This document shows positions 1 to 42,237 of a stretch of DNA of 42,237 nt, piece after piece. The notes under the pieces were generated by a model, which saw only the letters and a list, made by a program, of their open reading frames with translations, had not been told where the DNA came from and made no database searches. Numbering within the stretch: position 1 is the stretch's first letter; each line of letters starts with the position of its first letter. The DNA is taken from NCBI GenBank assembly GCA_036170245.1, contig JAVHOV010000002.1, positions 1 through 42,237 of the forward strand, written 5' to 3'. The translations under genes were made by a program, and so were the position numbers. The stretch is from an archaeon (GTDB lineage: Archaea > Iainarchaeota > Iainarchaeia > Iainarchaeales > JAAZKV01).

Positions 1-118
1 AAGTAGAGGGGCAACCCTCTATTTATGCCTGTTTATAAATCATTTCTACAGAGCCGCTCGTATTTAAAATTTTAAACTCCAAATAATTTTATTTTTAACA
101 CAAAATTTAACCTTTAAA

Positions 119-1522
119 TTAAATTTCAAAATTTAGTGTTGTTTTTGCTTCATTCTTCTTACCTAATTGAAGTACAAAACTTGTTGACTCTTCAGGCACT
201 CTAAATTGCAAAAAACCTTCTCCAGAGTAACCTTTGTCCATATTTGTTTCAAGTAGATAATTGTCTAAATTTATTAATTGATTATCAGCTAAAACAGAAA
301 ATTCTGAATCTGGGCTAAAGAATAATTGATTCATTTTATTAGTTACTTTGAATCTAACTAACAAAAATTCTTTTCCCCTAGGACATACTAACGGACCCTT
401 CTCAGTTCCTTTTTCAGCCACAGTAAATTGAAAATCAACATTTCTATATTGTATTGATTTATTTATGTTAGTGGTCTTTGTCACTGCAGTCAGTCCTTTT
501 TTTCCTGCACTTATACTAATTTGTTGTTTTGCAACAAGCTCTTCTTGCAATTTTTTCTCTTCAGAAGAATATTCATTATATTTTGCGCTAATCTTTTTTT
601 CAAGTTCTTTAAACATTTTTTCTCTCAATTTTTTTGGAGCAAATTCATATTCTTTATCAAATTCTTTTCTCATTCTCTCTGATTCTTCTTTCATTCTGTC
701 TTCTGCATTTCTTTGTTTATTCCAATATTCGCCAGCAAGATCCTTAAACCCAGTCATTGTCCTAGTAACTTTTTTATTTTGAGCAACTCTATCTTCTTCC
801 CTTACTCTAGAATATGCTGGGAAATTAATTTCCCCAGCTTCTTGAGAATTAGACCCCTGTTTTATTTGATCTGAAATTATATAATCATAGATTTTTTTTG
901 TCAAAGTTATTCTCTTGTCAGGATATTCAACAAGATTTGTAGCATATACTCCAGTAGGAGTTACCGTGATTTTTCCATGAGATATTTTTGAGTCCCCAAT
1001 AGTTGCTTCTATTCCTAAGGAAGGGCAAATAACTTTTCCGTCAAACCAAAAAAGAGTTATATTATTGTCATTAAGTTCAATGCAAGCAGATATTTCTTTT
1101 TTCCTGCCAAATTCACCATTTAATGGTTTGAATTCTATTTTTGGAAAACTTGGAGCAATAATAATTTTTTTTGATAAATCACTTGCACTGCTCATTAATA
1201 TTCTAAATAATCCCTTTACTAACTCAACCTTTGTTATTACTTGAACTGTCACATCTTCATTGCTTCGCTTAACTTCTTCTATTGAAAGTATTAACTCACT
1301 TTCAGGAAACATTACTATTTTAGTGTCCTCAACACCTTTTCCTTTAAATTCCCCTCCATCTTCAATTCCCCATATTACCCCTTTTTTAGTGATTAATCCA
1401 TCACCAGTTCTTAATTTTGGATTTTCTTCACTATTTTTTCCTAAAAGAATTCTTGACCCATTTCTTACTAAATAAGCCTCTCCAGAGAACTTGTAAGGTA
1501 CCAGTAATTCAGTTACAACCAT
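119..1522 (-). CDS. FecR-like N-terminal domain + charged helical/coiled-coil linker + C-terminal DUF4352-like Ig-fold protein (paralogue 1)
   Basis: ORF 119..1582, start moved to ATG at 1522 (MVVTELL) to avoid overlap with the upstream gene. N-terminal 'GDGLITKKG...IVMFPESELIL...VELVKGLF' resembles the FecR pattern. C-terminal 'GKEFLLVRFKVTN...GEGFLQFRVPE' resembles DUF4352. Family calls are by eye. Confidence 0.6.
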   Translation of the reverse strand: MVVTELLVPYKFSGEAYLVRNGSRILLGKNSEENPKLRTGDGLITKKGVIWGIEDGGEFKGKGVEDTKIVMFPESELILSIEEVKRSNEDVTVQVITKVELVKGLFRILMSSASDLSKKIIIAPSFPKIEFKPLNGEFGRKKEISACIELNDNNITLFWFDGKVICPSLGIEATIGDSKISHGKITVTPTGVYATNLVEYPDKRITLTKKIYDYIISDQIKQGSNSQEAGEINFPAYSRVREEDRVAQNKKVTRTMTGFKDLAGEYWNKQRNAEDRMKEESERMRKEFDKEYEFAPKKLREKMFKELEKKISAKYNEYSSEEKKLQEELVAKQQISISAGKKGLTAVTKTTNINKSIQYRNVDFQFTVAEKGTEKGPLVCPRGKEFLLVRFKVTNKMNQLFFSPDSEFSVLADNQLINLDNYLLETNMDKGYSGEGFLQFRVPEESTSFVLQLGKKNEAKTTLNFEI

Positions 1523-1547
1523 TTTCAAACACATTCCACAAAAATAA

Positions 1548-3164
1548 TCATATCTTAAATTTAAATTTCTTTTTTTCTTCAACTTTTTTCCCTATTTGAA
1601 ATTCAAAATCTTTAGCATCTTGAGGAACCATAAACAAAACATATCCTTCAACATTTTTTCCAGGATCAATATTTGTCGGTATTGTATAATTTACTGGAAC
1701 AAATTCAGTTCCTTCTACAATAATTTTGAATGATTCATCAGGTGAAAGAAAAGCGTCAGAAGTACTTTTGTTTGTTGCTCTAAGGTCCACTGTTAAAAAT
1801 TCTTTCCCATTTTGGGCCACTCTTAATCCAAGTTCAGTTCCTTTTTGAGCAGTCATAATTTCAAAATCTATTTTCTGATAAGTATATTTTTCACTTATAT
1901 TTGCAGATCCTGTTATTGCAGTAATTCCTTTCTGAGTAGCAGTACTCTTCAGTTGATTCATAAAATCTTCTCTTGCACTAAGTTTTTGTGTTTCAAATGC
2001 TATTGCAGCGCCTAAAGTAGGTTTTGATTTAACAGAATATTTTTCTTCTAGTTCCCCCTCTTTATTTTGAAGATCGCTAATAAGGGTTTCATAATTTTTT
2101 CCTGTTCGTTTGACAATAGTTTTTGAAATTATTTTGTCTTCTTCATTTAAAGCTGAATAATAAGGCAAGGGAGAAAATAATTTGTATACCTCACTCTCTG
2201 CTTGTTTAACCATTTGTTCAAGCATTTTTTTTCTTTTCTTGAATATTTCTTCGCAATCTTCCTCATCAATTGGAGTTTTTTCAAAAAATGCTTTTGTGGA
2301 TTCAATTTGTTCTTTTGCCAGATTAATTAAAGATTCATCCCCAAGCTTTTGAGCATTCTTTAATTGTTCTTCTAGCCCCAGAAGCATTTCTTTTTTTGTG
2401 TCAGTTTTTTTCTTGTCCTTTGATTTTTGTAATTCTATAAGAGCTTTTTTTCCAGCAAAATAAGAAGAATATTGGGAAAGTAAAGTAAGTCTATTTCTTA
2501 TTTCACTTACACGTTCATCAGGATTTTTTATATTATTAGAGCAATAAATTGAATTGTTCTTTAGAGTTATTTTTAAGTTTCCAGGAGCATTTATTCCCCC
2601 AGCAATAAGTTTTGTACTTTTATTCATTATTCTGTTTATTGTACTAAATATTACTATTGAACTATCTCTATTCAACTCCATTATTGCACTTGCTTGTTTA
2701 GATTTAGAATATTCTCCAAACAGAGGTTTAAATTCAAATTCAGGATACTTCAAAGGAATTACTAATTTGTCCTCTATTCTTCCTTGAGTTACTATTGAAA
2801 ACATAAATACTCCTTGAACCAACTCTATTTTTGAAATTGATTGAGGTTTTGAGGATTTTATTGAAAGAATTACTTCACTATTTGGAAAAAGTGTTAAAGA
2901 AATTGCTTCCTTATCAGTCGAACCGTTTCCATAAATACCAAAAGCACATCCTTTTTCAGTTACTAATTTGTCGCCATCTTCAAGCACAATTTTTTCTTCT
3001 TTTCCAGAATACGTTTCAAAAGAAATTAATTTTATTTTACGCCCTCTTCTTTGTACAAAAGCAGAACCAACTACAGTATATTCAATATAATTATTTTCAT
3101 TCATTTCAGGAGAACTTTTTGCCCCGCCACCCATTGCAGCAACAACATTTTCTTTTTCAATCAT
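1548..3164 (-). CDS. FecR-like + helical linker + DUF4352-like protein (paralogue 2)
   Basis: 538 aa ORF with 'LEDGDKLVTEKG...LTLFPNSEVIL...IELVQGVF' and C-terminal 'GKEFLTVDLRATN...VEGYVLFMVPQD'. Collinear with 119..1522. Confidence 0.6.
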   Translation of the reverse strand: MIEKENVVAAMGGGAKSSPEMNENNYIEYTVVGSAFVQRRGRKIKLISFETYSGKEEKIVLEDGDKLVTEKGCAFGIYGNGSTDKEAISLTLFPNSEVILSIKSSKPQSISKIELVQGVFMFSIVTQGRIEDKLVIPLKYPEFEFKPLFGEYSKSKQASAIMELNRDSSIVIFSTINRIMNKSTKLIAGGINAPGNLKITLKNNSIYCSNNIKNPDERVSEIRNRLTLLSQYSSYFAGKKALIELQKSKDKKKTDTKKEMLLGLEEQLKNAQKLGDESLINLAKEQIESTKAFFEKTPIDEEDCEEIFKKRKKMLEQMVKQAESEVYKLFSPLPYYSALNEEDKIISKTIVKRTGKNYETLISDLQNKEGELEEKYSVKSKPTLGAAIAFETQKLSAREDFMNQLKSTATQKGITAITGSANISEKYTYQKIDFEIMTAQKGTELGLRVAQNGKEFLTVDLRATNKSTSDAFLSPDESFKIIVEGTEFVPVNYTIPTNIDPGKNVEGYVLFMVPQDAKDFEFQIGKKVEEKKKFKFKI

Positions 3165-3210
3165 TCTTTTACCCTTAATAAAATTAATTTTTTCAAATTA
3201 AACTTTTTAT

Positions 3211-4275
3211 TTAAGCGATTTTGAATCCTTCATGCAGTGGAGGATACTCTGGTAATTTTTCAAGTTTATTGAATGCCTCTAAAGTATTATCTCCTATCTT
3301 TTTTCTTACTAGTTTTGATTTTTCAGGCATTTCTTCAAGCATTTTCATTCTCATAGGATCATTCTTTAGAGCCATCATTTGCTTTTGCATTTCGCCAAAA
3401 AGCTCTTTTCCATTCCCTTTATAAAATTCTTTCATCTTTTTTTGTGCTTCAGCCATTTCTTTTAACTGCGCTTTAGTCATACCAGGCGAATTAGCAATTT
3501 TTGATAAATCCATTTGCCCAAAAGCAGTTAAGCTTTTTGTAAAATCGCTTGGATCAAATGATTTGAATTGCTCAATAGTTTTTTTGTCACTTTCTTCTGA
3601 GCCCATACTAATACCTGCTGCAATTGGGCTAAATGAAAATGAAGCTAGGGAAGATAATTCAGAAAATCTAGAATCAATATCTTCAAGCCCTTTTTTATAA
3701 ATCCCATTTCTTGTAACAATTATCTCCTGCATATATGCTGGCTTTACTTCAATCTTTTTTCCAGTTCCTTTACATTTCAAGCTAACCGAACCAAGTTGAG
3801 AATTAAACACAGTATTTCCGTTAGGCATTACTTCAATTATAATTGGCTTTGCTTCCTGCCCAGAAATTATTTCTGCAGTAGGAGTAATTAGAGCTTCGGT
3901 TGTAGTTACATTAAATATTCCTTTTATGAGTTCAACTTTTGAAATTATTGAACCAATCAGGTTCACTTCATTAATTTTATCAATTTTGCTCCACTTTTCA
4001 ACACTTATTTTAGCTTCGCTTTCAGGAAGTACTGTTAACTGAGTATTTTTGTCTTTATTATTTTCTTTTTTACTGCTGCTGATATTAATTGAAGAACACT
4101 TTCCCGTGGAAATTATGTCCCCATCTTCAAAAATTATTTTTGATTTAGCATAATCTTGCATAGAAATTTTTTTAAAATCAGGAAATTTGATTATTTTTCC
4201 TTTTCGTTTAATAAAAGCATTTTCCCCAATTATTCCCGCCAACATTATTTCTGATTCAATTTGTTCTTGCATCAA
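3211..4275 (-). CDS. FecR-like domain protein with Met/Lys-rich helical C-terminus (paralogue 3, no DUF4352 domain)
   Basis: 'FEDGDIISTG...LTVLPESEAKI...VELIKGIF...TPTAEI...GSVSL' FecR-like pattern. Ends at 'LPEYPPLHEGFKIA', matching the internal LPYYSALNEEDKI / FPAYSRVREEDRV motif of the paralogues. Confidence 0.55.
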   Translation of the reverse strand: MMQEQIESEIMLAGIIGENAFIKRKGKIIKFPDFKKISMQDYAKSKIIFEDGDIISTGKCSSINISSSKKENNKDKNTQLTVLPESEAKISVEKWSKIDKINEVNLIGSIISKVELIKGIFNVTTTEALITPTAEIISGQEAKPIIIEVMPNGNTVFNSQLGSVSLKCKGTGKKIEVKPAYMQEIIVTRNGIYKKGLEDIDSRFSELSSLASFSFSPIAAGISMGSEESDKKTIEQFKSFDPSDFTKSLTAFGQMDLSKIANSPGMTKAQLKEMAEAQKKMKEFYKGNGKELFGEMQKQMMALKNDPMRMKMLEEMPEKSKLVRKKIGDNTLEAFNKLEKLPEYPPLHEGFKIA

Positions 4276-4290
4276 AATCCCTTTAAAAAA

Positions 4291-4644
4291 TTATAATTTT
4301 ATATTTATTGCTTTTACTTCCCCTTTTTTGCTTTTAAAATTGAGTTTTAATTTTTTTATATCTTCAGGAACAGAAAATACAATTGTACAAATCCCAGTTT
4401 TTTGAGGTTCAACCCCATTATCAATATGCGAATCAACTGGAACTATAGTTTCTTTTTCATATTGTATAGTTATCTCTTCTTCAGGAAACATATAAAACGG
4501 ACTTTTTAATAAAATATTTTTCATCTCAAGACCAATTAAAAGAAATTTTTTCTTTTCTTGTTTTACCATAGTTTTGTACTCATCCTTTAGTTCTTTTGAT
4601 TTAACTAAAAAATTTACCCCACTATATACAACCGACTCAGCCAT
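4291..4644 (-). CDS. Stand-alone DUF4352-like (Ig-fold) protein
   Basis: 'YSGVNFLV...KKFLLIGLEMKN...PQKTGICTIVFSVPED' aligns by eye with the C-terminal domains of the two large paralogues. GGAG motif upstream. Confidence 0.55.
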   Translation of the reverse strand: MAESVVYSGVNFLVKSKELKDEYKTMVKQEKKKFLLIGLEMKNILLKSPFYMFPEEEITIQYEKETIVPVDSHIDNGVEPQKTGICTIVFSVPEDIKKLKLNFKSKKGEVKAINIKL

Positions 4645-4742
4645 TTTTTCTCAGTCTCCTAATCTTCAGTTCTATTGGACTTTTACCTGTATTAATACCT
4701 TTCATTCTTTTTTAGTTTCTCAACAAAACATAAAATTTAAAT

Positions 4743-4756
4743 AGGGGTTAACCCCT
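4743..4756. promoter_or_regulatory. Perfect 14-bp palindrome (AGGGGTTAACCCCT), candidate operator in a divergent promoter
   Basis: Seen directly, between a TATA-like AAATTTAAAT (about 4733-4742) and the ATG at 4768. Regulatory role is inference. Confidence 0.4.
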
Positions 4757-4767
4757 CAACTAATCAA

Positions 4768-5064
4768 ATGGGTATTTTTGACAATGTTATAAGTAAAGTT
4801 TCAAGTGACCTCCAGTATAGAGCAGGTTCCGAGATTTCTTCAGGAATAGAGAAAAAAGTCAAAGGCGGAATAGATAAGGTAACTGGAAAAAAACAATCTG
4901 ATAACAAAAATTGTCCTAAATGCAAAAAACCTCTTACTAGCGAAGGATTAAAATTTTGTCCTGAGTGCGGTGAGAAACTTATCCTAACTTGTGAAACATG
5001 CAGTATTGAATACCCTATTGGAACAAAATTTTGCACTCAATGCGGAAAAGCATTAAAGAAATAA
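4768..5064 (+). CDS. Double zinc ribbon (DZR) domain protein
   Basis: Four CxxC motifs (CPKC, FCPECG, CETC, FCTQCG), typical of DZR. Confidence 0.8.
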   Translation: MGIFDNVISKVSSDLQYRAGSEISSGIEKKVKGGIDKVTGKKQSDNKNCPKCKKPLTSEGLKFCPECGEKLILTCETCSIEYPIGTKFCTQCGKALKK

Positions 5065-5114
5065 TTGCATAATAATACATAATATTTTATTATAATATTA
5101 CTACTAATTAACTT

Positions 5115-5453
5115 GTGAATTTCAAACTATATTTTTGTATAATTCTTTTAGTTTTATTTTCTATTTTATTAGGGTGCACTACTTTAAACTCAAGTCAAAC
5201 TGACGCAGTAAATTTGAGTGACCTTGAAAACAAATGCATTAATCTTTGCAGAATTACTCTAGATAAAAATACTGACTTGACTAACGGGCCGTGTCTGGGT
5301 TTAATTGCAACTGACTGGGTCTGTGACGTTGCGCATAATCCAAGAACACAAACTGATAATTTAATTGAGAATAGATGTATTGCTTTTGCAAATGGAATTG
5401 CACACCACTTTATTGAAGTTGATGAAAGGTGCAAAGTAATTCAGACTAATTAA
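5115..5453 (+). CDS. Small Cys-rich secreted lipoprotein, unknown function
   Basis: Hydrophobic signal ending in lipobox-like LLGC, followed by six further Cys. Confidence 0.65.
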   Translation: MNFKLYFCIILLVLFSILLGCTTLNSSQTDAVNLSDLENKCINLCRITLDKNTDLTNGPCLGLIATDWVCDVAHNPRTQTDNLIENRCIAFANGIAHHFIEVDERCKVIQTN

Positions 5454-5458
5454 AATTA

Positions 5459-5604
5459 TACCCCGACCGGGATTCGGACCCGGGTTACCGCCTTATTCCA
5501 TTTCGCAAATAATCTGTCGAGTGTATGAACGCGAAGACAGGTTTTTCGCGAGCCTTTGAAAGGCTCTGAGAAGGCGGTGTGCTTGACCGCTGCACTATCG
5601 GGGC
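5459..5604 (-). tRNA. tRNA-Glu(CTC) with 73-nt intron at canonical 37/38 position (intron 5494..5566)
   Basis: Reverse complement folds as GCCCCGA/TCGGGGT acceptor, GTGC/GCAC D stem, CCGCC-TT-CTC-A|intron|A-GGCGG anticodon arm, CCGGG-TCCGAAT-CCCGG T arm. Intron end GGAA pairs with TTCT (positions 32-35), followed by a TA|A bulge. Confidence 0.9.
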
Positions 5605-5702
5605 AATATGCCTAAAGAAATGCTTTGCAATTCTCAACTATGTGCTATAATTAATCTCTTCCCTGATTAGGTTTATATTGCTTGCTTGCATTCATTATTT
5701 GC

Positions 5703-6365
5703 ATGAAAATAAAAGCTGTTTTAATAGATTTGGATGGTACTCTAATTGATTCTATCCCTTTGATTATGAAGAGTGATTTAGCCGCAATTAAGGAATTTGG
5801 TTTTAGCATTTCCCACCAGAAATTAAGGGAAGTAAGTAATTGGCACTCAAGGGACATCGCTTATTATTTAATGGATTCAAAGAAAACAAATTTTTGTTTA
5901 GAAGATTTTATTGCGTATAGAAGAAGTTATTTTGAGAAATTATTGAAGCAACATAAAGCAAATGGCTTGTGGTTTAAGGGTGCAAAGAATTTCTTAAAAG
6001 ATTTGAGCGAAATTTTTCCTTTAGCTTTGGTCACCGGTTCTCGTCATCGTTTCATTAACCAAGTTTTTGATAAAAAAACCAAAAATTATTTCAAATCACT
6101 CATTACTAGTGATGAGGTTTTGCACAAAAAACCGGATATTGAACCTTTGAATATTGCAATTAGAAAATTGAGAGTAAAAAAGGAAGAAATTGTTTTTATT
6201 GGGGACTCAGTAATGGATGGTTTAATGTGCCAGAGGTTAGGAGTAAAGTTTATTGCAAAAATTGGCGGGATTAGTACTGAAAATCAGTTGAGAAAATTCA
6301 ATCCAGTTTTTGTTGCTAAAGATTTTAGTGAGATTACTTCTTTTTTGGCTTTGATTTCAAAATAA
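5703..6365 (+). CDS. HAD-superfamily phosphatase (phosphoglycolate phosphatase/PpaX-like)
   Basis: Motif I DLDGTLIDS, motif II VTGS, motif III KP, motif IV FIGDS. Start taken at ATG 5703 (MKIKAV). Confidence 0.88.
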   Translation: MKIKAVLIDLDGTLIDSIPLIMKSDLAAIKEFGFSISHQKLREVSNWHSRDIAYYLMDSKKTNFCLEDFIAYRRSYFEKLLKQHKANGLWFKGAKNFLKDLSEIFPLALVTGSRHRFINQVFDKKTKNYFKSLITSDEVLHKKPDIEPLNIAIRKLRVKKEEIVFIGDSVMDGLMCQRLGVKFIAKIGGISTENQLRKFNPVFVAKDFSEITSFLALISK

Positions 6366-6947
6366 TCATTTTTTAATTAAGTTTTCATCAATTAGAGATA
6401 ATTTTTCTTCTAAAAGAGAAAGATTGATTACAGTGTCTTTGCATCCATCTTTTACGAGCATCACTACTTGAGGAACTATTTTTACTTGTTTTGTTAATTC
6501 AAAAGCCATTATCGCTTCGTGAAAACAAGATACCCCTATAGCTGCTTTTGGTTTATATTTGTCAAGCATTTTTTTAACCATGCTTCCACCAGGAACCATA
6601 AATATTTGTGTATACCCTAATCCTTCGGCAAGTTTTACAGCTTTACTCACATCACATCCTCCACAGTGCTGGCAATGCAACCCTTCATCATCGCTAATTG
6701 CTTGGCAGGTTTTGGAGTTTCTTGAACAATGCGGCAGAAACAGTGCTCTTTCATTAAAAGGAATTTTTTTGAATTCTGGCTCATATACTGCGTTTCTAAG
6801 TTCTACGTGAGCAAATTGAATTAAAGCGTCGCTTAATCCCAAAGATTTTCCAATTGATTCAGCTGCACTTGCTGCATTGAAGTGTGCTCCAGCATCAACC
6901 GTTTTTCCTACAGCAGTTTTTATTTTTTGATAAATACTTTCAGCCAT
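6366..6947 (-). CDS. DUF116 family protein
   Basis: 'RALFLPHCSRNSKTCQA...HCQHCGGC...PGGS...IGVSC...GCKDT' Cys pattern characteristic of DUF116. Start taken at MAESI. Confidence 0.8.
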   Translation of the reverse strand: MAESIYQKIKTAVGKTVDAGAHFNAASAAESIGKSLGLSDALIQFAHVELRNAVYEPEFKKIPFNERALFLPHCSRNSKTCQAISDDEGLHCQHCGGCDVSKAVKLAEGLGYTQIFMVPGGSMVKKMLDKYKPKAAIGVSCFHEAIMAFELTKQVKIVPQVVMLVKDGCKDTVINLSLLEEKLSLIDENLIKK

Positions 6948-7000
6948 TACATAGAAAGAATAAAACAATTAATTAAAAAAGGAATTTACGAGCAGAAAAA

Positions 7001-8578
7001 TTACTCTGTTTTAATTATTTTTACCCAGCCGTGGTTTGCGTTAACTTCAACCATCATCCCGTCTTTTAGAACTTTTGTAGCAATCTTTGTTCCAATAATG
7101 CAAGGTATTCCTAGTTCTCTTGAAACAATTGCAGCGTGACAAGTAATTCCACCTTCGTCAGTTACTATTGCACTAGCTTTTTTCATAGCAGGAATATAAT
7201 CAGGTCGAGTCATTACTGCAACTAAAACCTCCCCTTGTTCTATTTTTGAAATTTCGGTTACACTCTTAAGTATTCTTACCTTTCCAATTGCTTTTCCTAC
7301 TGAAGCAGTAAGTCCTCTAAAATCATCCACTTGTCCTAATTCTTTACTTCCTAGAACCCTCTCTTTTACTTTGTCAGCATCATTTCCAGCCAAAGCTTCC
7401 ATTCCTGTTTTATCCCAATAATAAACTCCGTTTTGTTTTCTTGCAAGCATTTCTTCTTTTTTTAATTGCCCGTCAAAAACCATTTTTACTTCTCTTTGAG
7501 TAATGTATTTTAGCGAATCTAAACTAATTTTTGTTCTTTTAGAAATTTCATTAAGAAGTTTTGAAAGGTAATGCGTTGTTAAAAAAGAGGATCTTTTTCT
7601 TTCATCCTGCCAATAAGTAAAGTCCTCAGATATTTCAATCAATCCCATAATTTCCTGATTTATTTTCATTATTTTCATTAATTTTTCTTTTTTGCTTTTA
7701 TTTTCTTTGGGAGTGTTTGATAACCTCTTTATTTCAAGAGCAATATTCAGTTTTGAATTAAGTATTTTCTTTAATTCTTCAATAAAATAATCATTTCCCA
7801 AAATATTATCATCAACGTAGTTGTTTCTTGTCCAGTAATACTTTTTTTGGTGTTTTGAAATTAACTTACCCTCTTTTGTTCCTTTTATTTTTTTATCTAT
7901 TTCATAAGCAGTGAGTTTTTCAAATAGATTAGCAGATTTTGTTTTCTTTATTTTTAAAGCGAGTTTTAATAGTTCTACTTCTGCTTGATTAATGAATGAT
8001 AAATGAATCGGAGCAGTGAGTATTGAGAAAGCTTCAGTGAAACGCATTTTGTCTTTTACACTTGATAATTCAAAAACTTCCTTTATTTTTCCTGCAATAA
8101 GTTCATCAGACCCTAGTGCAAATCCGTCAATAATTGAACTTGAACTTCCTCTGTTTAAAATTGCTCTAAAGCACTTATCATGATAATCTAAAAAACTTTC
8201 ATTAGTTAGTTTTGTCAAATCTTTTTTTTCAAGCTCTTTACACATTTTTTCATATTGCGCTTCATCTTTTGCCCAAAGCTTCATTAATTTCTTTCCATAA
8301 CTTTTATCTTTTTTCAAATTAGTAAGAACAGTTTGAGTTACTTTGTTCATATCCTCGTGCAGTATGTACCAATCAGCTTTTCCATTTTCAAGAAAGCAAT
8401 AATGTACAGAAAAATCAAGTCCTTGCTTTCTTTCTTGATGAACTATTATCTCAGCTTCTCCGACCCAATGCATAAAGTAAGGAGCCCCATCAAACCTTTG
8501 GTGGTACCATTCTTTACCAGTCCATTTTGAAAGGTTATGCATTAAGTGTCCTTTAATGTACTGCATTTTTTCTTCCAT
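7001..8578 (-). CDS. PEP-utilizing enzyme mobile (phospho-His swivel) domain protein with long N-terminal region
   Basis: C-terminal 'VLVAVMTRPDY...AIVTDEGGITCHAAIVSRELGIPCIIG...ATKVLKDG' with the catalytic His. No ATP-grasp or PEP-binding barrel recognised. Confidence 0.85.
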   Translation of the reverse strand: MEEKMQYIKGHLMHNLSKWTGKEWYHQRFDGAPYFMHWVGEAEIIVHQERKQGLDFSVHYCFLENGKADWYILHEDMNKVTQTVLTNLKKDKSYGKKLMKLWAKDEAQYEKMCKELEKKDLTKLTNESFLDYHDKCFRAILNRGSSSSIIDGFALGSDELIAGKIKEVFELSSVKDKMRFTEAFSILTAPIHLSFINQAEVELLKLALKIKKTKSANLFEKLTAYEIDKKIKGTKEGKLISKHQKKYYWTRNNYVDDNILGNDYFIEELKKILNSKLNIALEIKRLSNTPKENKSKKEKLMKIMKINQEIMGLIEISEDFTYWQDERKRSSFLTTHYLSKLLNEISKRTKISLDSLKYITQREVKMVFDGQLKKEEMLARKQNGVYYWDKTGMEALAGNDADKVKERVLGSKELGQVDDFRGLTASVGKAIGKVRILKSVTEISKIEQGEVLVAVMTRPDYIPAMKKASAIVTDEGGITCHAAIVSRELGIPCIIGTKIATKVLKDGMMVEVNANHGWVKIIKTE

Positions 8579-8643
8579 TCATACCCACCAACACTTATTT
8601 TTTACTCTTAATAATACTGCACCAACCCAACTAATTAAATATG

Positions 8644-8665
8644 TGTAGTATTATATATTACTACA
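8644..8665. promoter_or_regulatory. Inverted repeat TGTAGTA-N8-TACTACA, candidate TrmB-family operator
   Basis: Near-perfect 22-bp palindrome overlapping the ATG (8665) of the TrmB-family gene, inside a divergent promoter. Confidence 0.5.
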
Positions 8666-9399
8666 TGGATATACAAATAGAAAAAGTACTCACCGAAATC
8701 GGTTTTTCTAACGGCGAAGTAAAAACTTACATCGCACTCCTTGACCTAAAAGAAGCAGGGGCAAGTGAAATATCAAAGAAATCAGGGATTCACAGAGTCA
8801 ACATTTATGATATTTTAAAGAAATTAGAAGAGAAAGGGTTAGTTAGTGAAATAATAAAAGATTCAAAGAAAATTTATCTCCCATCAAACCCTGATCATTT
8901 GGTTGAAGTAATTAATCAAAAAAAAGAATCACTCCTTGAAGTTCTCCCTTTAATTAAAAAGAAATTAACTGATTCAAAAAAAGAACAACAAGTATTTTAC
9001 TTAACAGGAGTGCAAGGAATTTTACAATCATATTACATGATGCTAGCAGAAGGAGAAGAAGTTTTGGGCTTAGGTGGCTCAGGTTACACAAGAAAGCTCT
9101 TAGGATACAAGCACGATTTGTGGAACAAGGTTCGCTTGGAAAGAAAAATAAAAATGAGGACAATCTACTATGAATTCACCCGAAACGATAAAGAAAAATC
9201 TTGGGTTGATAAGACAGTTCAAATAAGGTATTTGCCAAATGAAAAACAAACTAAATGCATGATTGACATTTGCGGAGATTTGGTTGTGAATTTAATTCCA
9301 ATTGAAAACAATGTTCAAGTAGTTGTAATAAAAAATTTGGAACTAGCACAAACCTACAAAATGTTCTTTGATACTATTTGGGGCACGGCTAAAAAATAA
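8665..9399 (+). CDS. TrmB-family HTH transcriptional regulator
   Basis: 'LTEIGFSNGEVKTYIALL...ASEISKKSGIHRVNIYDILKKLEEKGLVSE' TrmB wHTH plus a C-terminal effector domain. Start taken at MDIQ. Confidence 0.88.
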   Translation: MDIQIEKVLTEIGFSNGEVKTYIALLDLKEAGASEISKKSGIHRVNIYDILKKLEEKGLVSEIIKDSKKIYLPSNPDHLVEVINQKKESLLEVLPLIKKKLTDSKKEQQVFYLTGVQGILQSYYMMLAEGEEVLGLGGSGYTRKLLGYKHDLWNKVRLERKIKMRTIYYEFTRNDKEKSWVDKTVQIRYLPNEKQTKCMIDICGDLVVNLIPIENNVQVVVIKNLELAQTYKMFFDTIWGTAKK

Positions 9400-9400
9400 G

Positions 9401-9473
9401 TGCCACTGGGCGGACTCGCACCGCCGACCTCCTGATTATGAGTCAGGCGATCTAACTGCTGATCTACAGTGGC
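9401..9473 (-). tRNA. tRNA-Met(CAT), probably elongator; no intron
   Basis: GCCACTG/CAGTGGC acceptor, GATC/GATC D stem, CCTGA-CT-CAT-AA-TCAGG anticodon arm, GGCGG-TGCGAGT-CCGCC T arm. Lacks initiator features (A1:U72, three G:C pairs). Ile2 is not fully excluded. Confidence 0.85.
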
Positions 9474-9474
9474 T

Positions 9475-9548
9475 GAGCCTTGTTAAGGTTCGCGAAAGAA
9501 TTTATCATTTGCGTTAGCAAATGATAGAAAACTAACTCAAACCGGCTC
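9475..9548. repeat. Tandem-hairpin element in the tRNA-Met 5' leader
   Basis: GAGCCTT-gtt-AAGGTTC (9475-9491) and TATCATTTGC-gtta-GCAAATGATA (9503-9526). The first 23 nt are 19/23 identical to the start of the tRNA-Glu intron. Confidence 0.6.
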
Positions 9549-9587
9549 TAAATAAAACCCCCTTGAAAAGGTTTTAATACTTGCTTT

Positions 9588-10274
9588 TTAGAGTTTTTCA
9601 AGGTAATATACCCAAACTGGGTTTTTGCTTTTTTTATTTTTCTCATCAAATTGCAGTATTTTGAATCCTTCAAAGTGAATTTCCTCTAAGTAGGAATGTG
9701 AGCCTATATCAGTTGTAAAGAGAAGTCTTCCTCCTTTTTTGAGTAGTGCTCTGCAATCTTGGACTGTTTTTGCTAAGTCTTTTGAGTGGGAGATTCCAAG
9801 GTTTGAGTGAATAAAATTGAATGATTCTGGTTTGAATGCTTTTAATAGATTTTGAGCGTGAATGAGTCTCCAATCCACTCCCACTTTTTTATCCCATGAA
9901 GGAACTCTTTTCAGTCCAGTTGCAGTTATTGCAATTCTTCCACCAAATTGTTTTGCCAAATCTTTTGCACAATTCCCTGCCCCGCACCCTACTTCAAGGA
10001 GTCTATATGAAGGATTTTTTTGCAGGTGTCTGGTTACTTCCTTTGTTAGATTCATTCCGTAGTATCTGTTTACTTCACTTAAACCCGCGCTGAATGATAA
10101 TCCCCAATTGTGCTGTCCGGGCCCTTCTTGTAATACTTTTGCCCCAACTAAATCCTTTACTCTTGAGTGTTTTAGTTCTAAAGCCAAAACTTTTCTTGCA
10201 GAAGCTCCTTTTTCTTTGAATTTTCGGACTGAGTTTTCACGAGCTTTTTGTATTGAAGCATAAGGCGTTACCAA
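9588..10274 (-). CDS. Class I SAM-dependent methyltransferase
   Basis: Motif I LLEVGCGAG, 'FKPESFNFIHS' and 'LKKGGRLLF'. TTG start preceded by AAGGAGG. Confidence 0.8.
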   Translation of the reverse strand: MVTPYASIQKARENSVRKFKEKGASARKVLALELKHSRVKDLVGAKVLQEGPGQHNWGLSFSAGLSEVNRYYGMNLTKEVTRHLQKNPSYRLLEVGCGAGNCAKDLAKQFGGRIAITATGLKRVPSWDKKVGVDWRLIHAQNLLKAFKPESFNFIHSNLGISHSKDLAKTVQDCRALLKKGGRLLFTTDIGSHSYLEEIHFEGFKILQFDEKNKKSKNPVWVYYLEKL

Positions 10275-10291
10275 ATAGTTCCCTCCTTAAA

Positions 10292-10966
10292 TTACATGTC
10301 AGGATTATTCATTCTGCTTTTTACAATTAGTTGTGTTCCGTGCAGAATTACTCTATCAGCGTATCCCATAAATAAACTAGTTTCAAGTACCCCTGGGATT
10401 TTTTTCACTTGGTACTCCAAGTCATCCAAATCATACACTTCATCTGGTTTAATATCAACAAAATAGTGCCCTGTTTCGCTTAGCACTGGTTTTTCATTTA
10501 ATTTTCTTAAAGAAACATCCCCAAGGTTCATTAACTGGGTAATTGTTTTATTTACTGCAAATGTACTTACTTCTGCAGAAATAGGCCAGTTTAATCTTGA
10601 AACAAAGTTTTTTTCTTCGCATATTACAATCATTTCAGCTGTATCAAGTGCAATCATTTTATCCCTGATTAGTGAAGTTGTTTCATTTGAAATGTAATTA
10701 AAATCCTCATCCACTTGATCTACAAAGTCAAAAGCCAAATCAACATCTGCTTCATCCAAGGAAATTAAAGGAATTTTTAATTGAGAACAAAGAATTGACA
10801 TTATGTGGGATGTTGGAACAACTTTTATTCTAACACTAGAATTTATTGAATACAAAGCCAATTTCTTCAAAAAAGCTTCATTAGTCGGCCCTGTCCCAAA
10901 AGATACTACTGAATCCTGTTTTATATATTTCTCAAGCAGCGCTTCTATTCGTTCATCAGTAATCAT
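10292..10966 (-). CDS. rpiA: Ribose-5-phosphate isomerase A homologue with degenerate active site
   Basis: Overall RpiA layout (FGTGPT, VPTS, IPGVLETSLF), but DGADE->DFVDQ and KGGGxALxREK->SNETTSLIRDK. Confidence 0.75.
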   Translation of the reverse strand: MITDERIEALLEKYIKQDSVVSFGTGPTNEAFLKKLALYSINSSVRIKVVPTSHIMSILCSQLKIPLISLDEADVDLAFDFVDQVDEDFNYISNETTSLIRDKMIALDTAEMIVICEEKNFVSRLNWPISAEVSTFAVNKTITQLMNLGDVSLRKLNEKPVLSETGHYFVDIKPDEVYDLDDLEYQVKKIPGVLETSLFMGYADRVILHGTQLIVKSRMNNPDM

Positions 10967-11017
10967 ATTAATGAATTCAACAACTTCCTTGAATAAAAAT
11001 CTAACTTTGTAAAAAAA

Positions 11018-12100
11018 TTAGTCTTTTCTCCAATTAACTTTTACATCATCAGTACGCTGTTTTGGAAATATACTAGATTTATTCAAGGATGTTTTATAAC
11101 CATTAGAATACATCAACAAACCGAGCCAACCTATTTGGGCGCCATTGTCAACCATTACAGAATTAGGAGGAACAAATAAAGTTGCATTTCTCTCTTCACA
11201 CATTTTTTTCACCATTTGCTGTAATGCAAGAGAACAACCAACTCCACCACCCAAAACTACTTCGCTTTTTTCAGTGTGAGCCAGAGCCCTTTCAGTTACT
11301 TCAGTTAGCATTGCAAATGCATTATGAAGTGCAGAGTAAACCAAATCTTCTTGTTTTATTTTTCCTGCTTTGACTTGAGGAATTTTATTTGTTGCAGCAG
11401 TAAGTAATCCTGAGAAAGCAAGATCCATTCCCTTTACAGTATAAGGGAGGTCAATTAACTCTCGTGGTGAAGCCGTTGCTTCACTACGCCCCGCAAAAGC
11501 AGATGCTTTTGCAAGGGTTCCCTTAAAATACATTTTATCAAGCGCAGGCCCAGCAGGAAATCCTAAATCAAGCTCTCTACCAAAAGTGTCCAAGAAATTG
11601 CCAATTCCTGTATCAAGTGTTTCTCCAAATACCCTATAATAAGAATTTTCGTAGCAAATGATTTGTGTATTTGCTCCGCTCGCATAAAGCATTATTGGAT
11701 CAGTTGCATTACACAATTTTCTTCCGATTTCAATGTGCGCTACGCAATGGTTTACCCCAATTAAGGGAACATTTGCCTTGAGTGCAACTTGTCTTGCAGT
11801 AACCGCCCCAACTCTTAAAGCATTTCCTATCCCAGGACCTTGGGAAAAACTGACTAAATCGATTTCACTCAAATCTACTTTAGCTTTTTTGAGTGCAGAT
11901 TTAATAACAATTGGAGAACAAGTGTAGTGATGTTCAGCTAGTTCTCGGGGAATCATTCCTCCAGTTGTAGTAGTATAAGAATCTTTTTCATTTGAAAGAA
12001 TTTTACACTTTGACTTTTTGTAATCCTTCTTATCAATATCACTCTCAACTATACTTGCACCAAATGTGTGCGCAGTTGATTCAATTCCAAGCGTTATCAT
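11018..12100 (-). CDS. kae1: tRNA N6-threonylcarbamoyladenosine synthase Kae1 (KEOPS), with an ~18-aa in-frame insertion
   Basis: LGIESTAHT, SQGPG, VNHCVAHIEIG, SGANTQ, GETLD, LPYTVKGMD, GGV, DNGAQI, RTDDV motifs. Not fused to Bud32. Confidence 0.96.
   Translation of the reverse strand: MITLGIESTAHTFGASIVESDIDKKDYKKSKCKILSNEKDSYTTTTGGMIPRELAEHHYTCSPIVIKSALKKAKVDLSEIDLVSFSQGPGIGNALRVGAVTARQVALKANVPLIGVNHCVAHIEIGRKLCNATDPIMLYASGANTQIICYENSYYRVFGETLDTGIGNFLDTFGRELDLGFPAGPALDKMYFKGTLAKASAFAGRSEATASPRELIDLPYTVKGMDLAFSGLLTAATNKIPQVKAGKIKQEDLVYSALHNAFAMLTEVTERALAHTEKSEVVLGGGVGCSLALQQMVKKMCEERNATLFVPPNSVMVDNGAQIGWLGLLMYSNGYKTSLNKSSIFPKQRTDDVKVNWRKD
11463..11524. repeat. Palindromic element inserted in-frame in kae1
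   Basis: CGTGGTGAAGC-cgtt-GCTTCACTACG (11463-11488), GCAAAAGCA-ga-TGCTTTTGC (11493-11512) and AAGGG-tt-CCCTT (11513-11524). Coincides with the extra peptide TLAKASAFAGRSEATASP. Confidence 0.8.
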
Positions 12101-12115
12101 TTTTATTCACCAAAA

Positions 12116-12652
12116 TCATCCAACCAAAAGATATAATGCAATTGCAAACAAATTATAGAACAAGTGCCCTAAATAATTCTGAACTATTGATTTGTTCTGT
12201 TTGAACCAGTAAGCAAGTAATAGCCCTAATGCAAATGCTCCAATCATTTCTGCGATTGAATAATACCCAACGTGTGCCAAACCAAAAAGTAGTGAAGAAG
12301 GAATTATTCCTACGTGGTTTACCAAAAATGCTCGAAAGAAGAATTCTTCAAAGAAAACCAAAACTGCCATTACTACAACATACAATAAAGCGTTCTCCAT
12401 GTTGAGTGCAATTACTTCGCTTACTTTATCCAAATCATTTAACCCTAACAAAGTCAGAATAAATGAAAGCAAAACAAATGAAATCATTAATGCTAAAAAT
12501 AATTTTGCTGAACCGATTAGTTCTTTTTTTGCATCAAAAGAAAATGGAACTAATTCATTTTGTATTTTTTTCCAATTAAGTTTTTTGATAATCCTCAGCC
12601 AAAAGAGAGGGAATATTATCATGAAAAAGAATAGCACAATATCTTCAATCAT
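12116..12652 (-). CDS. CPBP (CAAX prenyl protease/Abi) family intramembrane metalloprotease
   Basis: EEFFFRAF, FGLAH and HLFYN motifs; multiple TM helices. Confidence 0.9.
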   Translation of the reverse strand: MIEDIVLFFFMIIFPLFWLRIIKKLNWKKIQNELVPFSFDAKKELIGSAKLFLALMISFVLLSFILTLLGLNDLDKVSEVIALNMENALLYVVVMAVLVFFEEFFFRAFLVNHVGIIPSSLLFGLAHVGYYSIAEMIGAFALGLLLAYWFKQNKSIVQNYLGHLFYNLFAIALYLLVG

Positions 12653-12749
12653 AATAACAAGATAAATTACTTCTTTAGTTTAAATAACTTATGAAAAATT
12701 AAAAACTGATTAAAATTAGATTAAAAAAATAGAATAAAGAAAAAGAACT

Positions 12750-12923
12750 TTAGTTCTTCTTCTCCATATACCCGCATTTTCCGCATGAATAACGGTCTTT
12801 GTGTGATGCCATGAATACTCCAGGACCGCACTTAGGGCAGAATTTAGTCTTTCTCTTTAATACTCCGCTTGAAACATCATATTGCTCTGATTTCAATTGT
12901 TTTTCTTTTTCTTTTTCAGCCAT
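12750..12923 (-). CDS. rps27ae: 30S ribosomal protein S27ae (eS31); not in the supplied ORF track (57 aa)
   Basis: Manual translation [57 protein letters not shown]. Follows S24e; GGTGA SD upstream. Confidence 0.95.
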
Positions 12924-12941
12924 TTTTATTCACCCTTAAAT

Positions 12942-13268
12942 TTACTTCTTAAAATTTGCAGGAGGAGCGTTTTCGCTAGACTCTGCTTTCTTCTCTTTTC
13001 CAAAGTTTCTTGTTATAACAAATTCAGCTTCTGTTTTTCTTAAATCTGCTTCGCTAGCATAAGTTCTGAAATGTATTAATGCGTGAGGAGAACCGAACTT
13101 TGTTTCAACTTTTTGTATTGCTATTGTTTCAACAGGAGTGTTTAGTACTGCTGATAGTTTTGCTCTTATATCAACTTTTGAAGGAATTGTTTTTTCCTCA
13201 ATTTCAGCAACTGCTTCTGTTCTGTTTAATAGTTCGTTCTTTTTCTTACTTAATATTTTCAAATCCAT
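12942..13268 (-). CDS. rps24e: 30S ribosomal protein S24e
   Basis: 'KKNELLNRTE...TIPSKVDIRAKL...TKFG' and conserved gene order. Confidence 0.92.
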   Translation of the reverse strand: MDLKILSKKKNELLNRTEAVAEIEEKTIPSKVDIRAKLSAVLNTPVETIAIQKVETKFGSPHALIHFRTYASEADLRKTEAEFVITRNFGKEKKAESSENAPPANFKK

Positions 13269-13288
13269 TCTCATTCACCTGCTAAATT

Positions 13289-13486
13289 TTACCTGCTTAA
13301 TCTCAAAGCAAACTTTCCTCTTCTTGTGATACCCATTTTCTTTGCTATATCAGATTGTTCGGGGTTCATTATTATTACATATCCTCTCCAGAATGTTGTG
13401 AATGTTTTTTCATTACAGTTAGGGCAAACGTCCCCTTCTTCTACAACGTATCTGCAATTTCTACAAGCTTTTTCTTTTAGCACCAT
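13289..13486 (-). CDS. spt4: Transcription elongation factor Spt4 (RpoE'')
   Basis: ACRNC..CPNC..WRGYVIIMNPEQSDIAKKMGI...GKFAL. Confidence 0.95.
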   Translation of the reverse strand: MVLKEKACRNCRYVVEEGDVCPNCNEKTFTTFWRGYVIIMNPEQSDIAKKMGITRRGKFALRLSR

Positions 13487-13508
13487 TTTACAAACACCCT
13501 CAAGAAAT

Positions 13509-14126
13509 TTAATCTTTACTTTCCCCTTTATTCATTTCTTTTTTAGCCATTTTTTCTTCTTTAGTCTTAGTCTTTGCTTTTGGCCCTTTTTCGTCAATTC
13601 TTCCCCAGTCAGCTTTTCCTAAGAAAGGTTGTCTCATAGTTAATCCAATCTTTGAAGATGAAGTATCTCCTCTTAGAGAGATTGTAACTATTCTAGCTAA
13701 CACATTATCTTCAGGAACTAATTTCTTATCAGTTTTCTTTCCCAAGAATCCTGGTAACTTTGAATCGTAATTAATATAGTCATCCATGATTTGACTTACG
13801 TGGATTAATCCTTCAATTGGCCCAATTCTAACAAATGCACCAAATTCAGTTACTTCAGTTATTGTTCCTCTTACAACTTCTTGTACATTTGGTTTATAGG
13901 TAAGCATTTCTATTTCTGTTTCGTAGTAAGCTGAACCGTCTCCTGGGATAACGTGTCCTACTCCAACTTTTCCAATTCCAGTAACTGCAATTATTACTCC
14001 GTATTCGTCTCCAATTCTTCCTTCGTAATCTTCTCTGCAAATATCTAAGAGTGAGTCCTTAATGTTAGTTCCCAACTTTCTTGGCTGTACTCTTACTTTA
14101 TCCATTATTTTTGTTTTGTAAAACAT
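13509..14126 (-). CDS. rpoE1: DNA-directed RNA polymerase subunit E' (Rpo7)
   Basis: PGDGSAY, FGAFVRIGPIEGLIHVSQIMDD, KIGLTMRQPFLGK. Confidence 0.96.
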   Translation of the reverse strand: MFYKTKIMDKVRVQPRKLGTNIKDSLLDICREDYEGRIGDEYGVIIAVTGIGKVGVGHVIPGDGSAYYETEIEMLTYKPNVQEVVRGTITEVTEFGAFVRIGPIEGLIHVSQIMDDYINYDSKLPGFLGKKTDKKLVPEDNVLARIVTISLRGDTSSSKIGLTMRQPFLGKADWGRIDEKGPKAKTKTKEEKMAKKEMNKGESKD

Positions 14127-14254
14127 TTGCTCACCTTCAAAATAAATAAAATTAATTTTTCCCGAGCCTTTACACTAAGGCAGGATTAATTAAATACTTC
14201 AACGCCAAGTTTAAAAACCATTCCCTTTTGAAGAAAAAAAACTTTATTCTTCTT

Positions 14255-14647
14255 CTATTCCTCAAGTATATCGCTTGTATCAATATATGTTAAACTGCGT
14301 ATAAACACTGTTTTTCCGCCTTTTTGATGCACTCTTCTGCGTAGTTCCTTATCGTTTGTCGCAATAACATACTCTTTGCTTAACTTAAGTATCTCGTCAT
14401 CCACAGAGCTCATTAAACTTTCAATTACCCTTACATTATTGAGTTCTAATATTTTGTTTACAAGTCCAACTTCTTTGTTTATCTTTTTGTCACTTTTGCC
14501 TAAACCCTGAAGTTCAATTAAAACACGGGAAAGAGTATAAAATTCAACAGGAAGTTTTCCTTTTAATTGTTCAAGTCCGAAAATTTTGTTTCTCACCATA
14601 GTGAGCAGAAAATTAGTATCTAAAAGAATTTTTATTTTCTCAGCCAA
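14255..14647 (-). CDS. PIN-domain nuclease (Fcf1/Utp24-like)
   Basis: LLDTNFL...EL...VDD...IATNDKELRRR; conserved position between aIF2gamma and rpoE'. Confidence 0.88.
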   Translation of the reverse strand: MAEKIKILLDTNFLLTMVRNKIFGLEQLKGKLPVEFYTLSRVLIELQGLGKSDKKINKEVGLVNKILELNNVRVIESLMSSVDDEILKLSKEYVIATNDKELRRRVHQKGGKTVFIRSLTYIDTSDILEE

Positions 14648-14693
14648 ATAATCACTCTTTTTTCAAATAAAATTTAATTATTTTTTGAAAAAA

Positions 14694-16220
14694 TTAAATT
14701 ATTTCTCCGTATGCAACAAGTCTCCACTGACCGTTGATGTTTTTACTTAGAGCAACTTTTTCTCCTTTCTCTGAAATTGATTCATTTTTCAAATTAATAG
14801 TAATTGTTTTGGAATCAACTTTTGTAACAAATCCAACTGTAGTATTTGTTCCAATTGTTACAACTAGTGGTTCAGTTACTTTTATTATTGTTTTTTGTGA
14901 CAAAATATCTGCAGCTTCATTACGCTTAGCAATAACATTTGTTTTTGCTTGGTCTTTTGTATTTTGCTCAAGCATTCTTTCAAACATTGTATAATTTAAT
15001 TTTAATTCTTTTACTGGAGAAGGAATAGTTCCCTGTTTTGCAGCAATTTGTCCTCGCAGTTGATCGTTTTGTGCAACACTTGGGTCAAGGTCAGTTCCAA
15101 GAGCAATTAACCCACCAGGGAATGCTTCAGTTACTAATCCATTTGAAGTAGAAATACTCATTACTTTGAATAGCGTTTTTTCTTTTAATCCAGGATTCAA
15201 TTCAATCGTGTCCCCGATTTTTACTGCACCTTGCGTTATACTTCCGCCAATTACCGCACCCTTCAAATCTTTTGGAAGAGTTCCTGGCTTATTAATATCA
15301 AAACTTCTTGCAATAAACATCTTCAAGGGTTTTGTTGTATCAAAGTGAGGAGTTGGAATGTGTGTTTCTATTGCTTCAATCAGCGAATCAATATTTACAT
15401 CAAATGTTGCAGCTGTTGGAATTATTGGTGCATCAGTGTATCCGTATGAATCCAAAAAGTTTCGTATTGCTTTGTAATTAACCATTGCTTGTTCTTTTGA
15501 AATTAAATCAATTTTGTTTTGTGCTACTACTACTTTATTTACGCCGGCAAATTTTAGTGCCATTAAGTGTTCAATAGTTCGTGGTTGAGGGCATGGCTCG
15601 TTTGCAGCAATTACTAGAACCGCTCCGTTCATTAATGCAGCTCCGCTTAACATTGTAGTCATTAGTGTTTCGTGCCCAGGCGCGTCAACAAAACTTACAT
15701 TTCTCTTTGAAATTATTTCTGCTTTTTGTCCTTGGTATTCAGATTTATTAGAATAAACTATTCCGTTTGCTGTTTTTAATTTATAAAAAGTTACATCAGC
15801 ATAACCTAGTCTAATTGAAATTCCTCTCTTCATTTCTTCACTATGGGTATCACACCATTTTCCGCTAATTGCACGAGTAAGAGAAGTTTTACCATGATCA
15901 ACGTGTCCAATCATTCCGATATTTACTTCAGATTGGTGGATTAAATTTTCTTTTGGAGTTTTTGCTTCATGAGTAGTTTCTTTTTTATGCTCTTTATGTT
16001 CATGTTCATGAACAGCTTCTTTTACTTCCTGAACCACTTCTTTTTTGTGCACATGGCTTTCCACATGAACTTCTTTTGCTTCTGGGGAAGAAGAAGGCAA
16101 AATTTCTTTTGCCTCTTTCAATTTTTTAGCCCTTGGCTTTTTTTCTTTTAGTGGAATTGCTTTAGTGGCTACTTTATCATCAACGTTAATTTCTTCCGTT
16201 GCTTTTTTCTTAGCCACCAT
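14694..16220 (-). CDS. eif2g: Translation initiation factor aIF2 gamma subunit, with long charged N-terminal extension and internal insertion
   Basis: QSEVNIGMIGHVDHGKT, RGISIRLGYAD, DAPGHE, QNKID, RSFDINKPG, WRLVAYG. Confidence 0.96.
   Translation of the reverse strand: MVAKKKATEEINVDDKVATKAIPLKEKKPRAKKLKEAKEILPSSSPEAKEVHVESHVHKKEVVQEVKEAVHEHEHKEHKKETTHEAKTPKENLIHQSEVNIGMIGHVDHGKTSLTRAISGKWCDTHSEEMKRGISIRLGYADVTFYKLKTANGIVYSNKSEYQGQKAEIISKRNVSFVDAPGHETLMTTMLSGAALMNGAVLVIAANEPCPQPRTIEHLMALKFAGVNKVVVAQNKIDLISKEQAMVNYKAIRNFLDSYGYTDAPIIPTAATFDVNIDSLIEAIETHIPTPHFDTTKPLKMFIARSFDINKPGTLPKDLKGAVIGGSITQGAVKIGDTIELNPGLKEKTLFKVMSISTSNGLVTEAFPGGLIALGTDLDPSVAQNDQLRGQIAAKQGTIPSPVKELKLNYTMFERMLEQNTKDQAKTNVIAKRNEAADILSQKTIIKVTEPLVVTIGTNTTVGFVTKVDSKTITINLKNESISEKGEKVALSKNINGQWRLVAYGEII
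14901..14966. repeat. Palindromic element inserted in-frame in aIF2gamma (66 bp = 22 codons)
   Basis: Bounded by inverted CAAAATA (14901-14907) and TATTTTG (14960-14966). Core 14914-14948 is 26/35 identical to the kae1 element and keeps the GCAA..CA/TG..TTGC hairpin. Confidence 0.7.
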
Positions 16221-16252
16221 CAAAATCCACCTTTTTACAACACTAAATTATT

Positions 16253-16729
16253 TTAGTGCTTTGCTTTTTTTACTCCGCTTCCAAGTTCAGCGCTTCCTGC
16301 AACTTCAAGACTTTTCTTGATTAATCTTTCTTTTGCACTCAATGCGTCGTCTCCTTCAGCTACTTTCTTTGCTAGAACTACAGCTACATCTACTGCTGTG
16401 CCTGCTTTTGTAATTACAACATTTAATTGAGAAATGTCTTTGCTTACAGTATTTCCTCTTACAGAAATTCTTTTTCTTTCTCCTTTCTTTTTAGCTTTGA
16501 ATCCAGCTGCGTCAGAAGTTAATATTCTTCTTCTTGCAGGACCAACTATAGACTGGTTCATTGGGAATCCGTCTTTATCGCTTCCGCCGGTTATTTTTGC
16601 TTCGTAACCAGGTAGACCTATTTCGTCTAACTTTATGATTTCTCCCATTTTCTTTCCTACGAACAATTCCTGTTCTGGGCTAGCCATGTATGCTTTCCCT
16701 GTTTTTTGATCGCTCACCACTACTTTCAT
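16253..16729 (-). CDS. rps6e: 30S ribosomal protein S6e (C-terminally extended)
   Basis: KVVVSD..TGK, ITGGSDKDGFPM, GERKRISVRGN, QLNV. Start taken at MKVVV after a GGGGAG SD. Confidence 0.95.
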   Translation of the reverse strand: MKVVVSDQKTGKAYMASPEQELFVGKKMGEIIKLDEIGLPGYEAKITGGSDKDGFPMNQSIVGPARRRILTSDAAGFKAKKKGERKRISVRGNTVSKDISQLNVVITKAGTAVDVAVVLAKKVAEGDDALSAKERLIKKSLEVAGSAELGSGVKKAKH

Positions 16730-16788
16730 TATTTCTCCCCCTTGATAAATGTGATACGTATTAACAAATTTAGTCATTCGCAACGCTT

Positions 16789-18540
16789 TTATTCCTCTTC
16801 TTCAGGCATTTTTTGCTTGCTCTTGATTAAATTAAGCATTTCTTTCTCATCTTCGCTTAAGTCTGACAAATATTTTGCAATACTTGCATAGTGTGTTATT
16901 GGAATGCAAGAATACAATTTGTCTCCTTCAAATAAATTTCTTCCGACGTTCGCCCCTTCAATTGATACTGCAACTTCTTCTCCTCTTTTTGCTTCTTTAA
17001 CACTTTTTCCTTCCGACTGGATTCCTTCAATTTTTCCTATTTGTTCTCCATCTTTGTTCATTACTTTCCAGCCTTCTTTTAATTTTCCTACATTTATTCT
17101 TACTCCAACAATTGCTGGTTTAGTGTTTCTAAATACTTTTCCTCGTATTAATTCAAATTCAACTGGGAACACTAAGCAAGCCACTTCATTTTGTTTTTCA
17201 AGTTTCTTTTTCTCTTCTACCCAAGATTTATAATTTTCAATTAAATGGTAAATTACACGCTCATTAAATATTTTTATTCCTCGCTTGTCAGCTTCAGCTT
17301 GTGCATCCGAATCAACTAAAACATTAAATCCTAAAACTACTCCTAATAAAGGATTTTCTGCATTGAGCGAAGCAGCTTCCATTACATCTTTTCTTGTAAT
17401 ATTTCCTATTTCTGCTTTTCTTAAATTATAACCCTCTTTCTTTAGCAAGTTCATCATTGCTTCAAGTGACCCAATTGCATCAGCTTTGAATACTAACCCA
17501 CTGATATCTGAAACAAAGGAATGTTCTTTTAATTCTGTTTTTAATTCTTCAACTTCTTCTCCAGTTCGAACTTGTGTAAGAGTAGAACCTGCTAAAACAT
17601 CATCCAAGTTTGGTGCAGAGATTTTTACTCCGCATGCAGCTGAAACACTTTTTACTGAAGTAAATCTTTCTTTCGTTGCCCTAATTTCTTGCATTGGTTT
17701 TGGTTGCAAGAGTGCTCTTATTTTTGTTCTAATTACCCCGTTTTTTCCTAACACTGCAATTTCATCATTAACGTTTAAAGTTCCTTGGTAAAGTAAAACA
17801 TCAATTGTTTTTCCTAGCCCCTTTTCTTCTTTTGATTCAAGCACCGCAGCTTTTGCTGTTTCTTCTATACTGATTTCAAGTTTCTTTTCTAAATATTTTT
17901 GTGATAAACCTGCCAAAAGTGTAATTAATTCAGCAAGTCCTTCTCGAGTGTGAGCGGAGCAAGGAACCATTGGTATTTGTTTTCCAAAAGCACATCTGTC
18001 ATATCTTTCCCCTTCAAATCCGTACTTGTAAAGTTCTCCGACAATAGTGTATAATTTTTCATCAAAAAGTTGCTGACTTCTTGCGTCCTGATTTTTTATG
18101 TTATCAATAAAATTTCCTTCTTTTGAAGAGTAAAAAGGAAGTAAATCAATTTTTGTCAAAGCAATTACAAACGGAACCTTGTAAGCTCTTAGTATTTCAA
18201 TTGCTTCCACTGTTTGTGGTTGAATTCCTTGTGTGATATCAATTACCAAAATTGCAAGGTCTGCAATTCCTCCCCCTCTTTTTCTAAGGTTAGTAAATGC
18301 TTCATGCCCAGGAGTATCAATAAATAATAACCCAGGTATAGTTAAATTAAATCCAAATTTTTTGATCAATGGCCCAGCAACAGTTTGAATTGCGTCAATT
18401 GGAACTTCAGTTGCACCAATGTGCTGGGTGATTGCCCCAGCTTCTTTTGAAGCAACTCTAGTATTTCTAATTGCATCAAGTAGCGAAGTTTTACCATGGT
18501 CAACGTGACCTAAAACTGTAATTATTGGTTGACGTATCAT
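16789..18540 (-). CDS. infB: Translation initiation factor aIF5B (IF2)
   Basis: IRQPIITVLGHVDHGKT, ITQHIGAT, FIDTPGHEAFTNLRKRGG; no intein evident. Confidence 0.97.
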   Translation of the reverse strand: MIRQPIITVLGHVDHGKTSLLDAIRNTRVASKEAGAITQHIGATEVPIDAIQTVAGPLIKKFGFNLTIPGLLFIDTPGHEAFTNLRKRGGGIADLAILVIDITQGIQPQTVEAIEILRAYKVPFVIALTKIDLLPFYSSKEGNFIDNIKNQDARSQQLFDEKLYTIVGELYKYGFEGERYDRCAFGKQIPMVPCSAHTREGLAELITLLAGLSQKYLEKKLEISIEETAKAAVLESKEEKGLGKTIDVLLYQGTLNVNDEIAVLGKNGVIRTKIRALLQPKPMQEIRATKERFTSVKSVSAACGVKISAPNLDDVLAGSTLTQVRTGEEVEELKTELKEHSFVSDISGLVFKADAIGSLEAMMNLLKKEGYNLRKAEIGNITRKDVMEAASLNAENPLLGVVLGFNVLVDSDAQAEADKRGIKIFNERVIYHLIENYKSWVEEKKKLEKQNEVACLVFPVEFELIRGKVFRNTKPAIVGVRINVGKLKEGWKVMNKDGEQIGKIEGIQSEGKSVKEAKRGEEVAVSIEGANVGRNLFEGDKLYSCIPITHYASIAKYLSDLSEDEKEMLNLIKSKQKMPEEEE

Positions 18541-18569
18541 ATACATTCACTTTTCTATTTTTTTTATTT

Positions 18570-19022
18570 TTATTTCCTAATTGCTTCAAGTGCAATTTCT
18601 TTCACACTTTTGTGCAAAAAATCTTTGTGATTTTTTCCTGTTAAAAAATAATTTTGATCCTCTAAATCATTTTCAAATATTTCTTTTTTTTCAAAAAATC
18701 TATTTATTTCATATTTTGCTGTTTCTTCATTTAGTGAAACATGAATATCATCACTAAATTCTTTTTTTAAACGCTGGCCAATATTAATTGCATTTTCTCC
18801 TTGCGCTATTACTAATACACAAGGAATTTTTTCTGCTGCTTTCATTTCAACTATTTTTTCCTCGCTTTTTTCTTCCAATATTTTTCTCTCAAACGAATGA
18901 ATATCAAAATTCATTGTTTTTACTGCAACTATTGTAATATTTTCATTTTCAATTTTTGTGATTATTAAACCAAGTGCTTTTTTTGCGATTGCACTTGGCT
19001 TGATAATAATTAATGTTTTCAA
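18570..19022 (-). CDS. Degenerate nucleoside-diphosphate-kinase-like protein
   Basis: TLIIIKPSA...LG.II.KIE...GENAI...IHVS..EETAKYEINRFF mirrors the Ndk N- and C-termini but lacks the Kpn-loop/GTIRGD segment. Confidence 0.7.
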   Translation of the reverse strand: MKTLIIIKPSAIAKKALGLIITKIENENITIVAVKTMNFDIHSFERKILEEKSEEKIVEMKAAEKIPCVLVIAQGENAINIGQRLKKEFSDDIHVSLNEETAKYEINRFFEKKEIFENDLEDQNYFLTGKNHKDFLHKSVKEIALEAIRK

Positions 19023-19570
19023 ATTTTCTCGCCTTTTAATGGTGTTTTGCCTTTTTGTGGATTAGTTTTATTCACTTTGTAATGCAAAATATGAACATCA
19101 TTCACGTTAGAGTAATTGTGTAACTCTTCAGGAATAAACCACAATGCAATTTCATTTTTTGCTTCATCTCTGTTTCCTGAAGCATGCACTACATTTCTTA
19201 CTGCTTGGTTTACTTCATCCGAATAAGCAATACTTACATGCGCATAGTCTCCTCGAATGGTTCCTGGCATTGCACTTTTTGGTTCTGTTGTTCCGCATAA
19301 TTTTCTTACAACTTCAACAGCATCTATTCCTTCAAGAACTACTGCCACAACTGGGCCCATTGTAATCATTTCCATTAATGCATCAAATACTTTCTGTCCG
19401 TGTCTTGCTTTAATATCAGAATAATGTTTTTCTGCAAACATTTCATTTATCCAAGTCATTTTTAGTCCGACTATTTTTAGTCCAACATTTTCAAATCTTT
19501 TTAAAATTTCTCCGGTAAGTCCTCGTTGTACTCCATCAGGTTTTACTAAAACTAATGTTCTTTCAATCAT
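19019..19570 (-). CDS. ndk: Nucleoside diphosphate kinase
   Basis: ERTLVLVKPDGVQRGL, PGTIRGDY, NVVHAS (catalytic His), EIALWF. Confidence 0.97.
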   Translation of the reverse strand: MIERTLVLVKPDGVQRGLTGEILKRFENVGLKIVGLKMTWINEMFAEKHYSDIKARHGQKVFDALMEMITMGPVVAVVLEGIDAVEVVRKLCGTTEPKSAMPGTIRGDYAHVSIAYSDEVNQAVRNVVHASGNRDEAKNEIALWFIPEELHNYSNVNDVHILHYKVNKTNPQKGKTPLKGEKI

Positions 19571-19634
19571 TAACCTCACCAATCCCCTTTTTCCAACTTT
19601 TCTTCTTTTTTAAAAAAAATTAAAGGAAACAAGC

Positions 19635-19865
19635 TTAATTTTTAGCTTGTTCCTTTGTTTCTTGTTTTCCTTTTGCTGACATTAGTGTCTTCTTCAGCTT
19701 TATGTACGCTTCAGTCCATTTTGTTTTAACAGGTTTTCTGCCTAAAACAATTTGGTTTTTTTCGCACTTGTTAGAGCAAAAATAAAACACTGTGCCTTCT
19801 TTCTTAGCGAATAATTTTCCTCCGCCTACGGGAAGATCTTTTCCGCAAAAACTGCACTTAACCAT
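19635..19865 (-). CDS. rpl24e: 50S ribosomal protein L24e
   Basis: CSFCG...G...FCSNKCEKN...RKP...KWT. Confidence 0.96.
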   Translation of the reverse strand: MVKCSFCGKDLPVGGGKLFAKKEGTVFYFCSNKCEKNQIVLGRKPVKTKWTEAYIKLKKTLMSAKGKQETKEQAKN

Positions 19866-19880
19866 TTTTATTCACTCCTT

Positions 19881-20093
19881 TTACCTTGTCTTAATTTCTT
19901 TTGCTTCTCTTTCAGTGTCTAAAAGAATTATTATGTCTCCTTTTTGTACACTGCCTCTTGCATTTCTTCTTTTTACTCTTCCTTTTTCAGGTCCGTCCAT
20001 AATCTTGCAGAGGATTTGTGTTACTTCTCCGTGAACGCCGGTCTTTTTTACAACTTCTACAATTTCTGCAGGAGTTCCTCTCTCGTCACCCAT
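19881..20093 (-). CDS. rps28e: 30S ribosomal protein S28e
   Basis: TGVHGEVTQ...RNARGSVQKGDIIILLDTEREA. Confidence 0.96.
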   Translation of the reverse strand: MGDERGTPAEIVEVVKKTGVHGEVTQILCKIMDGPEKGRVKRRNARGSVQKGDIIILLDTEREAKEIKTR

Positions 20094-20112
20094 TTTTTAT
20101 CCCTCCACAATT

Positions 20113-20472
20113 TTACTTCTTTAATTCAGCAATTTTCTTTGCTAAATCTTTAATATCAGCTTCAGCGTCAGATTCAATTATTGCAATTGAAGCAGTTGCT
20201 GTTCTCAACCCAGCTTTTTCACCTAGATCTTTTCTAGTTGATATATAGCTGTATGGAATATTTTTTTCTTCGCACAAAATTGGCAAGTGCATTACTACTT
20301 CAGCTGGACTTACGTCTTCAGCTATTACTACTAGTTTTGCATTTCCTCTTTCAATTGCTTTTGTTACTTCGTTTATTCCTGCTTTGATCTTTCCTTTTTT
20401 AGATTTTTCTACTATACCAACAGTCATATCTCTCAATTCGTCTGTTAGCTCTACTTTTACATATGCCGCCAT
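20113..20472 (-). CDS. rpl7ae: 50S ribosomal protein L7Ae
   Basis: GINEVTKAIERG.AKLVVIAEDVSP.EVV.HLP.LCEEKNIPY. Confidence 0.97.
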   Translation of the reverse strand: MAAYVKVELTDELRDMTVGIVEKSKKGKIKAGINEVTKAIERGNAKLVVIAEDVSPAEVVMHLPILCEEKNIPYSYISTRKDLGEKAGLRTATASIAIIESDAEADIKDLAKKIAELKK

Positions 20473-20540
20473 TAAAATCTCCTCCGCGTCAGTTGTCTAA
20501 AAATCAGCACTAGAACTTAGAGTTAAATTAACTCAATTTC

Positions 20541-20572
20541 CCTCGGCTGACTTTAAACATCAGCTTCATTGG
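20541..20572 (-). promoter_or_regulatory. Kink-turn in the rpl7ae 5' UTR (probable L7Ae autoregulatory site)
   Basis: Minus strand CC-AAU-GAA-GCUGA-loop-UCAGC-CGA-GG: C-stem, 3-nt bulge, tandem G.A/A.G pairs and a 5-bp NC stem. Confidence 0.75.
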
Positions 20573-20716
20573 CAATAAATTAACACAAAAAGTAAACTTT
20601 TTGTGACAGTCGAAGTCCATTTTGGACTTCTTCTTAGCCTTGAAACTATGAAATAATTCCTCTTAGAAACCTTTAAAAATGTGGTTCTTGAAGGGAAAAA
20701 TAGGTTTGGCTCAAGA

Positions 20717-20911
20717 CTAATCTTTCAAGTTCAAGCTCATTTAAATTTCGCCTGGTTGCAGTTTTCAAATAATATTAGAAGTTTCAACCTTGAACCCAAA
20801 AGATTTATATTTCTTAATTGTACCCAAATTCCCTTTATCGCCATTAAGCACAATTCTTTTTGCATCAATTTGTTTTTGCATTAAATCTGCACTACTTAAA
20901 TATTCTTTTTT
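20717..20911 (-). pseudogene. Probable GNAT acetyltransferase remnant
   Basis: One minus frame reads KKEYLSSADLMQKQIDAKRIVLNGDKGNLGTIKKYKSFGFKVETSNII*KLQPGEI*MSLNLKD*. Resembles the GNAT C-terminal N..A...Y...GF motif, with two internal stops. Confidence 0.4.
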
Positions 20912-20994
20912 TTAAAAACAAATGGTTAAATTTTAGCACGCTTAAACTTTTAGGAAAAATTTTAACTCTTTTGACTAAAGCACGTTTTATTTTT

Positions 20995-22659
20995 TCACTC
21001 GTGTGCAAATACTAATTTTATTTGATGTTGAGTTTTTTCTTCAATATTAGCGTAACCAATTCCTTCAATTCTAATTACCCCGTTTTCTTCTAAAATATTT
21101 TTTGTGGTAATTCCTCTCTTAATTGTCCCGTCACTCATTAGTATTTCAATATCAACTGAATCAATTATCCAAGATAAAATCGGATTTGGAGTTTTCATAT
21201 ATGAAATAAATGTTGCTCGTGCACCAAATTCATTTATTTCATCAAGTTTAATGTTGAACGCTTTTTTCAATCGAACCATTCCACCAACTTTGTTTTTCAT
21301 TAATTCTTTTTTATTTACTAAGAACTTTTGTATACCGCCTTTAAACTTTTGGTGCTCTCCGTGTCCTTCTACTTCTCCTTCAACCATATTAATTACTTCT
21401 AAAGGAACTATTTCTTCAAAATAAGGATATTCATTTACTTCGCCCAAAAATAATTTATTTGCAGCAGCAAATGCATCTGTAGAAATTTTTACTTCTTTTA
21501 AACTTAAACCACAGTCAAGAATTATTTTTCTAATAGCTTCTGGTTTGAACCCTCTTCTTCTAAATGCTTTTATTGTAGCCATTCGAGGATCATCATATCG
21601 TTCAACTCCAAGAGAATCCATGATTAATTTCATTTTGCTTTTTGATAAAGTCATATCCCCAAGTTTTGAAATTTTTCCATGATAGTAGCAGTGAGGGTAT
21701 TCCCAGTTAAAGTATGAGTAGAGTTCTTTTTGTTTGTCTCCGTTTGTCATGTGTTCTTGTCCCCTAATTATCAAATTTACATTCATATCATGATCGTCAA
21801 TTGCACTTGCTAAATTGTATGATGGCCAAACGTGATTGTTTCGCGCCTTTGGATTAGGATGTTCTACGACATCAACTACTTTTGCAATCCACCAGTCTCT
21901 TTCGCTTGGATCAGGATTATCTAAATTAGTTTTTATTCTAACAACTGCTTGTTCTTCTTTTATTTCGTGCGCAAGCATTTTCTTAAAATCAGTTAATTGT
22001 TCGCTAGTTTTTCTTCCTCTGCAGGGGCAAGCCTTTGATTCCCAAATTAATTTTCTCCAAGATTCAGATTCACAGGAGCAGATATATGCTTTGTCCATTT
22101 TTATTAATTGTTCAATTATTTCATAATACCTGTCAAGTCGATCGCTAGCATTGCATGTTTCGTGAAACTTTACGCCTAACCAATTGTAATCATTAATAAA
22201 ATCTTTTTCAATTCCAGGTACAGGTTTTTTTACTTTTGGATCAGTATCATCAAATCTTAAAATAAATTTCCCATTATATTTTTTTACATACTCATCAGTT
22301 AAAACTGATGGTCGAGCGTGCCCAAAGTGCATTGCTCCGCTTGGGTTTGGCGCAACTCGTGTAATTATTTTTGTAGTGGGAGTAACCCAATCTAGTTCTG
22401 CTAAAGTTTTTTCTTTTGTTTCGTGTTTTAGTTCCCAGCCTTCGGCATTAAATTTTGAGTATTCAGAATTTAGCATATCCTTATGCATCTTGTTTGCATT
22501 ATTCACTGCCTCGGTAATTTGAGGCATTACAGTTTTTAGATCAATTTCAGGAAATAAAGCTTTTACTTTTCCAACAACTGCACCCATTTGTGCTTTGCCA
22601 TCATGCTCAAAAGCATTTTTTACAGCATACTTGTAAGCAACTTGTTTTACTTCATCCAT
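20995..22659 (-). CDS. gltX: Glutamyl-tRNA synthetase (archaeal type)
   Basis: TRVAPNPSGAMHFGH (HIGH motif), LRFDDTDP, IRGQEH, LSKSK (KMSKS equivalent), DDPRMAT..AFRRRG. Confidence 0.95.
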   Translation of the reverse strand: MDEVKQVAYKYAVKNAFEHDGKAQMGAVVGKVKALFPEIDLKTVMPQITEAVNNANKMHKDMLNSEYSKFNAEGWELKHETKEKTLAELDWVTPTTKIITRVAPNPSGAMHFGHARPSVLTDEYVKKYNGKFILRFDDTDPKVKKPVPGIEKDFINDYNWLGVKFHETCNASDRLDRYYEIIEQLIKMDKAYICSCESESWRKLIWESKACPCRGRKTSEQLTDFKKMLAHEIKEEQAVVRIKTNLDNPDPSERDWWIAKVVDVVEHPNPKARNNHVWPSYNLASAIDDHDMNVNLIIRGQEHMTNGDKQKELYSYFNWEYPHCYYHGKISKLGDMTLSKSKMKLIMDSLGVERYDDPRMATIKAFRRRGFKPEAIRKIILDCGLSLKEVKISTDAFAAANKLFLGEVNEYPYFEEIVPLEVINMVEGEVEGHGEHQKFKGGIQKFLVNKKELMKNKVGGMVRLKKAFNIKLDEINEFGARATFISYMKTPNPILSWIIDSVDIEILMSDGTIKRGITTKNILEENGVIRIEGIGYANIEEKTQHQIKLVFAHE

Positions 22660-22719
22660 AAGAATTATTTTTAGAAAGAATTATTTAAGAGGGTTTGTTT
22701 TTTAAAAAAGAATTGATTT

Positions 22720-23457
22720 TTAGTATTTCTTTCCTTTTTCCCAGTAATTGTCAAAGTAGTGTGTTAAAGCATTTGCCATTGGCAAGTGATCATTCATTAT
22801 AGTAAAGTGATAATCAGGTCTATCTTTCTTAAAATCGCTTATTGCCATTACAACTTTTTTTCCGTCAATTATAAATGCATTCAGTCCGTGATTGAATTGT
22901 CGAACTTCAGAACAATTCTTCAACCTTTTTGATATAGTTGAATTTAATAATTTTATTGTGACATTTTTATCTTTTGCTCGCATTAGTGCATCATGAATTA
23001 TATCATGTTCATCAGTTATTTCTGTTAGCCCTTGTATTGATTTATTTGCTTTTAATAATTCTTGCCCCAAAATTCTTTCAAAATCTTGTTTGTCTTTTAC
23101 TTTCATTACTTTCTCTCCACCTTCTTCTTTATCAGTGGATTCAATAATATTGTCTTTCACAATTATTGCTTCTTTTTGAAGTTCATCAAACTGGATTTTT
23201 TTTCCTAAAATTAGTAAGTCAATTGCTTTTTGTGCTTCTACAGCCCGGTATAATTTTGGTCTCCCGTTTATTTCAATAATTAAATTTTTTTGCATTAGTT
23301 TTTCTAAAACATCATACACTCTTGTTTTTGGAACTTGCGCAGTTCGAGAAATTTCTGGAGCTTCAGCTTCTTTTAGATTAAATAAAGTGCCTAGGGTCTT
23401 TGCTTCATATTCAGTAAGACCTAGTTTTTCAAGTAAAGAATAAGTTTCTGAGTCCAT
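22720..23457 (-). CDS. TrmB-family transcriptional regulator/chromatin protein (TrmBL-like)
   Basis: LGLTEYEAK...A.EISRTAQVPKTRVYDVLEKL..K.LI...GRPKLY. Confidence 0.9.
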   Translation of the reverse strand: MDSETYSLLEKLGLTEYEAKTLGTLFNLKEAEAPEISRTAQVPKTRVYDVLEKLMQKNLIIEINGRPKLYRAVEAQKAIDLLILGKKIQFDELQKEAIIVKDNIIESTDKEEGGEKVMKVKDKQDFERILGQELLKANKSIQGLTEITDEHDIIHDALMRAKDKNVTIKLLNSTISKRLKNCSEVRQFNHGLNAFIIDGKKVVMAISDFKKDRPDYHFTIMNDHLPMANALTHYFDNYWEKGKKY

Positions 23458-23580
23458 CTCTAAAACACCGCTTTTTTGGTAAATTATACTACATATATTA
23501 GATCAAACAAGTATTTAAATTTACTTTATTACGTTAATTAGGGTAGTTTAAAATAAAAAAATTTGAGAAAAAGAGAAAAT

Positions 23581-24318
23581 TTAGTCTCTTCTTCTTCTGT
23601 TTCCAGTTGGTCTTCTTGCAAACCTAGAAACTGTTCGCTTTGGCTTCTCTTCTTGAGTCTCATCGATTTCTTGTTCGAAGTCGCTTACTTGAGCAGTAAA
23701 TGCTTCTCTTGATATTTCTTTTCTTTCAACTAGTATTTCTCTAGTTAGTAAGTAGTATATCAAAGCTAAAGCCTTTCTTCCTTTGTTGTTTGCTGGTATT
23801 ACCAAGTCAACGTTTTTCAAAGGAGAATCGCTTCCAGCTATTGCTATTACTGGGATTCCAACTTCAGTAGCTTCTTTCAGAGCTTGTGAGTCTGCTATTG
23901 GATCAGTTACTATAACAATTTTTGGTTCGTAAAATATTCTTGCTTGTGGGTTTGTAAAAGTTCCTGGTATGAATCTTCCTACAAATTCCTTAGCTCCAAT
24001 CATTGCAGCCATTTTTCTTGCTGGTTTATGACCGTATAATCTTCTTGCTAGAACAACTATTTCTTTTCCATTGTATTTTGCAAGCATTTTTGAAATCATT
24101 CTGATTCTTTGATCGATTGTTTCAATATTAAAAACCATTAAACCATCTTTTCTTCTCTTAAAGATGTGTCTTTTCATTTCTCCGGTCTTGAATTTTGTTC
24201 CGATGTGTACTCCGCTCTTTAGGTACGTTTCTATATCTATCAAAAGATCTTTTCCTCTGTAGAATTCTGTTTCATCAAATTCTTGTCTTTTTTCTTTTCC
24301 AACTGTTTTTTCGTCCAT
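23581..24318 (-). CDS. rps2: 30S ribosomal protein S2
   Basis: YLKSGVHIGTK, GRFIPGTFTNP, DLVIPANNKGRKAL. Confidence 0.97.
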   Translation of the reverse strand: MDEKTVGKEKRQEFDETEFYRGKDLLIDIETYLKSGVHIGTKFKTGEMKRHIFKRRKDGLMVFNIETIDQRIRMISKMLAKYNGKEIVVLARRLYGHKPARKMAAMIGAKEFVGRFIPGTFTNPQARIFYEPKIVIVTDPIADSQALKEATEVGIPVIAIAGSDSPLKNVDLVIPANNKGRKALALIYYLLTREILVERKEISREAFTAQVSDFEQEIDETQEEKPKRTVSRFARRPTGNRRRRD

Positions 24319-24366
24319 AGCATCACATCTTCAAAATTTATTCTTAAAAATACTCTAAATTCTCCT

Positions 24367-24561
24367 TTATTTGTTAAATTTCATTATATCATCTATCGTT
24401 TCTGCGTGAGTTAGAATCATTTTTCTGCAGCAGTACTTCTTAACACCTAAATCGTCAAGAACTTTTCCGGCAGCCTCTCCTTTTTGTGTTCTTTCCTTAA
24501 ATTCTTCGTAGAATCCACCAAGGACCTTACCGCATGAAAAGCATCTTACTGGCATTATCAT
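24367..24561 (-). CDS. rpoN: DNA-directed RNA polymerase subunit N (Rpo10)
   Basis: [12 protein letters not shown]...[14 protein letters not shown]. Confidence 0.97.
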
Positions 24562-24656
24562 TTTCTCACCACACAACTCTCTTTTTTTCTAAATAAACAA
24601 AAATCTCTTCCAAATACTTTTTCCAACCAAAAAATGGAAGGAAAAGCAAAAGAATT

Positions 24657-25091
24657 TTATCTTTTGCTTTTTTGTTTTTTCTTTCTTGCCTTTCTACCTA
24701 GAGGCTTCTTGCTTTCTACTCTTCTTACATCATCAACAAGCAATGTTCTATCATATGCGGTAAATATGTCTTTGAGTTTCTTTCCTTTTGCTTTAACTAA
24801 TGCTTTTGCAATACATGATCGTACAGCAACAGCTTGGCTCATGAATCCTGAACCTTTAACATTAATATCAATATTGAATTCTTTTAGGGTTTCTCCAGCT
24901 AATCTTACAGGTTCTAAAAGCAATTCTTTTACATACCCTTTAGCGTAAGCGTGGATGTTCATTCCGTTAATTTTTATTGTACCGTTTCCTTTTCGAATTA
25001 CTGCTCTTGCAGTGGCACTCTTCTTTTTTGCTTTCACAATCATTCCAGCCTTTTTTGCAGCTGGTTTTAATTTTTTATTGTCTTCTTCCAT
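24657..25091 (-). CDS. rps9: 30S ribosomal protein S9
   Basis: KKKSATARA...G.G.IKING...YDRTLLVDD.RR.E.KK...AR...QKSKR. Confidence 0.96.
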   Translation of the reverse strand: MEEDNKKLKPAAKKAGMIVKAKKKSATARAVIRKGNGTIKINGMNIHAYAKGYVKELLLEPVRLAGETLKEFNIDINVKGSGFMSQAVAVRSCIAKALVKAKGKKLKDIFTAYDRTLLVDDVRRVESKKPLGRKARKKKQKSKR

Positions 25092-25108
25092 TCTTTAACA
25101 CCCTAAAT

Positions 25109-25531
25109 TTACCATCTTCCACCGATTAATAGAGCTACATCTTTTAATGTCATGTAGTTATTTCTGTGGTTGAACTTTACATCTTCAAATGTAATTGCTT
25201 CTTTTTCATCAATTCCTTTTGCAGAACCGTTAAAAACTTTTAACTGTTTGATTATTCTTACTTTTGCTTGCTTTTTTGTAGGAAGCATGTTTCTTACCAT
25301 TCTTCTAAACATTTTGCTTGGAACTCTGTCATATTTTGGTCCAAAATGAGGGTTTGATAGAACTGCTGCATCAACTTTTACAGTGAACTTATCTACTATA
25401 CTTTTTTTGTTTCCTACTATTACTAAGTCCTGCGCATTTATTACAGTTACGCTTTCGCCTTTACACATTGCCTTAGCAACTTTACTTGCAAGTCTTCCTG
25501 CAACTAGTTCATTCGCATTTACTACCATCAT
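25109..25531 (-). CDS. rpl13: 50S ribosomal protein L13
   Basis: VVNA..LVAGRLASKVAK...GP...P..MFRR.VRNMLP. Confidence 0.95.
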   Translation of the reverse strand: MMVVNANELVAGRLASKVAKAMCKGESVTVINAQDLVIVGNKKSIVDKFTVKVDAAVLSNPHFGPKYDRVPSKMFRRMVRNMLPTKKQAKVRIIKQLKVFNGSAKGIDEKEAITFEDVKFNHRNNYMTLKDVALLIGGRW

Positions 25532-25561
25532 ACTAACACCATCAAATAAATTTCATTTTTT

Positions 25562-25924
25562 CTATCCAACTATTATCAAGTCACTTGCTTTTATTTTGTC
25601 TGCTTTCAAAGCAAAGTCTTGTAGTGCAATAAATTCTCCTTTTGCTGCACTTATTTTTTCTTTAGCACTTTCTGAAGCACTAACTGCAACTACAGTTACT
25701 TTTTCAGTTAAGTTCCCTCTTGAAAGTAATTTTCCAGGAACAACCAATGTCTTGCCCTTCTTTGTTTGAGCTAATTCATTGATTAAATCAATATTAACTT
25801 CTATTTTTCCTCTTGTTGGCTTTGCCATTTTTTCAGCCAAATCAGTCCAGATTAACTTCTTTGTTACTCTAGCTGCTTTTTCCAGACTCGCAATGAGTTT
25901 TTTTGTTTCTAGTTTCTTTGCCAT
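25562..25924 (-). CDS. rpl18e: 50S ribosomal protein L18e
   Basis: W.DLAE...KPTR....VN...VVPGKLLS.G...S.SAKEKI; start taken at MAKK. Confidence 0.94.
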   Translation of the reverse strand: MAKKLETKKLIASLEKAARVTKKLIWTDLAEKMAKPTRGKIEVNIDLINELAQTKKGKTLVVPGKLLSRGNLTEKVTVVAVSASESAKEKISAAKGEFIALQDFALKADKIKASDLIIVG

Positions 25925-26035
25925 AATTTCACATCTTTTTAATTTTTTCTTTAAATTCCTATTGACTTTTTGCCTCTGCATTTCATGCATCGGCTTTGCC
26001 CTTTTCTACTGCATGTCTTTTACGCTTAAAAGAAA

Positions 26036-26160
26036 TGCAGGGGAAGCGATTCGAACGCTTGAAGGCACTAAGCCACAGGATTTCATTTCTAAACGCAACT
26101 TATCTAAAATTGTTTTTTAGACCTTAAGTCCTGCCCCTTTGACCGCTCGGGAACCCCTGC
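26036..26160 (-). tRNA. tRNA-Leu(TAA) with 41-nt intron at 37/38 (intron 26082..26122)
   Basis: GCAGGGG/CCCCTGC acceptor, CAGGA-CT-TAA-G|intron|A-TCCTG anticodon arm, long variable arm GGC-TTAGT-GCC, TTCGAAT T loop. Sits between rpoD and L18e, a position known from euryarchaeal operons. Confidence 0.92.
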
Positions 26161-26223
26161 TGAAAATTCCTTTCAACTTTCAATCCCTGATATTTCGGTA
26201 TTTTCACTTTGTGAAAATAATTT

Positions 26224-26970
26224 TTACATTTTCTTTACTGATTCTTCTAACTCATCTAACTTTTCAGTTAGCGCTTTTACTGCTGAATCAAGAACTTCTT
26301 TTGCTGTTAATTGTCCTGTTGTTTCAATAGTCAAAATGAAATCTGTTTCAGAGTAATTAACACTTACTCCGTGTTTTCTTAAAATATCAAGGTGCTGGTT
26401 TTGGTTTGTTAAATTGTAAGGGTCAGTGAAAAATAATTTTCCTGCCTTTAGTTCAACACTGTTTTTTGGCATTTCTTCAACTATTTTCTTTGCATCTTTT
26501 ACAGTGGCATTGTCGATTTCAGACAATTGATTGTATGCAACAATTGCTGGCTGGAATCTTGCGTGCTCTGAACCAATATTCATTACAGCAGTCATTTCTA
26601 GCTTTAATGATTCTTCTTTTCCTAATTTTGTAATCATTATTTTTTTGTCCAATATTTCGATTTTTGGATCAGTGCATTTAATGTCTTTGCTTGTTACAAC
26701 ACAAGGACCAACTTTTTCTAAAACTAATTTTACCTTGTCTCCTTTCTTGTAGGTTGCAACATCTGTCTTAATTGGAAGTAATCCTAGTCTATTTGCAAGT
26801 AATTCATCAAAAGTAACTGAATCGTTGTTGTAGATTTGAACTTCGTCTATCGCAAGGCATGGAACAATAGTCATTACTGTTCTTCTTAGAGTATTAAGGA
26901 AAGTATAGTTAGTGCCTTTGATTAGGAACTTAACCAATCCTTTTTCATTGTAAACCTTTTTGATATCCAT
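26224..26970 (-). CDS. rpoD: DNA-directed RNA polymerase subunit D (Rpo3)
   Basis: NTLRR...VP.LAIDEV..Y.N.S..FDE.LA.RLGL.P, G.EHARFQP, ETTGQL. Confidence 0.96.
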   Translation of the reverse strand: MDIKKVYNEKGLVKFLIKGTNYTFLNTLRRTVMTIVPCLAIDEVQIYNNDSVTFDELLANRLGLLPIKTDVATYKKGDKVKLVLEKVGPCVVTSKDIKCTDPKIEILDKKIMITKLGKEESLKLEMTAVMNIGSEHARFQPAIVAYNQLSEIDNATVKDAKKIVEEMPKNSVELKAGKLFFTDPYNLTNQNQHLDILRKHGVSVNYSETDFILTIETTGQLTAKEVLDSAVKALTEKLDELEESVKKM

Positions 26971-27009
26971 ACAACAACAACCCCTAATTCATTTTTCTTC
27001 TCAATGATT

Positions 27010-27399
27010 TTACTTTTCAACTTTTCCTCTGAACTTCTTCTGTTTTCTGCATCCGTCGTGCGGGTGCGGTGTAACATTTTCAATTGAAACAATCCTTAGT
27101 CCGTTTCTTGTTAGTGATCTTATTGCAGCTTCTGCTCCAGTTCCTGCTGAAGGGCTTTTGTTTCCGCCTCTTCCTCTTACTTTAACATAAATTTCTTTTA
27201 TTCCTTTTTCTCTTGCAGCGTTTGCAATATTTTCAGCTAATTTCATTGCAACATATGGAGAGCCTTCTTTGTGCTGGGCTTTTGTTTCCATTCCGCCTGT
27301 TGCTTTTGAAATTGTTTCAGCACCAGTCATATCAGTGAGTAGCAACATTGTATTGTTGTGTGTTGCAAACACGTGAACTATTCCTCTTGTTTCAGCCAT
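27010..27399 (-). CDS. rps11: 30S ribosomal protein S11
   Basis: HVFATHNNT...TD.TGAET...TGG...SPY.AM...IENVTP.PHDG. Confidence 0.96.
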   Translation of the reverse strand: MAETRGIVHVFATHNNTMLLLTDMTGAETISKATGGMETKAQHKEGSPYVAMKLAENIANAAREKGIKEIYVKVRGRGGNKSPSAGTGAEAAIRSLTRNGLRIVSIENVTPHPHDGCRKQKKFRGKVEK

Positions 27400-27413
27400 T
27401 TTATATCACCTAT

Positions 27414-28022
27414 TTATTGTGCTCCTTCACTTTCTTTCAAGCTTTCAGTTGGCTTTGCTTCATTAAATTCTTTCTTAAGTTCAGCTTGTGCTTCATCCAC
27501 TTTTGCTTTTCCTTTCTTAGATGGAGCTTTCTTTTGTTCGTACATTATTTCGTCGCCGTACCAAGTAATTTTATTGTCTTCACTTGCAAGAACCAAGTAA
27601 CTTGGCTTGTCAAGCTTTTTTCCGTCAACTGCAATGTGTCCATGTACTATGAATTGTCTTGCTTGTTTAGGAGTGTTGCTCAGCCCTTTTCTCCAAACAA
27701 CAGTTTGAAGTCTTCTTTCAAGCAATGCTTCGGTTGTTAGTACCAAAACATCTTCAAGAGTTGGTGAACCGTTTAATACACCGATTAATTTCAGTGAATC
27801 AAGCAATTCTTTTTCTCTTTTTAATCTGTTTTCAAGTGATAAAGCAAGTAACTTTCTTGCAGTTCCTCTTTTTGATCTTACAATTGTTTCAGCTCTGAAT
27901 AATTCTCTTTTATTCTTCAAGCCGTAAGTTTTCTTAAGGTCTCTTTCCTTTTCTATTCTTTCTTTCTGAAAAGACTTTCTAGGTCTTTGGAACTGCTTTC
28001 TTTTCTTTTTTGGGTCACCCAT
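27414..28022 (-). CDS. rps4: 30S ribosomal protein S4
   Basis: [41 protein letters not shown]. Confidence 0.97.
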
Positions 28023-28055
28023 GTTCATCACTCACGTAAATTTCCATCCATTATT

Positions 28056-28565
28056 TTATTTCTTAGCAGCATCCTTTTTTGCAGGAGCTGGTTTTCCTTT
28101 TTCTACTACTGCCTTAACTACACTAACAATACCGCCTTTTCCTCTGTGCTTACTCTTAGTTTTCTGTCCTCTAACTGTTAATCCCCACATATGTCTTAGA
28201 CCTTTGTAGGATTTTATTTCAGCGAGTCTAGTCAAATCATTTCTAAGGGAGAATGCTAAATCGTTCATTGTCAAGTGTTTGTCATTGCCGTCTTCAAAAT
28301 CTCTTTGCTTGTTTAAAGTCCAAGCAGGAAGTTTGTGTTTTTGAGGAGCCATGATTACTTCTTCAAGTTTCTTAACTTCAGCTTCAGTAAGTTCACCAAG
28401 TAATTTCTCTTTTGCAACCTTATTTTCTTTTCGAAATTCATTTGCAATTATTCCGCCCATTCTTTGTCCAATCCCTTTGATTCCCTGTAAAGCAAGATCT
28501 ATGCTTTTTGTACCGTCAAGGTCTTTTCCGATTACACGTACTATATAGTTAAATTCTGCTGTCAT
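28056..28565 (-). CDS. rps13: 30S ribosomal protein S13
   Basis: IVRV.GKDLDG, IKGIG, SYKGLRH..GL.VRGQKT. Confidence 0.97.
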   Translation of the reverse strand: MTAEFNYIVRVIGKDLDGTKSIDLALQGIKGIGQRMGGIIANEFRKENKVAKEKLLGELTEAEVKKLEEVIMAPQKHKLPAWTLNKQRDFEDGNDKHLTMNDLAFSLRNDLTRLAEIKSYKGLRHMWGLTVRGQKTKSKHRGKGGIVSVVKAVVEKGKPAPAKKDAAKK

Positions 28566-28610
28566 ACCATCCACTCTCAAAAATAATTCTATTAACTTAC
28601 CTTTTTACCT

Positions 28611-28784
28611 TTATTGTTTCTTTCCTTTCTTTCCTAAAGGAAACAAATGTAAAACGTTACATTCTCTTGCTTTTACTTTTTCGCCTTCAACAAGAACTCT
28701 TCCGTTCTTTGGTTTACTCTTAATAGTAACTCTTCTTCCAGCTTCTCTTCCTCTTGTCTTTATTGCTATGTCTCCAATTTCCAT
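28611..28784 (-). CDS. rpl14e: 50S ribosomal protein L14e (short)
   Basis: EIG....KT.GREAGR...VLVEG..VK.R.CN..HL.P; KOW-like; start uncertain. Confidence 0.88.
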   Translation of the reverse strand: MEIGDIAIKTRGREAGRRVTIKSKPKNGRVLVEGEKVKARECNVLHLFPLGKKGKKQ

Positions 28785-28803
28785 TCCCATCAACTCTTAA
28801 AAT

Positions 28804-29139
28804 TTATTCAGCTCTCTTTAGTACTTGCTTAACATATTTTCTGTACTTTGAATCAACATCATCAAGTTCTTTTATTCCTGCAACTACTTTTCCAAGTTCA
28901 ATGAATACTTTTTCTCTAGCTTCTCCAGAAAGTATTCCGCCAAATGGTACTGATGGTCTCTTTTCAGTTTTACTTTTTTTACCCATTCCGCATTTAGTCT
29001 CGTTTGGAACTCCTGCAAGTTTTTTTCCAGTTATAGCACATTCAGTTATTGATTTCTTTTCAGAGTATCTTTCTGCTTTTGAACCGCTTGCACTCTTTCT
29101 GAATTTCTTTTTCAATCTTCTTTGCCATGGAGCAACCAT
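28804..29139 (-). CDS. rpl34e: 50S ribosomal protein L34e
   Basis: CAITGKKLAGVP...KSKTEKRPSVPFGG.L; most zinc Cys residues lost. Confidence 0.9.
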   Translation of the reverse strand: MVAPWQRRLKKKFRKSASGSKAERYSEKKSITECAITGKKLAGVPNETKCGMGKKSKTEKRPSVPFGGILSGEAREKVFIELGKVVAGIKELDDVDSKYRKYVKQVLKRAE

Positions 29140-29142
29140 TTT

Positions 29143-29649
29143 TCATTCACCTTTTTTATTTTTTAATTTAAAATAATCATAACCTTTTTCTACTAATCCC
29201 ATTAACATTGCGGCTCCAAAATAATAAAAGAAAAATGCTTTGTAATATCCAGTTTGCATTGTCAAACCAACTGGCACCCAACTTGCTGGATTTAAAATAT
29301 TAAATCCAATAAACTTTGGAAGTGCTATGAATGATTCAATCAATTGTCCACCGTAAAGCGTTGATAGAAACCAAAAAACTGCTAAAAATGCAGGAGCTGT
29401 GAACAAACTTAATTTCATATTTTTGTTCATCATTTCTGTGCTATTTCTTAACATTTTTGTTTGAATTTCTTCAATTTTACTTTTATTTTTCTCAGCCTCC
29501 TTCATCAATTCTTTTAATGTAACTTGCATTTCTTTTGCTTCATCTTGAAATCTTTTCATTTCTTTTTTATCAACTAATTTTCTTTGTAACACTTTTGTTA
29601 CTGCTGCTAGCACTATTGTCGTTGCCAGTATTACTATTGCAGGTTCCAA
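29143..29649 (-). CDS. DUF106 / EMC3-TMCO1 (Oxa1 superfamily) membrane protein
   Basis: TM1, coiled coil, TM2, TM3 layout; 'LVDKKEMKRFQ...MK'; conserved position between secY and L34e. Confidence 0.85.
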   Translation of the reverse strand: MEPAIVILATTIVLAAVTKVLQRKLVDKKEMKRFQDEAKEMQVTLKELMKEAEKNKSKIEEIQTKMLRNSTEMMNKNMKLSLFTAPAFLAVFWFLSTLYGGQLIESFIALPKFIGFNILNPASWVPVGLTMQTGYYKAFFFYYFGAAMLMGLVEKGYDYFKLKNKKGE

Positions 29650-29783
29650 AATATTACACCTATTTTTTACTCACCAGTTATAACAATTTTCTTAAAGAGA
29701 ACCTTTTAAAAGCTACCCAAATTGAATAACAAATAAATTTCTCTTTAAATAAATATCATTTAATTTATCGTACATTGCCTCAT

Positions 29784-31187
29784 TTATGCCATTTTACCCA
29801 TTAACTTTGACAATGCTTCTTGTTGTGTTTTTGCGATTTCTTCGTAGAATCTATATACAATTCCAACTGTTAGTAAAATTCCTGTTCCGCTTGTTACTCC
29901 AGCCAGAACTAAATCTCCGCATCCCGCTAGAAGTGCAACAAATATTGATCCTAAAATTGTAATTGGAGGAATGTATCTTTCCAAAACTTTTTCTATTACT
30001 CTTCTGTCTCTTCTAAATCCTGGTATTTGCATTCCACTTCTTTCAAGCTGTGCTGCAACTGCGCTAGTACTTTGGTTACCCATTTGTACCCAGAACCATC
30101 CGAATACTACACATGCTATTATTAGCATTAATAAAAATACAATTGCTTGTGCTATTGCAAGCATTGTTACGCTTGTTAAGCCCTGATTAAATAATCCAGT
30201 TACTAAACTTTGCCCGCCAATATATGGAACAGTTACTGCCCAAGATATTGCTTTTGCTATTTCAGTAAGAACAGGAATTTTTGCCTGTTCAATAAATAAT
30301 GCAAACAGTCTTATGTTCATGAATAATGCCATTGCAAGTATTACTGGCATGTTACTAACATACAAAAATTTTACTGGGTATCGTCCGCCCATTCCTGACT
30401 GGCCCAGAGTAATTGGAATATTAACATGCATTCCTTCTGCGAATACTACTACTAAGAAAATTATTAGTACTCCTAGAATTGGTAAAAGTAATGTTAAGTC
30501 TCCTAAGGTAAATACTTTCCATAGTATTCCCCCCTGAAGTAAGTAAGTGTTTACTGCTGAATCAATTGGAGGCATAAATATTTGCCAGAATAATCCACCT
30601 GCAACCCCAGCTGCAATAAATAAACTTACCCCTGAACCGATTCCGTATTTTGAAACGATTTCATCAAGGTATAATAAAATTAATGATCCTGCTGCAATTT
30701 GTAGTGTTACAAAAAGAGTCATTGGGTTAAATATGCTTGCTCCGCCAAGAGGCATTAGCATTCCACTCCCAACATAAATGAATCCTTCAACAAAGCATAA
30801 TACTACTGCAAGTACTTTTTGCAGAGCTTGGAATTTTGATTTTCCTTCAGGAGTACCTAAATCAAATTGTAGAATTTGTGCTCCCATGAATAATTGCAAG
30901 AAGATTGATGCCATTACTATTGGACCGATTCCTGCTGTAATTATTTTTCCCATTTCCCCAGCTAAAAGAGTTTGTGCAAATAATATTTCCTGAACTTGTC
31001 TAATACTAGTATCAAGTCCAACTAAACTAATGTTAGCTAAAATAAAGAATATAACTAGTGCTAAAAGAGTCCAAAGCATTTTTTCTTTGAATGGAACTTC
31101 TTTTACAGGCTTTTTAATTTCAGGTAAATATTGGGAAAACCCAATTAGTGTATCAACTATTGCTCCCAACAAACCCACCCTTTTCAA
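29784..31187 (-). CDS. secY: Preprotein translocase subunit SecY
   Basis: GIGPIVMASI.LQL, LDEIVSKYGIGSGVSLFIAAGV, YPVKFLYVSNMP, QIPGFRRD; exact start uncertain. Confidence 0.97.
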   Translation of the reverse strand: MKRVGLLGAIVDTLIGFSQYLPEIKKPVKEVPFKEKMLWTLLALVIFFILANISLVGLDTSIRQVQEILFAQTLLAGEMGKIITAGIGPIVMASIFLQLFMGAQILQFDLGTPEGKSKFQALQKVLAVVLCFVEGFIYVGSGMLMPLGGASIFNPMTLFVTLQIAAGSLILLYLDEIVSKYGIGSGVSLFIAAGVAGGLFWQIFMPPIDSAVNTYLLQGGILWKVFTLGDLTLLLPILGVLIIFLVVVFAEGMHVNIPITLGQSGMGGRYPVKFLYVSNMPVILAMALFMNIRLFALFIEQAKIPVLTEIAKAISWAVTVPYIGGQSLVTGLFNQGLTSVTMLAIAQAIVFLLMLIIACVVFGWFWVQMGNQSTSAVAAQLERSGMQIPGFRRDRRVIEKVLERYIPPITILGSIFVALLAGCGDLVLAGVTSGTGILLTVGIVYRFYEEIAKTQQEALSKLMGKMA

Positions 31188-31318
31188 TTCAATTTTTTAT
31201 CTTTTAAAAATAAAATCCTAAAAGAAACTTTTCATCTCTTTTAGGTTCTTTAATCAAATTCATTTTTTCATATTTATAATGGCTCAAGCCCCCCTCGTTA
31301 AAGGGCTTTAGTAAATCT

Positions 31319-31828
31319 TTATTCTTTGGCTCCTTCTTCGCTTTCGAATTCTAAATCTTCGTCTGCTTCGTCTCCAGAGAACTTAATATCTTCTTCAACT
31401 TTTACGCCTTTCTTTGCAAAGCCAAATTTTCCGCCAGCTGCAAGTATTTTCTTTACTGCGCCGCTAGCTGCATTTATTTTCAAAACAATTTTGTGATTCA
31501 CTTCTCCTTGTGAGAGAACTTTTGCAAATCCACTTGTTTTGTCAATAATATATTTTTCGCCTTCTTTCTTTGCAAGTCCTTTTGCAACAAATATATCAAG
31601 TTTTGCGTTTAAATCGCCAAGTTTTATTGCTTTTCCTTTAACTGACATTGTTTTTTGTCTGTATAAAGTTGGTTTAAATCTTCCTTGAGAACAAAATTTA
31701 CCTTTGTTAGTGTTAGCTCTTCCTCTTCCACCTCGGCATCCAGCTCCTCTTCTATTTTTAGTGTTACCTGCACCCATTGTTCGCTGTCCTCTTAATTTGT
31801 TCTTTTTTCTTCTTTTTCGGTCAGTCAT
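31319..31828 (-). CDS. rpl15: 50S ribosomal protein L15 (acidic C-terminal tail)
   Basis: KLRG.RT.G.G..KNRRGAG.RGGRG.A; KVLS.G; A..KI..AGG. Confidence 0.95.
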   Translation of the reverse strand: MTDRKRRKKNKLRGQRTMGAGNTKNRRGAGCRGGRGRANTNKGKFCSQGRFKPTLYRQKTMSVKGKAIKLGDLNAKLDIFVAKGLAKKEGEKYIIDKTSGFAKVLSQGEVNHKIVLKINAASGAVKKILAAGGKFGFAKKGVKVEEDIKFSGDEADEDLEFESEEGAKE

Positions 31829-31872
31829 AAAATTCACTTCCATTTTGCAGATTCTTTAATTTTTCATTAAAT

Positions 31873-32301
31873 TTAAATCATTCTCATTATTATTTCATTA
31901 ATTTTTTCTTTTCTGTCTCCAAGTGCTCCACCAACAGTGTATGCTACTTTGATTCCTTTTCTTTCAAATCCTTTTCTTGGAGGACTCATTGTGAAGCAGT
32001 TCTTTACTCCTGCTTGTTTTAATGTTTTTCCAGCTTTCAAATCAGCTAAAACTTTTTTAGTGTCAAGTTTTTCTTCGCTTTTGATTGGTCTAGCTTTTGC
32101 TTCAATTAAAACTTTTAATGTTTCTTCATTTACTTTTCCAAATGTAGTGTAATCCTTTACAACTTTAATCATTTTTAAAGTCTGAGGAGTTTCAGCCCAA
32201 AGGCTTAGGTTATTTGCTCTTCTTAAGTTCATTACTTCCAAAGCTGTTTCGATTTTTGGAGCAATATTTACTGTTCCTCGGATTCTTATTACTGCATACA
32301 T
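31873..32301 (-). CDS. rpl30: 50S ribosomal protein L30 (archaeal long form)
   Basis: YAVIRIRG...L.R.N...PPRKGF...GGALG.R...IN..I.RM. Confidence 0.96.
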   Translation of the reverse strand: MYAVIRIRGTVNIAPKIETALEVMNLRRANNLSLWAETPQTLKMIKVVKDYTTFGKVNEETLKVLIEAKARPIKSEEKLDTKKVLADLKAGKTLKQAGVKNCFTMSPPRKGFERKGIKVAYTVGGALGDRKEKINEIIMRMI

Positions 32302-32340
32302 TTTGTCTCACTCTCAAAATTTAACTTTTCAACTATTTAA

Positions 32341-33099
32341 TTACATGTGTCCCTTTGACATTTTTCTTTCAACATCTCTTGATGCTTTCATTTTTCCTGT
32401 TTGTGATAGTGCATCAATTGCTGCTTGTACAAAGTTCAATGAAATTGTTGATCTTCCTTTTGTTTGTCCCCAAACATTTCTTAGTCCAGCAAGTTCCATT
32501 ACTGGTCTTATTGCTTTACCAACAGCAAGTCCAGTTCCTTTTGGTGCAGGTAGTAATACTACTCTTACACTTCCAGCTTTTCCTTCAACTTGGAATGGAA
32601 CAGAGTGCTTATCTTCAGTTGCTTGTTCTTCCCAAGAACCGCTTCCTCTGTAAACTCTAATTAAATTTAATTTAGCCATTCTTTTAGCTTTGTTTATTGC
32701 AGGGAATCTGTCAGCATCCTTTGCTGAGCCAACTCCAATATACCCGTCTTTGTTTCCTAATAACACATCTGCTCTGTAAGAGTATTTTCTTCCAGCTCTT
32801 GTTACTCTTGTTGTTCTTGCAACCTGTATTAAGTGTTCGTCAAGTCTCATTAATGAATCAATTATTTCTGGTTCCATTATCTTGTAACCCTTATCGTAAA
32901 TTTCATCAAGAGTAGTAATTTTTCCTGCTTTAACTATTTTACCAAGTTCAGTCTTTGGAGTCCAGTTAGCAATTACATTTTGTCTTTCAACAAGTTCTCT
33001 TTCAATCTTTTCAATTTCAGTTTCTTCAACTCTTCCTCTTCTTCCGCCTCGGCCTGTCTTTCCAGCTTTCTTTCCGTGTGCTTCATCCCGTCTATTCAT
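32341..33099 (-). CDS. rps5: 30S ribosomal protein S5
   Basis: WTPKT.LG..VK.G.I, EPEIID, RGSGSWE, PAPKGTGL. Confidence 0.96.
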   Translation of the reverse strand: MNRRDEAHGKKAGKTGRGGRRGRVEETEIEKIERELVERQNVIANWTPKTELGKIVKAGKITTLDEIYDKGYKIMEPEIIDSLMRLDEHLIQVARTTRVTRAGRKYSYRADVLLGNKDGYIGVGSAKDADRFPAINKAKRMAKLNLIRVYRGSGSWEEQATEDKHSVPFQVEGKAGSVRVVLLPAPKGTGLAVGKAIRPVMELAGLRNVWGQTKGRSTISLNFVQAAIDALSQTGKMKASRDVERKMSKGHM

Positions 33100-33662
33100 G
33101 CTTTCACCTTTGCAATTTCTGCTTTAGCTTTTTCAAATGCTTTATTGAATTCGCCAGGAGTTATTCCTTCTTTAATATAATTACTGAAAACTGTTTTTGC
33201 CTTGTCTCCAAGTTTCTTTGCGTATTCATCAAGTGTTTTTGCATTTAATCTATCAGCACTTGGTACTGCAGTTTCACTGAATGGGATAATAAGTCCTCCT
33301 TCAGCTGCTCCTTTTACTGTAGCAAATACTACGCTTCCGTGACTTGGGTGTCTTCTTCCAATATCAAGAACACATTTTTGTCCGGCTAATTTCTTTCCAA
33401 TTAAAAATCCAACTAAGTAAGCACTTGGAGTGTTGTTTGTTCCGTACCATTTGTATGCTTTTAAATCGTTTGAATCAACTGTTGCAAGTGTAGTATCACC
33501 CTTCAAGTCAAATTTAATAACTTGTGCAAGGATTCTCTTGTTTGATTTTCTAACAACTAATCTTGGAGTCTTTGATCTAACTAAAGCTAATCTTTTAGTG
33601 TAATCTGTTTTTCCTTCTCTTCTTCTTCTGAAAAGTGTTTTGTATGTTACATTAGTAGCCAT
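33096..33662 (-). CDS. rpl18: 50S ribosomal protein L18
   Basis: FRRRREGKTDY.KRL.L, PRLVVRKSN, NTPSAYL.G, LDIG. Confidence 0.97.
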   Translation of the reverse strand: MATNVTYKTLFRRRREGKTDYTKRLALVRSKTPRLVVRKSNKRILAQVIKFDLKGDTTLATVDSNDLKAYKWYGTNNTPSAYLVGFLIGKKLAGQKCVLDIGRRHPSHGSVVFATVKGAAEGGLIIPFSETAVPSADRLNAKTLDEYAKKLGDKAKTVFSNYIKEGITPGEFNKAFEKAKAEIAKVKA

Positions 33663-34114
33663 TAGTTTTTCGCCCCTTCTACGTATTCAACTAAGTGTCT
33701 CTTTCCTCTGAAATATCCACCTTTAATTCTTTTATAAACTTTCGAATAATTAAGTTTCTCTACTTCAGTAGGATTACTTGTTTTTAATTCTCTAAGTGTC
33801 CTTCTCTGTGATCGTACTCTATTCATCCATCTGCTTTTTTGTTCAGATCTAACTTTTCTTGTAGCACTTCTGTTTCCTTTTCCTCTGTTTCTTCCTTTTG
33901 CTCTTGCTGCTTGAGTCGCGTGTGCTCTTCCTCTACTTTGAGAAACTTGTGGTCTTTTTTTCACTATTCTATCAGCAATTAAAGTTCTAACATCATCTTT
34001 GGTCATAGCTTCGCTTACTTTTGCGATCTGAGCAGGATCAACGTAAATTCTTCCGAGTCCCACTTTTAGTATTCCTGCTGCAAGTTGTTTTGCTTTTCCT
34101 GGTTCCATTTTCAT
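33662..34114 (-). CDS. rpl19e: 50S ribosomal protein L19e
   Basis: LAA.ILKVG..RI..DP, SRGRA, KGR.RG.G.R, WM.R.R..R, Y...KGG.F. Confidence 0.96.
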   Translation of the reverse strand: MKMEPGKAKQLAAGILKVGLGRIYVDPAQIAKVSEAMTKDDVRTLIADRIVKKRPQVSQSRGRAHATQAARAKGRNRGKGNRSATRKVRSEQKSRWMNRVRSQRRTLRELKTSNPTEVEKLNYSKVYKRIKGGYFRGKRHLVEYVEGAKN

Positions 34115-34145
34115 TCACCTAAAAATTTCATTATCTAAAAACTTA

Positions 34146-34664
34146 TTAATTTAAAACCCAAATTCCTTTTTTATTTGCTTCTGTTACTAATTCATTTCTT
34201 TTTCTCTTTCCTATAGTTGCCCCAATTCTTGCTGCTTGAGTTTTAGAATCAATTTTAGCAAGATCATTCATATTGCAAACTAAAACTTCTTTATATCCGC
34301 TAGGGTGTACAAATCTTATTTCAGGTATACTTCTGTATCCGATTCTTGGCTGTCTACCATGATTTATTCCTTTATCAAGATCAATTCCGTGTGGCAATCT
34401 CCACTTATCCCATTTTGCGATTGACTTTCTTCTAATATTCTTTTTACCAAATCTTCCTCTGAAAACTGGGTGATGTTTCTTTAAAGATAATTTTTTCATT
34501 AAAGTAACTGCTTCAATACTTTTTTTCTTGTTTTCTTTTTTAACGTAAGGAATATATTTTTTAGCATAAGTCTTTTTAGCTTCTACTTTAGGAGCAGCAG
34601 GTGCAGTGTGTTCTGTTTTTACACTAGCTTCTTTTGTTTCCTTTGCTTTTGATTTTTCTGCCAT
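34146..34664 (-). CDS. rpl32e: 50S ribosomal protein L32e (N-terminally extended)
   Basis: WR.P.GID...P.IGYRS...R..HPSGY.EVLV.N..DL...RI..TIG.RKR...VLN. Confidence 0.94.
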   Translation of the reverse strand: MAEKSKAKETKEASVKTEHTAPAAPKVEAKKTYAKKYIPYVKKENKKKSIEAVTLMKKLSLKKHHPVFRGRFGKKNIRRKSIAKWDKWRLPHGIDLDKGINHGRQPRIGYRSIPEIRFVHPSGYKEVLVCNMNDLAKIDSKTQAARIGATIGKRKRNELVTEANKKGIWVLN

Positions 34665-34696
34665 TTTTCATCAACCCATTTTTCATTTTTTTATAT

Positions 34697-35281
34697 TTAA
34701 TCTCTAACTATTTCAATAACATTTGCCCTTGATTTCTTTGGAACTATATTTCCTACTTCAATTAAATATATTCCATCCTGGTATCTTCTTATATCCTTGC
34801 CTTTTACCTTTGATTTTTGTTCAAGGTTTGAAGCTGTTTGTCCAACATCTTCCTTATTAATTCCGCTGACAGTTACTTCCTGTCCTTTTGCTTCAACTTT
34901 TGTATTGCCTACAATTTTAGCTTTTCTTGGGAATTTTTCTCCAAGGAAGTTCTTAATATTAACAATACCTTTTTCAACTGCAATTGACATTGGAAAGTGT
35001 GAGTAAACAACTTTCATTTTGTATTGATATCCGTAAACTAACCCTTCAGTCATATTTCTAATGTGAGCTGAAATTGTTTCAACAAAAACTCCTGTCTGCT
35101 TATTGTTTGGACTTCCAGTCAATGTTATTACATTTCCTTCATTTGATAATTTTACTCTGTAAGTTTTGAATGTTCTGTTTAATTCTCCTTTTGGTCCTTT
35201 AAGAGTAACGTTATTTCCTTCTTTAATAGAAACACTAACTTCTTGAGGAAGTCTAATTTTTTTTGTCATTATTCCAGCCAT
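34697..35281 (-). CDS. rpl6: 50S ribosomal protein L6
   Basis: KGPKGEL.R, YSHFPM, NFLGEK.PR, KEDVGQTA.N.EQ, DGIY. Confidence 0.97.
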   Translation of the reverse strand: MAGIMTKKIRLPQEVSVSIKEGNNVTLKGPKGELNRTFKTYRVKLSNEGNVITLTGSPNNKQTGVFVETISAHIRNMTEGLVYGYQYKMKVVYSHFPMSIAVEKGIVNIKNFLGEKFPRKAKIVGNTKVEAKGQEVTVSGINKEDVGQTASNLEQKSKVKGKDIRRYQDGIYLIEVGNIVPKKSRANVIEIVRD

Positions 35282-35314
35282 AATCTCACACTCTGTTAAA
35301 AAAACTTGCAGCCA

Positions 35315-35707
35315 TTAATACATGAATGCAATTAATCTTCCTCCAAGTCCTTTAGCTTTTGCTTGTGCGTGAGTCATTAAACCTTGTGGTGTTGATACAA
35401 CAATTAATCCCAAGTCTCTTGCAGGCAAGTATCTCTTTTCGTATTTTTCAAATTCATTGTTTCTAACAGCATATCTTGGTTTGATTGCTTTGCATAAATT
35501 CATTTTTCCATTTAAATTTACTGTAAATGAAATTATTCCTTTTTGATCATGTTTTTTATAATCTGCAATGTATCCATTATCCTTTGCAATCTTGAGTATT
35601 TCGCCTAAGAAATTCGAAGCTGGCATTAGCACCACTTCAGTCTTTGAAGCAACTTCAGCGTTTCTTAGTTTTGTTAATGCGTCCATTACAGGGTCTTGTT
35701 GTGCCAT
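35315..35707 (-). CDS. rps8: 30S ribosomal protein S8
   Basis: DP..DAL..L.NAE, IKPRY.V, YLPARD.G...VST.QG.M.H..A...G.GGRLIA. Confidence 0.97.
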   Translation of the reverse strand: MAQQDPVMDALTKLRNAEVASKTEVVLMPASNFLGEILKIAKDNGYIADYKKHDQKGIISFTVNLNGKMNLCKAIKPRYAVRNNEFEKYEKRYLPARDLGLIVVSTPQGLMTHAQAKAKGLGGRLIAFMY

Positions 35708-35716
35708 AATTTCACC

Positions 35717-35917
35717 TCAGTATTTTTCCCAGCCCAAATCTTGTGCTCTATCTTTAAAACATCTTCTGCAAATTCCTAGAGAGTATTTTCTTACCATTCC
35801 TTTTCTTGTTCCGCATATCTTACACTGCCTTATACCAACGGCTCTTTTCTTCATTTTGTCGTTCTTCGAATTTTGTTTTTTTACAGCAGGTTTTGATTTT
35901 GCTTCTTCTTGATTCAT
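35717..35917 (-). CDS. rps14: 30S ribosomal protein S14 (zinc-binding type)
   Basis: C.ICG...G.VRKY.L..CRRCF...A..LG..KY. Confidence 0.96.
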   Translation of the reverse strand: MNQEEAKSKPAVKKQNSKNDKMKKRAVGIRQCKICGTRKGMVRKYSLGICRRCFKDRAQDLGWEKY

Positions 35918-35955
35918 ACTCTCTTCCTCTCAAAAATAATTTCTTCAACTAAATT

Positions 35956-36450
35956 TTATTCTACTTGTATTCCTAAGCCTTCAGCGAATTTTACAGCTTC
36001 AGCTTTTGTTACTCTTTGTTTCTTTCCAACTAATGTTGGCATTATTCTTCTTTTCTTTACACGGTATCCTTTTTTCTTTAATGCAACTATAACATCAAAT
36101 CCTCTTATTCCTAATTTTGGATCATATTTTGCTCCAGGTAAGTCAATATATTCTCTTACTCCGAATCCAAAATTTCCTTCTTTATCAAAGCTCTTTGATG
36201 CAATCTTTCCAGCTTTCGCTTGGATTGCTTTTTTCAAAAATTCAATTGCTTCTTTTCCTCTTAATGTAACTTTTAATCCAATTGGTATTCCTGGTCTTAG
36301 TCCCCAGTCAGGTATTCTTGCTACGCAAATTGTTTGAGCAGGTTTCTTTCCAGTAATTAATGTTATAATCTGGATTGCCTTCTTCATTTCGTCGGGATCA
36401 GCACCTACTCCCATATTAATAACAACTTTATCCATTAATACTTCTTGCAT
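35956..36450 (-). CDS. rpl5: 50S ribosomal protein L5
   Basis: KVVINMGVG, PIG.KVTLRG, FD..GNFGFG..EYID.PG.KYDP.LGI.G.D; start uncertain. Confidence 0.97.
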   Translation of the reverse strand: MQEVLMDKVVINMGVGADPDEMKKAIQIITLITGKKPAQTICVARIPDWGLRPGIPIGLKVTLRGKEAIEFLKKAIQAKAGKIASKSFDKEGNFGFGVREYIDLPGAKYDPKLGIRGFDVIVALKKKGYRVKKRRIMPTLVGKKQRVTKAEAVKFAEGLGIQVE

Positions 36451-36478
36451 ATTCTTCACCAATCTTTAAATTTTATTT

Positions 36479-37189
36479 TTAATTCAATGCCTCGATTTCA
36501 GCTTTGTCTTTTCCGACAACGTGAATGTTCTTAGCAGTTGTTTCAAATATTTCTTTTCCTTCAGCTAATTTTACTAATTTTTCTTTCTTTTCAGTTCCTT
36601 CTACAATTGCAACTATTTTTGCAGTTTCAGCACAATGTGCTCCTTTTGTTATATAAGCTACAGCCCCTTCTTTGAATTGAACTACTTCAGTAACTTTTCC
36701 GCTAGGTAAAGAAATTTTTAATGAATCTCCTACATTAGCTTTTACTCCAATAAATGTTCTTGCGTCATCAGTTGTAAGTTGTATTCCTTTTGAAGTCATT
36801 ACTTTTCCAGTAACTTTACTCAACTTGTCTTTTGCTTCAGCATCAATTGCTTTTAGTACTAATCTTCCTTTTGTGTCAAAAACCATTCTAAAAAACATTT
36901 TTTGCTTTACCATTGTTACAACATCAAATAATCCAATTGGGAATTGGTGTTCTTTTCTTACAACCCCGTTTACTTTTACATCGCTGTTATTCAAAATTTT
37001 CTTTGCTTCTTTCATTGTTTTAACTATTCCAGTGTAATTTCTAATAACTATTCCTAATGCAACGCTAGTTTCTTTTGTATGTGGCCCAGCTTTAGTATTA
37101 ACAGTCCATGCTGTTTCTTTTCTACTTGTATTAACAGCTTTTGGCATGCTGATTGTTTTTGTTTTTTTATTTTGTCCCTTTCTACTCAT
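36479..37189 (-). CDS. rps4e: 30S ribosomal protein S4e
   Basis: GPH...S..L...IR, EAKKI....VKV.G.VR....FPIGLFDV, FET...N..VVG. Confidence 0.95.
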   Translation of the reverse strand: MSRKGQNKKTKTISMPKAVNTSRKETAWTVNTKAGPHTKETSVALGIVIRNYTGIVKTMKEAKKILNNSDVKVNGVVRKEHQFPIGLFDVVTMVKQKMFFRMVFDTKGRLVLKAIDAEAKDKLSKVTGKVMTSKGIQLTTDDARTFIGVKANVGDSLKISLPSGKVTEVVQFKEGAVAYITKGAHCAETAKIVAIVEGTEKKEKLVKLAEGKEIFETTAKNIHVVGKDKAEIEALN

Positions 37190-37200
37190 AACCAAAACCC

Positions 37201-37572
37201 CTATTTTTTCTCCGCTGGTTTAACTGCTTTCTTTGCGTTCTTGAATCTTTTTCTGTCAGTTCTGTCCAAATCTATAACTAAAACATTTGAAGGTTGTATT
37301 GGAATTTGTTTTTCTTTACCGTTACTTTTCTTTAAAGTTAGTTTTTCAATAAAAATTCTTCCTTTAACTGTTTCTACAGCAGTTATTTTTCCTTCTTTTC
37401 CTTTGTCAGTTCCTCGCATGATTCTTACAGTGTCTCCTTTTCTAACACTTATTGATCTCTTGCCAAGTTCTTTACTTAATTTTTCGTCTAAGTGTGAAGC
37501 TATTGCTTTTACTGCCTTGTGCTTTGGCATAGTATAAAATGCTTTTCTTGATTTACTTGGTTTCTTACTCAT
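37201..37572 (-). CDS. rpl24: 50S ribosomal protein L24
   Basis: SKKP.K.RK, RS..VRKGDTV.IMRG..KG.EGK, PSNV. Confidence 0.96.
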   Translation of the reverse strand: MSKKPSKSRKAFYTMPKHKAVKAIASHLDEKLSKELGKRSISVRKGDTVRIMRGTDKGKEGKITAVETVKGRIFIEKLTLKKSNGKEKQIPIQPSNVLVIDLDRTDRKRFKNAKKAVKPAEKK

Positions 37573-37625
37573 TCTTTAACACCTAAATTTCATTTTTTCC
37601 TTTTTACTTATCATATTCCTAAATA

Positions 37626-38027
37626 TTAAATTACTATTGGAGCAAGTCCTACAATTTTTGGAAATCTTTCTCCTACTTCTTTTGCTACGCATCCTTTTAT
37701 TTCTGATGCTTTTGGCAATCCTTCTTCATCAACCAAAACAACTGCGTTATCATCAAATTTAACTCTCATTCCATTTGGTCTTCGAAATTCTTGTCTTGTT
37801 CTAATTATAACTGCTCTTTCAATTTTGCCTCTCATTTCTGGCTTTCCTTTCTTTACTACAACATTAACAAGTGAGCCTATTCCTCCACTTGGGTATTGTT
37901 TTTTTCTACTCTTATAACCGAATACTGAAATAACATCAACTTCTTTTGCTCCAGAATTGTCTGCGCAAAGTACTCTGCTGTGCAATGTAAGTGCCATATT
38001 GTTTGGAATGCTCATTGCTCTCATCAT
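37626..38027 (-). CDS. rpl14: 50S ribosomal protein L14
   Basis: CADNSGAK, VKKGKPEMR, RRPNG.RVKFDDNAVV, G.VAKE. Confidence 0.97.
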   Translation of the reverse strand: MMRAMSIPNNMALTLHSRVLCADNSGAKEVDVISVFGYKSRKKQYPSGGIGSLVNVVVKKGKPEMRGKIERAVIIRTRQEFRRPNGMRVKFDDNAVVLVDEEGLPKASEIKGCVAKEVGERFPKIVGLAPIVI

Positions 38028-38056
38028 TAATCACCTTAAATTTCATTTCAACTTTT

Positions 38057-38398
38057 TTATTGCTTATCCTTTCCTAAAACTTCCATTACAATGAATGACT
38101 TTGTTTTAGAGATTCTTCTTGTTTCTCCAATTTTTACCAAATCTCCTTCTTTTGCCATATTGTTTGGATTATGTGCGTGTACTTTTGATTTACTTTTCTT
38201 ATATCTTTCATACTTTGGTAAATATTGAGTAATTTCTCTTTCAACTGTAACTGTTTTGTTTGCTTTTGCTGAAACAACTTTTCCATAGTAAATATTTCCT
38301 CTTATAACGTAAGTCTTTTCTTCAGTTGGTGTAGATTCAACTACAACGGCTTGTTCTTTCTTTTCTTTTGCAACTTTTGATTTTACTTTTTCAGCCAT
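38057..38398 (-). CDS. rps17: 30S ribosomal protein S17
   Basis: RG....G.VVS.K..KTV.VE, PKYERY.K, HAHNP, GD.V.IGETR..SKTKSF. Confidence 0.96.
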
Positions 38399-38436
38399 TT
38401 TTTGTTTCACCTTTATTTTTTATCTTACTTTAAACA

Positions 38437-38757
38437 TCAATTTCTAAATTCTTTTGTCCGATCTTCACTTCTTCTCAAAATTTCTTTTCCTTTTATTATT
38501 ACTTTTTCCCCATTTAAATCAAATTCAAATTCACATTCTTTTTTTGGCAATGATTGTTCTTTCCCATTATTAATAATAAAAGTGTTTTGTGTTTCATCAA
38601 CAACAATTCCTTTTACTCCTATTCTTTTTGGGTCAGTGCTTTGTATCACTTTTACTTCAAGACCAATCAATTCGTGTCCTAAAATATTTTCCTTTGTGAT
38701 CTCATAACACTTACTCTTAATCATCTCCATTTCATCTCTATTACTTTTAAATATCAT
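38437..38757 (-). CDS. rnp1: Ribonuclease P protein component 1 (Rpp29/Pop4)
   Basis: NI..HELIGL.V.V..S.DP...G..G.VVDET.NT...PK....FEF; true start probably a few codons inside. Confidence 0.94.
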   Translation of the reverse strand: MIFKSNRDEMEMIKSKCYEITKENILGHELIGLEVKVIQSTDPKRIGVKGIVVDETQNTFIINNGKEQSLPKKECEFEFDLNGEKVIIKGKEILRRSEDRTKEFRN

Positions 38758-39065
38758 TATCCTCTTGATTCTATCAATTCTTCTTTATATCCTTTTTTAA
38801 TCAAAAAATCTATAACTCTATCTCTGTGTTTTCCCTGCAGTTCTATTTCATTATCCTTTACTGTTCCACCGCATGCAAATTTTTGTTTCATTTCTTTTCC
38901 TAAATCTTTTACTACTTCACTATCATCAATTCCTTTTATAACTGTAACAAACTTTGAAAACTTTCTTCTTATAACTTCTACTCTTATTTTTTGTTGTTCT
39001 TTTGCAATATTACTTATATCAAACAAATCTTTAGGAAGTCCGCTGATCTTATCTATTTCTTGCAT
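38757..39065 (-). CDS. Translation initiation factor aIF1 (SUI1)
   Basis: GLPKDL...IAKEQQKI...RKF.K.VT.I.G...K.FACGGTVKD..IELQG.HR. Confidence 0.96.
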   Translation of the reverse strand: MQEIDKISGLPKDLFDISNIAKEQQKIRVEVIRRKFSKFVTVIKGIDDSEVVKDLGKEMKQKFACGGTVKDNEIELQGKHRDRVIDFLIKKGYKEELIESRG

Positions 39066-39275
39066 TTAGTTCATTGCCTCCTTCTTTTTTTGTGTCAATG
39101 CAGTAAATACTCTTGCAATTTCTCTTCGTAATGCTCTGATCTTACCAGGCTTTTCGCTTTTTGTTCCGCTTGCAGCTAGTGCTCTTTCTTTAACAAGCTC
39201 TTGCTTTAACTCAACTGCTTTTGCAGTAAGTTCTTTTTCGCTTAGCTTCATTTTTTCTTTAAATTTTTCTGCCAT
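39066..39275 (-). CDS. rpl29: 50S ribosomal protein L29
   Basis: EL..K..ELKQEL...R.....G...EKPGKIR.LRREIAR..T. Confidence 0.93.
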   Translation of the reverse strand: MAEKFKEKMKLSEKELTAKAVELKQELVKERALAASGTKSEKPGKIRALRREIARVFTALTQKKKEAMN

Positions 39276-39298
39276 AAAAATCACTTTAATTCAATTAT

Positions 39299-40057
<759 letters not shown>

Positions 40058-40077
40058 TTTTACACCCTATAATAAAT

Positions 40078-40551
40078 TTAATTTTTCATCTCTTGAACTA
40101 TTAATTCTATATTTGTAGCATTTCGTCTTCTTGCTTTTCCTGCGATTCTTCCCTTTGACTGGTATGAGAATCTGTTTATTCCAGCATTTGCATAAATGTG
40201 GATTATCAATAATTTTTCAGCATCAAGTCCCTTGTTATCAGCGTTTGCTTTTGCAAGTTCGAATAATTTTATGAATTCTTTTGCAACTTTTTCAGGGAAT
40301 CTTCCAGATTTAACTCCAGCTCTTGAATCTCCTTTTCTGTGTGCAACTTTTTTATTATAAACTCTTAATGGAAGAAATTCTTCGTGATTGTAAATTCTCT
40401 GCATGAAAGCAATTGCCTTGTTTACCGGCATTGTTTTTATTTGGTTACAAACTTCCACAGAGTACTTTAGTGACACTGGAGCATTTGTAAGCATTGCTCT
40501 TGCAGTATTGCTTTCTTTTCCAACTATTGCTTGGTAATTGTTTTTTGCCAT
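40078..40551 (-). CDS. rpl22: 50S ribosomal protein L22
   Basis: ARA......S.K.SVE.C..I, HRKG, GRFP.K, A..NA..KGLD. Confidence 0.96.
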   Translation of the reverse strand: MAKNNYQAIVGKESNTARAMLTNAPVSLKYSVEVCNQIKTMPVNKAIAFMQRIYNHEEFLPLRVYNKKVAHRKGDSRAGVKSGRFPEKVAKEFIKLFELAKANADNKGLDAEKLLIIHIYANAGINRFSYQSKGRIAGKARRRNATNIELIVQEMKN

Positions 40552-40579
40552 AATCATCACACTTTTTTCTTTCCTAATT

Positions 40580-40978
40580 TTATCCTCTTGCTGTTATTGC
40601 AGTTGAAGACTTTGTTGCTCCTATTCCTGCTTTTCCGTGTTGTAACTTCTTTCTAGTTAATGCAAATTCTCCTAAATAATGTCCTAACATTCTTGTTGTT
40701 ATATCAATTTGTTCCCAGTCTTTTCCTTTGTAAACTGCAACTTTTCCGCCAACCATTTGTGGAACTACAATTAAATCTCTTTTGTGAGTTTTTGTATATT
40801 TTGGTTTTGCTGATTTCTTTGCAGCTTCAAGCTTCTTTATTAATTTCTTATCAATACCAGTTTTTAGTAATGCTCTTCTAGGTCTTGATGTGCATAGCTT
40901 AGCAAAATCTTGCAAGCTCAACGCTTGTAATTCTTCGATTGTTTTTCCTCTGAATGTTACTTTTTTTACTTCAGCCAT
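40580..40978 (-). CDS. rps19: 30S ribosomal protein S19
   Basis: FRGKT.EEL, KTH.RD...VP.MVG, MLGHYLGEFA.TRK...HG..GIGAT.SS. Confidence 0.97.
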   Translation of the reverse strand: MAEVKKVTFRGKTIEELQALSLQDFAKLCTSRPRRALLKTGIDKKLIKKLEAAKKSAKPKYTKTHKRDLIVVPQMVGGKVAVYKGKDWEQIDITTRMLGHYLGEFALTRKKLQHGKAGIGATKSSTAITARG

Positions 40979-41058
40979 TTTTTACACACCTTATAATCTT
41001 TTTAATATTTTCAAAAATAATATTAAAGGAATTTTTAAAAATTCCCCTAACATAACTT

Positions 41059-41769
41059 TTAGTTCTTCTTCTTTCTCCCTGTTCTTGAAGATGCGATTGC
41101 ACCAACTTTTCTTCCAGGTGGAGCGTTTCTTGATGTACTCTTTGATTTTCCTGGGTGGTGAGCAGCTCCTCCGAATGGATGATCTACTGCGTTCATCTTT
41201 ACTCCTCTTACTCTTGGATACATCTTGTGCTTTGCTTTCATCAAGTGGAACATATTTCCGGCTTTTACCATTGGCTTGTCGCCTTTTCCGCCGCATGAAA
41301 TGTTTCCAATTGTTGCTCTGCATGTTAAAGGTAATACTATCATACTTCCTGAGGGCATTTTCAAAGTTGCGCCCTTGCTATCTTTAGCCATTAATAATGC
41401 GTATCCGCCGGCTGATTTGATTAAAGTTCCGCCATCTCCAGCAATTTTCTCTACATTGAAAATTGGGCATCCTTCTGGTAAATCTGCTAAGTATGAAACA
41501 TTTCCAATTTCGATTGGAACTTGTTTTCCTTGCTGAATTCTTTGTCCTAAATATAATCCTTCAGCTGCTGGCAAATATTCTTTTGCACCATTTATAAAAG
41601 TTATTTCTGCTAAAATTGCGTGTCTTCCAGTATCTTTGATTAAGTCAGTTATTTCACCTTTAACACTTTCTTCTGACAAAAGACAGTATTTTGCCTGTAT
41701 TCCATTGTGTTTTGCAATGAATGTGTGTGATCCTTTTCCAGATCTTTGTGAGATTAATCGTTTACCCAT
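41059..41769 (-). CDS. rpl2: 50S ribosomal protein L2
   Basis: MGKRLISQR.GKG, GDGG.L..SAG, KAGN, P.VRGV.MNAVDHPFGG, APPGRKVG.IA..RTG. Confidence 0.98.
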   Translation of the reverse strand: MGKRLISQRSGKGSHTFIAKHNGIQAKYCLLSEESVKGEITDLIKDTGRHAILAEITFINGAKEYLPAAEGLYLGQRIQQGKQVPIEIGNVSYLADLPEGCPIFNVEKIAGDGGTLIKSAGGYALLMAKDSKGATLKMPSGSMIVLPLTCRATIGNISCGGKGDKPMVKAGNMFHLMKAKHKMYPRVRGVKMNAVDHPFGGAAHHPGKSKSTSRNAPPGRKVGAIASSRTGRKKKN

Positions 41770-41802
41770 TTATATCACTTTTTAAATTTCAAATTATTAA
41801 TT

Positions 41803-42225
41803 TTACAATACTCCTAATTTTGTTGCAAGTTCGCTTGCTTTAAATTTCTTATCAAGTTTAACAATTGCTTTTTTTCTTCCTTTCATATCTCTTATAATGT
41901 TTACTTTAACAATCTTTATACCATAAGCTTCTTCCAAAACTTTCTTGATTTCAGGCTTTGAAGAATTGTCATTTACTATAAATGTTAATTTGTTTTCAGC
42001 TTCAATCATGTTAACTGCTTTTTCAGTTACAAGTGGATGAATTATAACTTCCATGTCCTGTAATGTTGCTGTTTTAGCTAAAACACTTTCAGTTTTTATA
42101 CTTTCAGCTTTAGCTTCAGTCTTAACTTCAGCTTTTTTAGCTTTAGCTTCTTTATTCTTTTCTTGTTTTCCTTTTGAAGCTTCTTGACTTGCTTGCTTCT
42201 TTTCTGCTTCTTTTAATTTTACCAT
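41803..42225 (-). CDS. rpl23: 50S ribosomal protein L23 (long Lys/Glu/Ala-rich N-terminal extension)
   Basis: IIHPLVTEKA..MIE.ENKLTFIV...K.EIK...E..Y..K..KVN...G.KKAIVKL. Confidence 0.96.
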   Translation of the reverse strand: MVKLKEAEKKQASQEASKGKQEKNKEAKAKKAEVKTEAKAESIKTESVLAKTATLQDMEVIIHPLVTEKAVNMIEAENKLTFIVNDNSSKPEIKKVLEEAYGIKIVKVNIIRDMKGRKKAIVKLDKKFKASELATKLGVL

Positions 42226-42237
42226 AAAAATCACATT

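Follow-up and report, generated by a model that had tools for sequence, protein, structure and literature searches.

The tRNA-Glu intron and tRNA-Met flank of a small-genome archaeon belong to one family of modular folded elements

The tRNA-Glu(CTC) intron and the tRNA-Met(CAT) 5' flank in the 42,237-nt stretch of archaeal DNA analysed here (the window) belong to a single lineage-specific family of small modular folded elements. These structured elements are 55-140 nt long and are headed by hp1-GCGA. The 7-bp hairpin hp1 combines a conserved CCUU/AAGG core with outer pairs that covary. GCGAA, directly 3' of it, forms the 5' side of a second helix; one to three further hairpins lie within this helix, which thereby brings the two ends of the element together. 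We found at least 11 copies in the window's genome (867 kb, DPANN-type), seven as pattern matches and more by BLAST, covariance model, and eye. They occupy four tRNA introns, four tRNA 5' flanks, P12 of the RNase P RNA, the 5' end of a thiolase gene, and the 3' end of S10. The initial annotation had placed a small multi-hairpin element in the processed-away parts of pre-tRNAs and looked to the genome for further copies. These exist; the description fits the introns, 5' flanks, and 3' flanks, and is too narrow for P12, thiolase, and S10. The family has moved among many tRNA genes and to sites that tolerate extra sequence, which are leaders, trailers, RNase P P12, and, in protein genes, the terminal few dozen bases at either end, and it bears on how archaeal tRNA introns arise. 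The features of the two loci in the window are as follows.

5458..5605, minus strand: tRNA-Glu(CTC) gene; a 73-nt intron follows the anticodon at the canonical position (ARAGORN with introns)
5495..5567, minus strand: the intron, a Sub2-type element (fold; Sub2 alignment; covariance model R1)
5550..5566, minus strand: hp1 of the intron (GAGCCUU-UCA-AAGGCUC), directly 3' of the 5' splice site (sequence and fold)
9400..9473, minus strand: tRNA-Met(CAT) gene, intronless (ARAGORN; Rfam RF00005, 68.7 bits)
9475..9545, plus strand: Sub1-type element in antisense orientation to tRNA-Met, bounded by the tRNA 5' end and a promoter-like box (R1; BLAST; alignment with relatives); the 3' limit 9545 is approximate and was set by comparison with the related genome G011
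9475..9491, plus strand: hp1 of the flank copy (GAGCCTT-GTT-AAGGTTC, one G.T pair; sequence and fold)
9492-9498, plus strand: GCGAAAG, directly 3' of the flank hp1
9501..9528, plus strand: hp2, a 12-bp hairpin (TTTATCATTTGC / GCAAATGATAGA; fold and covariation)
9565..9584, minus strand: conserved box GAAAAGGTTTTAATACTTGC (position; alignment with relatives)

The hairpin shared by the two loci, GAGCCTTTCAAAGGCTCGCGAAA at 5566-5544 (minus strand) and GAGCCTTGTTAAGGTTCGCGAAA at 9475-9497 (plus strand), agrees at 19 of 23 positions, with three of the four differences in the loop and one that converts a G:C into a G.T pair; the match originally reported was reproduced on both stretches. Its placement near the tRNA-Met 5' end in opposite orientation also holds: with tRNA-Met at 9400-9473 on the minus strand, the flank copy begins one base past the 5' end on the other strand. 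A further likeness, ATTTGCG..AAATG, is not homology, and its structural roles differ, with UUUGC pairing back with GCGAA in the intron and AUUUGC forming the 5' arm of the second hairpin in the fold of the flank copy. A search of the whole window on both strands for matches of at least 19/23 returned the query and the 9475 copy and no others, and ten mononucleotide shuffles returned none. Across the genome, the pattern CCTT-N3-5-AAGG-N2-3-GCGA had seven matches versus one for the reversed control pattern. Both stretches fold more stably than shuffled sequences, with z-scores of -2.6 for the tRNA-Glu intron, -4.3 for the whole tRNA-Glu pre-tRNA, and -4.1 (sense) and -5.2 (antisense) for the tRNA-Met flank element.

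Throughout the family, stems covary and single-stranded motifs are invariant. Compensatory changes occur at 8 of 13 predicted pairs in Sub1 (24 copies) and at 8 of 15 in Sub2 (17 copies), in which GCGAAA, TTCGC, and CTC do not vary. The tRNA-Glu intron (Sub2) and the tRNA-Met flank (Sub1) belong to these different sub-families and have only hp1 and GCGAAA in common. The covariance model R1 matches 13 of the 16 other genomes of the window's taxonomic family, to which matches with E <1e-6 are confined among 151 genomes of the order, and the hp1-GCGA pattern is present in 21/21 other genomes of the genus. Both orientations relative to the tRNA occur, and copies were also found in tRNA 3' trailers and, in antisense orientation, at protein-gene 3' ends. 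The ends of the family are hp1 and an A-rich tail, without inverted repeats. A protein might bind at the invariant single-stranded motifs. Kink-turns consist of tandem sheared G.A pairs beside a 3-nt bulge; as a candidate kink-turn or L7Ae-binding motif hp1 fails, because the would-be G and A at its start covary as Watson-Crick pairs (GAG/CTC, GAA/TTC, GCG/CGC, CAG/CTG). Screening the window against Rfam at gathering threshold recovered tRNA-Met only, and a search of six copy-bearing loci with E up to 1 gave no family match for the elements. Apart from tRNA and RNase P RNA, the latter search yielded four sub-threshold matches (two tmRNA, alpha_tmRNA, and mir-3121; 13.6-21.3 bits versus gathering thresholds of 47-108), which we take as chance.

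Archaeal bulge-helix-bulge tRNA introns classically lie between positions 37 and 38, and at their splice sites a 4-bp helix lies between two 3-nt bulges. The tRNA-Glu intron (R1: 24.2 bits, E 0.008 for the whole genome) comprises hp1, a GCGAA:UUUGC helix closing round the hairpin CUGUC-UUCGC..CUC-GACAG, and a tail ending in GGAAU. A bulge-helix-bulge drawn by hand has UUCU(32-35)/GGAA as central helix, UA^A and CA^G as the 3'-side and 5'-side bulges, respectively, and hp1 next, which suggests that hp1, directly after the 5' splice site, would act as the intron-side helix. About 45 nt separate hp1 from the GGAA strand, and the minimum-energy fold gives a 3-bp variant, not the canonical splice motif. 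In relatives, 23 unique module-type introns likewise lie right after the anticodon (ARAGORN). A splicing endonuclease (tRNA_int_endo, 83.8 bits, 188-aa frame) and an RtcB ligase (487.9 bits) are encoded and would remove the element from the pre-tRNA. The Glu, Gln, and Gly(GCC) introns of the window's genome have hp1-GCGA in common.

The tRNA-Met flank copy (R1: 72.9 bits, E 3e-14) lies outside the tRNA and so is not an intron, and it is most closely related to the tRNA-Gly(GCC) intron (81% identity over 58 nt, E 3e-8). The TT..AGA at the base of hp2 is invariant in the family, and the covarying pairs of hp2 show 4-11 double changes each among the 24 copies. The box GAAAAGGTTTTAATACTTGC is a putative BRE/TATA promoter of tRNA-Met; a TTTAATA[CA]-type box occurs in 16/19 related loci and is invariant in a five-species alignment, and a similar box lies 41 nt upstream of tRNA-Glu. 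The distance from box to tRNA-Met is 98 nt in the window and 41 nt in G011. Since the element sits between promoter and tRNA, its antisense strand is expected in the leader, and it would be transcribed as such and then removed by RNase P. Flank length ranges from about 14 nt in G011 through 71 nt in the window to >300 nt in G008, and the sub-types differ. A hairpin with covarying stems adjoins the tRNA-Met 5' end in 15/18 complete related loci; such conservation might reflect a role for the host and not selfish spread.

In sister genomes the corresponding sites are either empty or filled differently, as the initial annotation had envisaged. Among 16 species, tRNA-Glu(CTC) carries this element in seven (Sub1, Sub2, or Sub3-like), an intron of another family in two, a 21-nt intron in one, and none in six; a number of these genes share synteny with tRNA-Met. 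Other hosts across species are Gly(GCC/TCC/CCC), Trp, Leu(CAA), Arg(CCT), Asp, Ser(TGA), Glu(TTC), and Gln; in the window's genome, ARAGORN finds no intron in Trp, Arg(CCT), Asp, Leu(CAA), or Gly(TCC). In genome G009, the introns of tRNA-Gly(GCC) and tRNA-Trp are identical at 98 of 111 positions (88%) versus 51 of 98 for the exons. The patchy tRNA-Glu sites, the short G011 flank, and this intron likeness are three lines that point to turnover. RNase P P12 is 13-21 nt long in 10 species of the genus and ranges from 13 to 129 nt overall through module insertions. Among 17 parsed RNAs of the genus, four species have an hp1-GCGA..UUCGC module and three a two-hairpin module, and the RNase P RNA of G001 equals that of G007 plus a 52-nt insert. 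Copy similarity could partly stem from gene conversion instead of new insertion. Nothing points to a direction from leader to intron, and the suggested link to the inserts in kae1 and aIF2gamma found no backing, with no match of the covariance model there at E up to 1.

Direct repeats scoring at least 15.5 flank 10 of 69 copies (99th percentile of 400 random controls, 13.5). They are 15-72 nt of target sequence and adjoin hp1 with a gap of 0-8 nt. Examples are a 44-nt repeat at the thiolase start, 36 nt at the S10 end, 45- and 72-nt repeats beside a Ham1 gene, and 21-26 nt repeats of tRNA-Met ends. For tRNA-Met in G003 and G008 and tRNA-Tyr in G005, a 5' tRNA fragment lies upstream of the intact gene with the insert between them. 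Intron copies have no flanking direct repeats, and their tails bear no trace of duplicated exon (own-exon score 4.74 versus 4.77 for the exons of other tRNAs). In the repeat-flanked cases inspected by eye, the element tail always points toward the intact gene, and the element has a sharp 5' end and a 3' end ~10-15 nt past hp2.

We consider it probable that the family spreads by copying and insertion, with the first hairpin of each element serving as splice-site helix. Insertion would occur at the DNA level, with direct repeats of the target leaving one intact gene end. More tentatively, and with somewhat greater doubt than confidence, we propose that the family is a novel type of non-autonomous mobile element that generates tRNA introns in archaea, a self-folding cassette with the first hairpin as intron-side splice helix. 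Inserted into an anticodon loop, such a cassette would be immediately spliceable; at other sites it would persist only in RNA that is trimmed (leaders and trailers), in an arm that tolerates it (P12), or at gene ends restored by a long target duplication. If true, this would offer a tangible route of intron gain that can be traced, together with previously unreported footprints of the DNA step. Repeats of 15-72 nt and of variable length fit no known transposase, and no filled/empty polymorphism was seen at population level; both weigh against a mobile element, as do the absence of duplicated exon from intron tails, the departure of the minimum-energy fold from the canonical splice motif, and the outcome of the enzyme search below.

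It is unlikely that hp1-GCGA is instead a host-beneficial RNA motif (e.g., a processing-protein site or folding aid) that is selected in RNase P RNA, introns, and leaders, with likeness arising from function and occasional gene conversion. Constraint of this kind would account for the invariance of T..AAGG..GCGAA..TT..AGA in 24 copies from at least 10 species while stems covary, for the hairpin conserved at the tRNA-Met 5' end, for a P12 module that is identical in three species, and for a thiolase copy that differs less between the window's genome and G008 than synonymous sites of adjacent codons do. The outer pairs of hp1 also include 6 G.U versus 0 A.C out of 69, a strand asymmetry. However, presence is patchy at orthologous sites (the six intronless tRNA-Glu(CTC) genes; minimal P12 in 10/17 parsed RNase P RNAs of the genus), copies occur in either orientation relative to the tRNA and antisense at protein-gene 3' ends with target duplications, and neither the kink-turn reading nor Rfam, at E up to 1, supplies such a motif.

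We searched the window's genome, which is 86% complete, for mobilising enzymes and found no match to Y1 transposase (PF01797), TnpB (PF07282), or Cas1; control genomes did match PF01797 and PF07282. It does encode two reverse transcriptases, and excised intron RNA could in principle be copied by such a resident enzyme and inserted by target-primed reverse transcription, a SINE-like route that would give target repeats of varying length, as observed, and that agrees with the sharp 5' end, the 3' end shortly past hp2, and the tail facing the intact gene. We regard this as quite improbable, given that each of the two genes belongs to a standard diversity-generating retroelement cassette alongside Avd and an Lcl_C target gene, that RVT_1 is present in 6/22 genomes of the genus versus 22/22 for the hp1-GCGA pattern (G009, with eight copies, has none), and that the elements lack an A-tail. 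Still less probable are scars of tyrosine-integrase elements, in which repeats would be att-site duplications and hairpins leftover arm sequences. Direct repeats in which one copy of a tRNA or gene end stays intact do resemble att sites, the genome has three integrase-family genes, one of them directly downstream of tRNA-Ser(GGA), and such a route to tRNA disruption was proposed by Sugahara et al. 2012 (PMC3293823). Yet the inserts are just 37-250 nt long and always of the same family, no hp1 module adjoins the integrase at tRNA-Ser, the exact motif is found in 0 viral contigs, and introns at 37/38 and P12 inserts would be left unexplained. Chance, or convergence imposed by the need for a hairpin beside the splice site, has next to no probability: any long archaeal intron requires a helix 3' of the 5' splice site, and these genomes also have another intron family, unrelated to this one, whose members begin with a hairpin, but shuffles give no matches, the flank copy and the Gly(GCC) intron align at E 3e-8, R1 scores reach 73 bits, and copies are present outside introns.

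Several known systems resemble the mobile family that we favour. MITEs and REP/PATE elements (IS200/IS605-type Y1) are likewise short, non-coding, multi-copy, and hairpin-bearing, and occur in both orientations; target duplications of elements of these types are 0-10 nt. In contrast, hp1-GCGA elements lack the terminal inverted repeats of MITEs, their repeats are long and variable instead of short and fixed, the window's genome has no detectable Y1 transposase or TnpB as for REP/PATE, and the association with tRNA genes and RNase P RNA is strong. They differ from SINE-like retroposons in occurring in genomes of the genus without an RVT_1 match. Intron-encoded small RNAs, such as the box C/D RNA in archaeal tRNA-Trp introns, are also structured RNAs found both in tRNA introns and free-standing, but hp1-GCGA has no C/D boxes, kink-turn, or Rfam match, and its flank copies are often antisense to the sole evident promoter. 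In the mobile-element integration model of tRNA gene disruption, as given by Sugahara et al., a tRNA 5' fragment similarly lies upstream of an intact gene with DNA between; that insert is 1.8 kb and encodes a recombinase, whereas those described here are short and non-coding and form one family with the introns. Also close are the tRNA intron "transposition" families of Thermoproteales (Fujishima et al. 2010, as summarized in the relevant part of the review PMC4090602), which served as positive control in section 2.5 of bioRxiv 10.64898/2026.10.13.758758. According to these portions of the sources, they too have near-identical introns across isotypes with unrelated exons in one genome, as in G009 Gly and Trp, are patchy among related species, and are thought to arise by a process acting at the DNA level. 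The family described here differs in having non-intron copies with long target duplications and copies in RNase P RNA, neither of which those portions mention for Thermoproteales, and in belonging to a small-genome DPANN-type archaeon, with all intron copies at the canonical position and a defined conserved fold.

The initial annotation held that the start of a tRNA-Glu intron and the 5' flank of a tRNA-Met gene share a hairpin. The window lies within contig C2 of an 867-kb genome (G000; 43 contigs, 32.6% G+C), and the features concerned are these:

5458-5605, minus strand: tRNA-Glu(CTC) with a 73-nt intron directly after the anticodon (ARAGORN with introns)
5495-5567, minus strand: that intron, the first copy of the element
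9400-9473, minus strand: tRNA-Met(CAT) (ARAGORN and Rfam)
9475-9545, plus strand: the second copy, antisense beside the tRNA-Met 5' end
9565-9584: box GAAAAGGTTTTAATACTTGC, conserved at 16 of 19 related loci

The shared hairpin is real: the first 23 nt of the intron match 9475-9497 on the plus strand at 19 of 23 positions, and of the four mismatches three lie in the loop and one turns a G:C into a G.T pair. No other stretch of the window, and none in ten shuffles, reached 19/23. A second proposed likeness, an ATTTGCG..AAATG segment in both copies, is present in sequence, but the segments differ in predicted structural role, because in the folded Glu intron the UUUGC close to the 3' end pairs with GCGAA. 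This closing helix, together with the first hairpin (hp1, with a CCUU/AAGG core), brings the two ends of the element together. A hidden or permuted tRNA on the plus strand at 9475 was ruled out, as ARAGORN with introns and Rfam find none, and no known RNA family in Rfam matches the element in the window or in the copy-bearing loci.

Three sub-types have hp1 followed by GCGAA in common:

Sub1: hp1-GCGAAAGAAUUU-second hairpin (hp2)-AGAAAAC; includes the tRNA-Met flank copy
Sub2: hp1-GCGAAA-[stem-UUC-short stem-UC-stem]; includes the Glu intron
Sub3: Sub1 plus two additional hairpins

Compensatory changes occur in 8 of the 13 predicted pairs of Sub1 (24 copies, about 10 species) and in 8 of 15 pairs of Sub2 (17 copies), and T..AAGG..GCGAA..TT..AGA is invariant across the 24 Sub1 copies. 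Wobble pairs, used as a test for the strand of function, gave a mixed answer: the outer pairs of hp1 include six G.U and no A.C, and hp2 has four G.U and 14 A.C, with four hp2 rows mis-parsed. A kink-turn/L7Ae reading was rejected, since the bases it depends on show Watson-Crick covariation.

The initial annotation suggested searching the genome for further copies, and G000 holds at least 11. The pattern CCTT-N3-5-AAGG-N2-3-GCGA occurs seven times, versus once for the reversed control pattern: at the two sites in the window, in the introns of tRNA-Gln(TTG) (140 nt) and tRNA-Gly(GCC) (87 nt), on contig C4 between tRNA-Cys and tRNA-Gly(CCC), on C26 in the P12 arm of the RNase P RNA, and on C40. 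BLAST, the covariance model and inspection added four: C2:51457-51570, beyond the window; the tRNA-Gly(CCC) intron, with a variant first hairpin; and copies upstream of tRNA-Gly(TCC) and of tRNA-Trp. The closest relative of the tRNA-Met flank copy is the tRNA-Gly(GCC) intron (81% over 58 nt, E 3e-8, BLAST), not the tRNA-Glu intron. A covariance model built on the Sub1 alignment (R1) recovers seven copies in G000 at E <=0.01 and scores the flank copy at 72.9 bits and the Glu intron at 24.2 bits. On C4, two tandem units of ~64 nt (7445-7566, minus strand) lie between tRNA-Cys and a Sub3 element (L002); each contains two hairpins (TTAATTGC..GCAATTAA; GGGTACC..GGTAGCCC), and the units directly abut tRNA-Cys at its 5' end, which is antisense here.

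The hp1-GCGA pattern is present throughout the genus, with 1-8 copies in each of the 21 other genomes. R1 has matches in 13 of the 16 other genomes of the window's family, and among the 151 genomes of the order searched, matches with E <1e-6 are confined to that family. An exact 18-base motif, searched in one genome per species across 185,579 species, was found in 28 stretches. Archaeal assemblies, some of them labelled Candidatus Iainarchaeum, account for 22 of these, and assorted bacteria for six, which is about the chance expectation by simple arithmetic; viral contigs contained none.

Orthologous tRNA genes differ in whether they carry the element. We located tRNA-Glu(CTC) in 16 species, where it contains this element in seven, an unrelated intron family in two and a 21-nt intron in one; the site is empty in six, as the proposed comparison with sister genomes was meant to reveal. 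The element there is Sub2 in G000 and three relatives (G011, G003, G012), Sub2 with a different first hairpin in G015, Sub1 in G016 and a 136-nt form in G009. As in the window, tRNA-Glu(CTC) and tRNA-Met share a contig in several relatives. Other genomes have the intron in Gly(GCC), Gly(TCC), Trp and Leu(CAA) (G009), Arg(CCT) and Gly(CCC) (G013), Trp, Gly(TCC) and a Ser(TGA)-like tRNA (G016), or Asp and Glu(TTC) (G020); Trp, Arg(CCT), Asp, Leu(CAA) and Gly(TCC) are all intron-less in G000. The Gly(GCC) and Trp introns of G009 are identical at 98 of 111 positions, whereas the exons agree at merely 51 of 98, and the intron differences are compensatory in both hairpins. Contigs from four DNA runs of one groundwater study, which may be where the window comes from, showed no filled/empty variation at the Glu or Met site, although rare variants are invisible in contigs; the single joint among them, 5488 to 5578, comes from a tRNA-Glu(TTC) paralogue that lacks an intron and has different flanks.

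The other, unrelated intron family, which has GCCCTTTTCTTT..AAAGAAAAGTG and a CCCAAAAGAAA hairpin, is found in tRNA-Ser(GGA) of G000 (C11:17112-17183) and in tRNA-Glu(CTC) of G008 (L048) and G019 (L050), and is likewise common to different tRNA types in different species.

RNase P RNA is a further host. The 17 RNase P RNAs parsed from the genus fall into three classes by their P12 arm: 10 species have 13-21 nt, four (G000, G008, G012, G001) have 61-67 nt including an hp1-GCGA..UUCGC module, and three have 68-129 nt including the two-hairpin module. The P12 arm of G001 equals the minimal arm of G007 plus a 52-nt insert. Within this one genus, RNase P RNA ranges from ~245 to 415 nt (L132-L161), a spread accounted for by the P12 inserts together with inserts after P12 in G012, G021 and G016. 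Just 3' of the G000 RNase P RNA (C26 ~13300-13440, minus strand; L001), its last ~28 nt plus flank (GGCTTACTAATCACTGCTAATACTTATT) are present twice and enclose a ~57-nt insert whose hairpin is another one (GGATTGCAT..ATGCAATC), a further case of an insert between duplicated gene ends.

Outside introns, the element leaves insertion footprints. Flanking direct repeats that abut hp1 (scores 15.5-45; 99th percentile at 400 random sites, 13.5) accompany 10 of 69 pattern-defined copies, and none of the intron copies among the 69. In the cases examined by eye, the orphan repeat adjoins hp1 and the tail of the element points to the intact gene. Examples of such repeats are:

first 44 nt of the thiolase gene, G000: three differences, all synonymous
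thiolase start with the same layout, G008: two copies identical over 39 nt
last 36 nt of the S10 gene, G016
45 and 72 nt at the gene end facing a Ham1-family gene
~21 nt of the tRNA-Met 3' end, G013

Despite the 39-nt identity of G008's two thiolase copies, G000 and G008 differ at seven synonymous sites. The duplicated start and the element together form a 36-codon upstream reading frame (G000 C40:19646-19752, minus strand, L003; G008 L109), which is open in both genomes and terminates in ATGA, overlapping the true start codon.

Two ideas about the repeat-flanked copies were considered and dropped. One was splicing via a bulge-helix-bulge, for which inspection by hand of the copies in thiolase and RNase P gave no convincing motif. 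The other was that a repeat-flanked insert turns into an intron once its second repeat is lost; intron tails, however, match their own 5' exon no better (4.74) than the exons of other tRNAs (4.77; n=23). A complementarity test with the same aligner likewise gave no signal and is too blunt for a 4-bp helix.

We infer that the box at 9565-9584 is the tRNA-Met promoter; tRNA-Glu has a similar box 41 nt upstream. A variable folded insert separates the box from tRNA-Met, and the distance is 41 nt from the TATA-like part in G011 (~14 nt of it at the element's place), 98 nt in the window, ~155 nt in G016 and >300 nt in G008. The insert opens with a hairpin within 1-2 nt of the tRNA-Met 5' end in 15 of 18 complete loci, and the stem covaries between species. 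Given the position of the putative promoter, the antisense of the window's flank element would plausibly be a ~65-nt tRNA-Met leader. G003 and G008 have the module in the same sense as tRNA-Met, and ahead of it a duplicate of 21-26 nt from the 5' end of that tRNA. In six of seven flank copies that lie antisense, hp1 begins <=2 nt from tRNA position 1 (tRNA-Met, two Cys, Trp, Ser and Pro; window 9474-9475, L116, L118, L120, L121, L102).

The element has a conserved fold, many copies, a patchy presence at orthologous sites, near-identity across isotypes and target duplications. Because hp1 starts every intron copy, it would form the intron-side helix of the splice motif; G000 encodes a splicing endonuclease (188-aa frame) and RtcB. 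Insertion probably takes place at the DNA level, since many copies are antisense to the adjoining gene. Y1 transposase, TnpB and Cas1 were not found in G000. Reverse transcriptase occurs in just six of 22 genomes of the genus, and both G000 enzymes sit within diversity-generating retroelements, and none of the three integrase-family genes of G000 adjoins a module. The module may also have a host function, which is compatible with mobility.

The two retroelement cassettes (C16:18763-22476, L127; C30:1-3384, L128) each comprise a ~430-aa reverse transcriptase, an Avd-like protein and an Lcl_C-domain target gene. A 463-aa tyrosine integrase family frame (C11:17315-18700, plus strand; L130) begins ~85 nt past tRNA-Ser(GGA), as in an integrated element; no module adjoins it, and no second att copy was found in the assembly, where the contig ends before one.

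The suggested kinship with inserts in kae1 and aIF2gamma gained no support from R1, which has no match in either gene. The aIF2-gamma (14694-16223, minus strand) has a ~95-aa Lys/Glu/His-rich N-terminal extension ahead of its GTPase domain, and Kae1 (11018-12100, minus strand) an Ala/Ser-rich stretch (GTLAKASAFAGRSEATASPR). At 18570-19582 (minus strand), two adjacent overlapping frames both match nucleoside diphosphate kinase, one over the full domain and the other over only its first 84 positions.

How archaeal tRNA genes come by their introns is still an open problem, and a 2026 preprint on Asgard archaea found no general route (bioRxiv 10.64898/2026.10.13.758758). The family described here can be seen in several states among ~20 small genomes that are closely related: it forms introns in more than ten tRNA types, lies in leaders or trailers, enlarges RNase P RNA and sits at gene ends between target duplications, and some orthologous sites are empty. 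With these states side by side, gain, loss and the insertion step become directly comparable and testable. Titles and abstracts on archaeal and DPANN tRNA introns and mobile inserts yielded no description of the hp1-GCGA family. Direct repeats near intron borders are the topic of PMC11782384 and 10.1101/2023.02.21.529479. The closest parallel is intron 'transposition' as inferred for Thermoproteales, by a mechanism described as unknown (PMC4090602); new here are the family's defined fold, its copies that stand free and have long target duplications, and its presence in RNase P RNA.

Follow-up and report, generated by a model that had tools for sequence, protein, structure and literature searches.

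Two unrelated essential genes of an archaeon of the Iainarchaeota, kae1 and the gene for aIF2-gamma, each carry a short palindromic segment in frame, and the two segments look alike. Are they copies of a single element, and if so, what kind of element is it, and what does it do to the proteins that contain it? The window, meaning the whole 42,237-nt stretch of DNA analyzed here (GenBank assembly GCA_036170245.1, contig JAVHOV010000002.1), probably contains two copies of a short palindromic repeat whose family is non-autonomous and resembles the REPs of bacteria and the Rickettsia palindromic elements (RPEs). In-frame copies in essential genes most likely add extra loops to the encoded proteins.

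The two segments of the window

A first-pass annotation had pointed to an ungapped, same-strand match of 26 out of 35 nt between positions 11478-11512 and 14914-14948. The match itself is confirmed: both 35-mers read in the coding direction of their genes (minus strand), in identical frames, with translations AKASAFAGRSEA (kae1) and AKTNVIAKRNEA (aIF2-gamma), and both gene identities are borne out by Pfam. Taken by itself, however, it is not above chance in a shuffle control. There are 107 distinct same-strand 35-mer pairs with at least 26 identities in the whole window, and 35 ± 6 in ten dinucleotide shuffles of it. Four independent assemblies, probably from the source samples, cover both copies with no differences; among RNA runs, none containing this DNA was found.

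The kae1 gene (11018..12100, minus strand; ORF and translation, 360 aa) encodes a tRNA threonylcarbamoyl-adenosine transferase (Pfam TsaD, E 2e-66); among solved structures, P. abyssi Kae1 (2ivn) is the best match, with E 9e-94. It contains an intact two-hairpin element (11461..11523, minus strand), scoring 77.5 bits with a covariance model, R1, described below. Hairpin A pairs GCAAAAGC with GCTTTTGC and has the closing CCC/GGG; hairpin B pairs CGTAGTGAAGC with GCTTCACCACG and includes a conserved A.C mismatch. The predicted DNA fold has an energy of -18.2 kcal/mol (z -4.97), equaled by none of 200 shuffles, and no Rfam family matches this copy at E<=1. The inserted segment proper, missing from empty-site orthologues, is 54 nt or 18 codons long (11465..11518, minus strand, with boundaries uncertain by 2-3 nt) and supplies residues 195-212, TLAKASAFAGRSEATASP. 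Alignments with 25 relatives, of protein as well as DNA, show a patchy insertion across the genus: the site is filled in six genus genomes, and empty in nine others and in all 11 genomes examined from other families. Aligned to 2ivn, Kae1 shows an 18-residue gap at the insert. The AlphaFold model of Kae1 (mean pLDDT 91.4) has a single segment below 50, residues 196-211, so that the insert is predicted to form its sole disordered loop.

A scan of the whole genome with the kae1 35-mer identifies its convincing partner, which is not the aIF2-gamma segment but a copy in gatE on another contig (C7:29347). This matches at 31 of 35 positions, against a shuffled-genome maximum of 23, and has both hairpins and a 17-residue peptide in common with the kae1 copy; Kae1 reads KG-TL-AKASAFAGRSEATASPR and GatE KG-NP-AKAGAFAGRSEATASPR.

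The aIF2-gamma gene (14694..16223, minus strand; ORF and translation, 509 aa; Pfam GTP_EFTU, GTP_EFTU_D2, and eIF2_C) contains a decayed element (14894..14959, minus strand; R1 score 25.4 bits, genome-wide E 0.003). Its insert, missing from empty-site orthologues, is 57 nt or 19 codons long (14898..14954, minus strand; DQAKTNVIAKRNEAADILS). Both host proteins had been suspected of being longer than their homologues, and both segments are indeed insertions relative to orthologues. A shared hairpin had also been proposed, with a compensatory G:C to A:T change. The double change is real, but the aIF2-gamma stem has a T.T mismatch and hairpin B is gone: the copy retains its left arm and, in weakened form, hairpin A, but of hairpin B the 3' strand is missing. 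Among 30 aligned genes, those of five out of 19 same-genus genomes have 15-19 extra residues at this site, and the decayed copies of relatives keep the frame; the remaining 14 have no insert, and neither do any of the 11 genomes examined from other families.

The real element might be common to kae1 and gatE only, with the aIF2-gamma segment an unrelated lineage-specific loop that matches at 26 of 35 positions by chance. This is quite unlikely, but the frequency of such pairs in the window would fit it, as would the ssDNA fold of the aIF2-gamma copy, which 64 of 200 shuffles equal (z -0.38), and the hairpins hardly visible in the versions of this segment in relatives. Two models made without the aIF2-gamma copy nevertheless score it above noise: R1, with the value given above, and a profile of 53 other copies, with 18.8 bits (E 0.0011), where the maximum in 20 dinucleotide-shuffled genomes is 16.1 bits and none of the 20 reaches the aIF2-gamma score. 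The match also coincides exactly with the genus-restricted insertion, shares its orientation and codon phase with the kae1 and gatE copies, and retains the left-arm motif GACCAAGCAAAA of intergenic copies. On its profile scores, the aIF2-gamma copy appears to be an old, structurally decayed member of the family.

A family of paired hairpins and its distribution

Further genomic copies would, according to the first-pass annotation, support a family. Covariance model R1, for which six copies were used, gives 18 separate locations in this genome (0.87 Mb, 86% complete) with E<0.01: 13 are intergenic and five are in frame within genes, namely kae1, gatE, aIF2-gamma, uvrC, and a hisG-like gene. The basic module is ~55-63 nt long and consists of two hairpins. 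The first has the form GCAAAAnn/nnTTTTGC; the second often opens with CGTAG or CGTCG and retains an A.C or C.A mismatch. Modules also occur as inverted pairs and in arrays of three or four hairpins. Pairing was counted on 73 matches; their alignment was made by fitting to the model, and opposite-strand echoes of palindromic copies are among its rows. Of its cells, 93.9% are paired, where slid partners give 39-50%; double changes occupy 267 cells (5-40 with slid partners), and covariation scores 0.504 (0.04-0.07). The stems thus covary strongly, as anticipated. Four of the five in-gene copies (kae1, gatE, uvrC, and hisG-like) fold with z from -4.0 to -6.4. Within genes, stems change in ways that preserve pairing but alter the encoded residues: in the relative G015, where the kae1 insert is 108 nt long, the stem is GCAAAACCA/TGGTTTTGC, with pairing kept and residues A..A replaced by P..G.

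Most intergenic copies (11 of 13, by crude longest-ORF gene calls) lie directly downstream of a gene, rRNA, or tRNA and are co-oriented with it; 16S and tRNA-Lys are each followed by one of them, and 23S by two. This sense-orientation bias is strong, and would be expected of an RNA hairpin useful to the host no less than of a selfish element. Accordingly, the family might be mainly a host-useful RNA module, a 3'-end hairpin that stabilizes or terminates transcripts or guides their processing, with in-gene copies as accidental by-products or acting on mRNA, for example in pausing or stability. Besides the downstream placement, the compensatory changes that keep hairpins even within genes would agree with this, as would the lack of any transposase linked to the family.

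Distribution among relatives argues the other way. R1 matches at E<=1e-4 occur in 17 of 18 same-genus relatives, but their number varies from 0 to 38 per genome within the one genus; across the order, 47 genomes out of 151, from 23 of 65 genera, have matches at E<=1e-6. The closest genomes differ in their copies: the nearest relative, G008, has an inverted pair beside tRNA-Met, where the corresponding spot here is 60 nt. Three of the in-gene insertions are private to this genome among the relatives compared. The gatE site is filled in this genome only, among 30, and is empty in G008 (90% amino acid identity); the uvrC insert (19 aa) is missing in G008, G015, and G018, and that of the hisG-like gene (34 aa) in G009, G015, and G018. 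The uvrC copy is moreover antisense, and G016 has arrays and composite repeats of ~170 nt at unrelated places. A primarily RNA-level role for the family is very unlikely in view of these differences, and a repeat family that is gained and lost remains the preferred reading.

Probable fate of in-gene copies and putative movement

Close orthologues without the insert are found for all five host genes, and every in-gene insert has a length divisible by three. The five in this genome measure 54, 54, 57, 57, and 102 nt and are free of stop codons. At the RNA level, the in-gene copies could conceivably be intron-like, cut from the mRNA by the archaeal splicing endonuclease, for example, leaving proteins with no extra loop. 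Copies in the rRNA spacer and beside tRNAs are in settings where substrates of that enzyme occur, and the copies are strongly structured. An archaeal bulge-helix-bulge intron, however, has two 3-nt bulges with a 4-bp helix between them at its junctions, whereas the folds predicted here are flush hairpins with a 1 × 1 mismatch. All six in-gene inserts, including that of G015 kae1, are stop-free multiples of three, and the hairpin-less decayed aIF2-gamma copies are still in frame in five species. Removal from the mRNA is thus highly improbable, and the in-gene copies are presumably translated.

The preferred reading, an element that adds loops to proteins, can be put as follows. Copies would move as DNA, and close relatives gain and lose them. 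Most persist in intergenic stretches that directly follow a gene, in that gene's orientation, and would there probably be transcribed as 3' hairpins. A copy within a gene would survive only if its length is a multiple of three, its frame is free of stops, and the site is a tolerant surface loop; the host protein would then gain 15-36 residues as an additional loop, for the most part disordered. Such loops are probably neutral. The suggestion of a REP- or RPE-like, non-autonomous palindromic family that adds loops to core proteins is, in this form, supported by the copies, empty sites, covariation, and in-frame lengths.

As to what moves the copies, a HUH/Y1 transposase flanked by the same hairpins had been suggested as something to look for. 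None was found in this genome or at four Y1 loci of relatives: no Y1_Tnp and no TnpB zinc-ribbon domain was found here (in the 86% of the genome available), and no R1 match flanks the four Y1 genes. Co-occurrence of element and Y1 across the order is weak (18 genomes with both, 13.4 expected), and 29 of the 47 element-positive genomes show no Y1 gene. In a single case, G157, a copy and a truncated Y1 fragment are separated by 46 nt. Comparison of filled and empty DNA at kae1, gatE, and uvrC revealed no recognizable target duplication or terminal inverted repeat, and no conserved target tetranucleotide was found. This genome also has an IS5-like element, whose ends, compared by eye only, are unlike the hairpins.

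A bolder proposal, unlikely on present evidence, is that this is a currently active archaeal hairpin-element system that enters codon boundaries of essential genes and exits seamlessly, with no resident HUH/Y1 or TnpB gene, and whose stems are under selection at the nucleic-acid level even in coding sequence. The mover would then have to be an unrecognized enzyme, or host replication or repair acting on hairpins. Selection on stems inside coding sequence, if real, would imply a function at the mRNA or DNA level that goes beyond tolerance of the element by its host.

Relation to known repeats

RPEs are palindromic repeats found between genes and in frame in unrelated housekeeping genes (Ogata et al., 2000, 2002, as summarized in PMC10969869 and PMC3733652). 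They have a high intragenic fraction, as does the present family (5 of 18 here), and are read through as extra peptide where the fold tolerates it, as presumably happens here; a surface loop is predicted for Kae1, the protein modeled. The comparison is meant as one of kind, not of sequence family. Among the differences, the host is archaeal (Iainarchaeota, DPANN), the hairpins are of a GCAAAA type, several frames and both orientations are used, and the module is 54-63 nt long, compared with the roughly 150 bp given for RPEs in PMC10969869.

REPs with GTAG and CGTC tags are described as stem-loops of 7-11 bp with loops of 3-6 nt, present in tens of copies, mostly downstream of genes (Di Nocera et al., 2013, PMC3733652). 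The present family is likewise composed of short stem-loops of these dimensions in tens of copies, mostly downstream of genes, and the same account has further parallels in inverted dimers, clusters, and some intragenic units, one of them in a uvr gene. CGTC REPs are also described there as having no dedicated transposase, which is another point in common. Many second hairpins here open with CGTAG or CGTCG, and so contain the tag tetranucleotides GTAG and CGTC; these openings (also TGTCG and CCTCG) characterize a subset, and are absent from other copies. The CGT pairs with a downstream ACG here, whereas in REPs the tag sits outside the stem. The family also differs in that each unit joins two unlike hairpins in a fixed pair and no REPtron (a RAYT gene flanked by repeats) was found, and the REPs covered in PMC3733652 are from bacterial phyla only.

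With IS200/IS605-derived Y1 (HUH) elements the family shares hairpin ends in place of terminal inverted repeats, and the lack of target duplication. Palindromic mini-elements derived from IS200/IS605 excise seamlessly, and the seamless-looking empty sites and the patchy kae1 pattern at one codon boundary would fit excision of that type. What separates the family from them is the lack of Y1 and TnpB in this genome, of adjacency to the Y1 genes of relatives, and of a target tetranucleotide. MITEs are known in archaea, with Sulfolobus, Halobacterium, and Haloquadratum named in PMC10969869. These too are small non-autonomous multicopy elements, and G016 has composites of ~120-195 nt in which the module is contained. 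The present family showed no target duplications, and no terminal inverted repeats in common with an insertion sequence of the genome.

The family is an archaeal counterpart of REP and RPE elements. In-frame palindromic "selfish DNA" in housekeeping genes is a textbook curiosity known from Rickettsia and some further bacteria, and a full-text literature search found no description of such elements in housekeeping genes of Archaea. Here a reduced DPANN genome is affected in the t6A enzyme Kae1, aIF2-gamma, the tRNA-dependent amidotransferase GatE, UvrC, and a HisG-like protein, and some of the gains are fresh and species-private. Lineage-specific loops are common in DPANN core proteins, and elements of this sort are a possible source of them. 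Sister species with empty and filled sites form a natural series for loop birth and decay. On the practical side, assemblies break at the repeats, and in marker-gene phylogenies proteins that carry them can seem more divergent than they are. REP-like repeats, including the puzzle of their mobilization without a dedicated transposase, are thereby extended to the third domain.

A two-hairpin repeat family

Two genes of the window, kae1 (11018-12100, minus strand; Pfam TsaD) and that for aIF2-gamma (14694-16223, minus strand; Pfam GTP_EFTU, GTP_EFTU_D2, and eIF2_C), contain the 35-mers (11478-11512 and 14914-14948) from which the first-pass annotation proposed a family of elements resembling Rickettsia palindromic elements (RPEs) or REPs. 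Their ungapped 26/35 identity was found again at these positions, on the minus (coding) strand and in a common frame, with the peptides AKASAFAGRSEA in Kae1 and AKTNVIAKRNEA in aIF2-gamma. As evidence by itself, this identity was dropped: the suspicion that such matches might be common in shuffled sequence was borne out, with 107 distinct same-strand 35-mer pairs of at least 26/35 in an all-against-all scan of the window and 35 ± 6 in dinucleotide-preserving shuffles of it (n = 10). Four DNA runs agree with the window assembly, and none has a variant with an empty site, i.e., one without the insert.

Searched against the whole assembly (866,866 bases in 43 contigs, of which the window is C2:1-42237), the kae1 35-mer has a 31/35 match at C7:29347; shuffled genomes never gave more than 23. 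The match falls within gatE (643 aa; GatB_N, GAD, and GatB_Yqey domains), and identity between the two genes runs well past 35 bases (Kae1 ..KG-TL-AKASAFAGRSEATASPR.., GatE ..KG-NP-AKAGAFAGRSEATASPR..), including a second hairpin that the first-pass coordinates merely clipped. An nhmmer profile from these two copies finds weaker non-coding look-alikes in the genome: one between 16S rRNA and tRNA-Ala, two downstream of 23S rRNA, one downstream of tRNA-Lys(CTT), and one near tRNA-Cys. RNAalifold predicts two hairpins for six aligned copies, with compensatory changes in 6 of 19 pairs. The covariance model built from these six (R1) does identify further genomic copies: it matches 18 distinct places in the source genome at E<0.01, setting aside opposite-strand matches to the same palindromic copy ("echoes") and leaving out weak matches in TruD (E 0.09) and the GrpE tail (E 0.17). 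Rfam has no match to the kae1 copy at E≤1, and for four loci carrying five other copies yields only rRNA, tRNA, and RNase P at gathering score.

Among 73 matches from the source genome and its relatives, standard pairs fill 93.9% of pair cells, vs. 39-50% in controls with the partner column shifted by 1-3; double-sided changes number 267 cells, vs. 5-40 in the shifted controls; and the covariation score is 0.504 vs. 0.04-0.07, figures that favor structure because the alignment was fitted to R1 and includes echoes, although the margin over the controls is still large. The second hairpin keeps a mismatch, either A.C (CGTAG..CCACG) or C.A (CGTCG..CAACG), which is G.T or T.G on the opposite strand. 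Within genes, stem changes such as those in G015, G031, and G010 preserve pairing and alter the peptide, which points to a constraint acting on the nucleic acid.

Conservation of structure, as first suggested, holds for the family but no longer for the aIF2-gamma copy, whose fold is like that of shuffled sequences (z -0.38). R1, built without this copy, scores it at 25.4 bits (E 0.003), and a sequence profile of 53 other copies at 18.8 bits (E 0.0011); the best profile match per dinucleotide-shuffled genome (n = 20) lies between 8.5 and 16.1 bits. The copy sits exactly at a genus-restricted insertion, has the orientation and codon phase of those in kae1 and gatE, and retains the left-arm motif. 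We read it as an old, decayed member of the family. The aIF2-gamma protein is also extended at its N terminus by ~95 residues, with abundant Lys, Glu, and His (residues 1-98; window 15930-16223); orthologs from other families match only from query residues 47-103, and the extension is mostly missing there.

Filled and empty sites in relatives

R1 matches at E≤1e-4 occur in 17 of 18 same-genus relatives, with 1 to 38 per genome (echoes counted). In a draw of 151 genomes from across the order, which belongs to the Iainarchaeota (DPANN), 47 have matches at E≤1e-6, representing 23 of 65 genera. One relative, G016, contains pairs in inverted orientation and also a composite repeat, which was considered as a possible autonomous element and rejected for being just 115-196 nt long.

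The empty sites sought in orthologs are present for all five in-gene copies. In kae1, the 18-aa insert is filled in the source genome (G000), its nearest relative G008, and the same-genus G010, G011, and G014, and G015 has a 36-aa version with four hairpins; the site is empty (..YFxG-xx-LIxLPY..) in nine other same-genus genomes and all 11 other-family genomes examined, and the contigs of G003 stop at it. The gatE insert is found in the source genome only (1 of 30), with G008 empty (KFVKG|HTVFG) at 90% protein identity. The aIF2-gamma insert (15-19 aa) occurs in G000, G012, G008, G003, and G011, where the DNA of the relatives keeps mere scraps of the hairpins, and absent from the other 14 same-genus and 11 other-family genomes. 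In uvrC, 19 aa are missing from G008 (91% identity), G015, and G018, and in a hisG-like gene, 34 aa from G009, G015, and G018; the last hairpin of the hisG-like copy is nearly identical to a copy downstream of 23S. All insert lengths are divisible by three, as predicted for copies inside coding sequences.

A Kae1 tree calculated without the insert columns, and without the G016 row (the extracted stretch is frameshifted), needs four state changes. At least two are forced by well-supported branches; for example, empty G009 is sister to filled G010 (98/94), and filled G000 plus G008 are sister to empty G012 (93/92). More than one gain, loss, or exchange has therefore taken place at the kae1 site.

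Two other length differences were seen. The G014 gatE (L104) has a different insertion of ~17 aa (..KPQFTAAKAIWGDKKDK..), ~30 residues upstream of the source-genome site. Beside tRNA-Met (window 9400-9473), G008 has ~260 extra nt with two copies inverted (L127 = G008:C19, 1269-1593); the source genome has just ~60 nt there (window 9400-9540), an intergenic empty site within the window.

Placement, frame, and effect on proteins

Thirteen of the 18 places are intergenic, 11 of them directly following a gene, rRNA, or tRNA and pointing the same way (the protein genes being crude longest-ORF calls); of the other two, one runs antisense in the gap between two genes, and the second is flanked by divergent genes. 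The sole rRNA operon (G000 C26:16063-19998) has three copies, all transcription-oriented: the spacer between 16S and tRNA-Ala contains one, and the other two follow 23S within 250 nt. After tRNA-Lys(CTT) (G000 C6:12420-12720, minus strand; L002 ~1920-2220) there is a ~115-nt insert with an element copy. Beyond it, the final ~17 nt of the tRNA recur together with ~25 nt of the sequence that follows the tRNA, an arrangement suggestive either of a long target duplication or of a scar left by integration into the tRNA 3' end.

The remaining five places are within kae1, gatE, aIF2-gamma, uvrC (antisense, in the GIY-YIG domain), and the hisG-like gene (a three-hairpin array). Four of six frames are open across the 54-nt insert. 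The kae1, gatE, and aIF2-gamma copies share a frame with one that G031 has in a large ATPase-like protein, within its acidic N-terminal part. A single fixed frame or orientation for in-gene copies was nevertheless rejected: the last hairpin in the hisG-like gene is in another frame, and the uvrC copy is antisense. Empty sites in kae1, gatE, and aIF2-gamma are all A-rich (GGA|AAA-like), but the antisense uvrC site has no matching oriented flanks, and A-rich lysine codons are everywhere in a genome of 33% GC, so no nucleotide target motif is claimed.

The in-gene copies are inferred to be translated. An AlphaFold model of Kae1 (input alignment of 23 orthologs; mean pLDDT 91.4, pTM 0.89) has a single segment with pLDDT <50, residues 196-211, within the insert (195-212); the solved Kae1 of P. 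abyssi (2ivn) has an 18-residue gap at this position. The proposal that the element adds loops to core proteins is supported as regards in-frame insertion and, for Kae1, the only protein modeled, by predicted disorder of the insert. Kae1 also has an 11-residue Lys-rich insert relative to P. abyssi (IDKKDYKKSKC, residues 22-32; window 12006-12038), which has no element-model match.

Mobilization and known elements

No Y1_Tnp or TnpB zinc-ribbon domain was found in the source genome (86% complete), and TnpB was set aside as a candidate partner for its absence there. Y1 genes are present in G010, G011, and G016; across the order, 43 of the 151 genomes have them. R1 has no match in four Y1 loci of relatives; the expected hairpin-flanked Y1/HUH transposase was thus found neither in the source genome nor at these loci. 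Element and Y1 occur together in 18 genomes of the order vs. 13.4 expected, and 29 element-positive genomes have no Y1, a weak co-occurrence in a tally that assumes the same genome draw for both tables and includes related, non-independent genomes. A Y1 partner was rejected on these three counts. In the genome G157 (C52; L222, 1008-1317), 46 nt separate a copy of the element from a truncated Y1 fragment of 67 aa (Pfam positions 1-48), the only such adjacency seen. Nor was a target duplication recognized between filled and empty DNA at kae1, gatE, or uvrC.

At several contig ends of G000 (C6:1-626, C9:1-264, C19:14132-14367, C36:1-225, C31:31265-31398, and C30:8577-8693), an IS5-like DDE transposase (with the motif ADKGYDS of that family) recurs, as does its 3' end. 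It is a probable cause of assembly breaks; by eye, its ends look unlike the hairpins, and it appears unrelated to them.

In the portions of the literature consulted, a MITE review (PMC10969869) treats RPEs as the extreme case of in-frame palindromic insertion; among archaea, it lists MITEs from just Sulfolobus, Halobacterium, Haloquadratum, Desulfurococcus, and "several other" genomes. In the sections consulted, Di Nocera et al. (PMC3733652) define REPs with GTAG or CGTC tags, identify RPE-4 and RPE-6 with the CGTC type, which has no dedicated transposase, and place REPs mainly downstream of genes, with intragenic ones often in uvr and rec genes; the phyla named there are bacterial. No word starting "palindrom" or "hairpin" occurs in the Forterrea genome paper (PMC5905446). 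Openly available full-text articles yielded no account of palindromic elements inserted in frame in genes of archaea.

The initial suggestion of an RPE/REP-like family is supported and enlarged by the 18 places, five of them in genes, the empty sites, and the covariation. Judged by its sequences, the family is one of archaeal REP/RPE-like hairpin repeats, with what appear to be recent in-frame insertions in essential genes.
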